From assembly GCA_018066285.1 (NCBI GenBank), contig JAGHRS010000024.1:1279-65278 (forward strand): a stretch of DNA of 64,000 nt, in the 5' to 3' direction. Made by a program: the position numbers and the translations under genes. The stretch is from Candidatus Treponema caballi. Lineage in GTDB: Bacteria > Spirochaetota > Spirochaetia > Treponematales > Treponemataceae. Within the stretch, counting starts at the first letter, position 1. Each line of letters opens with the position of its first letter. The notes under the pieces were generated by a model. That model was not told the DNA's origin and did not search any database. It was given only the letters and a program-made list of their open reading frames with translations. Shown in pieces: positions 1-64,000 of this stretch.

Positions 1-1185
1 GAGGAGCCGATGACCTGCCGCCAGATTCTGACAGACCATCCAAAGGGAAAGGAATATGGCTGGATTCTTAAGGATGCAAAGGTATTCCCACTTTTAAGCG
101 ATGCAAAGGGCGAGACAATGTCCATGGCCCCAATCATCAACAGCGCAACACTCGGCGCCGTTCAGGTCGGTGACAGGGATCTTATGGTCGAGCTTACCGG
201 AACTGACATGCCGGGACTTCTGCTTTCTGCAAACATCGTTGCCTGTGACTTTGCTGACGCAGGATACGAAATCCTTCCTGTAAAGGTTGTTCATCCATAT
301 GACACAGGCTTTGGAAAGGAAATCGTCACACCGTTCTACTTCCAGGACACAACAGACGCAAGCCTTAAGGCATGCAACAAGCGCCTTGGTTCAGAGCTGA
401 CTGCTGATGATGCAGTTGACGCCCTTGCCCACATGGGATGCGCTGCAACAACAAAGGCCGGAAAAGACGGCGACACCATCATCACGGTTACTCCACCGCC
501 ATACAGAAACGACTTCCTGCATGAAGTTGATGTCATTGAAGACATCATGATGGGAAAGACGCTCGCGTTCTTCTCACCTGAGCGCCCGCACGACTTCACC
601 ATCGGCCGCCTGCTGCCAGTAACACTGCTGAGCCGCCGAGTAAAGGAACTGATGGTCGGTATGGGCTACCAGGAGATGATCTTCAATTATCTCGGCTCAA
701 AGAAAGACTACATCGACAACATGAACATCGACCCGGCCGGCGTCGTAGAGATTGCAAACCCGATGAGCGAGAACTATCAGTTCGTACGCCCGTCAATCAT
801 TGCATCTCTGCTTTCAGCTGAAGCAGGATCTGCAAATGCCGTCTATCCGCATAAGATTTTCGAAACAGGAAAGATTGCTTACCTGTGCGATGAAGAGAAT
901 ACCGGAACACGTACAAGACAGAATCTTGGCTTTGTAACCGCATCCGGTGACGCAAACTTCAACACCGCAGCCAGCGAGGTTGCAACGCTGCTCCACTTCC
1001 TTGATGTAGAGTACGTTGTTGAAGAATCAGACGATGCACGCTTCATTCCGGGCCGACAGGCTGCTGTCATGAAGAACGGCAAGAAGATTGGCGTTTTCGG
1101 CGAGATTCACCCGGCTGTCCTTGAGAACTGGCAGATTACCGTTCCATGCGTCGCTGGCGAAATCGACCTGGAAGAGATTCTCTAG
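1..1185 (+). CDS. pheT: Phenylalanine--tRNA ligase beta subunit, archaeal/spirochaete type, C-terminal part (5' end lies outside the window)
   Basis: The frame is open from base 1, so the ATG at 10 is internal. Motifs PPYRNDFLHEVDVIEDI, NPMSENYQFVRPS and FGEIHPAVL fit an archaeal-type PheT core. Stop TAG at 1183-1185 is followed by a terminator. Confidence 0.85.
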   Translation, partial: EEPMTCRQILTDHPKGKEYGWILKDAKVFPLLSDAKGETMSMAPIINSATLGAVQVGDRDLMVELTGTDMPGLLLSANIVACDFADAGYEILPVKVVHPYDTGFGKEIVTPFYFQDTTDASLKACNKRLGSELTADDAVDALAHMGCAATTKAGKDGDTIITVTPPPYRNDFLHEVDVIEDIMMGKTLAFFSPERPHDFTIGRLLPVTLLSRRVKELMVGMGYQEMIFNYLGSKKDYIDNMNIDPAGVVEIANPMSENYQFVRPSIIASLLSAEAGSANAVYPHKIFETGKIAYLCDEENTGTRTRQNLGFVTASGDANFNTAASEVATLLHFLDVEYVVEESDDARFIPGRQAAVMKNGKKIGVFGEIHPAVLENWQITVPCVAGEIDLEEIL

Positions 1186-1208
1186 TTAAAAGCTGATATG
1201 AAGAAAAG

Positions 1209-1243
1209 ACCGGCAGCTATTAAAGAGCATGCCGGTTTTTTTA
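1209..1243 (+). terminator. Rho-independent terminator after pheT
   Basis: Stem ACCGGCA (1209-1215) pairs with TGCCGGT (1230-1236), followed by a T-run. Confidence 0.6.
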
Positions 1244-1288
1244 TGCCTGCGAGTAACTAATTTGAATAAAAGCACCACAAATGAAGTG

Positions 1289-1336
1289 CACCCCAAAAGT
1301 TAGACGAAAAGTCTAATTTTGGAGGTGTTTTTTTTT
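1289..1336 (+). terminator. Second terminator-like long bulged hairpin with a T9 tail
   Basis: An interrupted stem of about 16 bp (CACCCCAAAAGTTAGAC / GTCTAATTTTGGAGGTG, 1289-1327) is followed by nine T (1328-1336). Confidence 0.5.
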
Positions 1337-1357
1337 ATGCTTTGTGAGAGAGGAATT

Positions 1358-1685
1358 GGGGTAAAATGCTAGTATTTGAAGCTTAACCATGACGCAATGA
1401 AGGGGATTTCGTGAGTTTCATGGTAAATGTGCGAAAACTTCCATGTTACCATGACAATTTTAGTCTGGCGTCATGGTAAATGAGGAAAAACTTGCATTTT
1501 ACCATGAAAACTGAGCCTTTATTTGAAGAAATTCATGGTAAAGTACTAGTATTTGAAGCTTAACCATGACAACTCTTATAAAAAATCATGGTAAAGGTCT
1601 GAATTCTAGTATTTTACCCCCATATCTCTCAAAGACGCCAACAATATGTCATGGTAAATGTCGGAATTCTAGAATTTTACCATGA
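1358..1685. repeat. Array of six palindromic units, consensus TCATGGTAAA-N17-TTTACCATGA (REP/BIME-like)
   Basis: Units lie at 1358-1392, 1418-1454, 1471-1507, 1533-1569, 1586-1620 and 1649-1685. The period alternates 60/53/62/53/63 bp. Loop sequences fall into three pairs of variants. The array sits between the convergent pheT and SpoU genes. Confidence 0.85.
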
Positions 1686-1844
1686 TTCGCTTTTAAGATG
1701 TCTTTTGCGGGGCGTTGCGGGGGCGCGTGACTCAAGCTTTAAGTAAGTTTTTTTGTTTTGCAGAGTAGCCGTGCAGTTTTGCAGCGCAAAACTGCATAAG
1801 CAAGACCGTCAGGTCTTGCGACGGGCTCCGCCCCACATTATGTT

Positions 1845-2621
1845 TTATCTTGTCAGTTCGTACAGAATGATGGCGGCGGCCTGGGCTACGTTCAGGCTTT
1901 CGATGTCGTCTGCGGGGCTTGGGATGATGACGAGGTGGTCGCAGTTTTCCTTGATTTCGTCTGAAATGCCGTGCTCTTCGTTGCCGAGGACGATTGCGGC
2001 GGGCAGTTTTGTGACTGAGCCGTCAGCGTTCTTCTTTTCGCATAACACCGCCATGCTGCTGATTGGCGTGGTGCAGCGGACGTCGGTGCCGAAGCGGACC
2101 ATGCGGCCTTTAAGGTCAGCAAGCAGCTTTGTCATTGACTGTACTGTCCAGACTTTGACGCGCTCCATGCCGCCTTTTGCGACGCGGTAGGTGCTTGTGG
2201 TGACGGTAGCGGCTGCTTCATCCAACGGGATGACGATGTTCTTCACACCGAAGAAGGCGGCTGACCGGATTATGGCGCCCAGATTGTTCGCGTTTCCGAT
2301 GCGGTCAAGAAGAAGCGCGTTCTCGCCGTTTTCGATCCACGCGGCGACGTTGGCTTTTGAAAGGTGTTCGATAGCCGGCTGGTCTATCATGGCGACGACA
2401 CCCTGATGGTGCACGCTGCCGCAGAGCTTTTCAAGGTCAGCGGCCTCAACCTGATTGTACGGGATGCGCTTTTTAGCCAGTGATTTACAGAGTCCGCCGA
2501 AAAGAGGTGCGCGGTCTTCGGTGAAATAGAGACGGCGTATTGCGTCGGGATTATTCTTTTCAAGAGCTTTTACGGCTTCAAAGCCGCAGATGGCAAGCTC
2601 ATTATTTCTTTTGTTCTTCAT
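1845..2621 (-). CDS. SpoU/TrmH-family RNA 2'-O-methyltransferase (RlmB-like)
   Basis: 258 aa with an N-terminal substrate-binding region and SpoU motifs (GNANNLGAIIRSAAFFG, LGNEEHGISDE, SLNVAQAAAIILYE). ATG at 2621. Confidence 0.85.
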   Translation of the reverse strand: MKNKRNNELAICGFEAVKALEKNNPDAIRRLYFTEDRAPLFGGLCKSLAKKRIPYNQVEAADLEKLCGSVHHQGVVAMIDQPAIEHLSKANVAAWIENGENALLLDRIGNANNLGAIIRSAAFFGVKNIVIPLDEAAATVTTSTYRVAKGGMERVKVWTVQSMTKLLADLKGRMVRFGTDVRCTTPISSMAVLCEKKNADGSVTKLPAAIVLGNEEHGISDEIKENCDHLVIIPSPADDIESLNVAQAAAIILYELTR

Positions 2622-2679
2622 ACGGCCACAGTATATAGAAAGTCTTGCGTAAAAACAAGGATTAACTTATTATAATACT

Positions 2680-3486
2680 ATGAGTAGAACCGATTTTAAG
2701 TTATCGGGGAGAGCAGAAAGTAATTTAAGAATATTTATTGGGTTCGGAGGTTTAGTATTAGTCGTTGCGCTGATATTCTCCGCCATCAATCTTCCTCCTG
2801 CTGAACCAGACTGGTTGTTTAACTGGAACCTGCTGGTTCCTATTATTCACGGCATTGTTTCCATCCTTACCATTATCCTGTGGATTAATCCTGACAACAG
2901 GGTTCTGCTTGTTACTGTACTTACCACGGAAGGAATCCTCTGCACGTTTGTGAGGGGATTTGGCATGATCAGCTGTATTTTTCTGAACATCCTTCTGGAA
3001 AGCCTTTTTGCGTGGGGTCGTTTTAAGAATCACGGATACAGAAAAGTTATCTTGATTTATACTGCATATCTGATAATACTGCTTAATCTTATCCGTGAAG
3101 GATGGGATATTTATTTCTTTACGGTAGGTTTTTCCCTGTTTACGCTGGGTTCTTCTCTTTTCGTTTACACTCTCGTAAAAGAAAAGCTTACCTATTATGT
3201 TCCGCAGATGACCCGGCTCAACGAAATCCTTGCTGGTGAGAATGAGCTTCCGGGATATGGCGAACAGATAAATCTCAAAGATTATGGATTTACTGAACGT
3301 CAGTTAAAGTGCGCGGCCTGTGCAATCCGCGATAACATGACGTATCCTAAAATTGCTGAGGAAATGGGGATAAGCCTTTCTATCGTAAAACGCGAGATGG
3401 CCATTGTCTGTAAGCAGTTTGCGGTAAAAAACAGGGATGAACTGTATCTGCTTTTCATCCAATACAAAGTGGATTATGGCCTGTAA
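2680..3486 (+). CDS. Polytopic membrane protein with a C-terminal LuxR/GerE-type HTH
   Basis: About 6 hydrophobic segments are followed by FTERQLKCAACAIRDNMTYPKIAEEMGISLSIVKREM, a LuxR-type HTH signature. Confidence 0.7.
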   Translation: MSRTDFKLSGRAESNLRIFIGFGGLVLVVALIFSAINLPPAEPDWLFNWNLLVPIIHGIVSILTIILWINPDNRVLLVTVLTTEGILCTFVRGFGMISCIFLNILLESLFAWGRFKNHGYRKVILIYTAYLIILLNLIREGWDIYFFTVGFSLFTLGSSLFVYTLVKEKLTYYVPQMTRLNEILAGENELPGYGEQINLKDYGFTERQLKCAACAIRDNMTYPKIAEEMGISLSIVKREMAIVCKQFAVKNRDELYLLFIQYKVDYGL

Positions 3487-4354
3487 AAAAGCACTTACTT
3501 TGACCCGTTTTTCAGTCATTCTCTTGATTTGTGCCGCGTTTACCGCATGTTTTACTGCCTGTTCTACGACACAAACGCTTCCTGAAGTGATAGAGTCTCC
3601 TGTTCCTGAAGAACTTCCGCCACCGCCTCCAGAACCAACGCTTGCAGAACGCGCCGCTGCCCTTGATGCAGCCTGGAACGCAGCTTACTCTGCTGAGCGG
3701 GCAATATCTGCTTTAGAGGCAGGTGCCGCCGGCAAGGAACCGCTTTTTTCTTCTCCAGCAGCACTTCCTGCCGGTGACCGTCTTGCCCGGAAATACGGAA
3801 CGGCGCTTGGCGGCTTTCTCGCGGATGCGGAACGCGGCTTTCTTGCTGAGCATGGCATTGAGACGGATTTTGCTTTCCTTAATGCGGAACTGATCCGCGC
3901 GGGGTTGCCGGAAGGTCCTGTGACAAAAGCGGATATTGAGCGCGTGCTGCCGTTCGGACAGAAGATTGTGATTGCAGAAATGAGCGGCGTACAGCTGCTT
4001 GAACTGTTTGCGTACATTGGCGCGCTCCCTCAGGGCTCCGGCGGCTTTGCCCAGGTTTCTGACGGAGTGACTTACACGCTCACATTTGATGAAACGGGCT
4101 TTGGGGCTCAGATTTCAGATGTGCTCGTGGGTGGCAGAGCGGTCGACGTTTCCAGGATGTATCGTGTGGCATTGAATGACTTTTTAGCAGCCGGCGGAAG
4201 CGGGTACAGCTTTTTCCTTCGCGATGATGTCGTGAAAGTGCCGACGGCTGTGGAACTGGCCGCTGCAATCGCTGACTATTGCAGTAACGGCGCTGATTCG
4301 TTATATATGAAGCAAGGAGAGAGAATAACCATTCACGGTGGCATCATCGAATAG
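3476..4354 (+). CDS. Lipoprotein carrying only a 5'-nucleotidase C-terminal (substrate-binding) domain
   Basis: The start is moved to ATG 3476 (MACKKALTL...), which gives a signal peptide plus lipobox FTAC. A Pro-rich linker follows, then VLPFGQKIVIAEMSGVQLLELF and LNDFLAAGGSGYSFF as in 5'-NT C-domains. No metallophosphatase domain is present. It overlaps the upstream gene by 11 nt. Confidence 0.65.
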   Translation: MACKKALTLTRFSVILLICAAFTACFTACSTTQTLPEVIESPVPEELPPPPPEPTLAERAAALDAAWNAAYSAERAISALEAGAAGKEPLFSSPAALPAGDRLARKYGTALGGFLADAERGFLAEHGIETDFAFLNAELIRAGLPEGPVTKADIERVLPFGQKIVIAEMSGVQLLELFAYIGALPQGSGGFAQVSDGVTYTLTFDETGFGAQISDVLVGGRAVDVSRMYRVALNDFLAAGGSGYSFFLRDDVVKVPTAVELAAAIADYCSNGADSLYMKQGERITIHGGIIE

Positions 4355-4374
4355 GTTATCTCATTTTTATAAGT

Positions 4375-4950
4375 ATGGATAAAAAAACACGTAACAGAAA
4401 CATCGCCATTGCAGGAGCTCTTGGAGCGCTCACCATTTTGTTCGGCTTCACACGCCTGGGACTTATCCCCTGGTTTTCCGGAGCTTCAATCACCATCCTG
4501 CATGTTCCGGTAATCCTTGCAACAATTCTTGCAGGATTGGGCGTTGGCGAAACAGTCGGCTTCATTTTCGGCCTGACATCACTTGTTGTCGCTGCAACAC
4601 AGGGAGTCGGAACCGATCTGTATTTCATAAATCCGATGGTTTCAGTTCTACCTCGACTCTGCATTGCACCAGTAGTATACTTGATATATAAAGGTCTCCG
4701 CCGCATCAGATGGTGCCCGGATTTCATTGCTGCAGGTATTGTTGCTTTCATAGGAACAATGGTAAACTCTGCGCTGGTCCTTTTAGCCCTTACTGGTATG
4801 GGAGCCATTACGTTTGAAGTTCTGGTTGCCATCATTACAGGCAACAGCCTTCTTGAAGCTGCTGCAGCCATCATTATCTGTGTGGCTGTTGTTGCCGTAA
4901 GAGACGGTGTAAAAGGCCGGCGGACAAAATCGTCCCTTTCAGAGGAATAA
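4375..4950 (+). CDS. ECF-transporter S (substrate-capture) component, PanT-like
   Basis: 191 aa with about 5-6 TM segments. The motif GASITILHVPVILATILAGLGVGETVGFIFGLTS resembles ECF S components. Substrate is unknown. Confidence 0.55.
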   Translation: MDKKTRNRNIAIAGALGALTILFGFTRLGLIPWFSGASITILHVPVILATILAGLGVGETVGFIFGLTSLVVAATQGVGTDLYFINPMVSVLPRLCIAPVVYLIYKGLRRIRWCPDFIAAGIVAFIGTMVNSALVLLALTGMGAITFEVLVAIITGNSLLEAAAAIIICVAVVAVRDGVKGRRTKSSLSEE

Positions 4951-4960
4951 AACAGAACAG

Positions 4961-6385
4961 ATGAAGATAATCATAGTAGGCGCAGGATTTACCGGCATTC
5001 AACTTGCCAAACGCCTGATAGCAGAACGCAATGATGTTGTGCTTATCGATAAAGACTCAGACACGGTTGCGCAGGTAGCAAACCGCCTTGACTGCATGGT
5101 TCTTCCTGCAAACGGAAACAGCATTAAGACACTTGAACAGGCTGGAATTGCTCACGCTGATGCGCTTGTTGCAGTAACAAGTTCTGATGAGCTGAACATG
5201 ATAACCTGTTCGCTTGTTGAATCAATGTATCCGGATGTGATAACCATTGCGCGCGTCAGAAACTATGATTATTACATTGACGCGAATGAAAGCGACGGAG
5301 AACCACGGGATTCGCGCCATCTGTACGGCATAAATTTCATGGTTCATCCGGATGTTGAGGCAATTGAAGCAATCGTCAACGCCGTTGAACATGGGGCCGT
5401 CACGGAAGCTGTTGATTTTGAGGGCTCAAAGTTTGAGCTTGCAAACATCACCATTGAAAAGAACAGCACGCTTGACGGCCTGACCGTTCAGGAAATCAGG
5501 AAACACACGGATAAGTCTTTCGTCGTCGCGTTTGTTGAAAAAGAAGGCGTTGCCATGCTGCCTTCAGGCCCTACCCTGCTTCATGCCGGCGACAGAATCG
5601 GTTTTCTTGCTGACCGGGATGACCTGCAGTCATTTGTGGAACTGTGCGGTTCAGAGCTGCGAGTTTTCCACAAGATTGCCATTCTTGGAGCAGGCCGCAT
5701 AGGTACCGGAGTTGCTGAAAAGCTCATCAAGCCGGCAAAGAAAGGCATTTTAAGCAGAATTTCCACGCTCAAAAAAAAGATTAACCAGCAGATTGTCATC
5801 ATTGATCCTGATGATAAGCTTACGCAGGCTGCGGCCGCACGCTTTCCGGAAGCACATGTGTACCGCGGCGAAATAACTGACGACAGCCTGATTGAGGATG
5901 AGGGCATTGCCGCATTTGACCTTGTCATTGCTGCAACGCACAATCACGAAAAGAACATGATTGCATCCGCGTATCTTGAATCAATAGGCGTCAAAAGTAC
6001 TGTCTGCCTTATCACAAACAGTTCGTATTCAGCAATTGCACGTAATATTGGCATAGATGTCTCTATTCCGCTCCGTGATACCGTTGTTGACAGCATTCTG
6101 AGTCACCTTCGCGGCCGCAACGTAAGCGGCATACACACCATTTCTGAAGATGGCCTTGAAATAATCGAAGTTACGCTGCCGGAAGACACAAAGCTTGAAG
6201 GCAAAGCGCTTAAGGATATTGCTGAAGCCGGCGTTTTCCTTGTGCTGCTCATCAGCCGAAACGAAGATGAAAGTTATGTGATTCCGGGTGGTAATACTGT
6301 ACTTCATGCCGGCGACAAACTGGCAGTCATTCACGATACAAAGGATACGCAGCATATAACGGAGAAGTTCGGGGTTCAGAATTGA
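4961..6385 (+). CDS. trkA: Trk potassium uptake system NAD-binding protein TrkA
   Basis: Two Rossmann/RCK modules (MKIIIVGAGFTGIQLAKRL and IAILGAGRIGTGVAEKL), each with an RCK_C region. Confidence 0.9.
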   Translation: MKIIIVGAGFTGIQLAKRLIAERNDVVLIDKDSDTVAQVANRLDCMVLPANGNSIKTLEQAGIAHADALVAVTSSDELNMITCSLVESMYPDVITIARVRNYDYYIDANESDGEPRDSRHLYGINFMVHPDVEAIEAIVNAVEHGAVTEAVDFEGSKFELANITIEKNSTLDGLTVQEIRKHTDKSFVVAFVEKEGVAMLPSGPTLLHAGDRIGFLADRDDLQSFVELCGSELRVFHKIAILGAGRIGTGVAEKLIKPAKKGILSRISTLKKKINQQIVIIDPDDKLTQAAAARFPEAHVYRGEITDDSLIEDEGIAAFDLVIAATHNHEKNMIASAYLESIGVKSTVCLITNSSYSAIARNIGIDVSIPLRDTVVDSILSHLRGRNVSGIHTISEDGLEIIEVTLPEDTKLEGKALKDIAEAGVFLVLLISRNEDESYVIPGGNTVLHAGDKLAVIHDTKDTQHITEKFGVQN

Positions 6386-7827
6386 TTTTTCTTTCAATCG
6401 TAAAAATCATGAGCGTTCTTCTCGCTATCGTGGCAGCGACCATGCTGCTTCCGGGAGCCGTGGCGCTCATTCTTGGGGAAACTGGCGCCGCCGTTTCGTT
6501 CCTGGGAACAGCGGGCGTTTCCATTGTGCTGGGGCTGGCCATCTGGTTTGCACTGCGCAAGTACACCTTTAAGCTTACAGCCCGTACATCATTTGTTGCA
6601 GTAGCTTTCAGCTGGATTATGGCCAGCATTCTTGGAGCAGTGCCGTTCGTCGTTTCTGGCGCCATTCCGTCTTTCACGGATGCGCTTTTTGAAAGCGTTT
6701 CTGGCTTTACGACGACTGGCGCCACAATCTGCAGCAATGTGGAAGCCCTGCCCCGCTCCATTAACTTATGGCGCATGGAAACGCACTGGCTTGGCGGCAT
6801 GGGAATTGTGGCGCTGACTGTTGCGCTTCTGCCGCTCATCGGCGTTGGCGGATTCCAGCTTATAAAAGCGGAAACCACCGGGCCTGAAAAAGGCAAGATT
6901 ACGCCTAAAATTACGATGACTGCCAAAATCCTGTGGTTTATTTACCTGGGACTGACTATTCTTGAAACCATAGCACTCCGCATTGCAGGCATGGATTTCC
7001 TTGATGCGCTGGGTCATTCGTTTTCTACGCTGGGAACTGGTGGTTTCTCTTCCAGGAACAGCAGCATAGGCGCGTACAATTCAGCCGCGGTCGATGTCAT
7101 CATCACGGTTTTCATGTTCCTTTCAGGAATCAACTTCAGCCTTTTCTTCATGCTGCTGAAAGGTAAGTTCGGTGAAATCCGCGAAAACTCAGAGCTTCGG
7201 GCGTATATCTGGATTGTCTTTATTGCGGGACTTGTTGTCACGTTCACTATTTCACCGCTGTACGATTCGTTTGCGGATGCACTTCGGTACGCGTTCTTCC
7301 AGGTTGTATCCATAATTACGACAACCGGTTATGGAACTGCAGATTATACAATGTGGCCTGTTGTTCCGCAGTTTGTCATCTTCCTTCTTTTTGGTATAGG
7401 TGGCTGTTCTGGTTCAACAGGTGGTGGCGTCAAGGTTGTCCGCTGGGTCATTATGGGAAAGCAAGCCAGGATTGAAGCGAAGAAAATGCTTCATCCGCAT
7501 GGAGTGTTTGACATCAGGCTCAACAGGACAAGCTGCCGTAAAGACGTAGTTTTCTCTGTTGCAGGTTTTCTCTGGGTCTATCTGATTCTTGTCATAATCA
7601 CGACGTTTGTTGCAGCTTTTGATACGCAGGATTTGTTCAGCGCGCTTACTACGGGACTGACTGTTGTTGGCAACGTGGGACCTGGTTTTGGAGCAATCGG
7701 GCCGGCGAATAATTTCGGCTTGTTCTCAAGCCTGCCAAAATACTGGTTCTGCTTTGCCATGATAGCGGGCCGTCTTGAGCTGTATACGATGATTATGTTC
7801 TTCTTCCCGGATTTCTGGAAGAACTGA
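6382..7827 (+). CDS. trkH: Trk potassium uptake membrane protein TrkH
   Basis: 481 aa polytopic protein with selectivity-filter-like TTTG/GTGG/TTGYG/GNVGPG repeats. The TTG start overlaps the trkA stop; an alternative ATG is at 6409. Confidence 0.9.
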   Translation: MIFLSIVKIMSVLLAIVAATMLLPGAVALILGETGAAVSFLGTAGVSIVLGLAIWFALRKYTFKLTARTSFVAVAFSWIMASILGAVPFVVSGAIPSFTDALFESVSGFTTTGATICSNVEALPRSINLWRMETHWLGGMGIVALTVALLPLIGVGGFQLIKAETTGPEKGKITPKITMTAKILWFIYLGLTILETIALRIAGMDFLDALGHSFSTLGTGGFSSRNSSIGAYNSAAVDVIITVFMFLSGINFSLFFMLLKGKFGEIRENSELRAYIWIVFIAGLVVTFTISPLYDSFADALRYAFFQVVSIITTTGYGTADYTMWPVVPQFVIFLLFGIGGCSGSTGGGVKVVRWVIMGKQARIEAKKMLHPHGVFDIRLNRTSCRKDVVFSVAGFLWVYLILVIITTFVAAFDTQDLFSALTTGLTVVGNVGPGFGAIGPANNFGLFSSLPKYWFCFAMIAGRLELYTMIMFFFPDFWKN

Positions 7828-7828
7828 T

Positions 7829-8524
7829 TTACTGAATCTTTGGGATGGCGAACTTTACGCCCGCGTCAAGAAGCATGGTAATCTGCTCCTGGAAGTAGCC
7901 GGGATGCCGTTCCTCTGTTTCTTCATGATCGTGAATGAGGATGATGTGATGCGCTTTTCCATCATCCGGGTCGTCTTCATGCAGCTCTATGAAGTTCTTT
8001 ACGTTCTTTTTGACATCATCGAATGTGAACGGATTTCCTTCCCGCAGGTTATATTCAGCGAAATCGAACGTCCAGAGCACATCGCGCTTCTGTTTGTGAT
8101 CAGGCCGGAAATAGGCGTCATCAGCAAATGCGCGGTCATCAATGTGTGCAAAGCCTTTTCTTTCGAGGAACTCCTGAAGGTCTTCAGCTTTTTCACCGCC
8201 ATTATTGCCGTAGGGGAAGCGGAAGAGTTTGAACGGGCGGTCGACTCCGGCCTTCTTATATAAAGACTCGATTATCTTTTCGTTTTTCATGATTTCGCGT
8301 TTTGCTTTCCACAGGGAAAGTTTACTAAACTCCGGATGACTGAAACTATGATTCTGAAGGATTACGCCATGCTTTAATGCGTATATGGCTTCATCCGGAT
8401 GGGCAAGAAGCCGTTCTCCCCAGCAAAACATGATTGGAGTAATGGATTTGGAAGTAAGGAAATCAACGATTCCGGGCGTGAGTGATGTAGTGACATCATC
8501 AATGGTCAGATAAGCTTTTATCAT
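7829..8524 (-). CDS. Polysaccharide deacetylase (NodB-homology) family protein
   Basis: LTIDDV...ITPIMFCWGE...LQNHSFSHP motifs are typical of the NodB fold. It converges on trkH with a 1-nt gap. Confidence 0.8.
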   Translation of the reverse strand: MIKAYLTIDDVTTSLTPGIVDFLTSKSITPIMFCWGERLLAHPDEAIYALKHGVILQNHSFSHPEFSKLSLWKAKREIMKNEKIIESLYKKAGVDRPFKLFRFPYGNNGGEKAEDLQEFLERKGFAHIDDRAFADDAYFRPDHKQKRDVLWTFDFAEYNLREGNPFTFDDVKKNVKNFIELHEDDPDDGKAHHIILIHDHEETEERHPGYFQEQITMLLDAGVKFAIPKIQ

Positions 8525-8555
8525 ACATATACTGTATCGCAGTTGTTTCTGTTTA

Positions 8556-10352
8556 TCAATACGGAATTTTCAGTATGCTTTCCATGATGTCCGCATAATC
8601 TTCGCCATAGTACAACATGCCGTACATAACAGCTGATCTGAGTATTTTCTGCCCGTAAAGGCGCGTCTCTTCGTAGGGAACGGTTTCAAGGAAGATATCC
8701 AGAGGAAGGTTAGGCGTCTTTCTTCGCCAGTTGCGGACACGCGTTATGCCTGCATTGTATGAGAACGCTGCCAGAAGTGTGTCTCCGTCAAGCCGCCCGG
8801 TCAGTTCACTCAGATAGAAACTGCCAAAGCGTACGTTTGTTGCGGCATCATTAAGGTCGTATTCTGCAATTTTAAGCTTCCGGGCTACGTCTCCCGCCGT
8901 TGCTTCCATGAGCTGTGTCAGGCCGTGCGCACCCGCCGCCGACGTAATATCCGCCTGGAAGCAGCTTTCCGAGTGAATGAGTGCGAACAGAATCCAAGGT
9001 TCAAGGCCGTACTGGCGGGCTTCGTCTTCTATAAGCTCCCTGTAATACTGTGGAAAAGAAAGCTTCATCAGTGTCTCATCGCCCGGCCGTGTGCGGGCTG
9101 TCTGCAGCGCCAGGGAAGTAAGCGGCCTGAATCTGCTTTCTGCATCTGCTTTTGAGAGCAGGTACGTGTACGCTTCCTGAATGCTCTGTGTGCTGAAAGT
9201 GCCGCAGTCTCTCTGGAGCGTACGCCAGGCCAGGTCTGGATAATCGTGCTCAATGAACTTACCTAACAGTCGTTCGGTAAATGAAACGTCACTTTCTGCG
9301 GAGGAAGACTCAGAGACAGTGAATTGCGCAGTGAACGGGGTTCCTGTCATGAAACGGGCGAGCAGATCGTAATATGAACCGAATGGTGCGTTTTCAAGCG
9401 CTGTTTCGTACAGTTCTGCGGCAGTTTCAGCTGCGTTTCCGCCTGCATCAGCGTCAGAGCATAGCCCGCATTCCAGGAGCCGTGCACAGATGACAGCGTA
9501 TTTTGCACGGCTCGCGTTACTGAAAAAGGCTTCGTTTTCGCGGAAAACGCGGAAAAACGTTTTCCAGTTGTATCCGGAAAGAAGGTCAGAAGCGAGCCTG
9601 TCAAGGAAATCATCGAAATACTCAGGATTGTTCCATGTTGATGAATAGTTCTGGAGTTTTGCAGCAGCGTTCTGTGAGTTTGATTTGCGTGTCAGTTCAA
9701 GAAAATACCAGAGCGGGCGGTCATAGGTCAGTTCTGAGTATGCTTCTGCACAGGCACGTGTGTAACAGGAAAGAGCTTCCTGCCGTGTTGCAGCTCCGTT
9801 TTTTTCGTAGAGCCGCCCGGCATAAAAAAGAAGTGACCACTTCTCTGCAGCTGAAGTTCCGGTGGGAGCGCGTGTATCTTTGAGATCGGCGGCTTCTTCA
9901 AGGAGCATGGCGGCAGTCCGTTTGTCATCTGCTTTTGTAAGCCAGGACGAAGCGACGTCATCAAGTTCAACCTGAGAAAAGCCCGAAAGCGTCAGAGCGC
10001 TGAACGTGACGGGAAAGTCCTGCTTTATACGCAGAGTAGTCTGCTTCACGGGATGATATTCATGAGCAATGTTTATTGCGTCACGGATGTTCCGGGAAAT
10101 GTCTGTGTACGGATGTTCGGAAAGCAGTTCAAGCAGCTGTTCTGAAGCAATGTCGGCCCATTCGTCACGGCGGATGATGCATTCTGCATAGGTTGAGGCG
10201 GCGTCCTTTATGCTGCCGGAAGAAGAAAGTTCCAGAGCCTGGAAGAAAAGGTCTTCAGAGGGAACTTTCCTGTGTACGCATGAGGTAAGCGTGGTGGCCG
10301 AAAAAAGGGAAGCCAGCAGGATGATGAGGATGAAACGCGCTTTTATTTTCAT
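8556..10352 (-). CDS. Soluble lytic murein transglycosylase (Slt family) lipoprotein
   Basis: Signal peptide plus lipobox LTSC, a long helical superhelix region, and a C-terminal SLT domain (ALIHSESCFQ...GLTQLM...AFSYNAG). Confidence 0.85.
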   Translation of the reverse strand: MKIKARFILIILLASLFSATTLTSCVHRKVPSEDLFFQALELSSSGSIKDAASTYAECIIRRDEWADIASEQLLELLSEHPYTDISRNIRDAINIAHEYHPVKQTTLRIKQDFPVTFSALTLSGFSQVELDDVASSWLTKADDKRTAAMLLEEAADLKDTRAPTGTSAAEKWSLLFYAGRLYEKNGAATRQEALSCYTRACAEAYSELTYDRPLWYFLELTRKSNSQNAAAKLQNYSSTWNNPEYFDDFLDRLASDLLSGYNWKTFFRVFRENEAFFSNASRAKYAVICARLLECGLCSDADAGGNAAETAAELYETALENAPFGSYYDLLARFMTGTPFTAQFTVSESSSAESDVSFTERLLGKFIEHDYPDLAWRTLQRDCGTFSTQSIQEAYTYLLSKADAESRFRPLTSLALQTARTRPGDETLMKLSFPQYYRELIEDEARQYGLEPWILFALIHSESCFQADITSAAGAHGLTQLMEATAGDVARKLKIAEYDLNDAATNVRFGSFYLSELTGRLDGDTLLAAFSYNAGITRVRNWRRKTPNLPLDIFLETVPYEETRLYGQKILRSAVMYGMLYYGEDYADIMESILKIPY

Positions 10353-10355
10353 CTT

Positions 10356-11423
10356 TTAGCGTGGAATGATGAGGATTGTACCTGAAACTATCAGATCAGG
10401 GTTCTTTATGTTGTTTGCCTTTGCTATACGCGGATAAGCCCACGGATTCTTGTAATAACAGCCGGCAATATCCCACAGCGTATCGCCCCATTTTATGAGG
10501 TGCTTGATCTGCTTTGCATCTTCTTCAGCTTCAGGCTCAACGATAACCGGCTGCACCGGGATGATGGGCTCTTCTGCCACAACGATGATGTTTTCGTTTG
10601 GAGAGGGAACATCCTCTTCTGTCTGGTCAGGAATGAGCTGGCCGTCAAATTCATATTCAGGAGCTTCGGTTGTGCTTTTTGAAAGCCACTTTGGCGGTGA
10701 GACAAAGAACATAATGCCGAGAACGCAAAGGCAGATTACTGCGCAGAGAATACAGATGGCAAGCGGGATGGAAACACTGCTTTTTTTTGAGGTTGTTTCA
10801 GGATCATCAAAAAGACTTGCATCCGTGAACGGACTTGTCTGAATGGAAAAGTCGTCGTTTGCTTCATTTTCTGTTGATGTATCGAAATCAGTTGAGAAAT
10901 CTGAAACAATTGAACCTGTCCCCCGGATCTCATCATCGTCAAAACCAAAATCGAGATCTTCTTCAGTGAGAGGCGGAATATCGAATTCTTCAGCAGGTTT
11001 TGGTTCCGGTATTGCAAGATCAAGATCGAAATCAGGGATATCAGGCATATCCTCAATTTCAGGGAAGGCATCCTCTGCAACAGGTGATGGGAAAGAGCCG
11101 ATGGATACTGTTTTGGAAGAGCGGGTGCCGGTTTCTGGGTCTTCAAGCTGTGCTGAAATGTTGCCAGCGATATCTGATGAAACAGTAAGCGATATGGTCG
11201 GCTCATTCATTACGTGGTAATTGAGGTTATCAATGCGTAATGAATCTATATACTCTGCATCGTTCATTGTTTCATCTGAAGAACGGTACAGATGCAGCCT
11301 GATGGAAGTCTGTCCATCACGGGCTGTTGTGAGTTTCAGCTGTTTCTCTGCCTGTTTTCCCGCTGTTAATACAGGGTAGAAAGAGCCATCAGAAAGCTTG
11401 ATTCCAATAATGTCCTTATTCAT
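10356..11423 (-). CDS. LysM-domain membrane protein with an acidic linker
   Basis: C-terminal LysM (HLIKWGDTLWDIAGCYYKNPWAYPRIAKANNIKNPDLIVSGTILIIP), one TM segment and an acidic D/E-rich middle. I use the first ATG at 11423; the ORF-track start at 11468 is TTG. Confidence 0.75.
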   Translation of the reverse strand: MNKDIIGIKLSDGSFYPVLTAGKQAEKQLKLTTARDGQTSIRLHLYRSSDETMNDAEYIDSLRIDNLNYHVMNEPTISLTVSSDIAGNISAQLEDPETGTRSSKTVSIGSFPSPVAEDAFPEIEDMPDIPDFDLDLAIPEPKPAEEFDIPPLTEEDLDFGFDDDEIRGTGSIVSDFSTDFDTSTENEANDDFSIQTSPFTDASLFDDPETTSKKSSVSIPLAICILCAVICLCVLGIMFFVSPPKWLSKSTTEAPEYEFDGQLIPDQTEEDVPSPNENIIVVAEEPIIPVQPVIVEPEAEEDAKQIKHLIKWGDTLWDIAGCYYKNPWAYPRIAKANNIKNPDLIVSGTILIIPR

Positions 11424-11461
11424 TGTATCCACTCGAATTATGTTAGTCTTGTTAAATGTTC

Positions 11462-11490
11462 TTGTCAACGGTATAGGTCAACGTTATAAT
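11462..11490 (+). promoter_or_regulatory. Sigma70-type promoter TTGTCA-N17-TATAAT placed 7 nt upstream of ATG 11498
   Basis: -35 at 11462-11467, a 17-nt spacer, -10 at 11485-11490. No SD lies between the -10 and the ATG. Confidence 0.5.
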
Positions 11491-11497
11491 AGAAGTT

Positions 11498-12847
11498 ATG
11501 GAATCTTTCTTACCTCTGATTATTGCGGGAATTGTTGTTTTATTCGCTGTCATTTTCATTCTTCTCGTTGCTTCAGCAAAGAAATCCGGCGGTACCAGCA
11601 AAGGTGGCAAACCTAAAAACAGTCAGGCACTTATCCGTGACTGTACTAAAAAGCTGGCACAGGATCCTCATAATCCGGCTGGATTAATTCCGCTTTCTGA
11701 TTACTACTATCAGGAGCAGATCTGGGATAAAGCATATCCTCTGTATGATACGATGCTGAATGTTTCAGTAGCTCATCCGGAAATCAATCTTCAGGAAGCA
11801 TCCCTCAGACAGGGAATCTGTGCAATCAAACTCAACAGGTATGATGATGCTCTGCGTGGCCTTACTCAGGCTTTCAAGCTTGAAGGCGATTCATTTGAAA
11901 TAAACTTCTATCTTGGTCAGGCATACTATCAGGTTAAGAAATACGACAAAGCCATTCCTCTGCTCAAAAAAGCCTTCCTGATAAACAAAGAAGTTCCTGA
12001 GACATATAAGTTCCTGGGTCTTTCAATGTACAATTTCCATGACTTCCGTGGTTCACTTCCTTTCCTTAAAAAAGCGTTGGATATCAATCCGGAAGACAAG
12101 GAACTGCTTTTCTGTCTCGCTGAAGCCATGAACGAGATGGGAAATGTGGATAAAGCTCTGAAGATTTACATGCATCTTCGTGCAGATCCGGAATTTGGTG
12201 CCCGCAGCAGTCTGGCTTGTGGAACCATCCATACAAACCAGCGTCAGCTTGATAAGGCTATTCAGGATTTTGAGATTGGTATGCGACACGAAAACGTTCC
12301 TCTTGATGTCCTGACTAACATCCGTTACCGTCTGGCTCATTGTTATCTGCAGGAATCGGATATGGCCAAGGCGCTTACCATTCTGAAGGAAATTCAGGTC
12401 TCTTCTCCGGGATACAAAGATGTTCCAGCTCTTATTGCACGGTATCAGGAATTGAACCAGAACTCTAATCTCAGGGTATATCTCGTTTCTGGAACCAGTG
12501 ACTTCATCAATCTGTGCCGCCGCCTTGTTGCTGTCTATTTTCCGCAGGCATATGTCAAGGTTGTTGATATAACATCGACTACAGAATGTGTTGAAGTTCA
12601 GACTGAAATTGAAACACCTAAATGGGAAGATAACGTTCTGTTCCGTTTTTACCGCACAACAGGTTCAACTGGTGAACTGTTCGTCCGCGATTTCCATGCC
12701 AGAATCCGTGACATGAAGGATGGACGTGGTATCTGTATTACGGCAGGAACATTTACTGAAGAAGCCCGCAAATTCATAGAAGGCCGTCCGATTGACCTTG
12801 TGGATAAGGCCGGACTGCTTAAAATGCTTCAGAAACTCGACCATTAA
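11498..12847 (+). CDS. Membrane-anchored TPR-repeat protein with a C-terminal Mrr-cat-like (restriction endonuclease fold) domain
   Basis: N-terminal TM segment, several TPR-like repeats, and a C-terminus GICITAGTFTEEARKFIEGRPIDLVDKAGLLKML resembling the Mrr_cat tail. The catalytic (D/E)xK region looks degenerate. Confidence 0.7.
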   Translation: MESFLPLIIAGIVVLFAVIFILLVASAKKSGGTSKGGKPKNSQALIRDCTKKLAQDPHNPAGLIPLSDYYYQEQIWDKAYPLYDTMLNVSVAHPEINLQEASLRQGICAIKLNRYDDALRGLTQAFKLEGDSFEINFYLGQAYYQVKKYDKAIPLLKKAFLINKEVPETYKFLGLSMYNFHDFRGSLPFLKKALDINPEDKELLFCLAEAMNEMGNVDKALKIYMHLRADPEFGARSSLACGTIHTNQRQLDKAIQDFEIGMRHENVPLDVLTNIRYRLAHCYLQESDMAKALTILKEIQVSSPGYKDVPALIARYQELNQNSNLRVYLVSGTSDFINLCRRLVAVYFPQAYVKVVDITSTTECVEVQTEIETPKWEDNVLFRFYRTTGSTGELFVRDFHARIRDMKDGRGICITAGTFTEEARKFIEGRPIDLVDKAGLLKMLQKLDH

Positions 12848-12887
12848 TTCCGTTTTTTACCAAGAGTTTTATTTCCTCAAAAAAAAA

Positions 12888-12906
12888 GCTGCCGGAACCC
12901 GGCAGC
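12888..12906. terminator. GC hairpin after the TPR gene (terminator-like)
   Basis: GCTGCCGG-AAC-CCGGCAGC preceded by an A-run. A second AT hairpin lies at 12910-12940. Confidence 0.35.
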
Positions 12907-13078
12907 AACGCATTTTTAAATCCCCTCGTTTTAAAAATGCCTACATGACTTATTAAAAAAGTATATATAAATGGGATAGTTTTAAATAATTTTATTATCT
13001 TCAGTATAGGGTTTCATGTTTTGAATGTCAAGAAAAAAACACTAGATATAGCGTTTTTATTTCGATATACTGTAAATC

Positions 13079-14032
13079 ATGAACAGACCAGTAATTGCAG
13101 TTCCCATGGGTGATCCTGCGGGAATAGGACCAGAAATAATCGTTAAGGCGCTTGCTTCAAAAGACGTTCAGCAGGCAGCAGAAGTCATCATTGCAGGAAA
13201 TGCACAGCTTATTCACAAAGCTGCTGTCTTGTGCGGAATTCCTGAAGAAGTGGAAAGGACGTTCAACATATTGAACATTGAAACTCCTGGGTTGGAGCAG
13301 TTTATCCCCGGTCAGGTGAGTGCTGCCTGCGGTCAGGCGGCTTTTGAGTACATCAAGAAAGCGATTGAGCTTGTTCAGGAAGGAAAAGCCTGTGCAGTTG
13401 CAACGCCGCCAATCAACAAGGAATCGCTTCGTGCGGCTGGCGTTCCTTACATCGGTCACACGGAGATTTTCGGAGCTCTTACCAACACCGCAGACCCGCT
13501 GACCCTTTTTGAGGTGCACGGCATGCGTGTCTTCTTTCTGTCGCGCCATGTTTCCCTCAGAAAAGCATGTGACATGGTGACTAAAGAGCGCATCATGGAT
13601 TATGTCGTAAGATGCAAGAAGGCGCTCGAACAGCTTGGTGTACAGGACGGAACCATGGCTGTTGCAGGCCTTAATCCGCATTCAGGAGAGCACGGACTGT
13701 TTGGCACCGAGGAAGGCGACGCGATTGTTCCCGCTGTTGAAGAGCTTCAGAAACTCGGATACGATGTCGTCGGTCCGGTAAGCGCTGATTCTGTGTTCCA
13801 CCTTGCGCTTAAGGGAAGATACAACAGCGTGCTTTCGCTGTATCACGACCAGGGCCATATCGCCACAAAAACACTCGATTTTGAGCGTACAATTGCCATC
13901 ACCTGCGGTATGCCGGTTCTCAGGACAAGCGTAGACCACGGCACTGCGTTCGATATCGCCTGGCAGAACAAGGCGAGCGCCATCAGCATGATTGAGGCAA
14001 TTCTGCTCGCTGCCAAGTACTCACGCGTCTGA
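13079..14032 (+). CDS. pdxA: PdxA-family NAD-dependent 4-hydroxythreonine-4-phosphate dehydrogenase-like enzyme
   Basis: [27 protein letters not shown] and HDQGHIATK motifs are typical of the PdxA family. The physiological substrate is not inferable. Confidence 0.85.
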
Positions 14033-14041
14033 GCCTTTGCT

Positions 14042-15070
14042 TTATTCCAGCTGTAAGAGAATGTCCGCTTTCAAGGCGCCGGCCATGCGCAGGGAAACGA
14101 GATTTCCTGTCTTTTCGGCGCGGAGAGGGGTAGCCTGTGACAGCCTGTACAGGAACGAATTTGTGTTCAGCGCGTCCTGCAGCAGTGAAACGGTGACCGA
14201 GTAGCTTTTCAGGAAGCCGGCGCCGGTTTCGCTTGTGGATGCTGGGGAGTCTGCGGTGAACAGCATGTACAGCGTTTCTGTGCGGCGTCTGCCGTCTGCT
14301 GTGTACGTGCGGTCGGCGGTCAGAAGGAACGTACCGTTTGTTTCAGGTGTCGAAATGTATAAATCAGTGAAAGAAGAGAGAATGTCGTAGCCGGCGACCC
14401 GGAAGCGGATGAGTCCGGGCGCGTTTGCAGATGCTGTGATGGCGGTGCTTTCAGAGCTTGATGCGGCAGAAGAAGTGGTAGAGCTGCCTGCCTGCACTGC
14501 AAGTTGTTTTGAAAGCTGGTCGAGCTTATCAATGATTTCTGTGAGCAGGACAGTTGTCGTTGTGTTAGTGCCGCCGAGCGTTGTTCCTGAAAGCGCTGTA
14601 AGCAGTGACAGGTCATCGGAGGAGGAACTGCTTCCGAGCAGCGATGTCAGAAGGGAAGAGTCACTGTCGCTTCCTAAAAGCGCTGAGAGCGTGCTGAGTC
14701 CTGTGGTTGAAGACAGGCCCAGAAGCGATGACGCGGTGAGTCCTGTACCGCGTGTGCTGGAACTGGATGAGCTGGAAGAACTGTCTGAAGTAGAGACGCT
14801 GCCGACAGAAAGAGACGGCATTGAAGGCATGGAAGGGCCTGAAATTTCGGGCATGCTGAGTGAAGGCATGCTTTGTGCGGCGGGCTGTGCAATGGTTGCT
14901 GCAAGCAGCAGTGCTATGAGGACAGCGATGCGGGCTGACGGAACCGTCAGTTTTTTACAGCACAGACAGCTTTTCTTCGACCATTTCAAGGCGTGAAGAC
15001 AGCTGCTCAATCGTTTTTTCAAGGCGTTTCTTTTCCTTCTCAAGACGGGTGCGGACATCGATATCCTCAA
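14042..15070 (-). CDS. Secreted Ser/Thr-rich low-complexity protein (hypothetical)
   Basis: Hydrophobic signal-like segment ARIAVLIALLLAATIAQPAAQ, long S/T/L low-complexity tract, and a structured C-terminal domain of about 130 aa. The start is uncertain, because the ORF overlaps the upstream gene by 116 nt. Confidence 0.55.
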   Translation of the reverse strand: MRISMSAPVLRRKRNALKKRLSSCLHALKWSKKSCLCCKKLTVPSARIAVLIALLLAATIAQPAAQSMPSLSMPEISGPSMPSMPSLSVGSVSTSDSSSSSSSSSTRGTGLTASSLLGLSSTTGLSTLSALLGSDSDSSLLTSLLGSSSSSDDLSLLTALSGTTLGGTNTTTTVLLTEIIDKLDQLSKQLAVQAGSSTTSSAASSSESTAITASANAPGLIRFRVAGYDILSSFTDLYISTPETNGTFLLTADRTYTADGRRRTETLYMLFTADSPASTSETGAGFLKSYSVTVSLLQDALNTNSFLYRLSQATPLRAEKTGNLVSLRMAGALKADILLQLE

Positions 15071-15758
15071 CCTTCTTTTTCATCATCTGGCGGACGGTGT
15101 CAGGGCTTTTTCCGGCGAGAATCTGCTCTTCAGCCTCAGTTCTCTTCTGTGGATTTGAGATGGCTGACACAATCTTCATATTATCATATCCCAAAGCTGG
15201 GTTCAGGTTATCTCGGCTGATTTTGCGGATTGATGTTGCGGCTGTACGGGGCAGGCGGAGGATGCGGTCAATGTAATCCTCATAGCGGATGTTCGCCTTT
15301 TCACAGAGGTCGTGCGCTTCCTTGAGCTTCTTTCCGAACTCAAGCATGAGCTCACCGTTCTTCTCGATGTAGTTCTTGCGGATATCCTCAGTGAGGGCGG
15401 CGAGTTCAGGTGCATCCTCAAGGCCCATGACGTACAGGCCCTGCTGTTCGGCTATTTCAAGCAGTGAGTGGAACTTTGCCCAGAACTCGTTTGTGTGCGC
15501 ACGGCCGCTGCCATAATCAAGGCCGTTTGTCTCATCAAGTTTCTTTTCGGTAAGCAGATGATGCGTGTATTCGTGGATGGCAGTGTAGACCATCATGTTG
15601 TCTGATTTGAAGTTCTTGTTGTGCAGAATGATTTCATGGGTATCAGGTTTATACAGGCCGTTTACTTTCGGGCTTTCCTTTCCTGAAAGCGTGACGGTGA
15701 AATCTATATCTGTGTTTTCAAGCTTCAAAAGCATTTCCTTTATTGCATCGTTGTTCAT
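14955..15758 (-). CDS. Hypothetical protein with an HExxH zinc-metallopeptidase-like motif
   Basis: AIHEYTHHLL motif in an N-terminal domain of about 100 aa, with a helical/coiled-coil C-terminus. TAATG junction with rsmE (shared base 15758). Confidence 0.6.
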   Translation of the reverse strand: MNNDAIKEMLLKLENTDIDFTVTLSGKESPKVNGLYKPDTHEIILHNKNFKSDNMMVYTAIHEYTHHLLTEKKLDETNGLDYGSGRAHTNEFWAKFHSLLEIAEQQGLYVMGLEDAPELAALTEDIRKNYIEKNGELMLEFGKKLKEAHDLCEKANIRYEDYIDRILRLPRTAATSIRKISRDNLNPALGYDNMKIVSAISNPQKRTEAEEQILAGKSPDTVRQMMKKKVEDIDVRTRLEKEKKRLEKTIEQLSSRLEMVEEKLSVL

Positions 15759-16525
15759 TACAGAACCTCCATTGATTGTAAGATGATTGTCGCGGCGACA
15801 GTTGCGGCTGTCTCTGTCCGGAGTACGCGGCTTCCCATTGAGCAGGACGCGAATCCTGCAGCCTTGAACTGATCTCGCTCATTGTCTGTCCAGCCGCGTT
15901 CGCTTCCAATAGACGCGTACACGTGTGGCGACTTTGCTTCGGCGAGCTTAGTCTGCATGCAGGAGAACAGGCTTCCGTCAGGCTTTACGTTGTCGAGCAT
16001 GACGCGGATGTCGCCAGAGCCTGTGCTTTTAAAAGCAGCTCCGCTTTCATCAGCGAGGACGGCGAGGCATGCTTTCACGGACGGGAAGAGTCTGAGTTCT
16101 GGAACGTGTGTGCTTTTTGCCTGTGCGGTGCCATCAATAAGGGCAGCTCGGGCCGCTCCTTTTTCAACTATGTTTGAATCCATGTAGGATTTTTCACCAA
16201 GTTCGGTGCCGCACAGCCAGACTGACTGAACGCCCAGTCCTGCAACATCGCGGAAAAGGCGTTTCAGCTGAATCGGGCGGGGGAAGCCGACAATCAGCGT
16301 AACGGGAAAAAGAGGCTTTCCATCTGACTGCGGGGTAAATCTGAAGGAAATGCCTTCCTCTGTATCCGCAGTAATGACAGCCTGTCCTGCCTGTCCGTCG
16401 ATGATGCCTGCTTCAAATGAATCGCCCACGCTTTTATGCAGGACTTTCCGGATATGGACTGTCCGCTCATCCCGCGGTGGCAGAGGTTTTGAGAGTTCAT
16501 CCTGTGAAAACAAAACAATATTCAT
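15758..16525 (-). CDS. rsmE: 16S rRNA (uracil1498-N3)-methyltransferase RsmE
   Basis: PUA-like N-terminus (H..KVLHKSVGDSF) and C-terminal SPOUT knot GSERGWTDNE...LRTETAA. Confidence 0.85.
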   Translation of the reverse strand: MNIVLFSQDELSKPLPPRDERTVHIRKVLHKSVGDSFEAGIIDGQAGQAVITADTEEGISFRFTPQSDGKPLFPVTLIVGFPRPIQLKRLFRDVAGLGVQSVWLCGTELGEKSYMDSNIVEKGAARAALIDGTAQAKSTHVPELRLFPSVKACLAVLADESGAAFKSTGSGDIRVMLDNVKPDGSLFSCMQTKLAEAKSPHVYASIGSERGWTDNERDQFKAAGFASCSMGSRVLRTETAATVAATIILQSMEVL

Positions 16526-16595
16526 GATTCTTATAAAGTATAGCAGAAATTGCTTTTTCTATTAAGAACATTTTTAAAAAACCGATATTAGTTGT

Positions 16596-19514
16596 ATGAA
16601 ACAGTCTGAAAAACCGGCTTTTGCGGCTGGTGCCGTTTTAATGGCTTTTGCAGCAGTGATTCTTACATCACTGATTATACAGTTACTCGATTTTGGAATT
16701 GCTCCCAGTGCGTTTGCTTATGCTCTCAGCAATTTCGGAAGAATGTTGTATACCGTATATGGCATTTCTTCTTTCCTGATTCCAGTGTATCTGTTTGTTT
16801 CTGCCATCCTTCTCTATCTTCCGGGATTTACGAAGAAACGTGGCGTATATCTGCTTTTTTCAATAATTCCGTTCTTCACGATTGTTGGAATTGAACGCTT
16901 CGGTACAAATCTGTTTGCATCCGAGGCTGCTGCATATCAGCTGATAAAATACAGCGCCATTGCTCTGGTAAGCGTTCTGGTTATTGCGATTGAATACCTG
17001 ATAATCGGAATTATTGTAGATTCAGTCATGGGTGGAGCACAACCTGCCCAGGTTCCTGTTAAGAAAGTTCCGTCTGCTTCTGTTTCTGAAGGCGTTTCAG
17101 AGAAAAAAGGCGTAACTGTTGGTGAAATTGGCGGAGAAGATGAGATTCCTGAACTTCCTTATGCTGAAGCATTAGTTGAAGAAGCTGCTCCTGAAGTTGA
17201 AGAAACTCCGGTTGCTGTTCCGCCGCCAGCTCCAGCACCAAAGCCAGTGAAGTTTGTTCATCGCGCTGAAATTGATACGACAGCATCTGAGATTGGTGAT
17301 ATAGACGAGGAAGAGCCTATTACGGTCGTGTTCGGAGCAGCTCCTGCAATGGATGTAGATGGAACGCCAGTTCCTGAAGAGACGGAGCCTGCTGTTGCAG
17401 AAGAGACTGTTGTACCTGAAGAGCCTGCTATTACAGAAGAGCCGCTTGTTGCAGGAGAACCTGCCGTGACTGAAGAACCAGCCATGACAGAAGAAACAGC
17501 TCCAGAAGCTCCTGCTGCAGAAGAGCCGGCTGTATCGGAAGCGCCTGCTGAAACTGAAGAGCAGGCAGAAGATGATGTTTCTGAAGAAGTTCTGAATAAA
17601 CTTGATGCTGCCCTTGATGAATTCCAGCTTCCTCCTGAAGCTTCAATTCCTGAGGATGTTCCTATAGCTCCGATTCAATTGACCCCATCCGCTCCTGTTG
17701 CAGAAACTGCGACAGTGACGGCTGCTGCAGTTCCCGCTGCCGCAGCTGTTGAGGCAGCTCCAGCTCCAGCAGAGCCGCCTGCTCCGGAAGTTGTGGAAGT
17801 GCAGGTTGCGTCTCCTGTTCAGGTAACTCCGGAAAACACGTTTGAGTCTGGGTTCGGCTTCCCTGAGGAAGATGAAGAACTGCCGGCAGAGTCAGAAATT
17901 GAGGCTCCGGTGCTTTCGGAAAGCGACCAGTCTGAAGTTGCCTCTGCATTAAAGGAGATTGACGCCGGTCTTTACAGCGAAGAAGAAGCGGCGTTCTTTG
18001 ACGATCCGTTTGAAGAGCAGTTAACCCTTGATGAGGGTGCCGGCGGTGACGCTGACGAGGGGGACGACAAAATCCCTTTTGAGGTGGCGCCGGTTAAAGG
18101 CGCCTACTCAGTCCCTACAGAAGGTATTCTGAATAGCTTCGAGAATAATCCGTACTGGATTATTGATGATGAGACTAAGCAGGCGGGAGCCATCCTTAAA
18201 GAGACTCTCAGTGAATTCAAGATAGAGGCAGAAGTGACAGGTATCCGTAAGGGTCCTGTCGTCACTATGTTCGAGATTCTGCCGGCACCGGGCGTAAAGC
18301 TTACCAAGATTGTTGCCCTGCAGGATAACATTGCACTGCGTCTGGCTGCTTCAAGCGTGCGTATCGTCGCCCCTATTCCTGGAAAGCAGGCGGTAGGCGT
18401 TGAAGTGCCAAACCGCGAGCGCGCAATGGTCAGCTTCCGTGAGCTGATTGAGAAGGAACTGCCGGCATACGACAAGATGCAGATTCCGGTCGTTCTCGGA
18501 AAGGACATCACCGGTGACGCTCAGGTGCTCGACTTGGCCGCTACCCCGCACCTTCTGATTGCAGGTTCCACAGGTTCAGGAAAGTCAGTCTGTGTAAACT
18601 CAATGATTCTTTCCATCCTGTACAAGCGCTCACCGAACGACGTTAAGCTCATCCTTATTGACCCGAAGATTGTCGAGCTCAAACTGTACAATGATATTCC
18701 GCATCTTCTGACGCCGGTCATCACCGAGCCAAAGAAGGCATTCCAGTCACTGCAGTACTGTCTGTGTGAGATGGAGCGCCGTTACGCAATGCTCGACCAC
18801 ATGGGCGTACGCGACATCAAGAGCTACAACAAGCGCATCAAGGAACGCCATGTCATGCAGGAGAAGCTGCCGTACATAGTCGTCGTCATTGATGAGTTCG
18901 CTGACCTTATGGCAACGACAGGCAAGGAGCTTGAAAGCACGATTGCCCGCCTGTGCGCAATGAGCCGCGCTGTCGGTATCCACCTGGTACTGGCAACACA
19001 GCGCCCTTCAATTGATGTCATCACCGGTCTTATCAAGGCGAATATCCCGACGCGCATCGCCTTCATGGTTGCGTCAAAGACAGACAGCCGCATCATCATT
19101 GACCAGATGGGCGCTGAAAAGCTGCTCGGAAAGGGCGATATGCTTTACGCAAGTGCCATCGATCCGTTCCCTGTCCGCATTCAGGGCACGTTCGTCACGG
19201 ATGATGAGGTCGAGAACGTCGTTGAGTACGTCAAGAAATACGGTCCGCCTGAGTATATCGATGAAGAAATCTTCGTTGAGGATGAGGATGATGAGACAGC
19301 AGAACCGTCCCTGTTCTCTGATGGCGAGGACCCGCTGTACGACCAGGCACTTGAAATCGTCGTTCAGGCAGGAAAAGCATCTGCTTCATATATTCAGCGC
19401 CGCCTGAAAATAGGATATAATAGAGCCGCACGTCTTGTTGAAGAGATGGAAGACCGCGGCATTGTAGGCCCTGCAAACGGCTCTAAACCACGCGAAATCA
19501 TTCATATCCCCTGA
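16596..19514 (+). CDS. ftsK: DNA translocase FtsK/SpoIIIE
   Basis: N-terminal TM segments, a Pro/Glu/Ala linker of about 350 aa, motor domain with Walker A GSTGSGKS and Walker B VVVIDEFADL, and a C-terminal gamma winged helix (YNRAARLVEEME). Confidence 0.95.
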   Translation: MKQSEKPAFAAGAVLMAFAAVILTSLIIQLLDFGIAPSAFAYALSNFGRMLYTVYGISSFLIPVYLFVSAILLYLPGFTKKRGVYLLFSIIPFFTIVGIERFGTNLFASEAAAYQLIKYSAIALVSVLVIAIEYLIIGIIVDSVMGGAQPAQVPVKKVPSASVSEGVSEKKGVTVGEIGGEDEIPELPYAEALVEEAAPEVEETPVAVPPPAPAPKPVKFVHRAEIDTTASEIGDIDEEEPITVVFGAAPAMDVDGTPVPEETEPAVAEETVVPEEPAITEEPLVAGEPAVTEEPAMTEETAPEAPAAEEPAVSEAPAETEEQAEDDVSEEVLNKLDAALDEFQLPPEASIPEDVPIAPIQLTPSAPVAETATVTAAAVPAAAAVEAAPAPAEPPAPEVVEVQVASPVQVTPENTFESGFGFPEEDEELPAESEIEAPVLSESDQSEVASALKEIDAGLYSEEEAAFFDDPFEEQLTLDEGAGGDADEGDDKIPFEVAPVKGAYSVPTEGILNSFENNPYWIIDDETKQAGAILKETLSEFKIEAEVTGIRKGPVVTMFEILPAPGVKLTKIVALQDNIALRLAASSVRIVAPIPGKQAVGVEVPNRERAMVSFRELIEKELPAYDKMQIPVVLGKDITGDAQVLDLAATPHLLIAGSTGSGKSVCVNSMILSILYKRSPNDVKLILIDPKIVELKLYNDIPHLLTPVITEPKKAFQSLQYCLCEMERRYAMLDHMGVRDIKSYNKRIKERHVMQEKLPYIVVVIDEFADLMATTGKELESTIARLCAMSRAVGIHLVLATQRPSIDVITGLIKANIPTRIAFMVASKTDSRIIIDQMGAEKLLGKGDMLYASAIDPFPVRIQGTFVTDDEVENVVEYVKKYGPPEYIDEEIFVEDEDDETAEPSLFSDGEDPLYDQALEIVVQAGKASASYIQRRLKIGYNRAARLVEEMEDRGIVGPANGSKPREIIHIP

Positions 19515-19543
19515 TGTGCTAAATCCCGTAATGGGGGAGTACA

Positions 19544-21901
19544 GTGGATATTTCTGAAGTCATCATAATACAGCCTCCGCTGGTGCAGCTGAACACTCCG
19601 TACCCGTCGGGGGCTTATCTTTCTGCTTTTTTCCGCTCCCAGCTTCCGGAAAGCGTTCCGGTCGTCTGGCACGACCTGAGCATAGCCCTTTTTCACCGCA
19701 TATTTTCCCGCACCGGACTGACAGAACTTTTTTCAGCCACGAGTGCGCGTGCCCTTGAGCTTGCCGCAGAATCCGAGAACCGCGGAGATGACGACACAGC
19801 CTTCAACCTGCGCCGTTACGTAAGTTCCGCCCCGCTTTGGGTTGAGTGGATTGATGATATTGTGGACATGCTCTGCTCGGGGAGCCGCGAGAAAGCTCAT
19901 GAATTCGTGCGTTCAGCCCATGCTCCCCGCGGTGCACGTATGGAACGCTTTTTAAGTGAGCTCGGCCGCGATGTCAGCGTCGACGATGAGCGCATGCTCG
20001 CCTCCCTCGCGCTGGCAGACCTTGCTGATTACATAACCGTCGTGTTTGACGAAAACTTCGCGCTCATCCGCTATGCCGAGTCGCTTTCGGCCAGCACGGC
20101 CACGTTCGCCGATATTGCCGCAGCCGCTGACTCGCCGGTCATGAAGGCGTTCTACGTGCCTTTGCTGCGCGAAGTGCTTGGTTCACAAGAAGACAACAGT
20201 GCGCTTATAAGGCCTGCGCCCGCCGCCGGCAGGAAGTTCTTTTTGGTGACGGTGCCGTTCGCGGGCTGCTTTGCTGCCGCCCTCGCCACGTGCCGCGAAA
20301 TAAAGGCCTGCTTTGGCGACGACGCTGTCGTATGCATGGGCGGCGGATATGTGAACACGGCCCTGCGCGGCACGCATGAAAGTGCACTTTCTGAGTACGT
20401 GGACTTCCTGAGTTTTGACCGCGGCTATGCGTTCTATCTGGACCTGCTTCACGCGGGCGCGGATGCCTTGAAAGTTGATGATGCCTTATTTGAAAACAGC
20501 GCACAAGAAGGCCAGAGTCCGCTTTCAAGGCAGGGCGCCGCAGATTCCCCTTCAGACGCGAAAATCGGGGCCGCCAGAGCGTTTTCTGGTGGTAAAGTGA
20601 CAAATTACTTTCCGACAGCTGAAAGTCTCGCTCAGGAAGAGATACTGACGCGGACCCTCATTCCCGACTACAGCGACATCGACTTTTCTTTGTATCCGCG
20701 CGTTGCGGATGACATTAATCCCATGCACAGAATCTGGTCGGACGGCGCCTGGCTCAAGGCGTACCTGGCTCACGGCTGCTACTGGCACCGCTGCGCATTC
20801 TGTGACACGCAGCTCGACTACGTCTGCAACTATAAGCGCGTCGGGGCTGCTGAACTGCATGAGGGCCTTTCGCGCCAGGCAGAAGAGAAGGGCGTGTACG
20901 GCGTCCATTTTGTGGATGAAGCTGCGCCGCCAGCTGCACTCAAGGAGTTCGCGCTCGCCAATGTAAAGAGCGACCGCCGCCGTCTTTCGTTCTGGGGCAA
21001 TATCCGCTTTGAAAAGGCGTTCACCCGCGACGCAGCAGATTTACTTGCATACGGCGGGCTCACCGGCGTTTCGGGCGGCATCGAGATTGCATCCGGAGAA
21101 GGTCTTGCCGACATCAATAAGGGCATCGACATAGACAGCCTGGTCGGCTCTTGTGCCGCCTTCAAGGAAGCGGGCGTGCTTGTGCATGCGTACATGATCT
21201 ACGGCTTTTACAACGAGACGCCACAGATGCTCATAGACAGTGCGGAAACGCTCCGGCAGCTGTTCGCCGCGGGATTGATTGACAGCGCTTTCTGGCACAA
21301 GTTCACGCTCACCCGTCACTCGACCGTGTACGCTGAGTGGCTGGCTGGCAAGCACCCCGAGCTGCACCCGCTGAAAGCAGATGGCGCGCGCGCGTTCGCG
21401 GATTACGAGCTTCATTTTGAAGGCGAAGAGAAAAGCGAGAAGTATGGCGCGCCTCTTATGGCGGCACTCGACGCCTGGATGCATGGCCACAGTCTGAACA
21501 AGAGCGTCCAGAAGTGGTTCCCGTTCGCCATGCCCGCGCCGAAAGTGCCGGCTGATTTTGTAAATAAGGCAATCGCCCGTTACGAGAAGCGCCGCGACGC
21601 TGCATTTGCAGAAGCGCTGCCATCCTCGCTGGATGAACTAAGGAGCGCGTTCGTCTGGCTCGGCGGAAAGCCCGCGGTCCTCGCTTCTTCAAGTGGCGCG
21701 CAGCTCTGCTGGTCGTACATGGGCGAGCTTGTGTACGCGGATGCAGCTTCACGCGCGCTCGCGGAAAAAGCGGCTGAGCTCTTGTGGTCGCTGCGCCCGG
21801 GCGTGAAAGCGGCCGGGTCTGCTGTTAGGGCATCATCCGCTGAGAAAGCCGTCCTCGCTGTGTTGCAGCAGGCGCGTGGCGTGGGACTGTGCAGGGTATA
21901 A
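19544..21901 (+). CDS. Large radical-SAM protein with an N-terminal B12-binding-like domain
   Basis: GTG start preceded by GGGGGAG. IIIQPPLVQLNTPYPSGAYLSAF resembles class-B radical-SAM N-termini. Cys cluster CYWHRCAFC at 20777-20803. 785 aa and GC-rich. Confidence 0.8.
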   Translation: MDISEVIIIQPPLVQLNTPYPSGAYLSAFFRSQLPESVPVVWHDLSIALFHRIFSRTGLTELFSATSARALELAAESENRGDDDTAFNLRRYVSSAPLWVEWIDDIVDMLCSGSREKAHEFVRSAHAPRGARMERFLSELGRDVSVDDERMLASLALADLADYITVVFDENFALIRYAESLSASTATFADIAAAADSPVMKAFYVPLLREVLGSQEDNSALIRPAPAAGRKFFLVTVPFAGCFAAALATCREIKACFGDDAVVCMGGGYVNTALRGTHESALSEYVDFLSFDRGYAFYLDLLHAGADALKVDDALFENSAQEGQSPLSRQGAADSPSDAKIGAARAFSGGKVTNYFPTAESLAQEEILTRTLIPDYSDIDFSLYPRVADDINPMHRIWSDGAWLKAYLAHGCYWHRCAFCDTQLDYVCNYKRVGAAELHEGLSRQAEEKGVYGVHFVDEAAPPAALKEFALANVKSDRRRLSFWGNIRFEKAFTRDAADLLAYGGLTGVSGGIEIASGEGLADINKGIDIDSLVGSCAAFKEAGVLVHAYMIYGFYNETPQMLIDSAETLRQLFAAGLIDSAFWHKFTLTRHSTVYAEWLAGKHPELHPLKADGARAFADYELHFEGEEKSEKYGAPLMAALDAWMHGHSLNKSVQKWFPFAMPAPKVPADFVNKAIARYEKRRDAAFAEALPSSLDELRSAFVWLGGKPAVLASSSGAQLCWSYMGELVYADAASRALAEKAAELLWSLRPGVKAAGSAVRASSAEKAVLAVLQQARGVGLCRV

Positions 21902-21911
21902 GTCTGTTTTC

Positions 21912-22115
21912 ATGAAATTACCTATTAGGAGGAACTGTCCATTGTGTGGTAGGTAAGAAAACAGGATATTTACCTGCTGGAAAGGGGACACCCGCTTAAG
22001 GTAGGTAATTTTTCATAAGACTGCTCCTTTATAAAGCTCTAGAATAGCAGAAAAGGGCTTATTTTGATGTTTTTTACCTACCACAGAAGGGAGACCCCTC
22101 CATAGTGGGTAAAAA
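21912..22115. repeat. Cluster of GGTAA/TTACC-based hairpins related to the 1358-1685 array
   Basis: Outer inverted repeat ATGAAATTACCTA (21912-21924) / TAGGTAATTTTTCAT (22002-22016). Inner AGGTAA-N13-TTACCT at 21951-21975. TTTTTACCTACCAC...GTGGGTAAAAA at 22071-22115. Confidence 0.5.
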
Positions 22116-22363
22116 TGCATATTTGCTTTTTTTCACGGAGAGCGCCATACAAGCAGACGGGGCGTTGCGGGGTGTCACCCGCTGGAAGGGGTAGCGGAAG
22201 ACACGACAAAGCGGAGCGCGTGCGGCAGCTTGCTGGCGCATGTGCGGAGCGACTCGGGGCTGTAGCGAGGGGAAGACTTTCCCCATCCTGCTTATACTGC
22301 TGATTTAGTGACTTCTGGCGCATTTTTCGGTATTATCAGAGTGTGGGCGCGAAAGGAGCGGTA

Positions 22364-23647
22364 ATGATCGACTTAGAAGCAGAACAGAATCAGAAAACTA
22401 TTGCATTTCTCGTTGGAAAGACGGATGGGCCGCTCTCGCCGGATGCTGCGGAGCTCGCTGAACTTCGGGGCCTGGTCGACACGCTCGGTATGGAAATCTC
22501 TGGTCAGATTGTACTAAAGAAGCCGGAACCGCAGGCTAAGTTTGGCATCGGAACGGGCAAGGCTGCTGAAATTGCGGATGCGGCTGAGGCTGCCGGTGCG
22601 GATGTCATCATCTTTGACTATGAACTGTCGCCGACACATCAGCGGAACTGGGAAAAACTGAGTGGAAAGCCGTGTTTCGACCGGCACGAGGTGATTCTCC
22701 GCATATTTGCAGACAGGGCGCAGACTAAAGAGGCGGTCCTGCAGGTTGAGCTTGCAAAACTGGGCTACAGCCTGCCGCGTCTTGCACACACGTACGGGGA
22801 TATGTCCCGTCAGCGTGGAGGAAGCTACGGTTCAAAGGGCTCGGGCGAAACCAAGCTTGAACTTGATCGCCGCGCCGTTCAGGAAAAGATGTACAAAATC
22901 AGGCGCGAACTTGAGAAAGTCGTTAAGGAACGCGAGACGCTCAGAAAAAAGCGGGATAAGGTGCCGCTGCCGTCCTGCGCGCTTGTCGGCTATACGAACG
23001 CGGGCAAATCGAGCCTTTTAAATGCGCTCACCGGCGCGGATGCTTTCGTTGAGGATAAGCTTTTCGCCACACTCGACCCGACTACGCGGCGCCTTTCAGT
23101 GCAGGGCCTTCCCGGCATCTTGCTTACAGACACCGTCGGCTTTATCAGCAACCTGCCGCACAGTCTTGTCGACGCGTTCAAATCGACGCTTGAAGAAGCC
23201 GTCCGCGCCGATCTGCTGCTGATAGTGCTTGATGCCACCGACCCGGCAGTATTCTTTCAGTATGACACGGTCATATCCGTTTTGAAGGAAATCGGCGCAG
23301 ACAAGAATCCTGCGCTCATCCTGCTGAACAAGATGGACAAAGTGACGGACAGGCAGCTTCTTCAGGATTTGCACAGGCAGTTCCCCGAGGCTGTGGAAGT
23401 CAGCGCAAAACTTGGCGGCACCCTGGAATCAGGATTTGACGGCCTTATCCAGCGCATTGCCGACACGCTGCTTGGCGAAGAGACAGAGTATCACATCCCG
23501 CTTAACAGGAATGATCTTGTGGAAATGGCAAGGAAAAACGGCGTCCTCATCACATCCGAATGGCGTGACAATGACATCATTGTGGTGGCGCGCTGCACCG
23601 GCCAGACACGCGGACTGCTCGAGCAGTATAAAAAAGAAATGGTGTAA
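22364..23647 (+). CDS. hflX: GTPase HflX
   Basis: HflX N-domain plus G-domain (GYTNAGKSSLLNALT, DTVGF, LNKMD). I use ATG 22364, which is preceded by AAAGGAG; the ORF-track start at 22343 is GTG. Confidence 0.9.
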   Translation: MIDLEAEQNQKTIAFLVGKTDGPLSPDAAELAELRGLVDTLGMEISGQIVLKKPEPQAKFGIGTGKAAEIADAAEAAGADVIIFDYELSPTHQRNWEKLSGKPCFDRHEVILRIFADRAQTKEAVLQVELAKLGYSLPRLAHTYGDMSRQRGGSYGSKGSGETKLELDRRAVQEKMYKIRRELEKVVKERETLRKKRDKVPLPSCALVGYTNAGKSSLLNALTGADAFVEDKLFATLDPTTRRLSVQGLPGILLTDTVGFISNLPHSLVDAFKSTLEEAVRADLLLIVLDATDPAVFFQYDTVISVLKEIGADKNPALILLNKMDKVTDRQLLQDLHRQFPEAVEVSAKLGGTLESGFDGLIQRIADTLLGEETEYHIPLNRNDLVEMARKNGVLITSEWRDNDIIVVARCTGQTRGLLEQYKKEMV

Positions 23648-23680
23648 ATATAATTAAACACATAAAAAAGACAAATTGTT

Positions 23681-23709
23681 TTGACAAATACACTGCCTGA
23701 CACTATATT
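23681..23709 (+). promoter_or_regulatory. Near-consensus sigma70 promoter TTGACA-N17-TATATT for the XRE/PIN pair
   Basis: -35 at 23681-23686 and -10 at 23704-23709, with an SD-like AGGCGAGG before ATG 23726. The ORF-track TTG start at 23681 is this -35 box. Confidence 0.6.
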
Positions 23710-23725
23710 AAAGGCGAGGCAGATT

Positions 23726-24259
23726 ATGTTTGAAACAATTAAATATCTCCGCGAGCAGAAAAAATTTTCTCAGGCACAGGTGGCAGATTATCTTGGAATT
23801 TCACGACAGATGTACATCAAGTACGAGCGGGGTGAAACAGAACCGCCAGTCAGCGTCGTCAAGGAGCTTTGCAGGCTGTATAAAGTCGGTTATGACGTTA
23901 TTCTTGAAGATAAGCACAGGCAGAAAGATACGGGATATTCAATAAAAGAGCAAAAGCCGCTGGAGTTTGCAGATTCGGGGATAGCGACTAATCCAAATCC
24001 ACCGTCATCTCTCTATTTCAGGGAAATACTCTCCAAAATGAACAAACTTAATTCAGATGAACTGATAAAGCTGGCCTCCCGCGCCCTCGACTGCGCACAG
24101 AAAAAAAAGAAATCTGTTCTGCATGAATGGACCATGGAAGAAAGTCTGGCAATGCATGAAAAACTGAGTGGGTGTATAAAAAACAGAAAAATCGAGAATT
24201 GGCGCGAGGAATACTACTTGTATCTGGATGAACGGTATGGTCAGGGGGATTCAAAATGA
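23726..24259 (+). CDS. XRE-family HTH protein, putative antitoxin
   Basis: MFETIKYLREQKKFSQAQVADYLGISRQMYIKYERGE is a Cro/C1-type HTH. A C-terminal extension of about 110 aa follows. ATGA overlap with the downstream PIN gene. Confidence 0.75.
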   Translation: MFETIKYLREQKKFSQAQVADYLGISRQMYIKYERGETEPPVSVVKELCRLYKVGYDVILEDKHRQKDTGYSIKEQKPLEFADSGIATNPNPPSSLYFREILSKMNKLNSDELIKLASRALDCAQKKKKSVLHEWTMEESLAMHEKLSGCIKNRKIENWREEYYLYLDERYGQGDSK

Positions 24260-24669
24260 AGATTCTGATAGATACCAATGTCCTTATTGATATGGCTGTA
24301 GAACGTAACAATAACCATAGAAAAGCCGATATCATCCTGAAATCATGTGTCTTCAAGAGACATGAAGGATATGTTACATCCCATTCGATAACAGATTTTT
24401 TTTATATTGTTAGAAAAGACTTACAGCCTGAAGAAAAGCGGAATTGGGTGAAATATATAGTGACAAATCTTACAATCCTGACAGAAGACAAAGAGGCATT
24501 TCTGTCTGCTCTGGGTGATAATGATTTCTTCGATTTGGAAGATAATCTTCAGATTTCATGTGCAGCAGAAGAAGATCTGAATTACATCATTACGCAAAAT
24601 CTCAAGGATTTTGCTTCGTCTCCTGTTCCAGCCATCTCTATTTCCGAGTTTGCTGATAAATACTGCTGA
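24256..24669 (+). CDS. PIN-domain ribonuclease, putative VapC-like toxin
   Basis: MKILIDTNVLIDM..., a later D/E (FDLEDNLQ) and IITQNLKDF fit the PIN acidic residues. Translationally coupled to the HTH gene. Confidence 0.8.
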   Translation: MKILIDTNVLIDMAVERNNNHRKADIILKSCVFKRHEGYVTSHSITDFFYIVRKDLQPEEKRNWVKYIVTNLTILTEDKEAFLSALGDNDFFDLEDNLQISCAAEEDLNYIITQNLKDFASSPVPAISISEFADKYC

Positions 24670-24670
24670 T

Positions 24671-25093
24671 TTACGCCAGGTCGTCCGGTCCGAAGCTGAG
24701 CGGGAGCAGTTCCTCAAGCGTCAGTTCCTTGTAGTCGGTAACGCTTTTTGCAAGGATGATCTTCATCTCCCTGGGGTCGCAGAACTCACGCATGACCTGC
24801 CGGCAGATGCCGCACGGCGCGCAGTAGTCGCGGATGGTGTACTCAGATCCGCCGACAATCGCTATGGCGACGATTTTGCGCTCGCCTTCCTCAACTGCAT
24901 GAAAAATAGCATTCCGCTCAGCGCAGATTCCCGCCGGATATGAGGCGTTTTCCACATTGACACCCAGGTACATCTTGCCTGAGCCCATGAGCGCCGCGGC
25001 CGACACGTTGAAATGAGAATACGGTGCGTATGATCTCTTCTGGTTGTCTATGGCCGCCTGAATGAGCGCGGCGCGGTCAAAATCTGCTGTCAT
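24671..25093 (-). CDS. cdd: Cytidine deaminase
   Basis: CAERNAI and PCGICRQ zinc-binding motifs in 140 aa. SD GGAGG upstream. Confidence 0.9.
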   Translation of the reverse strand: MTADFDRAALIQAAIDNQKRSYAPYSHFNVSAAALMGSGKMYLGVNVENASYPAGICAERNAIFHAVEEGERKIVAIAIVGGSEYTIRDYCAPCGICRQVMREFCDPREMKIILAKSVTDYKELTLEELLPLSFGPDDLA

Positions 25094-25134
25094 GAGAGCC
25101 TCCTGAAGTGATGAACAATGATTTTTCTAGATTA

Positions 25135-25166
25135 TATCACGAAAAACAGTAAAATTTTTCGTGATA
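25135..25166. promoter_or_regulatory. Perfect 12-bp inverted repeat TATCACGAAAAA-N8-TTTTTCGTGATA in the divergent cdd/lipoprotein intergenic region (candidate operator)
   Basis: Arms at 25135-25146 and 25155-25166 are exact reverse complements. Confidence 0.4.
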
Positions 25167-25226
25167 AAGAACAAGTCTCTTCAATTGAAAAAAGAAGGAA
25201 TATAATAATAATTATAGGAGATTATA

Positions 25227-26354
25227 ATGAGACGGTTTTTTGTTGTGGTTTTTTCAGTATTATCAGTCTGCACATGTATTTCATGCAGCAATCTTTCTCT
25301 TGCAAAAAGAAATACCTCGACGGGAATTGTATTTATCCAGATACTTGATGCCTATACAACAAGTCGTAAAGCAGCACCAGTTGTCCAGGAACAGGTGGAC
25401 GTTGAGAAATACCATATAGCTGTCATTAAGGAAGAGGCAGAAGATCTTGTGTTCGAAAAGGAATACACTCCGGCAGAACTTGATGCAGGTGTATCATTAG
25501 ATTTGGATGCTGGTGTTTACAAAGTATGTATTAAGGCTTATGGCAGCGAAGGGATACTTTTTGTGGGAGAAACCGTAGAACCGTTAACTGTTACTTTGGA
25601 AAACACTCCTGAAAATCCTGCAGTCGCTGAAATCGATATGAAGATTGTTCTTGCAATCTTTGACAATGGCCTCTATGCTCCTGTCCAACAGGTTTATTTT
25701 TCGTGTCTTGAAGGGGCTATACTACCTCAGTTCTTAAGTGTTGATACGACAGATTTTCCAAATACCTGGTTCGTAGAGGGAAAGGTACTTAATGGATGGA
25801 CTGATTCAGTAAATAATACAAATTATTCAATTTCTGCGGACATAGATATTTCAGATAAGAAGTTGCCGCTCCACCTGACTGCAAACTGGGGCGAGCCGGT
25901 TGACCCGGCAGGAGGTTATGCTTCTTCGTTCTTAGATACCAAGTATTATCAGAGTTCTGATGTTCAGTGGAATTCTAAGACGGCAGAAGGTGAAACATTG
26001 AGTTTCACGGTAACCGATGGAACATTCGAGTGCAACGCGACGTGTACAGAAACGGAATTCCTTAAACTGAAATTTGTTTCACAATCCGATTCGGGTGTTA
26101 CGGTGGAAATCTGGAAATACTCCGGAGATAATGATACGGTCGGTGAAAAAGTTGGATCAACATCCTATACAATATCTGCAGTTACAAAATACGGTGTAAA
26201 GCTGTCAACACCGTTCCTTTTCACAAAGGAAGGGCTTGATCGCTATTACTCTCTGACGGAGGATGAAGGAACAAAACACATGAACAGTATTATTTTGGTA
26301 TCAGAACCGAAATCAATAGCTGCTATTGAGGATAAAATCAGTACAACTCCATAG
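25227..26354 (+). CDS. Hypothetical secreted protein or lipoprotein
   Basis: Signal-like N-terminus MRRFFVVVFSVLSVCTCISCS and SD AGGAG upstream. I recognise no family motif. It ends at a TAG after which the same frame stays open for about 50 codons. Confidence 0.6.
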   Translation: MRRFFVVVFSVLSVCTCISCSNLSLAKRNTSTGIVFIQILDAYTTSRKAAPVVQEQVDVEKYHIAVIKEEAEDLVFEKEYTPAELDAGVSLDLDAGVYKVCIKAYGSEGILFVGETVEPLTVTLENTPENPAVAEIDMKIVLAIFDNGLYAPVQQVYFSCLEGAILPQFLSVDTTDFPNTWFVEGKVLNGWTDSVNNTNYSISADIDISDKKLPLHLTANWGEPVDPAGGYASSFLDTKYYQSSDVQWNSKTAEGETLSFTVTDGTFECNATCTETEFLKLKFVSQSDSGVTVEIWKYSGDNDTVGEKVGSTSYTISAVTKYGVKLSTPFLFTKEGLDRYYSLTEDEGTKHMNSIILVSEPKSIAAIEDKISTTP

Positions 26355-26724
26355 GGCGGTGGCAGTCTTGGTGAAGTCACCCAGTTTTCAACAGGAACGG
26401 CTATTTCCACAGCTGACAATTTTCTGAGCCATATAGGTAATTGGACAGGGACCTACTATTACATTTACAAATTATACACATTGCATATTCCACGACATAG
26501 AAAGTGATGGTTTATTACAAGATTTGATAATTACCGGTGATTTCTCTGTCTATAATGATTACTATGGTATTAACGGAATTGTCTGTTTGACTAACAAAGG
26601 ACATATAACAAATTGCCATTTTACTGGTAATACTGAAGGAAATACGAGAATTTCTTGTATTTATGGTGGTGTCAGTAGTGGTGAATTACTTTCAGATCAC
26701 TTTAAGGACTGCACAAAGGCCTAA
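26355..26724 (+). pseudogene. Decayed remnant of a repeat-containing surface protein (GLUG-like motifs)
   Basis: The in-frame continuation after TAG 26352-26354 reads GGGSLGEVTQFSTGTAISTADNF.... A frameshifted piece at 26524-26724 reads GINGIVCLTNKGHITNCHFTGNTEGN. Together this gives broken frames. Confidence 0.35.
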
Positions 26725-26858
26725 GGAATTACAGTCAACCTGTTCCAAGGTTCTGACGCCCCTCTGTGATAACAGCTTGTACCTATATCCCGCCCGCAGG
26801 AGCAATCTTGGGGCGTTTTTTGTCTGGACAGGTCTGTCTTGTTGAAACCGTACCAGCA

Positions 26859-26887
26859 TTGACGGAGGTCCGCTAATTTGTTACACT
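26859..26887 (+). promoter_or_regulatory. Candidate sigma70 promoter of tRNA-CAU (TTGACG-N17-TACACT)
   Basis: -35 at 26859-26864 and -10 at 26882-26887. The tRNA 5' end lies 15 nt downstream of the -10. Confidence 0.45.
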
Positions 26888-26901
26888 TTACAAGTTAATT
26901 C

Positions 26902-26974
26902 GGGCCACTAGCTCAGCGGTTAGAGCAGAGGACTCATAATCCTTTGGTCCCCGGTTCAAATCCAGGGTGGCCCA
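26902..26974 (+). tRNA. tRNA with anticodon CAT (elongator Met or lysidine-type Ile2)
   Basis: Hand-folded cloverleaf: acceptor GGGCCAC/GTGGCCC, D arm GCTC-AGCGGTTA-GAGC, anticodon loop CTCATAA, variable TGGTC, T loop TTCAAAT. The T stem has one C:A mismatch. No encoded CCA. The D-loop and variable-loop pattern resembles Ile2-type tRNAs. Confidence 0.9.
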
Positions 26975-27016
26975 GAAAAGCTTCCAGCGCAACGCTGGAA
27001 GCTTTTTTTATGCCTT
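26958..27016 (+). repeat. Direct repeat, left copy (tRNA T-loop/acceptor 3' strand plus terminator)
   Basis: 59/59 identical to 27638-27696 by block-wise hand comparison. Confidence 0.95.
26977..27009 (+). terminator. Rho-independent terminator of the tRNA
   Basis: 13-bp stem AAAGCTTCCAGCG-CAA-CGCTGGAAGCTTT followed by a T-run. Confidence 0.8.
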
Positions 27017-27081
27017 GTTGCCTTTAAATCCGCCAGAGCTAAAAAGTGACGCTGTACAAAAATCATGGTATATTAACTGTA

Positions 27082-27411
27082 ATGAATACACTAAAAATTG
27101 CTGATATTCAAAAAGCCTGCTCTGAACACAAAATTGTTTGGACGAACCACATTCTCATCAGGTTATTGCAAAGAGGAATCTTGCAACAGGATGTAGAGAA
27201 TGCGATAATGACAGGCGAAATCATTGAACAGTATCCAGACGATTACCCAAATCCGAGCTGTCTGATTCTTGGTGTTTCGCTGAAAGATGAAGTCATTCAT
27301 GTTGTATGTGGCCTTTGCGAAGGCACTGTGTGGATGATAACTGCATATATACCAGATTTAACACTCTGGGAAAGTGATTTTAAAACACGAAAAAATGGAG
27401 GTACAGAATAA
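27082..27411 (+). CDS. DUF4258-family protein, putative toxin
   Basis: IVWTNHILIRLLQRGI...GEIIEQYPDDYPNPSCLILG...HVVCG...WESDFKTRK matches the DUF4258 pattern. I prefer ATG 27082. An extended -10, TGGTATATT, lies 7 nt upstream. Confidence 0.75.
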   Translation: MNTLKIADIQKACSEHKIVWTNHILIRLLQRGILQQDVENAIMTGEIIEQYPDDYPNPSCLILGVSLKDEVIHVVCGLCEGTVWMITAYIPDLTLWESDFKTRKNGGTE

Positions 27412-27638
27412 TGACATGTTTCATGTGTAAGGGAAAAAACGTTGAAGATACAACAACGTTCATGTGCGATTTAGGAAATTGCATCGTAATTATAAAGAAT
27501 GTACCTTGTTTCAGATGTACACAGTGTGGAGAAATCTCTTATTCTGATGAAGTCTCAAAGAATATCCAGAAGATTATCGAAAAACTCAGAAAATCGATTA
27601 CGGATATTGCGGTGACAGATTACAAACTTGCCGCCTGA
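27411..27638 (+). CDS. YgiT/MqsA-type zinc-finger protein, putative antitoxin
   Basis: CFMCKG...VPCFRCTQCGE forms two CxxC pairs in 75 aa. ATGA-type overlap with the upstream gene (TAATG at 27409-27413). Confidence 0.75.
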   Translation: MTCFMCKGKNVEDTTTFMCDLGNCIVIIKNVPCFRCTQCGEISYSDEVSKNIQKIIEKLRKSITDIAVTDYKLAA

Positions 27639-27696
27639 AATCCAGGGTGGCCCAGAAAAGCTTCCAGCGCAACGCTGGAAGCTTTTTTTATGCCTT
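27638..27696 (+). repeat. Direct repeat, right copy (orphan tRNA 3' end plus terminator)
   Basis: 59/59 identical to 26958-27016. It begins at the last base of the antitoxin stop codon. Confidence 0.95.
27657..27689 (+). terminator. Duplicate copy of the tRNA terminator hairpin
   Basis: Same 13-bp stem as 26977-27009. It could terminate the TA cassette and, in reverse, the convergent membrane gene. Confidence 0.7.
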
Positions 27697-27718
27697 CGGG
27701 GCAGGCGCCCCTTTTGCA

Positions 27719-28369
27719 TCAGATGATTCCGAGTGGAATCAGGATGGCGAGCAGGAGCACATCCAGGCCGATCATGGTAATCAGGAAGCCTTTCTGGAAT
27801 TTGGGGCTTGCGGCGGGGACGAGGTTGCTGGCCAGGAAGAACGGGATGTACGTGGTGATGAAGACCGGGATTGCGCCCCACCACTTGTAGACCCAGATGA
27901 ATGCCGGTGTCCAGGCGAGGAAGATTTCGAACAGGCTGAACATGAGTGCCATGCCGAGCGCGCCGACGAGTTTGCAGTCCAGGCCTTTTCTGCCGTTTTT
28001 GGCGAGGTAGCGGGTGTTGGTGTCATCCGGGAGCATTTTCCAGCTGATGATGCCCGCGATTGAGAACATCATTGACAGTTCCCAGGAAACGCCGATGAGC
28101 AGTACGAATGTGGTGCTTTCGTTGGTGACGGTCCAGAGCGGGTAGCCTGCGAAGTGGCGGATGACCGCGTTCATGATTTCGTAGAACCAGTGCACGGAAT
28201 AGAGTGAGAATCCGGCGACGATGGCCTTCCAGTTCTTATTTTTCGCCTCTGTCCAGTAGATGTAGAACACTACGGCGAGCAGGGCGATGAACGTCCAGTT
28301 GAAATTGGCCGGGTCGCGTACCTTTACGGCATCCACGAGCGGCTTATTTGCGGGATCTCCAAACAGCAT
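27719..28369 (-). CDS. Hypothetical polytopic membrane protein
   Basis: 216 aa with about 6 hydrophobic segments. SD GGAGG lies 5 nt upstream of ATG 28369. Preferred over the antisense ORF 27647-28063. Confidence 0.6.
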   Translation of the reverse strand: MLFGDPANKPLVDAVKVRDPANFNWTFIALLAVVFYIYWTEAKNKNWKAIVAGFSLYSVHWFYEIMNAVIRHFAGYPLWTVTNESTTFVLLIGVSWELSMMFSIAGIISWKMLPDDTNTRYLAKNGRKGLDCKLVGALGMALMFSLFEIFLAWTPAFIWVYKWWGAIPVFITTYIPFFLASNLVPAASPKFQKGFLITMIGLDVLLLAILIPLGII

Positions 28370-28481
28370 GATTTCCTCCTTCAGCTGCCTTCTGCGTTTC
28401 AGTAAGCCTGAACGGGTGCTCTTCCGTAAGCGGATGAGCCGGCAGCACTTTCCCTATAAGAAAAGTGTACCACGGATATGC

Positions 28482-28838
28482 TCAGGCCGCCACCTTTTGA
28501 ATGAACCCGTAGCTTTCAAAAAGCCGGCGGATGATGCGGTGGTACACGGGCAGGGCAGCCCAGATTAAGCCGAGGGAAAGTGGTAATGTGAACACAAACG
28601 CAAGGGCTGAGTTTGAAAACACGCTGATTCCGAAATATGGACGGTTCATATCCGGCAAGGCTGTTATAAAGCCGATGATAAACGGAAGCAATAATCCTGT
28701 TACCATGAAGCTTATGGATGTGCGCATAGCCCGTTTCTGGGTGGATTTGTACACATCCGTCTGCATGAAATCTTTAACTGAAAGCGCATACTCAAACTGC
28801 TGAGCGTCTTTTCCTGACATTTTACCTGATTTGTTCAT
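28482..28838 (-). CDS. Hypothetical small membrane protein
   Basis: Start set at ATG 28838 (MNKSGKMSGK...), preceded by AAGGAGA. Two or three TM segments. Confidence 0.55.
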   Translation of the reverse strand: MNKSGKMSGKDAQQFEYALSVKDFMQTDVYKSTQKRAMRTSISFMVTGLLLPFIIGFITALPDMNRPYFGISVFSNSALAFVFTLPLSLGLIWAALPVYHRIIRRLFESYGFIQKVAA

Positions 28839-29000
28839 CACGTTCTCCTTGGGCCCCGTATCAGCGGCGGCTTCTCTTACTGTTATTCCCCATCCCATGA
28901 TTTGAGTATCGTCGGGTTAGTGAGACACCGAATGTCCCGCTGAAAAAAGTTTTCATTTTTTCCTGCAGTTCTATAACTCCAGAATCTGTAGCTATTTTTC

Positions 29001-29029
29001 TTGCCAAATTCTGTTTTCTTACATAGAAT
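29001..29029 (+). promoter_or_regulatory. Candidate sigma70 promoter TTGCCA-N17-TAGAAT of the C92-amidase/HD-GYP operon
   Basis: -35 at 29001-29006 (this is the ORF-track TTG start) and -10 at 29024-29029. ATG at 29052. Confidence 0.5.
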
Positions 29030-29051
29030 GTATAAAAGGGTCTGTTTTATC

Positions 29052-30047
29052 ATGAAAAAATGTAACTCTGCAGAAACTGTCATCAGCCTTAAAGACGTGA
29101 AAGATGGAGACATCGTTTTATATGAACTGAAAGAGGAGCCCTCTTTCGTTAAGCCGATTAAAGACAATCTGGAAACAAATTTCTATGTACTGATAGATAA
29201 GCTCATCTGCTTTGCAGAAGGCTCACATATTACCCATGCGGCCATGGTCTATGACTCGGACAAAGTCGTTGAAGCCACCATTCCTGCTGTCAGGATCGGG
29301 TCTCATATTGCAAACGACGATTACCGTCTTCATATCAGACGTGTCCGGAACGGCATAGATGGTTCAGTTGTCCTTAAGTATCTGCCACAGACCATTCCTG
29401 AAATTGAGGCGGATGGCGAATCTTACGCGATGATGATGGCTGTCGTTGCGGGTGTTTCGTGTCTTGTTAAGGCAAAAGTCAGGGAAAACGAAAACCTTGG
29501 GGCACTTGCTACAATCATACGATACGTTTTGTACAAGGTTGCCAGCTATCTGGACAACAAGAAACTGCCGTATTCTAACGGAGATGACAACTGGTTCTGT
29601 TCTCAGCTCGTCTATTATACGTACACGACGGCAGCCGCAAAGATACCGGAACCGGCGTTCGACATTGCCCTTCCAGACACATCAACACCGATTGCCGATA
29701 CGCTCATCCATAAGCTCGTCAGCAGAACGAATGCGCGTTTCCTGGGGGATGAGAGCGTTCTCCTGAAAAAGCCGGCTGCTGAAGACGAGGTCTATGCGCT
29801 GGCAGAAGACTTCTTCAATCCGGATAAGTCAGGTGAAAAAAAGAATGCTGTTTGCGGTGAAAAGGCAGGAAGCCTTTCTGCAGAGGATGCGTCGTTCTTC
29901 CTTACTTTCATAAACAAGCTCTGCAATAACAAATTTGATTTTTCAGATATTGAAAAGGAACTGATAAAGTTCCAAAGCGCATTTGTTATGCCGTCAGATC
30001 TGAGAAATTGTCTTGATGAAGGATATCTGGTTTCAGATGAAGAATAA
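29052..30047 (+). CDS. Permuted papain-fold (YiiX/YaeF, peptidase C92-like) amidase-domain protein
   Basis: GDIVLYE...GSHITHAAMVY..VVEA followed much later by WFCSQLVYYTY. This is the His-before-Cys order typical of the permuted NlpC/P60-like family. Confidence 0.55.
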   Translation: MKKCNSAETVISLKDVKDGDIVLYELKEEPSFVKPIKDNLETNFYVLIDKLICFAEGSHITHAAMVYDSDKVVEATIPAVRIGSHIANDDYRLHIRRVRNGIDGSVVLKYLPQTIPEIEADGESYAMMMAVVAGVSCLVKAKVRENENLGALATIIRYVLYKVASYLDNKKLPYSNGDDNWFCSQLVYYTYTTAAAKIPEPAFDIALPDTSTPIADTLIHKLVSRTNARFLGDESVLLKKPAAEDEVYALAEDFFNPDKSGEKKNAVCGEKAGSLSAEDASFFLTFINKLCNNKFDFSDIEKELIKFQSAFVMPSDLRNCLDEGYLVSDEE

Positions 30048-31398
30048 ACTGCTTGAAAGAGTCAGGGACTATTTTTATATTCCTCCGAAAGCAAAACTTG
30101 AAATTTCCAAAAAGAACATAAAGATATGCACTATTGCGGTTTATTGTCTTCTTGTGTTCGGGGTTGTTTTTTTACTCAGGGAATATCTTGTATTCTATCC
30201 GGATTATGGATTCATTTACTTGTTGTATTATGCTTCCTTTATCTTTACCAGCGTGCTGTTTCTTGTAATCTCCCGTATTAATAAGAAGAAAGAGAACTAT
30301 TACATAAATCAGGCATTGATTATCCTGACGTGTTCGTTTGTCTGCCTTCTGATGTATTTGAACATTGTGGATGGTCTCGATATTCCGCATGTTGTTAATT
30401 TCTATTTTGCAATTGTCGTAATGATATTGACTTTTGAACTGACCCCTTTTTTCTATACAATCGCCATTATCATTTTTTGTATCGAAGCGTTCTATTTTGA
30501 TTCTATCTCTCCAGATTTCAATATGTTCTTTCAGGTGAACAACGGACTTTTCTGTTCAGCACTTATCTTCTTTTCTTTCTACAAAAGGAGAATGATTTCC
30601 GTACGAGAAAAAAACAGACAGGAAATCGAAGATAAGAACCGACAGCTCAGTGTTCAGATTATTGAACTGTCACATCAGACAGGTTCACTGCTTATCAATA
30701 CGAAAAACCTTGAAAATGCTGCATTCAACCAGTCTCAGGCTTTGCAGTTGCAGAAGGAACGTATCATCGGAATTCAGAACAACACAATCATGAGCCTTTC
30801 CAACCTTGTTGAAAACCGTGATGAAGATACAGGTGACCATGTTCTTCGTACTAGGGATTATGTTCGGTTGATTGTGACAAGCGCATACCTGACAGGTGAT
30901 TTTCCGGAACTGAATGAAGGGTCTATAGAACTGTTCATAAAGGCAGCTCCAATGCATGATATTGGAAAAATTGTTGTTCCGGATGCGATTTTGAAGAAGC
31001 CGGGAAAGCTTACGCCTGAAGAATTTGAGCTTATAAAGCTTCATACGACAAAAGGCGGAAAGATTGTCAGTGATGTCCTCGGCAACGCTGAAGATGAAGA
31101 ATATGTAAGAACGGCAAAAGAAATTGCTACATATCATCACGAAAAATACGATGGATCAGGGTATCCTTATGGATTGAAGGGAGAAGAGATTCCATTATCA
31201 GCCCGCGTCATGGCGATTGCTGATGTGTTTGATGCACTTGTGTCTCCGCGTTGTTATAAAGAACCGATGCCTGAAGAAAAAGCATTCAGCATCATTAAGG
31301 AATCTGCCGGAACACATTTTGATCCGGAGCTTGTCTCTCTCTTCCTGGAAGCAAAGGATGAAATCATAGAAATAAAGAACAGGTATTATGAAAAGTAA
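30037..31398 (+). CDS. Membrane-anchored HD-GYP domain protein (c-di-GMP phosphodiesterase family), paralog 1
   Basis: About 6 TM segments, a coiled coil, then HDIGKIVVP, YHHEKYDGSGYPYGLKG and IADVFDAL. The start is set by alignment with paralog 2 (MKNKLLERVRDYFYIP versus MKSKLIDRIKEYFYIP). Confidence 0.85.
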   Translation: MKNKLLERVRDYFYIPPKAKLEISKKNIKICTIAVYCLLVFGVVFLLREYLVFYPDYGFIYLLYYASFIFTSVLFLVISRINKKKENYYINQALIILTCSFVCLLMYLNIVDGLDIPHVVNFYFAIVVMILTFELTPFFYTIAIIIFCIEAFYFDSISPDFNMFFQVNNGLFCSALIFFSFYKRRMISVREKNRQEIEDKNRQLSVQIIELSHQTGSLLINTKNLENAAFNQSQALQLQKERIIGIQNNTIMSLSNLVENRDEDTGDHVLRTRDYVRLIVTSAYLTGDFPELNEGSIELFIKAAPMHDIGKIVVPDAILKKPGKLTPEEFELIKLHTTKGGKIVSDVLGNAEDEEYVRTAKEIATYHHEKYDGSGYPYGLKGEEIPLSARVMAIADVFDALVSPRCYKEPMPEEKAFSIIKESAGTHFDPELVSLFLEAKDEIIEIKNRYYEK

Positions 31399-32743
31399 GC
31401 TTATAGACAGAATAAAGGAATATTTCTATATTCCTGCTGAAAAAAAACTTGATATTTCCAAAAGCAACCTTAAACTTTGCGAATTTGCTATAATTTTCCT
31501 CTTTATTCTGGGAATTTCCGGATTTATTATAGAGTTGACAAGGTACTATCCCTATAGAATTGACCATTTTACCTATTATGGCCTTTATCTTGTTATAAGT
31601 GTATTGTACCTGCTTGTTTCTCATTTTACTAAAAAGAAGAACAGTTACAAAGTGAACCAGACAGTGATTCTTTTTTCGTGTACTTTCATTATCCTGCTGA
31701 TTCTCTATTTCATTTCAAATGATATAAACATCAGTCATGTTTTAATGTTTTATTTTGCAATCGTTATAATGATTATTACGTTCAATATTACACCGATTTT
31801 TTATACCATAGCACTCGTATCGTTCCTTTTTGAAGTGGACATCTTCAGTTCGAATATCGGAGAAAGCAGAATTGCCCTGATAGTAAACAACAGCCTCTTC
31901 TGCATAGCCCTCATGTTCTTCTCTTTCTACAAGCGCAGGCTTTTATCTGTCCGTGAGAAGAACAAGCTTGAGATTGAAAAACAGAACCGTCTGCTTCGTG
32001 AGCAGAATGAAGAATTGAATCGGCAGAAAAGTTCACTGCTTATCAGTAAGCAATATCTTGAGAATACTGTTTTCAATCAGTCGCAGGAATTGCAGGCACA
32101 GAAAGAGCATCTCATCAACATTCAGAACAGTACCATCATAAGCCTTTCCAACCTTGCAGAAAACCGAGATGAAGATGCAGGTGATCATATCCTGCGTACG
32201 AGGGATTATGTCCGGCTGATTGCTATAAAAGCCAGGCAGACAGGTCTCTATCCTGAGCTTAGTGAGCCGGTGATTAATCTTTATGTAAAAGCAGCCCCCA
32301 TGCACGACATTGGAAAAATCGCTATATCTGATGAAGTCCTGAAAAAGCCGGGAAAGCTTTCAGCTGAAGAGTATGAGCAGATTAAGCTTCATACAGTAAA
32401 GGGTGGCAAAATCGTAAAGGATGTCCTTGGTTCCGGTGAAGATGAGGACTATGTAACAATCGCAAAAGATATTGCAATGTATCATCATGAAAATTATGAC
32501 GGTACAGGATATCCTGAAGGATTGAAAGGAGATGACATCCCTCTGCCGGCACGAATTATGGCTATTGCGGCTGTATTCGATGCGCTCGTTTCACCCAGGG
32601 TTTACAAGGAGCCGATTCCGCTTGAAGAGGCATTCAATGACATTGAAAAAGCAGCGGGAACCCGGTTTGATCCTGAGCTTGTTGCCCTGTTCCTTGATTC
32701 AAAAGATGAAGTCATTGAAATACTGAATAAGTATCAGAAATGA
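31388..32743 (+). CDS. Membrane-anchored HD-GYP domain protein, paralog 2
   Basis: Same architecture as paralog 1 and roughly 60 percent identical by eye. HDIGKIAIS, YHHENYDGTGYPEGLKG, and IAAVFDAL with Ala in place of the first Asp. Confidence 0.85.
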   Translation: MKSKLIDRIKEYFYIPAEKKLDISKSNLKLCEFAIIFLFILGISGFIIELTRYYPYRIDHFTYYGLYLVISVLYLLVSHFTKKKNSYKVNQTVILFSCTFIILLILYFISNDINISHVLMFYFAIVIMIITFNITPIFYTIALVSFLFEVDIFSSNIGESRIALIVNNSLFCIALMFFSFYKRRLLSVREKNKLEIEKQNRLLREQNEELNRQKSSLLISKQYLENTVFNQSQELQAQKEHLINIQNSTIISLSNLAENRDEDAGDHILRTRDYVRLIAIKARQTGLYPELSEPVINLYVKAAPMHDIGKIAISDEVLKKPGKLSAEEYEQIKLHTVKGGKIVKDVLGSGEDEDYVTIAKDIAMYHHENYDGTGYPEGLKGDDIPLPARIMAIAAVFDALVSPRVYKEPIPLEEAFNDIEKAAGTRFDPELVALFLDSKDEVIEILNKYQK

Positions 32744-32821
32744 CTGAACAAGTGGTATACTTATCACATGGAAAAGCAGCACATTTATTGAAAGGGCATT
32801 TTGCGCCCACGGAGGTTGCAC

Positions 32822-33643
32822 ATGGAAGAAGAGACACTTGCTAAAATAGCGCGCTTACAGGAAATCATCGACGAATCAGAGAAGATCGTCTTTTTTGGCG
32901 GAGCGGGAGTTTCCACGGAAAGCGGTATTCCCGATTTCAGAAGCACCAGTGGTCTGTATAATCAGGAGTGGTCATATCCGCCTGAGACGATTATCAGCCG
33001 CACGTTCTTTGAGCGCAAAACGCCGGAGTTCTACCGCTTTTACCGTGCAAAAATCCTGCTGGAAGGAGCCGCGCCTAACAAAGCACACTTAAAGCTGGCT
33101 GAGTTTGAAAAAGCTGGAAAACTGACCGCAGTAGTCACGCAGAACATAGACGGCCTTCATCAGGCGGCGGGCAGTAAGAAAGTGTACGAGCTTCACGGCA
33201 GCATACTGCGTAACTACTGCCGTAAGTGCCACGCGTTCTATGACGGCGACTACGTCCGCTCCTGGATTGATGCTGCTGCCGCGAAAACGAGGCTTACGCC
33301 TGAGCAGTTCAGCTCACCGGAAGCAGGAAGCCGCTGGCCTGAAGAATGCGTTCCGCGCTGTGAAAAGCCGGGATGTGGCGGCGTCGTAAAGCCTGATGTC
33401 GTTTTGTACGAGGAAGGCCTTGATGACGACATAATCACCGGAGCCGTGCGCGCCATCGCAGAAGCCGACACGCTGATTATTGGCGGCACATCGCTCGTCG
33501 TGTATCCGGCGGCGGGGCTCATCAACTACTTCCGGGGCAAGCATCTCGTGCTCATCAACAAGTCATCGACAGCAGCCGACTCTATGGCCGAGCTCGTCAT
33601 AAACGACAGCATCGGCGAAGTGCTCGGCGAGATTAAATGCTGA
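32822..33643 (+). CDS. cobB: NAD-dependent protein deacylase, Sir2/CobB family
   Basis: GAGVSTESGIPDFRS, QNIDGLH, and a zinc module CRKC...C..PGC with a long insert. ATG 32822 follows GGAGG. Confidence 0.9.
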   Translation: MEEETLAKIARLQEIIDESEKIVFFGGAGVSTESGIPDFRSTSGLYNQEWSYPPETIISRTFFERKTPEFYRFYRAKILLEGAAPNKAHLKLAEFEKAGKLTAVVTQNIDGLHQAAGSKKVYELHGSILRNYCRKCHAFYDGDYVRSWIDAAAAKTRLTPEQFSSPEAGSRWPEECVPRCEKPGCGGVVKPDVVLYEEGLDDDIITGAVRAIAEADTLIIGGTSLVVYPAAGLINYFRGKHLVLINKSSTAADSMAELVINDSIGEVLGEIKC

Positions 33644-33706
33644 ACGGGCCCTCTATTTGAAAAGTGAGCTCTAAATTGAGAAAACGCCCTGCTTACAAGT
33701 ACATTT

Positions 33707-33746
33707 AAAACAAAAAAGACGCCAAGGATGGCGTCTTTTTTGTTTT
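33707..33746. terminator. Bidirectional terminator between cobB and flaB (perfect 17-bp stem, loop AAGGAT)
   Basis: AAAACAAAAAAGACGCC-AAGGAT-GGCGTCTTTTTTGTTTT. Confidence 0.8.
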
Positions 33747-33755
33747 CCAAGCAAA

Positions 33756-33809
33756 GACAGTTTGCAAAGCAAACTGTCAGTTTTCGATGACCAAGGATGG
33801 TCATCGAAA
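33756..33809. other. Two further stem-loops directly downstream of the flaB stop
   Basis: GACAGTTTGC-AAA-GCAAACTGTC at 33756-33778. TTTCGATGACC-AAGGAT-GGTCATCGAAA at 33782-33809. The second shares the CCAAGGATGG core with the terminator. Confidence 0.6.
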
Positions 33810-33812
33810 TAC

Positions 33813-34673
33813 CTACTGCAGAAGTGAGAGTACGTTCTGAGAAGACTGGTTAGCCTGTGCGAGCATTGCTGTTCCAGCCTGCTGCAGAACCTGGTTCTTT
33901 GTGTATTCAACCATTTCAGAAGCCATGTCTGTATCACGGATGCGTGATTCAGAAGCCTGAAGGTTTTCTGCACCAATTGTCAAACCACTGTATGTTGACT
34001 CAAGGCGGTTCTGATATGCGCCGAGGTCTGCACGCTGTTTGTTGATTCTCTTGAGTGCTTCATCAAGAGTTCCGATTGCGCGGTTAGCTGAGTCTGGTGT
34101 GCCGAGGCTCATGATCTCGTCACTGCCGAACTCACGCAGATTGAGTGCTGTTGCTGTCATTGTACCAATGAACATCTCGAGTCGCTGGTCCATGTTTGCA
34201 CCAACATGCAGCCACATAGAAGCGGTTACAGAGTTTGTTCCTGTATCCTGTGCAAAGCGGCCTGTGAGCATGTTCATACCATTGAACTGTGCCTGGCTTG
34301 CGATGCGGTCGACTTCAGCAACAAGCTGTGAAACTTCAACCTGAATCTGCATGCGGTCTTCGTCAGTGTAGATTCCGTTGGAAGCCTGAACAGCCAGTTC
34401 GCGGATGCGCTGAACGATATCTGTTGTTTCCTGCAGATAGCCTTCAGTTGTCTGGATGAAAGAAATGCCGTTCTGAACGTTCTGTGCAGCCTGGTTCAAA
34501 CCACGAATCTGGCTCCGCATCTTCTCAGATACTGCAAGTCCTGAAGCATCATCACCTGCGCGGTTGATGCGCTGGCCTGATGAAAGCTTTTCCATGTTTC
34601 TCTGTGTTGAAGCGTTCGTTACCGCTGTCTGACGATTAGCGAACATAGCACTCATGTTGTGATTAATAACCAT
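33813..34673 (-). CDS. flaB: Flagellar filament core protein FlaB (flagellin)
   Basis: Start set at ATG 34673 ([15 protein letters not shown]...), preceded by AAGGAG. Conserved flagellin N and C domains ([23 protein letters not shown] ... [10 protein letters not shown]...SRIRDTDMA). Confidence 0.95.
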
Positions 34674-34760
34674 ACTGTATCTCCTTGAATTTACTGTATC
34701 GTTTTTAGCCTTCATGACTGCTAAGAACGATTCATCCGGTCTTCATGACCCGTTACTTTT

Positions 34761-34787
34761 CTATCGGACCCTGAAAAAAAGACTTAA
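34761..34787 (-). promoter_or_regulatory. Sigma28 (FliA)-type promoter of flaB
   Basis: The minus strand reads TTAA-N15-TCCGATAG against the consensus TAAA-N15-GCCGATAA. The leader to the ATG is about 85 nt. Confidence 0.55.
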
Positions 34788-34821
34788 CACTTTTTTAAAA
34801 AAATTTTATATTTTTTTTAAT

Positions 34822-35232
34822 ATGAACAGTTCCATGGTCCTTGCACTGCTTTTAATGGGCATTGCCGTAGCAATAATCATCTTTGTTTTCAGGGGGATAA
34901 GATTATCCTCTTCTAATAGAAGAAAACAGGAAAATCCTCCTTCCGGACCTAAATCCATCTGCCCTGTCTGCTGCACGCCACTTGATCCTGGTGAAAACCT
35001 TGTTACAAAGGTGTACAAAGGCTCTGCCATCAACGAGAAAAGCTGTTCTATATATGGATGTCCACACTGCTATCCGTTGCCGCATCCGGGAGTGACAAGA
35101 AGCTGTCCTGTATGCAAGGCAACTTTGCTGCCTTCTTCCTATTTAGTAGCTCATCTTTTTGTACGCGATGAAAACAAGAATCACGTGCACGTTTCAGGCT
35201 GTGTAAACTGTTGCAGCGGGCACAAGCGCTAA
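34822..35232 (+). CDS. Small membrane-anchored Cys-rich (zinc-ribbon-like) protein, hypothetical
   Basis: Start moved to ATG 34822 (MNSSMVLALLLMGIAVAIIIFVF). CPVCC, CPHC, CPVC and CVNCC pairs. Confidence 0.5.
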   Translation: MNSSMVLALLLMGIAVAIIIFVFRGIRLSSSNRRKQENPPSGPKSICPVCCTPLDPGENLVTKVYKGSAINEKSCSIYGCPHCYPLPHPGVTRSCPVCKATLLPSSYLVAHLFVRDENKNHVHVSGCVNCCSGHKR

Positions 35233-35236
35233 ATGC

Positions 35237-35265
35237 TTGCAGACTGAAAGATTAAATAGTATACT
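35237..35265 (+). promoter_or_regulatory. Candidate sigma70 promoter TTGCAG-N17-TATACT placed 6 nt upstream of the rsmI GTG
   Basis: -35 at 35237-35242 and -10 at 35260-35265. No SD. Confidence 0.5.
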
Positions 35266-35271
35266 TATTGT

Positions 35272-35982
35272 GTGTCGGATTTATATATAGTAGCAACTCC
35301 AATCGGAAATCTTGGTGACATCACCTTCCGGGCCCTTGAAACACTGAAGTCTGTCGATGTTGTGGCCGCAGAAGACACTAGACATACGCTGCAGCTGCTG
35401 ACACACTTTGAAATAAGGAAACCGCTGGTCTCCTGCCGTTCCCAGAACGAAGAAGATGCAGCTAAAAAGATAATTTCCATGCTTGATGAAGGCAAGAACG
35501 TTGCCTTTGCGAGCGATGCCGGAACGCCCGGGGTCAGTGATCCGGGGGCAATTCTGGTAAAAATGACCCGGGAGGCAGGGCACACGGTTATCCCGATTCC
35601 GGGGGCTTCCGCTTTTGCGACGCTGCTTTCAGTAGCAGGTCCGGGCGGAAAGACGGTTATCTTTGAAGGTTTCCTTTCTCCTAAACCGGGGAGAAGGCGG
35701 TCCCGCCTCAGAGAGCTCATGGCAACTGGATGTGCATTCGTAATCTATGAATCGCCGTACAGAATTGTTAAACTTTTGGCAGATATTGCCGATATTGAAA
35801 GTGAGCGGCATGTGGTAATTGGTCGTGAGATGACTAAACTGCATGAAGAGATTGTGGAGGGCTCTGCCGGGCAATTACTGGAAGATTTCAGTTCCAGAAG
35901 TAAAATTCTGGGTGAATTTGCAGTTTTTGTCTCAGGAAATGTAAAGAATGCTCAACTTGTGGAAGATTGTACCGATAAATAG
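35272..35982 (+). CDS. rsmI: 16S rRNA (cytidine1402-2'-O)-methyltransferase RsmI
   Basis: [34 protein letters not shown] and [14 protein letters not shown] (tetrapyrrole-methylase fold). GTG start. Confidence 0.9.
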
Positions 35983-35998
35983 GTAAGGCAGGTCGAAT

Positions 35999-36286
35999 AT
36001 GATGATTGACAGACTTAACGGAATCAATCCGTTGGACAATGTTAAAGGTTCTCAAAAAGCAGCACCTACTTCACGTGTATATACAGCTGAAGACAGTATT
36101 TCTATCTCAGATGAAGCACGTGAGATGGCTGAAATGTTAAAAATGGATGCTATCGCCAAAGAAACACCTGATGTACGCGCAGACCTCGTAGCTCAGGTAA
36201 AGGCAAAAATTGCAGATCCAAATTATCTGAATGCTTCAGTGATTGAGTCAGCAGCGGATAAGATTCTTGACAGCTTTGGCCTCTAA
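35999..36286 (+). CDS. flgM: Anti-sigma-28 factor FlgM
   Basis: 95 aa. DSISISDEA ... RADLVAQVKAKIADPNYLNASVIESAADKIL matches the FlgM C-terminal sigma28-binding region. Confidence 0.8.
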   Translation: MMIDRLNGINPLDNVKGSQKAAPTSRVYTAEDSISISDEAREMAEMLKMDAIAKETPDVRADLVAQVKAKIADPNYLNASVIESAADKILDSFGL

Positions 36287-36313
36287 ATTCAGGCATTGCA
36301 TGTTATAAAAAGA

Positions 36314-36339
36314 GGCGGAATGTTTTTCCGCCTTTTTTT
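36314..36339 (+). terminator. Rho-independent terminator after flgM
   Basis: GGCGGAA-TGTTT-TTCCGCC followed by T7. Confidence 0.75.
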
Positions 36340-36355
36340 GTCTAAGGAGTAAAAA

Positions 36356-37504
36356 ATGGCCGATTTCAGTTTAAAAATATCACCGAACATCACATTAGGT
36401 TCCTATTCATCAACCCGTCTCGGCCAGTTTGTCCGTGAGTGGGGTACCCGTTACATGCTCATCATGGATCCCGTTCTGAATGAGAGTGGTGCCGCAGAAA
36501 AAATTAAAGTTTCACTTACAGACCGCAACATAGATTATTTCACTTTCGAAGAACTTCCTTCTTCTCCAGATTCATCAATACTGGAACGCGCCATTAATCT
36601 TGCACGTGACGCTCACATTCATGGTGTCATTACTGCAGGAGGCGAAAAAGCTGGAAATCTTGGACGTGCTGTTGCTGCTTTATATCACGAAGCCAACAAT
36701 CTGTATGAATACGTTGATGGAGCAACGCCGACGACAAGTCCGCTGCCGTGCATCTGTCTGCCAACAACCATAAAGGATGAGTTCCTGTTCTCAGACAGGA
36801 TTCCTGTCATTGATGGAAGAACCCGGCAGCTCAAACTGATGAAAAGCCCTTCAGGCCTGGTAAAGCTTGCGCTTTTTGACCCTAACCTGACCGTTTCACT
36901 TACAGAAAACCAGACAGCATCTCTTGCAATCCAGACTCTCTGTATGGCTGTCGAATGCTATCTTTCCCAGAAATCAAACTTCTTTTCAGATACAATCTGC
37001 GAAAAAGCCATAGAATTGTTGAGCAGCGGAATGGACGGTTCTCCGACGCTTTCAAATGCAACTCCACCAGAGCAGTTCCTCATGCAGGGAGGATGTATGA
37101 CATCACTTGCAGCAGGAATCAGTTCTGTGGGACCAGCTTCTCTGCTTGCCCTGACAATTGGAGCGCGGTACAGGCTGCCACGTTCAACAATTGCATCAAT
37201 TCTCTTTCCTTATGTCATTGAAGACGCTGCCCGTTTCAAGACAGAGCGCCTTGCCAATGTAGCCCGCATCATGCAGGTTGCATCAGATACGACATCCAGT
37301 GAAACTGCGGCAACTGCACTTGCTGATAATATCCGCAACAGGCTTGCAATGGCCAATCTGCCTGCGCGTCTGAAGGATCTTAACATTTCCATTGAGCAGC
37401 TTTCTCTTGCAGCAGAAGATGCGGGCCAGCTTGAAATGATAAATGCGATGCCGCGTTCAATGACTGCGGATGATCTTTTTGACTTCATCAAGCAGGCATA
37501 CTGA
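36356..37504 (+). CDS. Iron-containing alcohol dehydrogenase-fold protein, apparently degenerate active site
   Basis: Overall Fe-ADH-like length and layout. The GGGS-type NAD motif reads AGGEKAGN, and the THAIEAY-type metal motif reads CMAVECY. Confidence 0.65.
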   Translation: MADFSLKISPNITLGSYSSTRLGQFVREWGTRYMLIMDPVLNESGAAEKIKVSLTDRNIDYFTFEELPSSPDSSILERAINLARDAHIHGVITAGGEKAGNLGRAVAALYHEANNLYEYVDGATPTTSPLPCICLPTTIKDEFLFSDRIPVIDGRTRQLKLMKSPSGLVKLALFDPNLTVSLTENQTASLAIQTLCMAVECYLSQKSNFFSDTICEKAIELLSSGMDGSPTLSNATPPEQFLMQGGCMTSLAAGISSVGPASLLALTIGARYRLPRSTIASILFPYVIEDAARFKTERLANVARIMQVASDTTSSETAATALADNIRNRLAMANLPARLKDLNISIEQLSLAAEDAGQLEMINAMPRSMTADDLFDFIKQAY

Positions 37505-38361
37505 TGATTCCACCAGAAAAACTCTTTGAACTCGAAGGCGGTCAGCGCAGACGGAAGCTGGCCCTGTGTTTTGGCGCGCTTGAGCGTGATATTGCCGGCA
37601 TTGCGGAACCAGGTACGGAATACAACTTCAAGTCGTTGACGCGGCCACAGTATACGCGTCGCATAGCAGAAGTGCTTTTAAAAGATCCGCAGCTTTCAGA
37701 AAGCGGCCGTAATGAGCTTATGGCACTTCTTGCAGCATCATCTTTTGATGAGCGGCGTGTCTGTAACTGTGCGCGCAATGAGCTGCTTAAGATAATCGGA
37801 ACATTTCCTGCTGAATGGGATCTCGTCATTGCACCGCACAAGCCACATATTCAGCCTGCAGAAGAATCGGCGGAAAGCGTGGCAGGAGCTGACGGTGTTG
37901 TCACGCAGCGGGACTTTTTTCCAGGTGTCATGGTGTATGCAGAAGACATCCGCTCTCCGTTCAACCTTGGTTCAATTGTAAGGACAGCGGAAGCGTTCGG
38001 GGCTGAAAAACTTTTTCTTTCGCCCAACTGCACGGACCTTTCTCATCCGCGTGCGATACGCTCTTCAATGGGATGCGACAAGATTTTAAGCTGGGAGCGG
38101 ACTTCTCTGGACAAATTGCCTGAAGACGTGCCTGTGTTCTCGCTTGAAACGGGCGGAACTGACATTTCTGAGTTTGTTTTTCCGAAAAAGGGCATTGTGA
38201 TTCTGGGTTCTGAAGAGCTCGGCGTAAGTCCGGAGGCTTTGAAACGTGCAACGTACGGATGCGTTTCCATCCCGATGAAAGGCATGAAGGCGTCGCTGAA
38301 TGTTGGAGTTGCTTTTGGAATCCTGATGCAGGCGTGGACGAGCGCTCTTACCGTTCTTTAG
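37504..38361 (+). CDS. SpoU/TrmH-family RNA methyltransferase with an N-terminal extension
   Basis: C-terminal SPOUT motifs (NLGSIVRTAEAFG, LGSEELGVS, SLNVGVAFGILM). TGATG junction with the upstream gene. Confidence 0.8.
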   Translation: MIPPEKLFELEGGQRRRKLALCFGALERDIAGIAEPGTEYNFKSLTRPQYTRRIAEVLLKDPQLSESGRNELMALLAASSFDERRVCNCARNELLKIIGTFPAEWDLVIAPHKPHIQPAEESAESVAGADGVVTQRDFFPGVMVYAEDIRSPFNLGSIVRTAEAFGAEKLFLSPNCTDLSHPRAIRSSMGCDKILSWERTSLDKLPEDVPVFSLETGGTDISEFVFPKKGIVILGSEELGVSPEALKRATYGCVSIPMKGMKASLNVGVAFGILMQAWTSALTVL

Positions 38362-39841
38362 TGAGTTCTGTCTGAAGTTTTTCAACAAGCGCTTTCAGTT
38401 TATCCTCGTCCTTAATACCGAAAGCATTCAGAATGCCTTCATCAAACTGGTAGAACTCGACAGAACCATCCAGATAATGAGTCAGCATCTCTGCAAAATA
38501 AACAACGGTAGCTATACTCTTTACATCTGCAGGCGCAAGTTCCGGATTATGATGATACCGGATTGTAAGCGAAATGACTTTCGGGAAGTTCCATTTTTCC
38601 GTAATCTGAGCACCAATTTCTGCGTGATTTGCTCCTGATGTAATCTTTTCAAACAGTTCATTCTTCATCTGTTTTTCGGAACAGTGTGATCTGTATTTAT
38701 CCATGAGTTCCGGATGCACATTCTCAAAGACAACCTTTCCCACATCATGCAGCAGACCGCAGACATAAGAATCATCTGTAACCTGTCTGTTACTGCGGAA
38801 ATAAGCTTTTGCAACAAGACTGCTGAAGGCTGCGACCTGATAGCTGTGGTCCCAGAGATCCTTCTTTGCGTTTGAGGAATCCTGAAGGGTTTTGAGTGAT
38901 CCGACAGAATATAGAAGGTTGCGTAATCCACGGATACCGACGAGTTTAACGGCATCAAGAATGCTCAGGCACGGAGTTGGTAAAGAGAATGCTGCAGAGT
39001 TTACGTGACGCAGAAGGTCAGTGGTAAGGGAAACGTCGTTGCTGATTTCATGGGCGACTTCCTGAAAATCAACAGCAGGGTCACTGAGCATGGACTGAAT
39101 GCGCGCAATGTTATCAGGGAACTGAGGCAGGCTGTCAATTTCAGTGACAATGTCTTTTGACATTTCGGTAATGTCTTCCTGCGTGCGTTTGTTGAGTGGC
39201 AGAATAATCCGGCTGATGGTTTCACCATTCTCGCTGAAGACCTGATAATTATTTTCTGCAAGACCGATTTTCTGCAGCATAAGGATCATGATGATGAGTC
39301 CGAGACCTGCGCCCTCGCTGTCATCAAGAATCTGGGCGAATGCTTCATCAATGGATGTGTACTGCTGCGCTCTCGAAAGCTTGTCGTGAATACGCTTGTA
39401 TTCGAAAACGGTCAGTTCTGTGTGGTTGCGGACTTCAAGGCAGATTTTTCCATTCTTTGCCTGCAGGATGAGTTTGATGTAATAGTTGGATGCTTTCTGG
39501 AGTGACAGGTAGTGTTTCAGGTTTTCAAGCGTATCGACCTTGAACGTTTTCATGCCCATTTCATAATCTTTCGGGTCGTTGATATCCAGATGTTTCTCCT
39601 GGAAGTAAATACGCTTTGTGTTTGCCTTCTTTGCATTGGTTGTAAGTTCATTCATGCAGTACACAAGATACTCGGTCATGTGTTCCTGATTAAGTTCTTT
39701 CAGAAAGGCAGTAAGTACATCCGCCATATAAATTTCCATTTCATGTGGCAACGTATATGTTGTTATTGAAAGAGGAATATTAGACTGTACGGCTCGACGG
39801 ATTTTACTCGGGTCGACCTGAATACGGCTGGAGTCAGACAT
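38348..39841 (-). CDS. HDOD-domain signalling protein with an N-terminal HATPase-like region
   Basis: HDOD motifs (ILDAVKLVGIRGLRNLL, CGLLHDVGKVVF, HAEIGAQITEKWNFP, IRYHH). N-terminal DSEGAGLGLIIM. First ATG at 39841; the ORF-track start at 39865 is TTG. Confidence 0.8.
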   Translation of the reverse strand: MSDSSRIQVDPSKIRRAVQSNIPLSITTYTLPHEMEIYMADVLTAFLKELNQEHMTEYLVYCMNELTTNAKKANTKRIYFQEKHLDINDPKDYEMGMKTFKVDTLENLKHYLSLQKASNYYIKLILQAKNGKICLEVRNHTELTVFEYKRIHDKLSRAQQYTSIDEAFAQILDDSEGAGLGLIIMILMLQKIGLAENNYQVFSENGETISRIILPLNKRTQEDITEMSKDIVTEIDSLPQFPDNIARIQSMLSDPAVDFQEVAHEISNDVSLTTDLLRHVNSAAFSLPTPCLSILDAVKLVGIRGLRNLLYSVGSLKTLQDSSNAKKDLWDHSYQVAAFSSLVAKAYFRSNRQVTDDSYVCGLLHDVGKVVFENVHPELMDKYRSHCSEKQMKNELFEKITSGANHAEIGAQITEKWNFPKVISLTIRYHHNPELAPADVKSIATVVYFAEMLTHYLDGSVEFYQFDEGILNAFGIKDEDKLKALVEKLQTELTKER

Positions 39842-39937
39842 ACTTATTATAATTCTACCATACAAAGAACCAAAAAAAAAGCATTTTCATAAAATTTGAA
39901 TGTTGTTATAAACAATGTTTTCATTTATCATTACCAT

Positions 39938-40960
39938 ATGTCGAGTTATGTTTTAGGCGGTGTCTTGCTGCTCGGTCTTCTGGCCCCGGTAATACTCCGG
40001 ATTTTCATGAAAAAGCGGACACATGTTGATACGACAGTCATTCTTGTTCCGGTTTCCGTCTTTGTTTTCATAATTTACGTGATTGCATTTGGTGTACAGC
40101 TTTTCACGGTATTACTCGCCATCCTGATTTTTCTGGTGGTAATCACCAATTTCCGCGCATTACAACGGTATTTTAACGGACTGTATGTTGATTATTACCA
40201 TGTTCCTTATGTTATTGCGACGGTTCTTTCAGGATTTGCCATTGTTTTTCTGTGTTTTCTTCTTGTCTGGTTTGCTCCGGTAAACGATATGGATATAGTC
40301 ATTACTGTTAAGGACAGACCTGCGTATACTGAAACAAGACAGACTTTTACAGGAACCGCTTATCAGGGATTTTCAGAAAAGAACTCCGTATTTGAGAAAA
40401 CATCTGCGGTCGTTACCACGTATACTCCGGAAGAAGACAATGAAAGAAGCCCGGTTATCGTTTTTGTTCCTGATGTCTGTGTCAGGGCCGCTGATTACGT
40501 TCCGCTCATGAAAGTTCTGGCTCTGCGTGGATATGCATGTACTGCCGCAGACATTACGTCAGCAGATACGGCGCTTTTATCTTTCAATGGCACATGGATC
40601 AGACCTTTCATCATGCGGGTTGAACGTATCATGAATCAGAAAGCGTTCAATGAGGTAAAAGACGGATATTTTCAGAAAAAGCTGCTTGAAACGAAAGCTT
40701 TCATCAGCCTTGTCAAAAAGCAGTATCCAGGGCGGGAGATTGTTTTAGCTGCGGATGAGGAATATCCGCTGTTAAGCAGAGAAATGATTGAAGGCGTACG
40801 GGTGCTTCGGCTTGAACTTGACGGGTTGGGCTTCCTGCCGCTGACACATCCGCTTGATGCAGCCTGTATAATGCCGGATAAGTACACGTATGCGGGAAGG
40901 CGCACCTCAGACAGAATGGTATACGAGGCAGCAAATTACATTATTGGAGAATGCAGATGA
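39938..40960 (+). CDS. Hypothetical membrane protein with a soluble, possibly alpha/beta-hydrolase-like, C-domain
   Basis: Four N-terminal TM segments. No catalytic motif confidently seen. First ATG at 39938. Confidence 0.5.
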   Translation: MSSYVLGGVLLLGLLAPVILRIFMKKRTHVDTTVILVPVSVFVFIIYVIAFGVQLFTVLLAILIFLVVITNFRALQRYFNGLYVDYYHVPYVIATVLSGFAIVFLCFLLVWFAPVNDMDIVITVKDRPAYTETRQTFTGTAYQGFSEKNSVFEKTSAVVTTYTPEEDNERSPVIVFVPDVCVRAADYVPLMKVLALRGYACTAADITSADTALLSFNGTWIRPFIMRVERIMNQKAFNEVKDGYFQKKLLETKAFISLVKKQYPGREIVLAADEEYPLLSREMIEGVRVLRLELDGLGFLPLTHPLDAACIMPDKYTYAGRRTSDRMVYEAANYIIGECR

Positions 40961-41724
40961 CGCTTAATGAATGTTCAGCATGGCTGTGCGCCCTGCTTAA
41001 GCCGGAACTTTTTCCTGGCGATCCGTCAATGAACGGCGTACAGGTCAGTAACAGTGCGCCTGATACAAAGCAGATCAGGAAGATTGCCTTTGCAGTGGAC
41101 GCCTGCCTTGAGACAATCGAAAAGGCTGCGGCCGAAAAGGCGGATCTTCTTGTGGTACATCACGGGCTTTTCTGGGGTCAACCCATTGCAATAGATGGTG
41201 CGCATTACGGCCGCGTGAAAGCGCTTCTTGATGCCGACATGGCGCTTTTTGCCTGCCATATTCCGTTGGACGCAAATGCAGATTGCGGTAATAATTACGG
41301 AATCGCCCGACGCATAGGTCTTGAAAACCTGGAACCATTCGGCTTCTGGCGTGGCATGCAGCTTGGTGTCATGGGCTCGTTCCCGTCTCCGCTTTCAAAA
41401 GAGGAAATCTGCCGCCGGCTGCTTCCTGAAGAAGCATCTCCGCTTGCAGTGCTGCCGTTCGGTCCGGATGCCATACAGAAGGTCGCTGTCATTTCAGGCG
41501 GTGCCGGCGAAGATGTTGATCAGGCAATAGAAGCGGGCGCCGATGCATATATTACGGGAACGATAGAGCATGAACAGTATCATGTGGCTAAAGAACACCG
41601 GATAACGGTGATTGCCGGCGGTCACTACAATACGGAGACTGTGGGCGTTTCGCTCGTTATGAAGAAAATACAAGAAGAAACGGGCGTTGATGTTGTCTTC
41701 ATCAATGCTCCGACGGAATTGTGA
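40957..41724 (+). CDS. Nif3-family dinuclear metal centre protein (GTP cyclohydrolase 1 type 2 homolog)
   Basis: NGVQVSN, LLVVHHGLFW, HIPLDAN and GGHYNTE motifs. ATGA overlap at 40957-40960 with GGAGA 6 nt upstream. Confidence 0.85.
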   Translation: MTLNECSAWLCALLKPELFPGDPSMNGVQVSNSAPDTKQIRKIAFAVDACLETIEKAAAEKADLLVVHHGLFWGQPIAIDGAHYGRVKALLDADMALFACHIPLDANADCGNNYGIARRIGLENLEPFGFWRGMQLGVMGSFPSPLSKEEICRRLLPEEASPLAVLPFGPDAIQKVAVISGGAGEDVDQAIEAGADAYITGTIEHEQYHVAKEHRITVIAGGHYNTETVGVSLVMKKIQEETGVDVVFINAPTEL

Positions 41725-41733
41725 GGTACATTA

Positions 41734-42264
41734 ATGGATAAACAGAAAAAGCAGAAACTGGTTCCGCTTTCATTACTTGCAGGCGTCCTCATCCTGGACC
41801 AGCTTACTAAACATCTTGTCGTTACATTCATTCCACGGAATACGATTCTGTGCAGTTTTTTCGGAGATTTCCTCCGTATTGTCCATGTCCGTAATCTGGG
41901 AGCAGCTTTCAGTTTTGGCTCAGGACTTCCTGTTTCTGCACGCTCTGTGCTGCTTGCCATCCTGCCGGTAATCGTTCTGTGTATAGCTCTTTTTATTTAC
42001 TTCAGGAATAATGAGTTTACCTATTGCCAGCGCTGGCTCATATGCGGTGTTCTTGGCGGTGGTTTTGGCAATATTATTGACAGGCTCTTCCGTCCTGCAG
42101 GTGTTGTTGATTTTATTGATGTAAAGTTTTATGGTATCTTTGGTTTTGAACGATGGCCGACATTCAACGTTGCAGATTCCTGTATTATGGTATGTGGCAT
42201 CTGGTTGTTCATAAATGCTTTGATTACGATAAAAAACGAAAAAGGAACGGAAAATGACAAATAA
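41734..42264 (+). CDS. lspA: Lipoprotein signal peptidase II
   Basis: DQLTKHLV, NLGAAFSFG, GNIIDRL and FNVADSCI motifs. Confidence 0.9.
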   Translation: MDKQKKQKLVPLSLLAGVLILDQLTKHLVVTFIPRNTILCSFFGDFLRIVHVRNLGAAFSFGSGLPVSARSVLLAILPVIVLCIALFIYFRNNEFTYCQRWLICGVLGGGFGNIIDRLFRPAGVVDFIDVKFYGIFGFERWPTFNVADSCIMVCGIWLFINALITIKNEKGTENDK

Positions 42265-42553
42265 GAAAAACACTATTCTCTTCATCATTGTTGGTACTAT
42301 TGTTCAGGTTTTGCTTATTCTTCTGCTTCTGGCTGTTTTCATCACTCTGACTGCTGTTGTTTTCAAGAATGACAACGATAATATGGCAGCAGCTTTAATG
42401 ATTGCAAGCATACTCTGCTCTTATTTTCTTGGTGCATTGCTTTATCAGAAACTGGCAACGTGGGTAATCACGAAATGGCATCTTGAGGATAAGCTGGATC
42501 CGCTGTTCTCAAAGCGGACAATGAAGAAGAACAGGTACGACAATCAGTTCTGA
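42254..42553 (+). CDS. Small hypothetical membrane protein
   Basis: 99 aa with two TM segments. Overlaps the lspA 3' end by 11 nt. Confidence 0.5.
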   Translation: MTNKKNTILFIIVGTIVQVLLILLLLAVFITLTAVVFKNDNDNMAAALMIASILCSYFLGALLYQKLATWVITKWHLEDKLDPLFSKRTMKKNRYDNQF

Positions 42554-42587
42554 TAAAAAAAGCGTTCCAGACGGAACGCTTTTTTTA
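42554..42587. terminator. Bidirectional terminator
   Basis: A7-AGCGTTCC-AGAC-GGAACGCT-T7 between convergent genes. Confidence 0.8.
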
Positions 42588-42607
42588 TTGCTTAAGTCAG
42601 TCAGGAA

Positions 42608-44146
42608 TCAATATCCGTCGGACATTGCCCTGTTCTGGTCTTTCTGATACAGCTCCTGATAAATGGTGCTGCGCAGCTTGAGTTTATCCTTAAGATCCTG
42701 TGGGAACGGAACAAAGCGCCAGAAAATGCCTCGGACTTCTTTATCCATCTTCTGCATACCTTCTGATTCTTTTGTCATCCAGAGGACATAGTCGTTGATG
42801 AAGTATTCCTTGACGTCGCCCTTCAGTTTCTGGTTACTGAACCATTCGTAGTAATGACCTGTAAGACCTTCTTCCATCCAGTAGAAAGATGCCTGCTCCT
42901 TTGCTGTCTGCCAGCGGAGGTCTGCAACTGCGGTAAGTACGGCAATCTGCAGGTTTTTCGGGTACATAGGAACAATGATGCGTCCGCGGCTTGTTACGCG
43001 GTTGTAACGATCGAACGGCTCCCAGCAGAAACCTGAGTCTCCATATGTCGGGAGAAGCAGGACATATGGAACGATTCTGTTAGGAACGTTTTTATGGGTG
43101 CGGATGAAAGCGCCCGGATCAATTGATTCTACCCATTTAAGCTGTTCAAGGACATTTTCACGGAAGCCGGTCAGACGCGGTGTACAGTGGAAATACTCCT
43201 TTGTGTAAATCGGGAAATGGTTTCCCTGGCGGCCGCAGGTCATTTTTGCCATCTGACGGACAGTTCCGGCTTCTGTTGAAATGTCTGTACTGCTGATTTC
43301 AACTGCTGCAGGACCTGCATCAATTTTAGACTGCAGACTGTCGTTTATCTGCTTTGCTGAAGTGAATTCTGTAAGAAGTGTAGCGATTTCCTTGTCAACT
43401 TTTGAAAGCGAGCGGAGTCTGTCGATGATATCGTTGAAGAGCTTTTTCTGCGGCTCAGTGTAAGCGTAAACGTGCGGTTCCATTCCTGGAATAGGGTGAT
43501 GTTCGCACAACTGCTGTACGCGGGAAGAAACTTCTGCTTCAAGCATGGCACGCTCAGATTCCTTTAACGTGAGCTGGTTTTCTGATGTCTGCAGTTTTCC
43601 GCTGTTCTTAGCCTGTAACTGCATGAGGCGTTTTGTTTCCTCTTCGCCGGTAAGGTTCTTTTTCTGGGGACGTGCCTCATCTGTTGCTGAAAGGGTCAGA
43701 GTACCCGTTCCAAGGTCACGGAACCATTCATCAACATAATAAACCGGCTCGTTATAGGTGTTCTCAACGAAGGCAGAAGCGAACATGGCTTTCTGTTCTT
43801 CTGTGAAAAGCGTCGGAAGGATGACACCATAACGCATAGCCATGCGTTTCTCATTTGGAGTAGAGGGGAGAGACATCTTTGGTGCAAGAGAATTGAAGAA
43901 CTCCCAGTAAGCGGTAATGAGTTGCTGTCTGAATACGGAGCGGTCTTTCGGATCCTGAGAAGTCAGATATCTTGAAAGAAGATTGTGGAGCTTCTGAGAA
44001 GATTCGTTTTCTCCTGACAATGCGACCTTATAATACTGAGGATTCTGAAAGGTCGAGTTCTTTTTCTGAGAAAATTTCTCTTCAGGGACATTGATTTCTT
44101 TTCTGTTAAGATCGACACGCTGGAAATTTGGAAGGTAATCGCTCAT
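42608..44146 (-). CDS. Hypothetical 512-aa cytoplasmic protein (no recognised domain)
   Basis: Long clean ORF with a central coiled-coil-like region. No P-loop or nuclease motif seen. Confidence 0.6.
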   Translation of the reverse strand: MSDYLPNFQRVDLNRKEINVPEEKFSQKKNSTFQNPQYYKVALSGENESSQKLHNLLSRYLTSQDPKDRSVFRQQLITAYWEFFNSLAPKMSLPSTPNEKRMAMRYGVILPTLFTEEQKAMFASAFVENTYNEPVYYVDEWFRDLGTGTLTLSATDEARPQKKNLTGEEETKRLMQLQAKNSGKLQTSENQLTLKESERAMLEAEVSSRVQQLCEHHPIPGMEPHVYAYTEPQKKLFNDIIDRLRSLSKVDKEIATLLTEFTSAKQINDSLQSKIDAGPAAVEISSTDISTEAGTVRQMAKMTCGRQGNHFPIYTKEYFHCTPRLTGFRENVLEQLKWVESIDPGAFIRTHKNVPNRIVPYVLLLPTYGDSGFCWEPFDRYNRVTSRGRIIVPMYPKNLQIAVLTAVADLRWQTAKEQASFYWMEEGLTGHYYEWFSNQKLKGDVKEYFINDYVLWMTKESEGMQKMDKEVRGIFWRFVPFPQDLKDKLKLRSTIYQELYQKDQNRAMSDGY

Positions 44147-44195
44147 AGAGATAGTGTAACATCTGAATATCGATTAATCAAGTTTTCAGGTAAAA

Positions 44196-45968
44196 CTACT
44201 GCAGAAGTTGCTGTTCCTGAACCTTCCGGCTGTTGTTGGCAAGCTGGCAGATTTCTGCGATTTCAGTAGAATCGGAATCAGAGCTGAGAGCGTACCCATA
44301 TGAGAAAGTAATTTTAGCATCCGGATGACTGTCGTTGTCACGGTTCACAAGCACTTTGAGAGCCCGGAGCAGCTGTATGACCTTTCCTTCCGGCATATCC
44401 GGAAGAGCTGCAAGGAACTTTCCGTTTCCAAGATTTCCCGTGATTCCATAAGAACTGAATACCAGGTAAAGAAGGCGGGCAAAGTTATCTTCAAGGAGTG
44501 GTAATGGTGTCTGTGACAGTTTCAGTTCATCCAGATTATCAATTGAAAGCGTAATGATTGTGTATTGTGATTTTGACTCCTGCAGTTCATGAAGCAGGGC
44601 AAGCGTTTTCTGATATCCTGAGATTCCAGGTTCTGAATTTGGTTCAGAGAAGCGTTTCCATGATTCTTCAACAGTTTCCTGAATTGTTGAGGATTTGAAC
44701 CAGAGGAAGTAATCAGTCAGGGAACATGCTGTAAAAATAATGATACCGAAACTCAGGATAATCATTTCAGGAGTTCCGAAAGCCTTGATTCCCGCTGAGA
44801 AAAGCATAATGCGGATCTGTTCAGCAACCGTATAGGAACAGAGCACAAGGAAACCCGCAACAGGCAGTGAAAGCTGTTCCGGGTGAGTTTTCCACTGCCG
44901 TATGCACAGATACACGGAGTACAGGAGGACAGCGAGAAGAATGACGATAGAAACGGTGTATGTATCCATTACGTGGATGTTCGTAAAGAAAGGCAGCAGC
45001 AGTGATATAACGCAGTAAACCAGATATGCGATGGTAAAGTGCCTGAAAATGCGGTTGCTTTTTCTTGTTGAGAGCAGCTTCGGATAAATGACGAGGCATA
45101 TGGAAGCAAGCGCAAGGTAGAAAGAAAGCAGTTCCAGAATGGTGTTTAGGATTTCACTGTGAATGAAAAGCAGGATGAAGCCGAGATGGCAGAACATGCA
45201 CAGGGAAGTCCAGAACGTAAACTGTGAAATGTGGATGAGCGGCAGCAGCTTTTTTCCTAGGAAACGTGATGTTGTACAGATTACTGTGCCAAGAATTCCA
45301 AGGAAGAACATGAATACCGCTATGATGAAAGTAATGTTCCGAGCCTGCAGGAATTGGGAGAAACCATTGTGCTGCTCAATCAGCATGAAGTTTGGCACTG
45401 AGAAAATGCTGTTTCTTTCAGATGCTGTTACGGTAACGGTTATCGGCTGGGAGAAATCGGCATCTTTAAGCGGAATCTGGTTTATCATTGCAGTTTGATT
45501 GGATGCCTCTCCGCTTTCAACTGAATAAATGGTTCTTCCTGCATTGGTTACAGATATGCTGCCTCTGACAGACTCAAATACAAGTGAAGGATATGCAAGA
45601 CTGCATTCAGGACAGGAGATGACACAGGTGAGTACATCGCCACGGTTCATTGCAGTGAGGAGTACTTCTCCGGATGAGAGCTGTGTATATGTTCTGCCAT
45701 TTGTTTTTGTTAATGAGATTTCAGAAACATCATCTGAGAGAAGCAGTTTCTGTGAAAAAGTACCAGAAAAAAAAACCAGTGCAAGTAATATGACGAGGAA
45801 AGCACCGCATAAAATGAGAAATCTTTTGATGTCGTTTAATGTATCTGTTTCGTTATCAGTAGCCAAAAGTGCCTTCCAGAGATTCGTCGTTATCAATCCA
45901 GTCTTTGACTTCAATGATGCGGTAATTGTCTTTATCATCGCGTACAATGACTTTTTCAATGCCGGCAT
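44196..45968 (-). CDS. 7TM receptor-like membrane protein with extracytoplasmic N-domain and degenerate GGDEF-like C-domain
   Basis: One TM, then about 170 aa outside, about 7 TM, then a cytoplasmic domain where the GGDEF position reads NLGNGKF. The start is uncertain (ATG 45968 or 45938, or TTG 45866), because the ORF overlaps the dCMP deaminase gene. Confidence 0.6.
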   Translation of the reverse strand: MPALKKSLYAMIKTITASLKSKTGLITTNLWKALLATDNETDTLNDIKRFLILCGAFLVILLALVFFSGTFSQKLLLSDDVSEISLTKTNGRTYTQLSSGEVLLTAMNRGDVLTCVISCPECSLAYPSLVFESVRGSISVTNAGRTIYSVESGEASNQTAMINQIPLKDADFSQPITVTVTASERNSIFSVPNFMLIEQHNGFSQFLQARNITFIIAVFMFFLGILGTVICTTSRFLGKKLLPLIHISQFTFWTSLCMFCHLGFILLFIHSEILNTILELLSFYLALASICLVIYPKLLSTRKSNRIFRHFTIAYLVYCVISLLLPFFTNIHVMDTYTVSIVILLAVLLYSVYLCIRQWKTHPEQLSLPVAGFLVLCSYTVAEQIRIMLFSAGIKAFGTPEMIILSFGIIIFTACSLTDYFLWFKSSTIQETVEESWKRFSEPNSEPGISGYQKTLALLHELQESKSQYTIITLSIDNLDELKLSQTPLPLLEDNFARLLYLVFSSYGITGNLGNGKFLAALPDMPEGKVIQLLRALKVLVNRDNDSHPDAKITFSYGYALSSDSDSTEIAEICQLANNSRKVQEQQLLQ

Positions 45969-46353
45969 TTATGACAAGCCGCTTGCACATTGAGCAGCAG
46001 ACAGCGTTTTTTATGTAAGAGCCGTCTGAGACTTCAACACCGGCAAGATACAAAGAAGAGCCAAGCATTTTGTCACGACTGGTACTGATTATTGCGTTAG
46101 CTTCTGCGTGAACGCTGCGGCAGAGCTCATACCGCTCGCCACGTGGGATATTGAGTTTCTGTCTGACGCACATGCCCAGATCGGTGCAGTTTTTCCGCTG
46201 TCTTGGGGCTCCGACATATCCTGTGGATATGACTTCATCATTTTTTACAATGACTGCTCCATAATGGCGCCGGAGGCATGTACTGCGCTGAGATACAACT
46301 TCAGCAAGATCAAGATAGTAGTTATTTTTATCCCTTCGTTCCATATTTCTCAT
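45856..46353 (-). CDS. dCMP (deoxycytidylate) deaminase, ComEB family
   Basis: HAEANAI and CSMCKRLVINAGI zinc motifs in 165 aa. Confidence 0.9.
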   Translation of the reverse strand: MRNMERRDKNNYYLDLAEVVSQRSTCLRRHYGAVIVKNDEVISTGYVGAPRQRKNCTDLGMCVRQKLNIPRGERYELCRSVHAEANAIISTSRDKMLGSSLYLAGVEVSDGSYIKNAVCCSMCKRLVINAGIEKVIVRDDKDNYRIIEVKDWIDNDESLEGTFGY

Positions 46354-46393
46354 TATATCTCATTTTTTTGGATTAAAACAGTCTGAATATGTT

Positions 46394-48883
46394 ATGATTA
46401 GTAGTATGAAAAATAGTTTGTGGTACAAAAAACCGGCTTCTGACTGGAACGAAGCTCTTCCACTTGGCTCTGGCCGTCTTGGCATGATGATTTTTGGCCA
46501 GCCTTGCTTTGAGGTTGTGCAGCTCAATGAGGACTCAGTCTGGTCTGGCATGTTCCGAAACCGTAATAATCCGGATGCGCTGAAAACCCTTCCCGAGGTG
46601 CGCCGCCTGCTTTCCGAAGGCGACATCCGCGGGGCACAGAAGCTCGCCATGGAAGGCCTGAGCGGCGTTCCCACACAGGAAAGGGGCTACCAGACCGCCG
46701 GCAATCTGAACATAACGCACCTCGCTGACTGCGCCACCGGCTGCCACGGAGAGTTCCCGCTGCCAGATGCCCCGCTCGGCGGAGAAAACGCTTCAGGCGT
46801 CACAAACTATCGGCGCGAGCTTACTCTTTCAACAGCAGTTGCGTCCGTTTCCTTTGAGAGTGCCGGCATCCGCTTTACCAGAGAATACTTCGCCACAGCC
46901 GCTGACGATGTGCTTGTCATCCGCATTTCAGCAGATAAGCCGGGCGCTGTCAGTTTCAGGGCGTCTCTTGACCGCGGCGCTTTTGAAGACACGAAAGGCG
47001 CAGTTGACGGCCGTACTGTCTTCATGGCCGATTCTCACGGCGTTCCGTTTTTTGAGGCTGTCCGGGCTGTGGCAGATGGCGGTACTGTGCGTACTGCAGG
47101 CGAGTTCCTGATTGTAGAGAACGCCGACGATGCCATTTTATTCGTTGATATAGAGACCGCTTTCCGGGAAGCTGATCCGCGTGCCGCCTGCCTTAAGAAA
47201 CTTGATGAGGCAGTTGCCTGGGTTGATGCGATAAACGCTGAAGAAGCGCTCAGACAGCAGGCTTCTGGTTCATATTCAGGATCTGAACCTGCTTTCAAGA
47301 CCGCGCCCTCAGACGTGCTTTCTTCTGTGGATGACATTTCCATGCGGCACATGGGGGCAGCGCTTGCCTGTGCATCAGCTTTTTCTGTTGTTGATGACAG
47401 ATCAAAGGCGACCGTTCCCGTAAAAGCAGCAGGCGCCGCGTATGCTGCCCTTAAAATGCGCCACACCTCTGAGTATCAGCAGTATTTCGACAGGATGGAG
47501 CTGCGTCTGGGCGCCGCGCAAGATGAGCTGCCGACAGACGAGCGGCTTGCTGCTTTTGACGGCTCAGATCTTGATCTTATCCGCCTGTACGCTGATTTCG
47601 GCCGTTATCTGCTGATTTCGAGCAGCCGCCCCGGTACGCTTCCCGCAAACCTGCAGGGCATCTGGTGCAAGGATATTGAGTCGCCGTGGGGCAGCAAGTA
47701 CACCATCAACATTAATACCGAGATGAACTACTGGCCAGCTGCCATGTGCAACCTTGCTGAAATGGAAGAGCCGCTGTTTGACCTGCTTGAGCGCATGGTT
47801 CCGAACGGCCGCGAAACGGCAAGGAACATGTACGGCTGCCGTGGCTTTACCGCACACCACAATACCGACATCTGGGGCGACACTGCACCGCAGGACATCT
47901 GGCTGCCTGCAAGCTACTGGGTGCTTGGCGCCGCCTGGCTCTGTACTCACGTCATTACTCACTTTGAATACACGCAGGACATGGATTTCCTGAAACGGAT
48001 GTATCCGGTGCTTCATGAGGCATGTCTTTTCTTTGTGGATTTCCTGACAGAAGGGACAGAGGATGTCCCTCTGAAAGACGACCGCGTCGTCAAAAACCTG
48101 ACGGTGAATCCATCCACGTCGCCGGAGAACACGTACCGCCTTCCGAACGGGCAGACGGGCTGCATGTGCCCTGGATGCGAAATGGACAACCGCATACTGG
48201 AACAGCTTTTCTCAGGCACGATTCATGCGGCTGCCCTGCTTGGTGAAACTGAGGACGTGGACGCGTTCAATGCTGTACTCGAGCGGCTCCTCCCGCCGGT
48301 TGTCGGAAGCGATGGCCGCATCCGCGAATGGAACGGCGAGTTTGAGGAAGTTGAGCCGGGCCACAGACACATTTCACATCTGTACGGACTGTTCCCGGGT
48401 AACACAATCAACCGTTTTGACACACCAGAACTGGCCCGGGCGGCTGAAAAGATGCTGGAGCACCGGCTTTCACATGGCGGTGGCCACACAGGCTGGAGCC
48501 GCGCCTGGATCATCAACTTTTACGCATCGCTTGGAAACGGAGAAAAGGCGGGCGAAAACGTCAGCGCACTTCTTGCAAAATCAACGCTCGGCAACCTGTT
48601 CGACAACCATCCGCCGTTCCAGATTGACGGCAACTTTGGCGGGCTTACGGGCATCATCCGCATGTTGGTGCAGAGCCGCATAAAGGACGGAAAAGTGCTT
48701 GTTGAGCTTCTGCCCGCCCTGCCTGATTCCTGGAAGGACGGAAGTCTCCGCGGTGTGGCGCTGAAGGGCAATCTGCTTGCTGATTTTGAGTGGAAGGGCG
48801 GAAAACTCACGCAGTATGCTGTGTATCCGGTTGAAGGAAAAGAGCCGTTTCCGTACACGCTTATCATGCCCGAAGAAAGATAA
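46394..48883 (+). CDS. Glycoside hydrolase family 95 (alpha-L-fucosidase-like)
   Basis: N-terminus LWYKKPASDWNEALPLGSGRLGMMIFG...VQLNEDSVWSG and downstream YTININTEMNYWP and GWSRAWIINFYA are typical of GH95. An alternative ATG is at 46409. Confidence 0.85.
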   Translation: MISSMKNSLWYKKPASDWNEALPLGSGRLGMMIFGQPCFEVVQLNEDSVWSGMFRNRNNPDALKTLPEVRRLLSEGDIRGAQKLAMEGLSGVPTQERGYQTAGNLNITHLADCATGCHGEFPLPDAPLGGENASGVTNYRRELTLSTAVASVSFESAGIRFTREYFATAADDVLVIRISADKPGAVSFRASLDRGAFEDTKGAVDGRTVFMADSHGVPFFEAVRAVADGGTVRTAGEFLIVENADDAILFVDIETAFREADPRAACLKKLDEAVAWVDAINAEEALRQQASGSYSGSEPAFKTAPSDVLSSVDDISMRHMGAALACASAFSVVDDRSKATVPVKAAGAAYAALKMRHTSEYQQYFDRMELRLGAAQDELPTDERLAAFDGSDLDLIRLYADFGRYLLISSSRPGTLPANLQGIWCKDIESPWGSKYTININTEMNYWPAAMCNLAEMEEPLFDLLERMVPNGRETARNMYGCRGFTAHHNTDIWGDTAPQDIWLPASYWVLGAAWLCTHVITHFEYTQDMDFLKRMYPVLHEACLFFVDFLTEGTEDVPLKDDRVVKNLTVNPSTSPENTYRLPNGQTGCMCPGCEMDNRILEQLFSGTIHAAALLGETEDVDAFNAVLERLLPPVVGSDGRIREWNGEFEEVEPGHRHISHLYGLFPGNTINRFDTPELARAAEKMLEHRLSHGGGHTGWSRAWIINFYASLGNGEKAGENVSALLAKSTLGNLFDNHPPFQIDGNFGGLTGIIRMLVQSRIKDGKVLVELLPALPDSWKDGSLRGVALKGNLLADFEWKGGKLTQYAVYPVEGKEPFPYTLIMPEER

Positions 48884-48898
48884 CTCTGCTGATAAGGC

Positions 48899-50008
48899 AT
48901 GTGCGCCAAACGCTGCCGGATGTGCTATACTTCCCGTATGGCAGAATTAAAATCATTCGCATTACGCGACATTCCTCACCGCATTCACGGCAGGACAGGT
49001 ACGCCCGACATTACGGGCACAGAAGATATAGCCCTTTTCTGGCACGGCAGCGCGCTTGAAGTAAAAGTAAGCGCTTCAGAACTGTGGGTTGATGTATCCG
49101 TCGACTTTGAAATCCACGAACCGTGGGTCCTCATCGAGATAAACGGCGCGCTCATCGGCCGTCAGATGCTGCAGCGCGGCGGGCAGAAAGTGTGTCTTTT
49201 CCGGAACTTTGACCCGACGCTTGTCCACACAGTGAAGTTCATCAAGGATACGCAGGCCATGAACGATGACGACGAGAAAATCCACTCGCTTGTCGTGCGC
49301 GGTATTGAAGCGTCTGATGCTAAGTTCTTCCCGGTGGATGAGCATCCGTACAAGTTCGAGTTCATCGGCGACAGCATTACGAGCGGCGAAGGCCTCCGCG
49401 GTGCACATGAAGAAATGCAGTGGATTACTGCCTGGATGAGCACCATCAACCAATACGGAGTTGCAACCGCGCGTCATTTCAATGCAGAATACCGCTTTGT
49501 CTCACAGGGCGGCTGGGGCATCATCTCCGGATGGGACGGGGATCTGCGACATACGATTCCGTCAGTGTACAAGAAGATTTGCGGCGTTACTCACGGGGAA
49601 CGCAACGTGAAGATGGGAAGCCAGCATGACTATGATTTTGCTTCCTGGCAGCCGGATGCAGTCATCATCAACCTTGGAACAAATGATTCGACAGCGTTCT
49701 CTACGGGTGTTGCGAAAGTGACCCGCGCCCAGTTTGTCGATGCCGCTGTTGATTTCCTTAAAACAGTCCGTGAGAATAATCCAAAAGCATATATCGTATG
49801 GATTTATGGGATGTGCGAAGTTGGCCTTACCCGTGAGATTGGAAACGCAGTTTCACGCTATATTGCTGAAACAGGGGATGAGCGTATCGCGTATCAGACA
49901 GCGGTAACGATGACCGAACAGTCGTTCGGTTCGCGTCAGCACCCGGGTCCGCTTATCCACGAAAAGGCAGCCAACCAGCTGATTTCTTTCCTGAGCCAGG
50001 TGCTCTGA
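48899..50008 (+). CDS. SGNH/GDSL hydrolase with an N-terminal beta-sandwich (CE2-like carbohydrate esterase)
   Basis: FEFIGDSITSGEG and INLGTNDS blocks. The start could be 48899, 48920 or 48938. Confidence 0.75.
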   Translation: MCAKRCRMCYTSRMAELKSFALRDIPHRIHGRTGTPDITGTEDIALFWHGSALEVKVSASELWVDVSVDFEIHEPWVLIEINGALIGRQMLQRGGQKVCLFRNFDPTLVHTVKFIKDTQAMNDDDEKIHSLVVRGIEASDAKFFPVDEHPYKFEFIGDSITSGEGLRGAHEEMQWITAWMSTINQYGVATARHFNAEYRFVSQGGWGIISGWDGDLRHTIPSVYKKICGVTHGERNVKMGSQHDYDFASWQPDAVIINLGTNDSTAFSTGVAKVTRAQFVDAAVDFLKTVRENNPKAYIVWIYGMCEVGLTREIGNAVSRYIAETGDERIAYQTAVTMTEQSFGSRQHPGPLIHEKAANQLISFLSQVL

Positions 50009-50009
50009 G

Positions 50010-51854
50010 ATGAAACCGCTTTTCGCCGACAGCCGCCCGCTTGATGAACGCGCGCGCAAGGACTACGGCCTTACCACAGAGACGATGATGGAGCACGCCG
50101 CCATGGCCCTCGAAGCCGCCGTCCGCCGCGCGCTTGCCCGCACTCTGCTTTCAGAAGCTCAGAACGCTGACAAGGCCGCGTCCGCTTCTAAGGCCTGCGT
50201 GCCCGATTTGCTTTCCGACGCTCAGGACGCAAATAAGGCAACGTCCGCTTTCAAGGCAGCGGGCGCCCCGCGCGTCCTCATAGTCTGCGGCTCCGGCGAC
50301 AACGGCGGCGACGGATACGCGCTGGCCCGCCGTCTGCTTTCAGAGGCTGCGTGTGCTGACGGTTCGCTTTCTGAACCTTCATCTGCAGATAAGCCATCAG
50401 ACGCTTATAAGGCAACGGGCGCCCTCCCGCCGGAAAGTGTCGTCGTGTTTGCGGCTCGTCCGCCAAAGTCAGCCGCCTGCATTGCACAGGCTGAACGAGC
50501 CGAAAAAGCAGGCGTGCGTATTATTACTGACCTGCCGTCTTTAAACGCCGCGGCGGCCGTTGTCGACTGTCTTTTTGGAAGCGGTTTTCACGGCGCACCA
50601 GATGATGCAACTGCCGCCCTCATTGAAAAACTGAACGCGCTCGACGCTTGGAAAATAGCGTGCGATATCCCGAGCTGCCTGCCGTTTCTGGTGGCATCTG
50701 CAGATAAGGCATCTGTCGCTTTTAAGGCAGGGGCGCCCGTGTTCCGCGCGGATGAGACAATCACCATGGGCGCGCTCAAATTCGTTTTGTACGAAGATTT
50801 TGCAAAAGATTGGACGGGCGCCATCACTTGCGCGCCGCTCGGTGTGCCGCGTGAGCAGTTCGAGGCTCCATCCGCTTCGGTACCTGCCCCTGAAGCCTGG
50901 TTGCTTGAGGAAAGCGACCTGGTCCTTCCGCACCGCACAAAGCAGAACAGTAACAAGGGCACATACGGCCATGCAGCAATCGTTGTTGGCGACAAGTGCG
51001 GTGCAGGCATCATCGCGGGAACGGCTGCGTTAACGTACGGGGCAGGTCTTGTAACGCTCGTCACTGACAGGGATCTTGCCGCGCCCGAGTTCCTGCGCCA
51101 GGCCCAGCCGGCTGACAGATATGCTGAAGGCGTCTGTATGCTGATGCAGTCTCCGTCTTTTCCTGAAAACACGACGGCCGCTGCCCTTGGAATGGGACTT
51201 GGCCGCGATGAAGCTGCCATCGCCCGCGGTCAGCTGTTCCTTGATGAACTGATGAAGCGGCCTTCTGCCGGCGTCGTTATTGATGCCGACATGTGCTATC
51301 ACCCGGGCGTTCCCGCGTTCCTGAAAGCGCGCGCGGCAGGCCTTGAAAGCGTACAAGGGCCTGCTTTGGCAAGTGCAGCTGATATAAGCGGGGCCGGCTG
51401 TGAAAGCGCACCCCACTTCCGTACGGTGATTACGCCGCATCCGAAAGAGTTCAGTGCGCTGCTCGGACTGTGCGGTTTTGGCACGTTCTCCGTGAAAGAA
51501 ATCCAGTCACGGAGATGTGAGTTTGCACGCTTGTTCGCATCCGCATATCCAGGCGTTGTGCTCATCCTTAAGGGCGCGAATCTCGTCATTGCATGCGCAT
51601 CCGGCTCATCCGCTGACAGTGTCGGCTCATCCGCGTGTGAGCTGCTCGTGAATCCGCTCGGAATGCCGTGCCTCGCAAAAGCAGGATCTGGCGACGTTCT
51701 TGCAGGCCTTACAGCAGCGCTCCTCGCTCAGGGATGGGATGCGTTCGAAGCCGCGAAACAGGCTTCGCTCGCCCACACCTGTGCATCCCGCAGAATCAAG
51801 AACGATTTCGCCATGACGCCCTTTTCGCTGATGGATGAAATTGCGCAATTATAG
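50010..51854 (+). CDS. nnr: Bifunctional NAD(P)H-hydrate repair enzyme Nnr (epimerase plus ADP-dependent dehydratase)
   Basis: YjeF-N motif VCGSGDNGGDGYALARRL and C-terminal kinase-fold motifs (KGTYGHAAIVVG, AKAGSGDVLAG). The length is inflated by in-frame repeats. Confidence 0.9.
   Translation: MKPLFADSRPLDERARKDYGLTTETMMEHAAMALEAAVRRALARTLLSEAQNADKAASASKACVPDLLSDAQDANKATSAFKAAGAPRVLIVCGSGDNGGDGYALARRLLSEAACADGSLSEPSSADKPSDAYKATGALPPESVVVFAARPPKSAACIAQAERAEKAGVRIITDLPSLNAAAAVVDCLFGSGFHGAPDDATAALIEKLNALDAWKIACDIPSCLPFLVASADKASVAFKAGAPVFRADETITMGALKFVLYEDFAKDWTGAITCAPLGVPREQFEAPSASVPAPEAWLLEESDLVLPHRTKQNSNKGTYGHAAIVVGDKCGAGIIAGTAALTYGAGLVTLVTDRDLAAPEFLRQAQPADRYAEGVCMLMQSPSFPENTTAAALGMGLGRDEAAIARGQLFLDELMKRPSAGVVIDADMCYHPGVPAFLKARAAGLESVQGPALASAADISGAGCESAPHFRTVITPHPKEFSALLGLCGFGTFSVKEIQSRRCEFARLFASAYPGVVLILKGANLVIACASGSSADSVGSSACELLVNPLGMPCLAKAGSGDVLAGLTAALLAQGWDAFEAAKQASLAHTCASRRIKNDFAMTPFSLMDEIAQL
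50145..50424 (+). repeat. In-frame GC-rich repeat copies 1-3 inside nnr
   Basis: Copies at 50145-50204, 50208-50269 (63-bp offset) and 50334-50424 share CTGCTTTC(A/C)GA...GC(A/T)GA(C/T)AAGGC...CGCTT(C/T)(T/C)AAGGC...GGGCGCCC. They encode LLSEAQNADKAASASKA..., LLSDAQDANKATSAFKAAGAP and LLSEAA...SSADKPSDAYKATGA. Confidence 0.65.
50697..50738 (+). repeat. In-frame GC-rich repeat copy 4 inside nnr
   Basis: TCTGCAGATAAGGCATCTGTCGCTTTTAAGGCAGGGGCGCCC compared with TCTGCAGATAAGCCATCAGACGCTTATAAGGCAACGGGCGCCC at 50382-50424. Confidence 0.7.
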
Positions 51855-51890
51855 TAAGATGACATATCCGATTAGTTTACAGGTGGATTT

Positions 51891-52427
51891 ATGACGTACA
51901 AATACGATAAAAAACACAGCAAAAACCTTTTACCGATGTATCTGCTCGCTATTGCGTGTGTAGGAGCCGGCATAGCCTGCTTCTTCTTTGCATCCCGCCT
52001 GACAGCGCTGCTTGTAACTGCAGCCGGCGTATACGTTGCATACATTATTTTCAGGACATCCGCGAAAATCCTTTCATCAAAGGTTGTGACTTATTCAGAA
52101 GGATGCACTGTATATACAACGATTGGCGAAAAAATCCAGTTTGACTGGACCTCAATCAATTACTCAGGAGTCGTAACGAATGGCGAGCATCCGGGAATTG
52201 TGTTCATGTATCGCGAGGATGAGGACAAAATCGCTACAATTCCAAACATGTTCCAGGGATTTGATGAACTTGTTGCAGAAATCAAGGAGAACACGCCGTT
52301 CAAGGAATATACGCTCGCAGATGATGAGCCGAACATCATCGCACATTTGAAAAAACTCGTCTGTCCTCCTGAAGAAGATGATGAGGAAGCAGAAAGCAAC
52401 GAAACTGCCGATTCTTCAGAGAATTGA
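51891..52427 (+). CDS. Hypothetical membrane-anchored protein with an acidic C-terminal tail
   Basis: Two TM segments then a soluble domain. SD AGGTGGA upstream. Confidence 0.5.
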   Translation: MTYKYDKKHSKNLLPMYLLAIACVGAGIACFFFASRLTALLVTAAGVYVAYIIFRTSAKILSSKVVTYSEGCTVYTTIGEKIQFDWTSINYSGVVTNGEHPGIVFMYREDEDKIATIPNMFQGFDELVAEIKENTPFKEYTLADDEPNIIAHLKKLVCPPEEDDEEAESNETADSSEN

Positions 52428-52453
52428 CAACCCGCCGAAAATTCTGCTAAAAT
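52424..52453 (+). promoter_or_regulatory. Candidate sigma70 promoter of tRNA-Ala (TTGACA-N18-TAAAAT)
   Basis: -35 at 52424-52429 overlaps the upstream stop codon. -10 at 52448-52453. The tRNA starts at 52465. Confidence 0.45.
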
Positions 52454-52464
52454 AAACGCATCTT

Positions 52465-52538
52465 GGGGGTGTAGCTCACCTGGCTAGAGCGTTTGAATGG
52501 CATTCAAAAGGTAGTCGGTTCAAGTCCGATCATCTCCA
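52465..52538 (+). tRNA. tRNA-Ala (anticodon GGC)
   Basis: Hand-folded: acceptor GGGGGTG/CATCTCC with the G3:U70 Ala identity pair, D arm GCTC/GAGC, anticodon loop ATGGCAT, T arm GTCGG-TTCAAGT-CCGAT. No encoded CCA. Confidence 0.9.
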
Positions 52539-52545
52539 TAGAAAG

Positions 52546-52578
52546 AATCCCGAATTAAACTTCGGGATTTTTTGTTTT
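52546..52578 (+). terminator. Rho-independent terminator of tRNA-Ala
   Basis: AATCCCGAA-TTAAAC-TTCGGGATT followed by a T-run. Confidence 0.8.
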
Positions 52579-52603
52579 TAAATCAATCATTCTGAAACTT
52601 CGT

Positions 52604-52624
52604 GTCGGACTAGAACCGACTACC
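52604..52624 (-). repeat. Inverted partial copy of the tRNA-Ala variable-loop/T-arm
   Basis: The minus strand reads GGTAGTCGGTTCTAGTCCGAC, against GGTAGTCGGTTCAAGTCCGAT at 52510-52530. That is 19/21 identical. Confidence 0.6.
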
Positions 52625-52859
52625 GGAGCAGCCACTATACCAGACTGGTCGCGAGAACGCGGAACGCGTTGTCGCTCCGGCGCGGGACGGAGCTTTAGTA
52701 CCACACTGCTGACCAAGGCGCCGGCGTGAGCAGTGCGGAACAATTTGTGGAAAAGTCGTCGAAAACGACGGTAGCGAGCGAAGGCGCGCCCAGAGGGCTC
52801 GGTTCAAGTCGCGCCAAATATTGTCTTTCCGCTATTTATTGTGAATCTAATCTTCTTCC

Positions 52860-53445
52860 TTGTTACGCACGAAGTGCGGAGAAAAGCGGGCGAAAACGCA
52901 GAAAAAGCCTGCTTTCGCTGAATCTTGAAAAAGCCCTTTCAGCGAAAGCAGAAGAAAGCTCGCGATTTCTCTGTACAGAGGCGCCGGACGCTTTCGATGA
53001 GCGTGCGGAGAAAAGCGCCTTTTTCTGCAGTTTCTCTGCAAAATGGCGGGAGAGCGTGCTCTTTCAGCGGAGAAAACTGTGAAAAACGATCCGTTTTCCA
53101 CGCGCGGGTACGGAGAAATCGCCCAGAATTTGTGTATTTCGCTGAAAAATGCCTTAAAAAACGCGGTACAGGTCCCTTTTTCGAGCCTTTTCACAAACTG
53201 GGGACCTGCAATATGCGGAGAAAAGAGCAAAAATCGCGTTTTTCGCGGACGGGCGCTTGAAAGCGATGCTTTTTTTATGGAGATTTCGCGATTTTTCTGC
53301 GTGTTTTTTATGAAAACTGCTGAAATCCGCTGTTTTTTGGAAAAATCGCAGGTCCCCTAAAAGCGAAAAATGCTTTTTTGGGGGACCAAACTGCGCGAAA
53401 TGTAGCTTTTTTTGCGCGTCATGTCTTAAAAGCGGAGAAAGGCCG
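52860..53445. repeat. Degenerate low-complexity repeat block built on the word GCGGAGAAAAG
   Basis: The word or a one-off variant occurs at 52876, 53005, 53067, 53110, 53215 and 53432. TTTCGCTGAA recurs at about 52912 and 53137. No credible ORF. Confidence 0.55.
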
Positions 53446-53587
53446 TATGAGCGCAAGCGCGTCAGGGATTGGAGCACCTGCGGAGCAGTCCACCGCAGGG
53501 AGCGCGAGCGATCGAGGAGGATGAGCGTGAGCGAAGTGCGCAAAGCCCGGCGGCGCGAGCGGAGCGAGTGGCGGGACGCCCAAAATT

Positions 53588-53620
53588 GTGGTAAACGTCG
53601 GAATTCTAGTATTTTACCGA
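53588..53620. repeat. Solo copy of the GGTAAA-N17-TTTACC palindromic unit
   Basis: GGTAAACGTCGGAATTCTAGTATTTTACC closely matches units 5 and 6 of the 1358-1685 array (GGTAAATGTCGGAATTCTAGAATTTTACC). Confidence 0.75.
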
Positions 53621-53648
53621 TATTCCCACTGCTTTCTTTTGTGCTATA

Positions 53649-54080
53649 ATGCCTGGCATGAGAGTTAAGACACGTTATCAGAGTTTCAGGCAGGTTTTGG
53701 AGCAGGGGCCGCGCGCGGTTGTGCTGTATATCGTCAGTCAGGTGGTGTTTGCGGCTGTGCTGGCGGTCGCTATTTTGTTCCTGATAAAGGGCATTTTCAA
53801 GGCGAGTGGGCCGTACAAGCATTCAATCGGTGTGATTGAGACGAAGCCAGAGGTCATGCGGTATCTTGGGGATCAGTACCGGCAGAAGGGTTTTATCTTC
53901 GGGTCAATCAGGTTGAACGGGAAGAACGGAAGCGCTGATTTTTCATACAGGCTCCGAGGGATGAGCGGTGTTTCGAAGGTGAAGGTTACTGCGATAAAGG
54001 CAAGCGGTTCCTGGATATATACAGCGCTCTTTTTTTATCCGGATGCACGTGGGTCGGATGTGATTAATCTGCTGGAATAA
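53649..54080 (+). CDS. Small membrane-anchored protein, Coa1/Tim21-like fold (hypothetical)
   Basis: One TM segment then a beta-rich domain of about 90 aa (GPYKHSIGVIETKPEVMRYLG...GSADFSYRLRG...GSWIY). The start may be ATG 53658, which is 7 nt after the extended -10 TGCTATAAT. Confidence 0.5.
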   Translation: MPGMRVKTRYQSFRQVLEQGPRAVVLYIVSQVVFAAVLAVAILFLIKGIFKASGPYKHSIGVIETKPEVMRYLGDQYRQKGFIFGSIRLNGKNGSADFSYRLRGMSGVSKVKVTAIKASGSWIYTALFFYPDARGSDVINLLE

Positions 54081-54086
54081 AGGCGG

Positions 54087-54809
54087 ATGAGCATGGACGA
54101 GAGACTTCAGTCAGCATACAATCTCGAAAAATCAGGTGAGTTTCAGGCAGCGCTGGACGCGTATCTGCAGTTTGAGGCTGTGTCTGGTGCGGACGACGTG
54201 TCGCTTTCATCAGATGACCGCCTGTTTCTTGCGCGTTCCATAGCGGCGTGCTTTTATTATCTGAAAGACTATCCCGAAGCGGAAAAGCGTTTTGAGCGCA
54301 TCCTGGCCGACACGTCGCTGAGTGCTGAAACGGCTGATGAGGTTGAGTCGTGTCTGTACCTGTGCTGGCTGTATGGCGGACAGGCTGAGAAGGCGAAGGC
54401 GGCGTTTCAGAAGCGTGTTCAGGTGCGCGCTTCTGCGTGGGATTACTGGTATCTCGGGCAGTGCTGCCTTCATCTGCATGAGTACGCTGAGATGGTTGAT
54501 TACTATGAGGATGCTGTCCGTTGTGCGGAAAGTGTCAACTCGGATAAAGTGCCGTTTTTCATGTGTCATTTGGTGGTTGCGGATCTGTTGAATAACAGGA
54601 TGGATGAAGTGGGGCGTCTGCTCAATCGTCTTGCATTCATGCAGAAGGCAACGTATGGCCTGTTTGGCATAACGAGCGCGCTGTATGCAAAAATGCGTGG
54701 TTCTGCTGATTGGAAAAAGCAGTATTCTGCCGGATTGCGGCAGGCAAAAAAGTGTGGATATCATGAAAATGTTGAGCTGGCGGAATTCCTGCTTAAGGAG
54801 CTTGGCTGA
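54087..54809 (+). CDS. Hypothetical TPR-like helical-repeat protein
   Basis: 240 aa, all-helical by eye, with Y/W/L-spaced repeats. No catalytic motif. Confidence 0.5.
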   Translation: MSMDERLQSAYNLEKSGEFQAALDAYLQFEAVSGADDVSLSSDDRLFLARSIAACFYYLKDYPEAEKRFERILADTSLSAETADEVESCLYLCWLYGGQAEKAKAAFQKRVQVRASAWDYWYLGQCCLHLHEYAEMVDYYEDAVRCAESVNSDKVPFFMCHLVVADLLNNRMDEVGRLLNRLAFMQKATYGLFGITSALYAKMRGSADWKKQYSAGLRQAKKCGYHENVELAEFLLKELG

Positions 54810-54897
54810 GCTGGACGATATACTGAAGAAGATAGGTATGTGTTTTTTTTCACCAGCGCTTTGGAAAGCCAGAATATAATACGGAAAGAACTATATA

Positions 54898-55143
54898 AAT
54901 GAGAGCGATGATCCTAAGGTAAAAGCATATCTGAAGCTGTGTGACTTTATTAAGGCGGAAAAAGAGGCTCATATAAAAGAACAGGAAAAAATGTATGAGA
55001 GGGAAGAAAAAGGAAGAGAAAATCCTGAATATGTAAAAGTGGTTAATACTCAAGAGTTCCCGAAACCAAATTCTATGTCATCGACTACGATACGTTTGAA
55101 AAGTACACCGAAGAATACTCATACTCACATTACGGAAACTGAG
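54898..55143 (+). pseudogene. Possible frameshifted gene remnant (AT-rich)
   Basis: An open frame without a start reads NESDDPKVKAYLKLCDFIKAEKEAHIKEQEKMYEREEKGRENPEYVKVV. A shifted frame continues TKFYVIDYDTFEKYTEEYSYSHYGN-stop. Confidence 0.25.
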
Positions 55144-55153
55144 TAGTATCTGC

Positions 55154-55732
55154 TCACTCCAGCGTGATGAGCCGTCCGCCGAGCAGTTGAACATCCGCGT
55201 CGTCGTGCGTAACGACAATGAGCGTTTTCCCGGCGGTGTGGCGCTTTACGTACTGAATCGCCTTTTCACGGAGCGCGGCGTCCAGTCCCTTGAACGGCTC
55301 GTCCATAATGACGAGTGGCGCGTCAAAGCAGATGGCGCGCGCAATGGCAACACGCCGCTTCATGCCGCCTGAAAACTCGCCCACTTTCTTGGTGAGCGCG
55401 TCGCCGAGTTCCAGTTCGCGAAGGTGCCCGGTAATCTCGTCTTTTGAAAGCGCATGCCCCGTCACTGCGCGGATGTTGCTTACAGCAGTAAAGTTGTCTG
55501 ACAGCCGGTTTTCCTGAAAAACGACCGCCATCTTTCCGCTTACGCCCGTGACGGCGCCGCTGTCCGGCTGTTCAACGCCTTCAATCAGTTTCAAAAGCGT
55601 CGTTTTTCCAGAACCTGATGCGCCTTTTATGCAGGTAATTTCGCCTGCAGGAAATGTCAGGGAAAGGTTATCAAGAACGCGTACATCGCCAAATGACTTT
55701 GAGACGTTTTCAAGCACAATATCTTTGCTCAT
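55154..55732 (-). CDS. ABC transporter ATP-binding protein (short, NitT/TauT-like)
   Basis: Walker A GASGSGKTT, signature FSGGMKRR, Walker B VIMDEPFKGLD. Confidence 0.9.
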   Translation of the reverse strand: MSKDIVLENVSKSFGDVRVLDNLSLTFPAGEITCIKGASGSGKTTLLKLIEGVEQPDSGAVTGVSGKMAVVFQENRLSDNFTAVSNIRAVTGHALSKDEITGHLRELELGDALTKKVGEFSGGMKRRVAIARAICFDAPLVIMDEPFKGLDAALREKAIQYVKRHTAGKTLIVVTHDDADVQLLGGRLITLE

Positions 55733-56487
55733 ATCCGCTCAAGCCCCCTGAATGTCAGTTTCAATAAGCCGATGAAGACTTTTTCGAGCATCACGCTCAA
55801 AAGCACGATGATGATTGTCCATGAAAGCAGGTCTGCGTTCTGGAAGTAGATTTTCGCTTCGTAGAGCCGTTCGCCGATGGAGCCGTTCACGAGACCGATG
55901 ACTTCCGCCGCGACGCCTGATTTCCATGCCATGCCAGCCGCGATTGAGCATGCGGAGATGAGGCCCGGTTTCACGGCTGGCAAGTACACGTACAAGAGCT
56001 GCCTGGGCCATGTCATGCGGTACAGGCGGGCCATCTCTGTCATGCGTGGGTCGGTGCTTTTAAGGCTGGCGAGCACGTTGGAGTAGATAACCGGGAATGA
56101 AATCAGGAACGCGATGAAGACTGTCAGCTGGGTAAATGAGAACCAGATAAGGCACAGGATGATGAATGAAGCGACCGGAACGGATTTGATGGTGACGATG
56201 TACGGCCACAGGAGCGTTTCCAGAGTGCGGAAACGATGTGCGAGCACTGCAAGGATGACGCCCGCCGCAAATGCGAGCAGGTAGCCCGCCGTAATGCGGA
56301 GGACGCTGAAAAGCACTGTCTGCCAGAAATCTGCTTCAAGCCAGATGGTGGCGAGCCGTTTTATGACAGCGAATGGAGACGCGAGGAGCATATCCATGCC
56401 GACAATCATCGACACGATCTGCCAGACGGCGAGCGCGAGGATGATTGAGAGTGCTTTGTATACAGTTTGTGACGCCGGTTTATTCAT
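55729..56487 (-). CDS. ABC transporter permease (binding-protein-dependent type)
   Basis: 252 aa with 6 TM segments and an EAA-like loop (MARLYRMTWPRQLLYVYLPA). 4-nt overlap with the ATPase gene. Confidence 0.85.
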   Translation of the reverse strand: MNKPASQTVYKALSIILALAVWQIVSMIVGMDMLLASPFAVIKRLATIWLEADFWQTVLFSVLRITAGYLLAFAAGVILAVLAHRFRTLETLLWPYIVTIKSVPVASFIILCLIWFSFTQLTVFIAFLISFPVIYSNVLASLKSTDPRMTEMARLYRMTWPRQLLYVYLPAVKPGLISACSIAAGMAWKSGVAAEVIGLVNGSIGERLYEAKIYFQNADLLSWTIIIVLLSVMLEKVFIGLLKLTFRGLERI

Positions 56488-57529
56488 CCGTCAGATAGAA
56501 TGCATCTCCTGGGAGTTCGCCGCCCACAGCTTTCGGATTCAGGTCGAAGAGCACCTTCAGGTAGCCCTGCGTAATCGTCTTCATGCTGCTGCCCGTAATG
56601 CAGACAATGTTGCAGTACGGAATTGCCTTCTGGGCAATCGGTGCTTTAACAATACCATATTTTTCAACAAGTTGCGCGGCGTCTGCAACATTTTCAGTCA
56701 CAAAACTTGTGGATGTGCTGTAATCTGCCAAGAAAGCCTTAACCGCTTCCGGGTGCTCCTCAGCGAACGTTTTCCGCACGAAAATACCTGCTGTCAGGAA
56801 CTGGCTGCCGTTACCGAGAGCGTTCCATTCGGCGGTCAGGTCGACGGCGATTCTGAGCGTGCTGAACTGATTGCCGGCGACCGTGACGTACGGCTGCGGC
56901 ATCATGGCGACGGTGTTCTCTTCAGTGTTCATGAGCGCGACAATCTCCGTCGGCTCGCTCTTCCACTGCACATCCACGTCCTTGTTGATGTCGAGGCCGT
57001 TCTGCGCGAGAAGATACGTCAGCGCGTATTCAGGCGTTGAGCCACGGCCGGTTGCGTAGACAATCTTGCCGGCGAGGTCTTTCAGGCTCTGGATGGTCTG
57101 GCCGTTTTTCTCGACGATGTACACGACGCCGAGTGTGTTGACTGCGAGCATTTCGACAGCCCCGCCGGAGTTCTTGTTCAAAACGGCGCCCAGGTTTACC
57201 GGAGCCGCGATGATGTCGAGCTCGCCTTTGAGAAACTTGGGGGAAATCTCGTCGGCAGAACCGGCAAGGGTGAACTCGTAATCGTTTGCGGTAAGGCTGT
57301 TCTCAGCGTCATCAAGCAGCTTGACCATGCCCATGGTTGTCGGTCCCTTAAGCCCTGCCAGGTGCACGAGCGTCTTCGGCGCCGCTGCCTTATCAGCGTT
57401 CAAGGGCTGCGGGGCGGCGTCAGGCTGCGCATACGTCGCAGATGACTCTGCGTCAGTTTTTTTCTGGCAGCCCGCGAGAAGCAGGACCGCCGCTATCACT
57501 AAAAGAAGGGTAATAAGTGTTCGTTTCAT
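56480..57529 (-). CDS. ABC transporter substrate-binding lipoprotein (NMT1/THI5-like fold)
   Basis: Lipobox LLLAGC and a type-II periplasmic-binding layout. First gene of a three-gene minus-strand operon. Confidence 0.8.
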   Translation of the reverse strand: MKRTLITLLLVIAAVLLLAGCQKKTDAESSATYAQPDAAPQPLNADKAAAPKTLVHLAGLKGPTTMGMVKLLDDAENSLTANDYEFTLAGSADEISPKFLKGELDIIAAPVNLGAVLNKNSGGAVEMLAVNTLGVVYIVEKNGQTIQSLKDLAGKIVYATGRGSTPEYALTYLLAQNGLDINKDVDVQWKSEPTEIVALMNTEENTVAMMPQPYVTVAGNQFSTLRIAVDLTAEWNALGNGSQFLTAGIFVRKTFAEEHPEAVKAFLADYSTSTSFVTENVADAAQLVEKYGIVKAPIAQKAIPYCNIVCITGSSMKTITQGYLKVLFDLNPKAVGGELPGDAFYLTDE

Positions 57530-57562
57530 GACATAAATATACTAATAAGTGCGGCGAATGTG

Positions 57563-57578
57563 CGTTGCAATTGCAACG
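57563..57578. promoter_or_regulatory. Perfect 16-bp palindrome CGTTGCAATTGCAACG upstream of the ABC operon (candidate operator)
   Basis: Lies 34-49 nt upstream of the SBP start codon, between the pheS terminator and the ABC operon. Confidence 0.35.
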
Positions 57579-57615
57579 AAAATGAACGCGGCGGCGAAAA
57601 GGCATTTTCTGCGGA

Positions 57616-57648
57616 CAAAAAAGCCGCCAGATTTTCATCCAGCGGCTT
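57616..57648 (-). terminator. Rho-independent terminator after pheS
   Basis: The minus strand reads AAGCCGC-loop-GCGGCTT followed by T6. Confidence 0.7.
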
Positions 57649-57689
57649 CTCTCATAAAAGCGTGTGCGTTTGCGCCCTTGCGCAAGCTC

Positions 57690-59246
57690 CTACAGCTTTG
57701 CTTTTCTCAGGCGGACCTGCTCAATATCACTTGAGAACAGTTCGCGAAGGTCGTTGAGTCCCAGAGCCATGAGAGCCATGCGGTCAATACCGATACCCCA
57801 TGCGAGAACCGGACAGTCAACGCCCATTGCCTTGGTAACTTCAGGACGGAAGATACCTGATCCACCGAGCTCGAACCAACCGAGGACAGGGTGCTTGATA
57901 TGAACTTCAACAGAAGGCTCCGTGAACGGGAAGTAGCCTGGAACGTACTTGACTTCAGTTGCTCCTGCAATCTCAACAGCGAACATTTCAAGGAAGCCCA
58001 GCAGTGTCTTCAGGTTAACGTCGTCACCAAGAACGATGCCTTCTGTCTGATAGAAGTCAGAAAGGTGAGTTGCGTCGACCTTATCGTAGCGGAAACAGCG
58101 TGCAATACCGAAGTACTTGCCCGGAACCTTAGCCTTTGCCAGCTGATGTGCTGAAAGGACAGTACCCTGACTGCGCAGGATCAGGCGGCGTGTCATTTCA
58201 TGGTCGAACTCGTAGTTCCATCCACGGCTTCCTGTGTTTCCACCGTCTTTATGAACAGCTGCAACGTTAGAGAGGAACGGTTCCTCAATAGCTTTTGCAT
58301 GCGTCGGGTTCTTGATTGAGTAAACGTCGTGGATATCGCGTGCTGCGTGGAACTGAGGCATGAACAGCGCATCGCAGTTCCAGAATTCGCTTTCAACAAG
58401 CGGGCCGTCGAACTCTTCAAAGCCGAGGCCGCAGAGCTTGTCCTTTACGCTTTCAAGGAATGATACATAAGCGCTTGTGCGGCCCGGAATGATGCGTGCC
58501 GGTGGAACGCCGATGTTGTATCCGCGGAATGTGGCGTTCTTCCACTCGCCGCTTACGAGAATCTTTGATGTAAGTGAACCGATTTCGTTACCGGTAATGC
58601 CGGCGGCCTCAAGTGCCTTTGCAGCATCTGTTGCGGCTTTTGTCAGTGTGTAGACGACAGTCTCGCGTTCTACAATGCGGAATGCGCTGTCAGCGGCGCC
58701 GCGCTTCTTTGCAAGACCGCCCATAACGTTCTTCTCTTCTTCAGAGAGAGTAGCCTGATCAAGCAGGCCGCCTTCAGCAGCAGCTGCTTTCTTGAGCAGG
58801 TCAGCGGTTACAGCAAGACGGGCCGGAAGAGCTGCGCCTGTGTAAGCGGCTTTCTTCTCAGCATCCATCTTCAGGATGCCTTCCTTTGAAAGGCCACCGA
58901 AAGCAGAACCGACGTCCTTGTTCTCGATTGCGAGGGCAGCAGCAATCTGTGGCAGAGCGTGCGGGCCCTTATCCTTCAGGAAGTTGATGATGCGCTCTTC
59001 GGCAGTGCCTTCAGCAGCGAATGTCTTTCCAAGGTCGGTAATTTCAAAGTAGGTATGTGGTTCACGACGTACGACTTCGACGAGCTCTTTTCCTCCAAGC
59101 CATGAAAAAGCCTGGTTTGCGTGTCCTTCCTTGTAGTCAAGTTCCTTCTGAAGCTTTGCGGAAGTAAGTTCTTCGCCCGGCTTATATGAGCGCAGAACCT
59201 TGATTTCCAGTGGATGCAGGTTCTTTATCAGTGTCTGTGAATCCAT
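57690..59246 (-). CDS. pheS: Phenylalanine--tRNA ligase alpha subunit, archaeal/eukaryal-type (518 aa)
   Basis: Long N-terminal winged-helix extension plus class II core motifs (FMPQFHAARD, LRSQGT, GFGIGIDR-like WGIGIDRMA). Much longer than bacterial-type PheS, which I recall at about 330-350 aa. Confidence 0.9.
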   Translation of the reverse strand: MDSQTLIKNLHPLEIKVLRSYKPGEELTSAKLQKELDYKEGHANQAFSWLGGKELVEVVRREPHTYFEITDLGKTFAAEGTAEERIINFLKDKGPHALPQIAAALAIENKDVGSAFGGLSKEGILKMDAEKKAAYTGAALPARLAVTADLLKKAAAAEGGLLDQATLSEEEKNVMGGLAKKRGAADSAFRIVERETVVYTLTKAATDAAKALEAAGITGNEIGSLTSKILVSGEWKNATFRGYNIGVPPARIIPGRTSAYVSFLESVKDKLCGLGFEEFDGPLVESEFWNCDALFMPQFHAARDIHDVYSIKNPTHAKAIEEPFLSNVAAVHKDGGNTGSRGWNYEFDHEMTRRLILRSQGTVLSAHQLAKAKVPGKYFGIARCFRYDKVDATHLSDFYQTEGIVLGDDVNLKTLLGFLEMFAVEIAGATEVKYVPGYFPFTEPSVEVHIKHPVLGWFELGGSGIFRPEVTKAMGVDCPVLAWGIGIDRMALMALGLNDLRELFSSDIEQVRLRKAKL

Positions 59247-59263
59247 AATATCCTTCTTTGTTT

Positions 59264-59650
59264 TTATTTTGAGAATTGAATGTATGATGTATAAATTGCG
59301 GTGTCATCTTCAAGGTCGTAACGTGTAACATCCTTGCGTGAATAGACATAACTGTAATAACTGTGGCTTTCCTGGAATGCCATTGCCTGAACATGAATGA
59401 TATTCATAGCAGCACCCTGATCAAAAATTGCTGCAGGTGTTTCATAAATGAAATAAGCTTCATCAGTTGCAGGATAGTAAATAATCTTAAGAACATACTC
59501 TTCGTTCTTAATGGTTATGTTTTCTACCTCGGTATAGTCTTTTTCGGAAGGAAAAGCTTCGGCAAGTGCTTTCATCGCTTCATCCTCTGCAAAGATTGAA
59601 AAAACAGCCATCAGAATGACAGCGCAAGCAACTATTTTTTTGAATGTCAT
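59264..59650 (-). CDS. Small secreted hypothetical protein
   Basis: Signal peptide MTFKKIVACAVILMAVFSIFA. 128 aa. Confidence 0.5.
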   Translation of the reverse strand: MTFKKIVACAVILMAVFSIFAEDEAMKALAEAFPSEKDYTEVENITIKNEEYVLKIIYYPATDEAYFIYETPAAIFDQGAAMNIIHVQAMAFQESHSYYSYVYSRKDVTRYDLEDDTAIYTSYIQFSK

Positions 59651-59671
59651 GATACTCTTTCCTCCGTTAAG

Positions 59672-60364
59672 CTAGTAGTATAGGTATTGTTCTATTCTAT
59701 CAACATACAGAAAAAAATCAAGGTCGGCCATATACTGACCATGGTCAATATAGATGCGCGGGGACTCATCTGCAAGCAGCAGGGAACCAGTCATTTCCCG
59801 CGGTTTGTTTTTTTCTGTTTTCTGAAGATATGCCCTTATAGCTGATTTTACAGCATCAGTGACAGCCTGCTTAATGCCCTCAGGTCCAAGTGTTGTTGAA
59901 GCAGAACCTTTTCCTTTTATCCTGACAATATTGATGGAATTCCACCATTTTTTCATCTGAATCTGCGAATCAGAGCGCATGTATTCCAGCCAGCAGGATG
60001 TGGTTGTGTCCGTTATTTCAGATTCAGTCCACTGGATTGCCGGATCATTGGGAGAAACTGTGGTTATGGGGATGCACTCGTAGAACTCAGAAACCTGGCG
60101 GATGGAATCTGATGGTGTATATGTTACGTTCCATCCATACAGCATGCCTTCAAGCATGAAAGGCGCAATCTCTTTCAGGTTGCGCACAGCAGACATGTAC
60201 AGTTCTTCTCCTTCTTTGGCAACATCGTTTCTTGAAGGATCTTCTTCAGTTGGAACCCAGAGCTGTACCCGGATTAATGGTGAAATCTCGCGTGCCTGAG
60301 CAGCAATCGGCATGCATTGCAGTAAGAGAAAGACAGACAGGATAAGCCAGCTGCAACGCTGCAT
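59672..60364 (-). CDS. Secreted hypothetical protein
   Basis: Preferred start ATG 60364 (MQRCSWLILSVFLLLQCMPIAAQA), 2 nt after the rhomboid stop. The ORF-track start at 60388 would overlap the rhomboid gene. Confidence 0.5.
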   Translation of the reverse strand: MQRCSWLILSVFLLLQCMPIAAQAREISPLIRVQLWVPTEEDPSRNDVAKEGEELYMSAVRNLKEIAPFMLEGMLYGWNVTYTPSDSIRQVSEFYECIPITTVSPNDPAIQWTESEITDTTTSCWLEYMRSDSQIQMKKWWNSINIVRIKGKGSASTTLGPEGIKQAVTDAVKSAIRAYLQKTEKNKPREMTGSLLLADESPRIYIDHGQYMADLDFFLYVDRIEQYLYY

Positions 60365-60366
60365 GA

Positions 60367-61014
60367 TCAGCGGTAAGCGTTTTTCCATACGCGCCAGGGA
60401 TGTACGTTCATCCGGATAAGAAGATAAAGCCAGGCAAATGCAAAGCCTGCAATATGCGTCATGTGTGCAACGCCGCCTCTCAGGTTCAGCAGCTGGTCGG
60501 CTATTTCAATGCCGGCATATACCGCAATAAGAATAGGCGCTGGAATGGGGAGAATGCCCCAGATGAAGATTTTTGCCCGTGGATAGATGACGGCATAGAC
60601 AAGCAGAACGGCGTACAGACAGCCGGAAGCGCCATACAGGAAAACTCCCCAGGCTCCTGACAGGAAATAAATGAGCAGGGATGCAAGTCCGCAGAAAAGC
60701 GCTGAAAGAATATACATCAGCAGGAACTCTCTGGAGCCGATTGCCTTTTCTACGGGGACGCCGAAGAACAGCAGGCCGAGCATGTTGAACAGCAGGTGCT
60801 GGATGCTCGAAAGGTCGTGGACGAAAGCGTACGTGAATACCTGCCAGTACATGCGCCAGTTCACGAGATTGTATGGATTCAATGCAAGATATGAAAGCCA
60901 GCGTGTGTTCATCCTGCAAAGGAGATAGACGCCGATGTTGATGCCAATGATGATGAGTGTTGCGTTCCAGTAAACGTAGCGGAACGGCTTACGAAGAAAG
61001 GATTGTCTGTTCAT
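60367..61014 (-). CDS. Rhomboid-family intramembrane serine protease
   Basis: 6 TM segments, HxxxN region (FVHDLSSIQHLLFNM), catalytic GASGCLY and downstream His (AHMTHIAGF). Confidence 0.85.
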   Translation of the reverse strand: MNRQSFLRKPFRYVYWNATLIIIGINIGVYLLCRMNTRWLSYLALNPYNLVNWRMYWQVFTYAFVHDLSSIQHLLFNMLGLLFFGVPVEKAIGSREFLLMYILSALFCGLASLLIYFLSGAWGVFLYGASGCLYAVLLVYAVIYPRAKIFIWGILPIPAPILIAVYAGIEIADQLLNLRGGVAHMTHIAGFAFAWLYLLIRMNVHPWRVWKNAYR

Positions 61015-62096
61015 GCAGTTTCACCGCTGAATAAGGTAACGCGGTTTCTGCCGCTGTTTTTTGAGATGTAAAGCGCCTGGTCTGCGTTGTCCACAAGCTG
61101 CTTTGCTGTAAGTTCCTGGTTTTCTGAAAGCACGGCGGCGCCAATGGAAATGGTTACGCTGAACTTCTTTCCTTCGTATTCGAACTCTTTCTTCTCAATG
61201 TTCTTCCGGATGCGTTCTGCAACCATCATGGCGGTAGACGTTTCAGTGTTGTTCAACATGACGACGAACTCTTCGCCGCCGTATCTTCCTGCAAGGTCAT
61301 GGGTCCTCACGCCTTCAGAAATGATATGCGCAACTTCCTGCAGGACGTAATCGCCGCATGCATGGCCGTATGTGTCGTTGAAGTTTTTGAAATGATCAAT
61401 GTCCAGCATCAGAACGGAAATCGGCGCACGCTGGCTTATGGAAATATCGAGCTTATCTGTAAGAACGTTGAAGAAGTAGTGCTTCAGTTTCAGATGCGTC
61501 ATCATATCCGTCGTTGTCATTTCAACCAGATTTGCGTTACCTATTGCAATGGCTGCTAGAGACGCGATTGATTGAATCTGATTACGTTCATAGATGCTGA
61601 ACCGTATGCCTTCGCCCAGATCAATGCGTTCGCCGAGAAGCAGGATACCGATGAGGCGGTTTTTCTGCTTGAGCGGCACAATGAGTGAGGGTTTGAGTGA
61701 AGTAATCTGCGGGATATCCTGAGAGCCCATTTCGTTGAACAGTTCTTTCAGGGTGAAAGTCCGTTCCACTTTTGTCAGAAACTGGATGAGCGGACTCTCT
61801 GTAGGAATTGAGTAGTCAATGAGTGGATCTGTATCAAGACCGGAATAGTAATCCTGCAGGGAATATGAGTCTGATTCAAAGTCACTGCAGACAAAAATAC
61901 CTGCGCCGAGGACGTGAACCTGACACATACAGATATACAGGATTGATTCTATAAGAGTGGAATAATCCAGAACTGAGCAAAGGCTTTTTGATATTTCGAG
62001 TAGCTGGGTCAAATCGTAAATTTTCTTTTCGTAATCAGCGACTTTATTTTTGAAAGAGGATTTTGAGCGTTTATTCTTTGTCGTTGAGGCTGCCAT
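61011..62096 (-). CDS. GAF-domain diguanylate cyclase (GGDEF, active-site GGEEF)
   Basis: N-terminal GAF-like region and C-terminal GRYGGEEFVVML with an RxxD-like I-site context. 4-nt overlap with the rhomboid gene. Confidence 0.85.
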   Translation of the reverse strand: MAASTTKNKRSKSSFKNKVADYEKKIYDLTQLLEISKSLCSVLDYSTLIESILYICMCQVHVLGAGIFVCSDFESDSYSLQDYYSGLDTDPLIDYSIPTESPLIQFLTKVERTFTLKELFNEMGSQDIPQITSLKPSLIVPLKQKNRLIGILLLGERIDLGEGIRFSIYERNQIQSIASLAAIAIGNANLVEMTTTDMMTHLKLKHYFFNVLTDKLDISISQRAPISVLMLDIDHFKNFNDTYGHACGDYVLQEVAHIISEGVRTHDLAGRYGGEEFVVMLNNTETSTAMMVAERIRKNIEKKEFEYEGKKFSVTISIGAAVLSENQELTAKQLVDNADQALYISKNSGRNRVTLFSGETA

Positions 62097-62098
62097 AA

Positions 62099-63679
62099 TT
62101 ACAATTCATCCCGGACTTCGCCAATTATAGCATAGTTCCTCATTATTTCAAGGAAGGTGTTCCACTGCGGCAATGAAACTTCAAGAGCGCCGGATTTTTC
62201 ACGATTGCGTGGTGACATGAACAGGACTTTAAGGTTGGAAACATGCTCTGGAGTGGATTTGTGTGAATCCGGAACAAGTTCCATAAGCCGGTTGTACAAC
62301 TGATAGAAGCAGGTCGTCTGCTCCTGGATATACTGTTTTGCGGCATTGTTTGCCTTATTGATGAGTGTAGAAAGGCTCTTCATGAACTCCGGATGAGCGT
62401 GACTGTCGCGGATAAATCCGGTAAGTACATCAACATCGAATTCACCGCCCTTGTCGAACATTTTTTCGAAGTTCTTCATCGTTTCTATGCTTTCGTTGCA
62501 TGCGTACACAATTGAAGAGAAATCAGTCTTATACTGCTGGTTATTGAAGAAGCCTTCTACTACAAGGTCATTGAGCAGACTCTGAGCAGATTCGTTATAG
62601 AAATATGTAATGAATGACTTAATGATCTGAACCGGAGTAATCCAAAGGAAAGAACCTGCGCCACATTCCTGAAAAACGGAATTATTGTCCTGATTATAAC
62701 CGAATACAGGCGTGAGTTCTTTTCCGGTAAACAGATCTTTCATTTCCTTGGCAATCTGTTCATCCTGAATTTCACTGGTAATACGTTCTGAATCAGTGGT
62801 GAACTGTCGTTTCATCTGCTCAATGTAACCAGGCATAATTTTCTTTTGAGGCACAGAAAGACGTGGCTCATAATGGGGATCCGTCTTGATGATGCGTAGC
62901 AGTGCAACCTGATTCTGTGGAGACAGAACTTTTGTCAGGATATTTGACATTTTTCTGAGATGTGAAAGCAGCTCTTCTGCCTGCCGGTCAGAGAAAGCGT
63001 CGTCATTAAAGCGTGTAGCCAGCGCGATGAGTGCCCGTCCCATTGAAGCTGTTATGGATGTATTACCTGTGACGAAATAGAAATCGAGCAGGAATTTTTC
63101 TATGTTTTCAATTGGGATGGAATTGAACGGTACCTGTTCTTCGGAAAGACCGTTGTAATCTGGATTAAACAGATGCAGCATGCTGACATAACTGTAGTTA
63201 CAGACATCATACAGCTGGAAGAGCGAAAGGATTGTCCGTTCTATCTGCGGGAAGAAACCTGAACCCATCTCCTTTATAAGGATTTCCAGATCTCGTTTCT
63301 GATTATCAATGACTTTCTGCGGGTTTTCAGCGGCAAAAAACTCTTCTTTCCGGACCTGATATGACAGTCTGTTTTTCTTTTCGAGCAGCTGGTCAGAAAA
63401 GCCTGTTTCAATGAGCAGACTGCTGTAATAGCTGGAAATCTTCTTATTTTCGCTGCAGAGTGTTTCTGAAAGCAGAGTGCAAACCGGTTTTGAGTGAACC
63501 TGCATCTGGCGGAAGGCTTCGGCCATATTAGGCATGGCAGTGCGGTTCTTGTAAATGTTGGGAGTATTTACCTTCAAATCCTGTTCAATTTTCCGGATTT
63601 CTGCGCGCTGATGTCCTTCAGGCTTTGATGAGAGAAAAAGTGAACCAAAAAAATCTATCAGTGAAGATAGCAGACCCAT
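62099..63679 (-). CDS. Hypothetical 526-aa protein (no recognised domain)
   Basis: Clean ORF that stops 2 nt before the GGDEF gene start. Helical by eye. Confidence 0.6.
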   Translation of the reverse strand: MGLLSSLIDFFGSLFLSSKPEGHQRAEIRKIEQDLKVNTPNIYKNRTAMPNMAEAFRQMQVHSKPVCTLLSETLCSENKKISSYYSSLLIETGFSDQLLEKKNRLSYQVRKEEFFAAENPQKVIDNQKRDLEILIKEMGSGFFPQIERTILSLFQLYDVCNYSYVSMLHLFNPDYNGLSEEQVPFNSIPIENIEKFLLDFYFVTGNTSITASMGRALIALATRFNDDAFSDRQAEELLSHLRKMSNILTKVLSPQNQVALLRIIKTDPHYEPRLSVPQKKIMPGYIEQMKRQFTTDSERITSEIQDEQIAKEMKDLFTGKELTPVFGYNQDNNSVFQECGAGSFLWITPVQIIKSFITYFYNESAQSLLNDLVVEGFFNNQQYKTDFSSIVYACNESIETMKNFEKMFDKGGEFDVDVLTGFIRDSHAHPEFMKSLSTLINKANNAAKQYIQEQTTCFYQLYNRLMELVPDSHKSTPEHVSNLKVLFMSPRNREKSGALEVSLPQWNTFLEIMRNYAIIGEVRDEL

Positions 63680-63691
63680 AACACATCCATT

Positions 63692-64000
63692 TTAATTTGA
63701 TATGGTTGATTTGACAATAAGCTCATTGAAAATTTGCTTATATTCAGACAATGTCGAACATTGCACTATTCTTGGCCTGAGCGCGGCGGCTCCGGTAATT
63801 CCCTTTGTGTAGCAGCAGAAGCGCTTCCGCATTTCACGGCAGGCGGCAACTTCGCCAATGTCAGCAATAAGCAGTTCGAGCTCATGCATGCCTGTCTTAA
63901 GCCGCGTTTCTGAAGGAATCGGGCTGAAAGCGCCTTTGGTAAGCAGGTCGCGCGTCTCGGTGAAAATGAACGGATTTCCCATTGCACCGCGTGCAAACAT
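63692..64000 (-). CDS. tRNA-dihydrouridine synthase, C-terminal part (5' end outside the window)
   Basis: ARGAMGNPFIF... followed by the helical tRNA-binding domain typical of DusB-like enzymes. The frame is open to the window edge. Confidence 0.8.
   Translation of the reverse strand: MFARGAMGNPFIFTETRDLLTKGAFSPIPSETRLKTGMHELELLIADIGEVAACREMRKRFCCYTKGITGAAALRPRIVQCSTLSEYKQIFNELIVKSTISN

Follow-up and report, generated by a model that had tools for sequence, protein, structure and literature searches.

A very small toxin-antitoxin cassette between direct copies of a tRNA(CAU) 3' end in Candidatus Treponema caballi: a candidate CIME-like element

How does a pair of toxin-antitoxin (TA) genes come to lie between two perfect copies of a tRNA 3' end and its terminator, in a region in which no recombinase gene is seen? 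The question is raised by a locus in a stretch of 64,000 nucleotides from Candidatus Treponema caballi (GCA_018066285.1, JAGHRS010000024.1:1279-65278), which is called the window in the following; positions are counted from its first nucleotide and the features of the locus all lie on the + strand. An earlier note on this DNA had described direct repeats that start in the T-loop of a tRNA(CAU) gene and run through its terminator, the geometry of an attL/attR pair, and base comparison agrees with this description, since positions 26958-27016 and 27638-27696 are identical at 59 of 59 positions. In an ungapped comparison the similarity of the two copies extends to 66 nt at 95% identity, counted from 26951 and 27631. 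It had been put forward as a point to check that the 59-mer might be a common dispersed repeat, and this is ruled out by its two single matches in the 64-kb window with up to 3 mismatches allowed, compared with 0 in 100 shuffles. No repeats of the 3' end of the tRNA-Ala gene (52464-52539) were found, and no repeats around the HTH/PIN gene pair at 23681-24669.

The tRNA gene (26902-26974, 73 nt, anticodon CAT) is intact as judged by ARAGORN, scores 64 bits with the Rfam tRNA model and does not encode CCA. Its best matches in E. coli, at 87.7%, are annotated as tRNA-Ile, and it is probably a tRNA-Ile2 of the lysidine type. The left, attL-like repeat (26958-27016) begins with the fourth T-loop base and takes in the terminal 17 nt of the tRNA, namely 4 nt at the end of the T-loop, the 3' strand of the T-stem, the 3' strand of the acceptor stem and the discriminator; these are followed by a G, the terminator hairpin, the rest of the T-run and ATGCCTT, so that the repeat ends 10 nt past the stem. 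The major part of the repeat (42 of 59 nt) is accordingly outside the tRNA and passes through a terminator that is lineage-specific. The 11 nt TCCCCGGTTCA, which are kept in the related contig L003 (see below), are missing from the right, attR-like repeat of the window (27638-27696), so that this copy is without the left half of the inverted repeat in the T-arm, which a T-loop integrase would need. The C:A mismatch that had been pointed out in the T-stem at 26964, inside the repeat, is seen by Rfam as well, which flags pair 51:63 (C26951:A26964) as non-canonical. It is ruled out as a scar of integration, since the same pair is present in all empty sites and in all relatives and is thus native.

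The hairpin in the left repeat, T1 (26975-27007), has a 15-bp stem and a 3-nt loop followed by a T-run, with a folding energy of -22.4 kcal/mol (z = -6.3), and its second copy in the right repeat occupies 27655-27687. The left copy terminates the tRNA transcript and the right copy terminates the TA operon. A further hairpin, GGGGC-AGGC-GCCCC followed by TTTT, is located just outside the right repeat (27698-27711); it is also present in the empty sites and is native.

Between the repeats lie 621 bp (27017-27637), which together with one repeat copy make up the 680 bp that are absent from the empty sites. According to the earlier note this DNA holds a DUF4258-like toxin gene and a YgiT/MqsA-type antitoxin gene only, and the profile matches are in line with that. 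The toxin gene (27082-27411, 109 aa) matches Pfam PF14076 (DUF4258) with E = 5.9e-26. A search of solved structures with the toxin sequence was uninformative, and the relationship of the protein came from a fold search, in which the best matches to its AlphaFold model (pLDDT 88.8) were the Salmonella TA toxin 7vd7_A, MqsR (3hi2) and BrnT (3u97); the toxin is thus predicted to have a RelE/MqsR/BrnT-like fold. DUF4258 has been placed in the RelE/ParE superfamily, with unknown target (PMC11980606). The antitoxin gene (27411-27638, 75 aa) encodes an MqsA/YgiT-type zinc ribbon (TIGR03831, E = 4.7e-12) that aligns to positions 1-66 only of the 131-position MqsA profile and has no HTH domain, and an exact look-up found no record of this protein. 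Its start overlaps the toxin stop (TAATG), with GGAGG at 27397-27401, and its own stop TGA (27636-27638) abuts the right repeat as described earlier, the last A being common to both. The coupling of the two genes is general in the family, the antitoxin partner being directly downstream in 92 of 93 collected toxin homologs.

A promoter-like site was found by consensus scan at 27046-27074 (GTGACG, a 17-nt spacing with TG, and TATATT), and a promoter function is predicted for it. The toxin ATG follows 7 nt after the end of the putative -10 hexamer, which suggests that the TA mRNA is probably leaderless. The same layout is found upstream of the homologs in L003, L004 and L011. The pair resembles MqsR/MqsA in its toxin-first operon, in the predicted fold of the toxin, which is of the MqsR/BrnT/RelE kind, and in the N-terminal zinc ribbon of the antitoxin, but differs from it in that the toxin is a DUF4258 protein and that the antitoxin is without the C-terminal HTH DNA-binding domain. 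The insert is read as a putative self-promoted addiction module, with an MqsR-like RNase as putative toxin and a zinc-ribbon protein as putative antitoxin.

The absence of a recombinase, also claimed earlier for the window, holds for the open reading frames that were scanned. No integrase, transposase or resolvase was found with Pfam among 54 of the 61 ORFs of the window (60 with 90 aa or more, and the antitoxin of 75 aa), and the only DNA translocase among those scanned is the housekeeping FtsK. The insert itself has no genes for integration or excision, conjugation or mobilization. Searches for a source outside the window gave a similar picture: a 22-mer of the tRNA 3' end had 0 hits in IMG/VR and 0 in the GTDB species genomes, a 20-mer in JGI metagenomes and a 17-mer in IMG/VR gave only chance matches inside coding regions, and the DNA of the locus matched phage and plasmid records in its tRNA part only. 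An integrase-bearing or larger parent element with this att site was not found in the collections searched.

If the repeats were formed by insertion, a site with tRNA and terminator joined directly to position 27697 onward could be expected, and the earlier note had predicted such an empty site. It was found in two contigs of the same species among Logan contigs retrieved by exact-protein look-up of the downstream genes. L098 (SRR18398427) lacks 680 bp of the window, shares its terminator allele and has flanks with 99.18% identity over 3882 bp, and L002 (SRR21150969) is an empty site 99.61% identical over 2073 bp, with two differing terminator positions. Both run unbroken and without branch from the anticodon loop of the tRNA through a single repeat copy to cggggcaggc, the sequence from 27697 onward. 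These alleles show that, within one species, the occupied site exceeds the empty one by 680 bp, made up of the insert and one repeat. Two further contigs from SRR10505697 match the window at 100% identity. Of these, L001 starts with the last 30 nt of the right repeat and L015 stops in the anticodon loop of the tRNA; such breaks are expected from a k=31 graph when the repeat is present.

The closest toxin homolog, 87% identical at the amino acid level, is encoded on the ENA contig L003 from a sister Treponema-like species, and no closer copy was found among 5.8 billion clustered proteins. L003 carries the orthologous TA cassette at 5830-6458 (85.5% nucleotide identity) as part of a tandem array, in the order tRNA, cassette A, a copy of the tRNA end with terminator, the TA cassette, and a third copy. 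Cassette A contains a DUF3791 gene, a DUF3990 gene and an 81-aa gene, has its own terminator and no integrase, and its identity block ends exactly at the 3' end of the tRNA. The second copy of the tRNA 3' end comprises 29 nt starting with GGTCCCC, followed by the window-type terminator, and the third copy, starting with TCCCC, is identical to the second at 64 of 64 positions. The identity blocks of these two unrelated cassettes start at most 2 nt apart, at the 5' edge of the T-stem. An allele lacking the TA cassette only was found here too, in L105 from a sister sample, which matches L003 at 100% on one side and 99.7% on the other and has the order cassette A, one att copy and chromosomal flank; its junction joins the left flank of the second att copy of L003 to the right flank of the third.

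In the more distant contig L102 the order is hflX, an SH3-domain gene, cdd, the tRNA, a different hairpin with TTTTTTTATGCCTTC, a 138-aa gene and SIR2. As cdd, tRNA, 138-aa gene and SIR2 follow each other here with nothing else, this backbone indicates that the surface-protein gene upstream in the window, the 216-aa membrane gene and the block with the 348-aa and HD-GYP genes are accessory, which bears out the view that both flanks of the locus are of this kind. The tRNA(CAU) sequence is the same in L003 (100% identical), L102, L098 and L002, and the gene is intact at every occupied site.

The divergence of the cassette is similar to that of its host. Over 3 kb of host DNA the two species share about 86% identity (77-95% for single genes), against 85.5% for the cassette, and this equality places the arrival of the cassette at the tRNA before the species split; judged by divergence, the TA cassette is an old resident that has been at this site since before the two species separated. 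The repeats behave differently: within either species the two copies do not differ (59/59 and 64/64), while their terminator part differs at 4 positions between the species, and in the homologous locus L004, unlike the window and L003, the repeats have decayed to 86-91%. Something keeps the repeat copies identical, be it gene conversion, excision and re-entry occurring repeatedly inside each species, or a fresh target duplication. As the perfect identity runs through the lineage-specific terminator, a crossover confined to the tRNA would be insufficient to explain it without gene conversion.

Among the known systems to which the locus can be compared, CIMEs are elements that have kept attL and attR and lost the genes for integration and transfer; they are frequent at tRNA 3' ends, and in streptococci they are abundant at the 3' ends of both tRNA and ribosomal-protein genes (PMC6323972, PMC7563491). 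The cassette resembles them in its attL-like and attR-like copies of the 3' end of the target, in the lack of integrase, excisionase, relaxase and transfer genes, in tandem accretion at one site and in its TA-type cargo. It differs from them in size, classical CIMEs being 1.2-13 kb and microCIMEs 130-220 bp without a gene, whereas the present cassette has 0.62 kb with genes. It also differs in that no integrase-bearing partner or parent is known, its tandem partner in L003, cassette A, being likewise without integrase, in that 42 nt of the repeat, with a lineage-specific terminator, are outside the tRNA, and in having a spirochete as host. The tRNA integration of phages, ICEs and islands shows the same start in the T-arm, intact tRNA, direct repeats, single-copy attB and use of a tRNA by more than one element, but in our case only two small genes are present, no integrase is found beside the att sites or among the scanned ORFs of the window, and the attR of the window is without the 5' half of the T-arm. 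Integron cassettes and the pdif modules of Acinetobacter are likewise tiny units of one or two genes, with or without a promoter and lacking a recombinase, arranged in tandem and typically with TA cargo, as in chromosomal integrons. However, the boundaries at our locus are direct copies of the target, and not attC hairpins with a GTTRRRY core, nor inverted XerC/D sites as in pdif modules. An integron cassette is ruled out, as the boundaries CTT/GTTGCCT and CCTG/AAATCC have no attC-type core and no intI was found among the scanned ORFs.

Several observations outside the tRNA site bear on how this TA family enters chromosomes. Scanning the GTDB species genomes for the toxin family gave 496 loci, of which the best 80, mostly from gut Clostridia, Selenomonadales and Treponema, were examined by local alignment of two flanks of 300 nt each, upstream of the toxin and downstream of the antitoxin. 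Flanking repeats with a score of at least 18 were found at 7 of 78 chromosomal species-representative loci versus 0 of 515 controls of the same geometry, which were taken from the same loci and are mostly in coding DNA (Fisher p = 5e-7), and at 0 of 73 viral-contig loci. Adjacency to a tRNA is ruled out as a property of the family, being found for the window and L003 only among 93 loci. At L042, where the cassette is inserted between hsp20 and glnA and no mobility gene was found nearby, a perfect repeat (40/40) consists of the 3' half of the hsp20 terminator and its T-run; the 37-nt repeat of L096 is based on a palindrome, and L004-L010 have 93-nt repeats that span the whole intergenic terminator region with no tRNA involved. 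The distance from the antitoxin stop to the start of the right repeat is 0-13 nt at several loci. These repeats are consistent with target duplication at the non-tRNA loci, and such long duplications around homologous TA pairs count against a CIME-type reading. One may then suppose that a fragment with promoter and TA genes entered just downstream of a terminator by a recombinase-independent insertion that duplicated tens of bp, the tRNA being involved only as neighbour of the terminator and the repeats later allowing loss or amplification. This would account for the perfect repeat of the window including its lineage-specific terminator, and it has a precedent in the insertion of restriction-modification (RM) genes with long target duplication described by Furuta, Abe and Kobayashi, where the repeats exceed 30 bp and mobility genes are absent (PMC2853133). 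By the measures used in that work, our locus has a repeat longer than 30 bp, a single copy in the empty-site genome and an insert below 20 kb without mobility genes, and both systems are post-segregational-killing modules, a presumed one in our case, with a long direct duplication and an empty site of single copy. The cargo here is however a TA pair and not an RM system, and the repeat contains a tRNA 3' end, a situation which the authors of PMC2853133 set apart as probable site-specific recombination. The shared T-arm boundary of two unrelated cassettes in L003, and the repeat of cassette A that consists of the tRNA part only, fit an att site better; the non-tRNA repeats may partly be local repeated elements, and the mechanism of such an insertion is unknown. 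We therefore consider this origin of the locus rather unlikely. The wider proposal that DUF4258/zinc-ribbon pairs are selfish cassettes, which would spread without a dedicated recombinase to positions downstream of terminators with target duplications of about 25-150 bp, the repeats serving excision, re-entry and homogenization by host functions, we regard as a speculation with a low chance of being correct.

The locus could also be the static stump of a larger prophage or island of which only the addiction module is left, its presence and absence reflecting repeat-mediated deletion and allelic exchange, so that a mobile unit of 0.6 kb would never have existed. CIMEs arise by such decay, and viral contigs have many members of the TA family (75 IMG/VR loci), often near contig ends and beside lysogeny genes; in L128 the pair lies beside an ImmA-like HEXXH gene. 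The co-divergence with the host at one site only, and the attR of the window shortened by 11 nt, would also suit a stump. The ends of the insert, however, are tight in both species, with 65-72 nt of promoter region at the left and a stop codon touching the repeat at the right, and two different small cassettes without integrase stand in tandem in L003. The perfection of the repeats in each species despite a cassette divergence of about 14%, compared with the decayed repeats of L004, is difficult to reconcile with a static remnant, and the phage-borne homologs are only 42-57% identical. In our view a stump is accordingly a doubtful explanation. An assembly duplication, or a terminator-like repeat dispersed around genes by chance, could be suspected from the breaks of the short-read contigs of the same strain at the repeat. 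L003 is nevertheless an independent k141 MEGAHIT contig of the same architecture with 64-bp repeats, the empty-site contigs L098 and L002 pass through a single copy without branch, and the 59-mer, present only twice in 64 kb, includes 17 nt of the tRNA. Architecture in L003 and unbranched empty sites rule out an assembly artefact, and artefact or chance taken together have a vanishingly small probability.

The explanation that we rank first is a non-autonomous, att-flanked minicassette of the CIME type in an integration hot spot at a tRNA-Ile2(CAU)-like gene in this lineage of spirochetes, probably of Treponema, and we hold it with middling confidence, at about the midpoint between belief and disbelief. 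Coinciding T-arm starts, the end of cassette A at the tRNA 3' end and tandem accretion together form the classical signature of site-specific integration at a tRNA 3' end, and an element that keeps attL and attR with no recombination or transfer genes is a CIME by definition; this combination gives the CIME-like reading its rank. A pure integrase model is weighed against by the failure to find an integrase with this att site in any collection, by the identity block reaching 42 nt beyond the tRNA and by the loss of TCCCCGGTTCA from the right copy of the window. In the CIME-like reading, the cassette would have entered by recombination in the T-arm or 3' end of the tRNA in an ancestor of the two sister species, and unrelated small cassettes would have entered the same tRNA likewise. 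The left repeat would rebuild the 3' end of the tRNA with its terminator, and the right repeat would provide the TA operon with a terminator. The cassette would then have stayed in both species and diverged with them, gain and loss inside each species proceeding by repeat-to-repeat recombination to a single-copy site and by re-entry there. The recombination might be due to a tyrosine integrase acting in trans, as for CIMEs, or to host homologous recombination across 59-64 bp. We would class the locus as a very small CIME-like cassette with TA genes only, and not as a new category.

The locus, of which two sister species have occupied as well as empty alleles, is a natural example of such a cassette, and it indicates a lower size for a persistent integrated element, that is two genes, one promoter and borrowed terminators. 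The tRNA 3' end gathers minicassettes without integrase in tandem, which is similar to an integron array without the integron. Should an integrase acting in trans be found, the locus would represent a new phylum for CIMEs of the ordinary kind. Two points are worth following, the flanking duplications across the family and the concerted evolution of the repeats. If the family-wide duplications are target duplications, TA modules would be added to RM systems as addiction genes with an uncharacterized recombinase-free route into genomes; the long-duplication reading, if true, would extend Kobayashi's model from RM to TA systems, with many natural cases in which the mechanism may be studied, and recombinase-free entry of TA genes would bear on how chromosomal TA loci move.

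The whole neighbourhood of the tRNA(CAU)-type gene is, as judged from comparison of its sequence with relatives, a patchwork of accessory insertions, since a 216-aa AF_1327-like membrane gene, a 348-aa gene and two HD-GYP paralogs that follow the tRNA in the window (27719-28369 and 29001-32743) are all missing in the more distant relative L102 and in L105, a near-identical counterpart of the sister-species contig L003 that lacks the TA cassette. The HD-GYP paralogs stand in tandem and are 71% identical to each other at the nucleotide level. In L003 itself, the region immediately upstream of the tRNA (2694-4485) carries a DUF2442/DUF4160 pair together with a gene for a PDDEXK_2 nuclease (Rpn/transposase-like). 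Nucleases of the Rpn type stimulate recombination that does not depend on RecA. Another TA-like gene pair, an HTH_3 antitoxin (23681-24259) and a PIN_3 toxin (24256-24669), is situated in an AT-rich patch of the window between hflX and cdd (23681-24669). Its place is occupied by an SH3-domain gene in L102, and a search for repeats flanking the pair in the window found none.

The hairpin immediately 3' of the tRNA is wholly different in sequence from lineage to lineage (window 26975-27007; L102 2061-2088; L003 4670-4712; L104, a contig of another lineage, 3945-3975), while both of its sides are conserved, with the tRNA end at the left and TTTTTTTAT(G/A)(C/T)C at the right. The terminator stem-loop seems to have been swapped and not mutated. 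A GC-rich element, ACGGGGCGTTGCGGGGTGTCCCCGCTGGGTGGGGTAGGCCGCAACCGTGTG, is common to three lineages just downstream of the att site (L003 6534-6584; L104 3880-3930; L105 3870-3920), and is absent from the window. Logan contigs of three different samples all end in the anticodon loop of the tRNA (window 26937-26938), a shared break which hints at other community sequence having one half of the tRNA in common, for instance a further att copy or a related tRNA.

The -10-like hexamer ends 6-7 nt upstream of the toxin ATG, and no Shine-Dalgarno sequence precedes this codon, both in the window (toxin at 27082) and in the homologs on L003, L004 and L011; the antitoxin, by contrast, has GGAGG. This arrangement suggests that the toxin mRNA is leaderless across the DUF4258 TA family. 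DUF3990 genes adjoin DUF4258 TA pairs in an Anaerobutyricum MAG (L060 2226-3185) and in the Treponema-like contig L003 (5018-5491), which come from unrelated genomes, and DUF3990 may recur as a companion gene in islets of TA or defence function.

Follow-up and report, generated by a model that had tools for sequence, protein, structure and literature searches.

Results

Repeat units within nnr

The window analysed here, a 64,000-nucleotide stretch of a Candidatus Treponema caballi contig, encodes at 50010-51854 (+ strand) a 614-aa bifunctional NAD(P)H-hydrate epimerase/dehydratase, the product of nnr. The protein has the two domains and the bifunctional fold of the Nnr family: Pfam detects the YjeF_N epimerase domain (PF03853, 3.2e-26) and the Carb_kinase dehydratase domain (PF01256, 3e-33), phmmer matches the H. 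pylori protein 3K5W at 1.9e-69, and an AF2 model aligns to 3K5W with a Foldseek E value of 5.8e-40 and a target-normalised TM score of 0.91. It is also about 120 aa longer than relatives without the inserts described below.

The initial annotation had reported in-frame repeat copies at a 63-bp offset in this gene, and we recovered them as codon-aligned units exactly 63 nt apart. Four forward units of about 63 nt, all in the nnr reading frame, are joined by one half unit and a degenerate reverse-oriented pair. An nhmmer profile built from the four forward copies returned each of them with an E value between 7.7e-16 and 1.2e-14 (64-kb window), the core pattern matched five times versus 0.04 expected, and a control search over 169.5 kb gave 48 hits in the real sequence versus 0 in the reversed sequence.

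Units 1 (LLSEAQNADKAASASKACVPD, 50145-50207, + strand, sense frame, E 3.7e-15) and 2 (LLSDAQDANKATSAFKAAGAP, 50208-50270, +, E 2.5e-15) lie in tandem at site 1, directly 5' of the VCGSGDNGGDG motif, and are 80% identical at the 63-nt offset. Site 2, after ALARRL, begins with the half unit, the 5' part of the repeat (LLSEAACADGS, 50334-50366, +), which was recognised by its repeat family (D2) and by alignments; together with its 5' flank it matches 50129-50171 at 79% identity. Unit 3 follows (LSEPSSADKPSDAYKATGALP, 50367-50429, +, E 7.7e-16). Unit 4 is truncated at its 5' end (VASADKASVAFKAGAP, 50691-50738, +, E 1.2e-14) and occupies site 4. The annotation had correctly placed inserts before VCGSGDNGGDG and after ALARRL; the third it had assigned to the linker, which we correct, as unit 4 falls within YjeF_N after DIPSCLPFL. 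A proposed fifth copy does exist at site 5 (51336-51413, - strand, AGLESVQGPALASAADISGAGCESAP), as a weak match (E 0.013) in reverse orientation. Its minus-strand cores are CGCTTTCAAGGC at 51340-51351 and a degenerate second core at 51397-51408; it is read in an antisense frame (GLESV) whose stop in the consensus has been lost by mutation. At site 6, a 21-nt tandem duplication (GSSADSV/GSSAC, 51602-51622, +) is present in the window and missing in the relative L138. This duplication is not the element itself; it is the same slippage-type process acting in the same gene. Among strains that are 99.4-99.7% identical, a comparable 18-nt duplication (SESGRT) is polymorphic.

In the AF2 model, pLDDT is 45-69 in the insert blocks (below 50 at site 5) and above 90 in the core, and most insert residues fall below 70; the first unit of site 1 is modelled as a helix extension with pLDDT 85-90. 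The inserts are predicted to be low-confidence loops outside an intact, conserved Nnr fold, in agreement with the surface-loop placement that the initial annotation had suggested. The repeat had also been described as GC-rich. This holds relative to the window (units 0.54-0.62, window 0.483) but not relative to nnr, which has a GC content of 0.594 without its inserts, and we rejected the idea that the inserts are GC-rich islands, because their GC is that of the host gene.

Architecture, reading frames and folding of the unit

The repeat is built from an 18-nt module (xxx-GCx-GAT/TTC-AAG-GCA, roughly S-A-D/F-K-A-x), grouped into a unit of about 63 nt with the consensus GCTTTCTGGAGCxGCATCTGCAGATAAGGCATCATCCGCTTTCAAGGCAGCGGGCGCCC. 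This consensus is stop-free in exactly three frames, LSGAASADKASSAFKAAGA, FLEQHLQIRHHPLSRQRAP and the antisense APAALKADDALSADAAPES, and these three are exactly the frames in use in real genes, with the addition of one degenerate antisense copy that has lost its stop. Copies occur in both orientations, and non-coding copies are found in a spacer. Independent sites divide about 15:6:2 among the frames in favour of the "ADKA..AFKA" frame, a preference that alignment bias and tandem amplification inflate. Units are mutually 60-89% identical; copies in different genes reach at best 81-84% identity over 35-48 nt. The similarity between genes spans about 55 nt, and it includes synonymous positions and reverse-complement copies.

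A CAGAT..ATCTG palindrome had been noted in the core, and we find it in copy 4 only. Folded as DNA, none of the four single nnr units was more stable than its shuffled versions (z -0.21 to +0.63), and with z about 0 we rejected a hairpin or palindrome as the basis of single units. Folding was seen only for secondary inverted pairs (z -2.5 and -1.7). We found no inverted termini (TIRs) within units and no target-site duplications (TSDs) at nnr site 2 or at the junctions of sites A-C of the radical-SAM-like gene described below, where the empty alleles appear to be secondary deletions.

Other copies in the window

Related sequence had been proposed for two other GC-rich genes of the window. One case is clear: a radical-SAM-like gene at 19544-21901 (+), whose 785-aa product matches Pfam Radical_SAM at 1.4e-06 with 29.0 bits, slightly below the 29.5-bit family cut-off. 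It carries a partial copy, the 3' half, in the sense +2 frame (SALIRPAPAAG, 20188-20219, +, nhmmer E 0.0046), where the relative L105 has 90 nt more of the repeat. A full-length reverse copy at 20456-20509 (-) is read in the open antisense frame as GADALKVDDALFENSAQ and was detected by nhmmer at E 1e-6 with the four-copy nnr profile and at 1.1e-10 with a clade profile. Beside it lies a partial forward copy in the sense +2 frame (SPLSRQGA, 20513-20537, +, E 0.0026-0.0067), at which L105 is short of 39 nt and strain P0246 of 27 nt; the two form an inverted pair that folds with z -2.49. Close homologs of the protein range from 779 to 887 aa and differ by element-derived indels. Distant radical-SAM-like proteins are, like distant Nnr, without the segments, which marks these as lineage-specific insertions.

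The second gene, encoding a GH95 protein (46394-48883), stays below threshold in the window. Its segment at 47285-47443 (+) has element-like peptides (EPAFKTAPSD ... SKATVPVKAAGAAY) and matches the core with two mismatches; the orthologous segment of L001 scores E 0.0027, and GH95 lengths among relatives (817, 829, 836 and 900 aa) vary by inserts at the element-like loops. The spacer between the GH95 and SGNH-hydrolase genes contains a non-coding partial copy (48885-48907, +, E 0.0091), and orthologous spacer copies are stronger (L002 3801-3874 and L004 8822-8893, E 1e-5 to 1e-4). Rfam identified two tRNAs and nothing else in the window, and the repeat is not a known RNA family.

Dispersal beyond the window

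We scanned genome contigs with a core pattern of 16 fixed and 2 two-fold positions. The scan returned 11 exact matches at 10 loci of one Treponemataceae MAG (JAZUFS01), versus about 100 singleton chance hits in unrelated genomes; in this MAG the repeat is present on at least 10 contigs. Pfam assigns the hosts to an XPB-like helicase, an ATP-grasp protein, chorismate synthase, YgiQ, MnmE, an SSF symporter, a P-type ATPase (CopA), a PfkB kinase (3 sites) and an ABC substrate-binding protein. With nnr, the radical-SAM-like gene and at least 10 more of different Pfam families, the tally stands at 12 or more unrelated host genes. Other genomic copies of the core, for which the initial annotation had proposed a search, exist on both strands and in several frames; they are overwhelmingly intragenic. 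A copy number of about 40 per genome is an extrapolated lower bound. No transposase lies beside any copy in the roughly 170 kb examined.

A stricter core pattern gave 19 singletons and nothing more in JGI metagenome contigs; as these match the pattern alone, we take them for chance hits and the lineage for absent from that collection. Protein-level searches cannot detect single or diverged copies. An artificial concatenate of repeat peptides, searched against 5.8 billion proteins, gave 47 candidates of which none scored, a failure that is probably due to the word index and the low-complexity query. Searching a natural 42-aa double unit with phmmer against 1.84 billion representatives retrieved just the Nnr relative P0006 and a spurious hit, P0121; we rejected this multi-PASTA actinobacterial protein as a carrier, its 16 weak stretches being Ala/Glu/Ser coincidences. 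The repeat is restricted to one genus-level clade of uncultured Treponemataceae, in which it occupies loops of nnr and other unrelated housekeeping genes, and one intergenic spacer.

Copy-number variation and constraint

Ortholog alignment confirmed that the nnr segments are lineage-specific: distant Treponemataceae Nnr proteins (about 493 aa) and H. pylori 3K5W are without every insert, and in nine close relatives (543-728 aa) these sites hold between 0 and 4 units. Copy number, which had been proposed as worth comparing, differs among relatives and also among strains. Compared with the window, to which it is 90.7% identical in nucleotide sequence, L138 has an exact 63-nt in-register gap at unit 1, is short of 42 nt at site 5 and does not have the site 6 duplication. 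Site 2 is wholly missing in L001/P0009 and in P0005, and has one additional unit in L002/P0007. Site 4 changes in 18-nt steps bounded by AAGGCA, with L139 and L001 one step shorter and L004 72 nt longer. Strains that are 97.6-99.7% identical differ by 108-nt and 18-nt indels. Array length thus shifts in exact 63-nt or 18-nt in-register steps, even at this strain level, and trees show that the ancestor of the clade already had the arrays, with several independent losses since.

The inserts evolve under relaxed constraint, outside the conserved fold: dN/dS is 0.35-0.48 in inserts, a figure inflated by alignment bias and tandem amplification, versus 0.10-0.15 in the core. Synonymous rates are equal in the two, on which ground we rejected DNA-level constraint on synonymous sites.

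Discussion

Origin of the repeat

The initial annotation's interpretation, a short repetitive element that landed in or expanded within a housekeeping gene without breaking its frame, is supported, and each check that it proposed came out in its favour. Its two halves fare differently. Expansion is seen directly in the in-register 63-nt and 18-nt indels; landing is indicated indirectly by dispersal, by copies in both orientations and by non-coding copies, and we found no insertion event, transposase, TIR or TSD. We consider the best explanation, at a probability of roughly 60%, to be an interspersed coding repeat specific to this lineage, which loops would tolerate, slippage would resize and some DNA-level process would spread. 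It would be neither a peptide motif nor a classical transposon.

Copies would be DNA-level passengers that survive only where the frame stays open and the loop is structurally permissive. Arrays would grow and shrink by slipped-strand mispairing or by unequal recombination between AAGGCA-bounded modules, and new sites would be seeded rarely by DNA copying of a non-transposase kind, for instance by ectopic recombination or by template switching that starts from short homologies. Such copying would account for the variable boundaries, partial units, inverted pairs and shared flanks, and for the lack of TIRs and TSDs. The translated Ala/Lys/Ser-rich segments would be mostly neutral protein decorations. 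Homology seeding of new sites is a hint only, drawn from three sites: nnr sites 1 and 2 share a 13-nt flank ("ALAR") and are 189 (3 x 63) nt apart, and native motifs near two sites resemble the element. Every "empty" site that we examined is best explained as a secondary deletion, and no seeding event was caught. Because empty sites look like secondary deletions, the absence of TSDs is weak evidence against transposition.

Two other readings involve mobility. Unlikely, in our estimation, is a coding element of an undescribed kind that still moves or propagates itself, modular (18/63 nt), free of TIRs and hairpins, specialised for open reading frames and spread by an unrecognised mechanism, for example a single-strand transposase, a reverse transcriptase or template switching primed by homology; if real, it would diversify the loops of housekeeping proteins across the genome in a gut spirochete lineage. 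We judge it unlikely that the repeat is a miniature non-autonomous element of the MITE or RPE type (RPE as in Rickettsia), moved in trans by a transposase encoded elsewhere and persisting where the frame is kept, with tandem arrays as a secondary development. Dispersal over 12 or more unrelated genes, in either orientation and also outside coding sequence, would fit such an element, as would the folding of inverted pairs and a behaviour like that of RPEs as portrayed in PMC10969869. Site C of the radical-SAM-like gene is empty in the window and in P0127/P0129, where its length is exactly the ancestral one; precise excision could explain this, as could a hot spot that is hit repeatedly. Single units, however, have neither hairpin nor TIR, none of the junctions inspected shows a TSD, insert boundaries and lengths vary (39, 42, 90, 105 nt and others), identity between genes never exceeds 84%, and no transposase adjoins a copy in the roughly 170 kb covered.

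We consider improbable a peptide module, be it a short linear motif or a flexible spacer rich in Ala and Lys ("ADKAxxAFKA"), that selection keeps or spreads for its benefit to the host proteins, although an insert dN/dS below 1 and the "ADKA..AFKA" frame preference mean that some peptide-level selection is possible. Arrays kept through a dS of about 0.8 and the modelled helix extension of the first nnr unit point the same way. Against this, one and the same DNA yields unrelated peptides in three or four frames and also occurs outside genes, the hosts are unrelated cytosolic, membrane and periplasmic proteins, entire arrays have been lost repeatedly at no visible cost, the inserts are 3-4 times less constrained than the core, and confidence is low for most insert residues in the model. 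Convergence of independent low-complexity expansions, gene by gene, through Ala/Lys/Ser composition and codon bias is strongly disfavoured. In its favour are the unrelated 21-nt and 18-nt duplications of nnr, the 18-nt repeats in the linker of FtsK and the unrelated low-complexity inserts that occupy the same proteins in other Treponemataceae lineages; yet a profile made from nnr copies only detects the radical-SAM copy at E 1e-6, exact pattern matches cluster in one MAG versus singletons elsewhere with 0 hits in the reversed control, and the similarity of about 55 nt extends to synonymous positions and the opposite strand. The sequences come mostly from short-read metagenome assemblies, in which repeats can be collapsed or chimeric. 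We give almost no credence to the arrays being artefacts of assembly or binning: they recur, in conserved GH95-SGNH-nnr synteny, in six or more independent samples and assemblers (ENA, Logan, NCBI), the reading frames remain open, and the units are diverged (60-89% identity) and therefore not prone to collapse.

Relation to known repeats

The repeat resembles RPEs in behaviour but, judged by its architecture, does not belong among them. As related in PMC10969869 (after Ogata et al. 2000, 2002), RPEs are palindromic, hairpin-forming elements of about 100-150 bp, usually in single copy per site. According to the same source, they too are short, lineage-restricted repeats that lie in frame in many unrelated housekeeping genes, are translated as extra peptide compatible with the fold and have non-coding copies; compared with that account, the present repeat differs in its 18-nt modules, 63-nt units, tandem arrays of 0-4 units and lack of a hairpin. 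It differs further in strain-level copy-number variation, in its use of three frames and both orientations, and in host phylum, Spirochaetota here and Alphaproteobacteria for RPEs. Bacterial MITEs, defined by TIRs, TSDs and a parent IS, are sometimes fused in frame with open reading frames, as for Correia, ERIC, Coxiella QMITE and cyanobacterial MITEs (PMC10969869, PMC5896051). Our repeat is likewise a small, non-autonomous interspersed sequence that can be intragenic and add peptide segments, but we found no TIR within units, no TSD at the junctions inspected and no parent IS in the roughly 170 kb examined.

Coding minisatellites (VNTRs), such as the 60-bp repeats of Treponema pallidum arp/TP0433, are head-to-tail, in frame and variable by slippage, and classically occupy one locus, usually in a surface protein. 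The head-to-tail in-frame units, 63-nt period and in-register polymorphism described here are alike; the spread of one family over at least 12 unrelated, mostly cytosolic genes, in both orientations and a spacer, is not. PARCELs are also tandem coding repeats inside genes, for which DNA-level shuffling within genomes has been proposed, but theirs is a 25-residue (75-nt) DUF285/TIGR02167 motif with dyad symmetry, in dedicated, often membrane-targeted ORFs of unknown function, whereas this repeat lies inside housekeeping enzymes with a period of 21 or 6 residues and no dyad symmetry. We rejected PARCEL membership, as Pfam scans of nnr and ten host proteins were without DUF285. REP/REPIN-RAYT elements are extragenic imperfect palindromes of 20-40 nt with a RAYT, in contrast to the overwhelmingly intragenic, non-palindromic copies here. 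Low-complexity inserts in housekeeping proteins of Plasmodium falciparum are Asn/Lys composition-driven, locus-specific and generated by slippage. Those inserts are similarly lineage-specific, fast-evolving, non-globular and placed in surface loops of conserved enzymes; the inserts of this clade, unlike them, are copies of one recognisable DNA repeat family.

To our knowledge, few single repeat families that colonise many housekeeping ORFs in frame are well documented, they are rare in bacteria, and the textbook case is that of the Rickettsia RPEs. The repeat described here is an apparently independent case in a different phylum and with a different architecture of short modular units, tandem arrays and several frames. 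It offers a natural experiment on which protein loops tolerate 6-60 additional residues, shows slippage at work, on the time scale of strains, in enzymes that include Nnr, chorismate synthase and MnmE, and supplies hypervariable markers with which strains of an uncultured Treponemataceae clade could be typed. Should the mechanism of dispersal prove active and new, it would bear on how proteins gain new segments; otherwise, the case warns that interspersed DNA repeats can lie behind length variation and "low-complexity" segments in MAG proteins.

An in-frame repeat varies in copy number among Nnr relatives

The gene for bifunctional Nnr (50010-51854, + strand; 614 aa; Pfam YjeF_N 3.2e-26, Carb_kinase 3e-33) carries four copies of a short repeat, which a repeat search recovered where the initial annotation had placed them. 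The segments at 50146-50194 and 50209-50257 are 80% identical at an offset of 63 nt, 50365-50413 is 63% identical to the first of these, and 50380-50414 is 89% identical to 50695-50729. All four copies keep the nnr reading frame, encoding, in order, LLSEAQNADKAASASKACVPD, LLSDAQDANKATSAFKAAGAP, LSEPSSADKPSDAYKATGALP, and (FL)VASADKASVAFKAGAP. The signal greatly exceeds chance: a four-copy DNA profile searched against the window found each copy with E 1e-14 to 1e-16, a degenerate core gave 5 matches where 0.04 were expected, and an iterated profile, run on 169.5 kb of clade DNA, found 48 copies there but none when the sequences were reversed. The fifth copy proposed earlier (51336-51413) does exist, but it is weak, reversed in orientation, and in a different frame from the other nnr copies. 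Two further details needed correction: the copy assigned to the linker (50691-50738) lies within YjeF_N (Pfam stretch 144-257), and the small palindrome attributed to the core is present in copy 4 only.

The segments are lineage-specific, as had been suspected. Nine close Nnr relatives, with 82-92% identity over aligned columns, have lengths between 543 and 728 aa, and more distant Treponema and Treponemataceae Nnr are ~493 aa. In the alignment, distant proteins are gapped at every repeat segment, and the H. pylori Nnr structure 3K5W aligns across these gaps too. Close relatives hold 0-4 units at site 1 (before VCGSGDNGGDG), 0-2.5 at site 2 (after ALARRL), and 0.5-3 at site 4 (after DIPSCLPFL), with further variable inserts in the C-terminal domain.

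Comparison of copy number, also suggested in the initial annotation, revealed 63-nt, 108-nt, and 18-nt differences among relatives and near-identical proteins. The window differs from its closest relative, locus L138 (90.7% nt identity), by one exact 63-nt unit whose boundaries fall within a repeated CTGCTTTCA/TTGCTTTCC motif; a 42-nt indel (site 5) and a 21-nt tandem duplication also set the two apart. At site 4, six relatives differ in 18-nt steps with AAGGCA at the bounds. Within 90% clusters, the site 1 array is 36 aa (108 nt) longer in some Nnr proteins than in others 97.6% identical to them, and a duplication of 6 aa (18 nt) separates proteins that share 99.4-99.7% identity. The arrays grow and shrink in register, by 63-nt units or 18-nt modules, as slipped-strand mispairing or unequal recombination would explain. 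Neighbour-joining trees of ungapped columns show arrays older than the clade (dS up to ~0.8) and several independent losses. The 21-nt duplication (51602-51622; GSSADSV|GSSAC), which has no counterpart in L138, bears no sequence resemblance to the repeat family; in the 99.4-99.7% identical proteins, a comparable 18-nt duplication (SESGRT) is polymorphic.

The repeat occurs in other genes and in a spacer

The nnr-only profile also matched a radical-SAM-like gene (19544-21901). One full copy, at 20456-20509 on the - strand (E 1e-6 with the nnr profile, 1e-10 with the clade profile), is read as GADALKVDDALFENSAQ; partial copies on the + strand at 20188-20219 (SALIRP) and 20513-20537 (SPLSRQG) are read in another frame than the full copy. 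Close homologs range from 779 to 887 aa, with element-derived inserts that differ at four to six sites (for example LSRPAAAGAFKADNSQED..., ALKAGSAL..., ...SANKASSASKAP, and EKAGATCAEKA), and distant Treponemataceae proteins are without them. This second host gene behaves like nnr.

Non-coding copies lie in the GH95-SGNH spacer, at 48885-48907 in the window and more clearly in two related loci (L002 3801-3874; L004 8822-8893). The adjacent GH95 alpha-L-fucosidase-like gene (46394-48883) itself varies among syntenic relatives (817/829/836/839/900 aa; L001, L002, L004, L138) because at least four of its loops carry in-frame inserts, some of them element-like (such as SLSEADCETVPESASKACGAA in L004) and others unrelated low-complexity sequence.

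We scanned 185,579 species-representative genomes with the pattern RAYAAGGCA-N6-GCTT-N2-AAGGC. Among the matches listed, about 100 were singletons in unrelated taxa, as chance predicts, and at least 11 fell on 10 loci of a single Treponemataceae MAG, JAZUFS01; its radical-SAM ortholog and the gene of the window share 89% identity. Hosts in JAZUFS01 are an XPB-like helicase, an ATP-grasp protein, chorismate synthase, YgiQ, MnmE, an SSF symporter, a copper P-type ATPase, a PfkB kinase (three sites), and the radical-SAM ortholog. The exact pattern detects 7 of 27 unbiased copies, and JAZUFS01 should therefore hold at least ~40. One further pair of copies lies in an ABC substrate-binding protein of L004. 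The core thus has other genomic copies, as first proposed. The lineage was absent from the JGI metagenome set scanned, and protein-level searches are blind to the repeat.

Other lineages carry inserts of other kinds. The radical-SAM-like proteins P0130 and P0131 of other Treponemataceae contain an unrelated in-frame repeat array of ~100-160 aa (GGSA.S.. / NSSNS.FTGG-type, GGS/NSS) at window residue ~477 of ORF 19544-21901, P0141 and P0147 have yet other inserts, and loop inserts unrelated to the repeat occur in distant Nnr homologs above 545 aa. Because of these, in-frame loop expansion seems common in this spirochete family, and coding repeats specific to a lineage may characterise the family as a whole; the recognisable interspersed repeat is confined to this clade.

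Reading frames and the identity of the repeat

The translated consensus has three stop-free frames: a sense frame (LSGAASADKASSAFKAAGA, ~15 independent sites), the frame +1 to it ('sense +2' in the parts list; FLEQHLQIRHHPLSRQRAP, ~2 sites), and an antisense frame (APAALKADDALSADAAPES, ~6 sites). The readings found in real genes are exactly these three, a pattern characteristic of inserted DNA that was then screened for intact ORFs. The degenerate copy at nnr site 5 is read in a fourth frame, where the consensus TGA is mutated. This usage points to a DNA repeat family rather than a peptide motif, and the core of the original interpretation, short repetitive DNA within a housekeeping ORF whose frame stays intact, is supported.

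We compared the family with known elements. Nearest in behaviour are Rickettsia palindromic elements (RPEs), which are likewise dispersed in frame through housekeeping genes (PMC10969869), but the repeat lacks their defining palindromy and 100-150 bp length: single units fold no better than shuffles (z -0.2 to +0.6), and inverted pairs alone do so (z -2.5 and -1.7). A coding VNTR would have the same slippage dynamics, but this repeat is not private to one locus. PARCEL (PMC2996958) was rejected, as there is no DUF285 domain and no dyad symmetry, and Rfam had no match at the repeats. Copies in different genes reach at best 81-84% identity over 35-48 nt (median 0.67 between genes, 0.69 within genes), giving no indication of recent bursts. 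In the literature searched, no such family is described for Treponema or Treponemataceae, which is absence of evidence only.

The idea that the inserts are GC islands was discarded, as their GC (0.54-0.62) brackets that of nnr without them (0.594). The genes that host the repeat, however, exceed all other long genes of the window in GC (19544-21901, 0.586; 46394-48883, 0.557; 50010-51854, 0.593; overall 0.483). GC3 of nnr (0.598) is no higher than its total GC, so the richness reflects Ala/Gly/Arg/Pro-rich coding, not codon bias.

Seeding of new sites

For new sites, we favour DNA copying without a transposase, by ectopic recombination or by template switching that starts from short homology, since copies have ragged boundaries, some are partial units, some form head-to-head inverted pairs, nnr sites 1 and 2 share a flank at 3x63 spacing, and two sites adjoin native element-like motifs. 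A MITE-like element mobilised in trans is a live rival. It would be expected to leave terminal inverted repeats and target-site duplications, and neither was seen at any filled/empty junction compared; this absence carries little weight because the empty alleles are probably secondary deletions.

In support of homology-primed copying, 50129-50171 and 50318-50360 (sites 1 and 2) are 79% identical over 43 nt, lie exactly 189 = 3x63 nt apart, and have in common a 13-nt upstream flank, GCGCT[T/G]GCCCGC ('ALAR'). 'ALAR' is native at site 2, being conserved in most Nnr proteins (YALARRL), and P0004, a relative without the array, does not have it at site 1, which suggests that one array, along with its flank, is a copy of the other. 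At site 4 (50679-50760), outgroup Nnr has G-A-F-K-A-D exactly at the place of the ...AFKAGAP array, and at radical-SAM site C (~21380-21400) the empty site reads KADGARAFAD, like the repeat peptide. These native motifs may reflect homology seeding or coincidence, and with few sites to draw on, we infer seeding by homology-primed copying only tentatively.

Inserts are predicted to lie outside the Nnr fold

An AlphaFold2 model of the window Nnr (73-sequence alignment) had a mean pLDDT of 85.5. Mapped on it, as the initial annotation had suggested, the inserts coincide with low-confidence blocks (pLDDT 45-69) at residues 61-90, 111-140, 231-240, 441-470, and 531-540; one more clade-specific segment gives a sixth such block, 351-380. 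The TM score to 3K5W is 0.91 target-normalised and 0.69 query-normalised, as ~150 extra residues outside the fold would give, and the inserts are thus predicted to lie outside it. By the Nei-Gojobori method in four genes, dN/dS is 0.10-0.15 in core columns and 0.35-0.48 in insert columns; protein-level constraint on inserts is therefore relaxed, not absent. Insert dS equals core dS in these genes, with no extra constraint found at synonymous sites.

Other features of the window

An FtsK-like ORF (16596-19514) contains tandem repeats of 18-nt and 15-nt period at 17385-17570, encoding a PEEPA/VTEEPA-type acidic linker and unrelated to the nnr repeat. tRNA-Ala(GGC) lies at 52464-52539, and 66 nt downstream of it a stretch of 20 nt (52605-52624) repeats its 3' part in inverted orientation (95% complementary). 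No convincing ORF occupies the ~1.4 kb that follows (52600-54000), and at 53-55 kb the GC skew reaches strongly positive values (+0.21 to +0.24); the region is possibly what is left of an att site, or else a degraded island.
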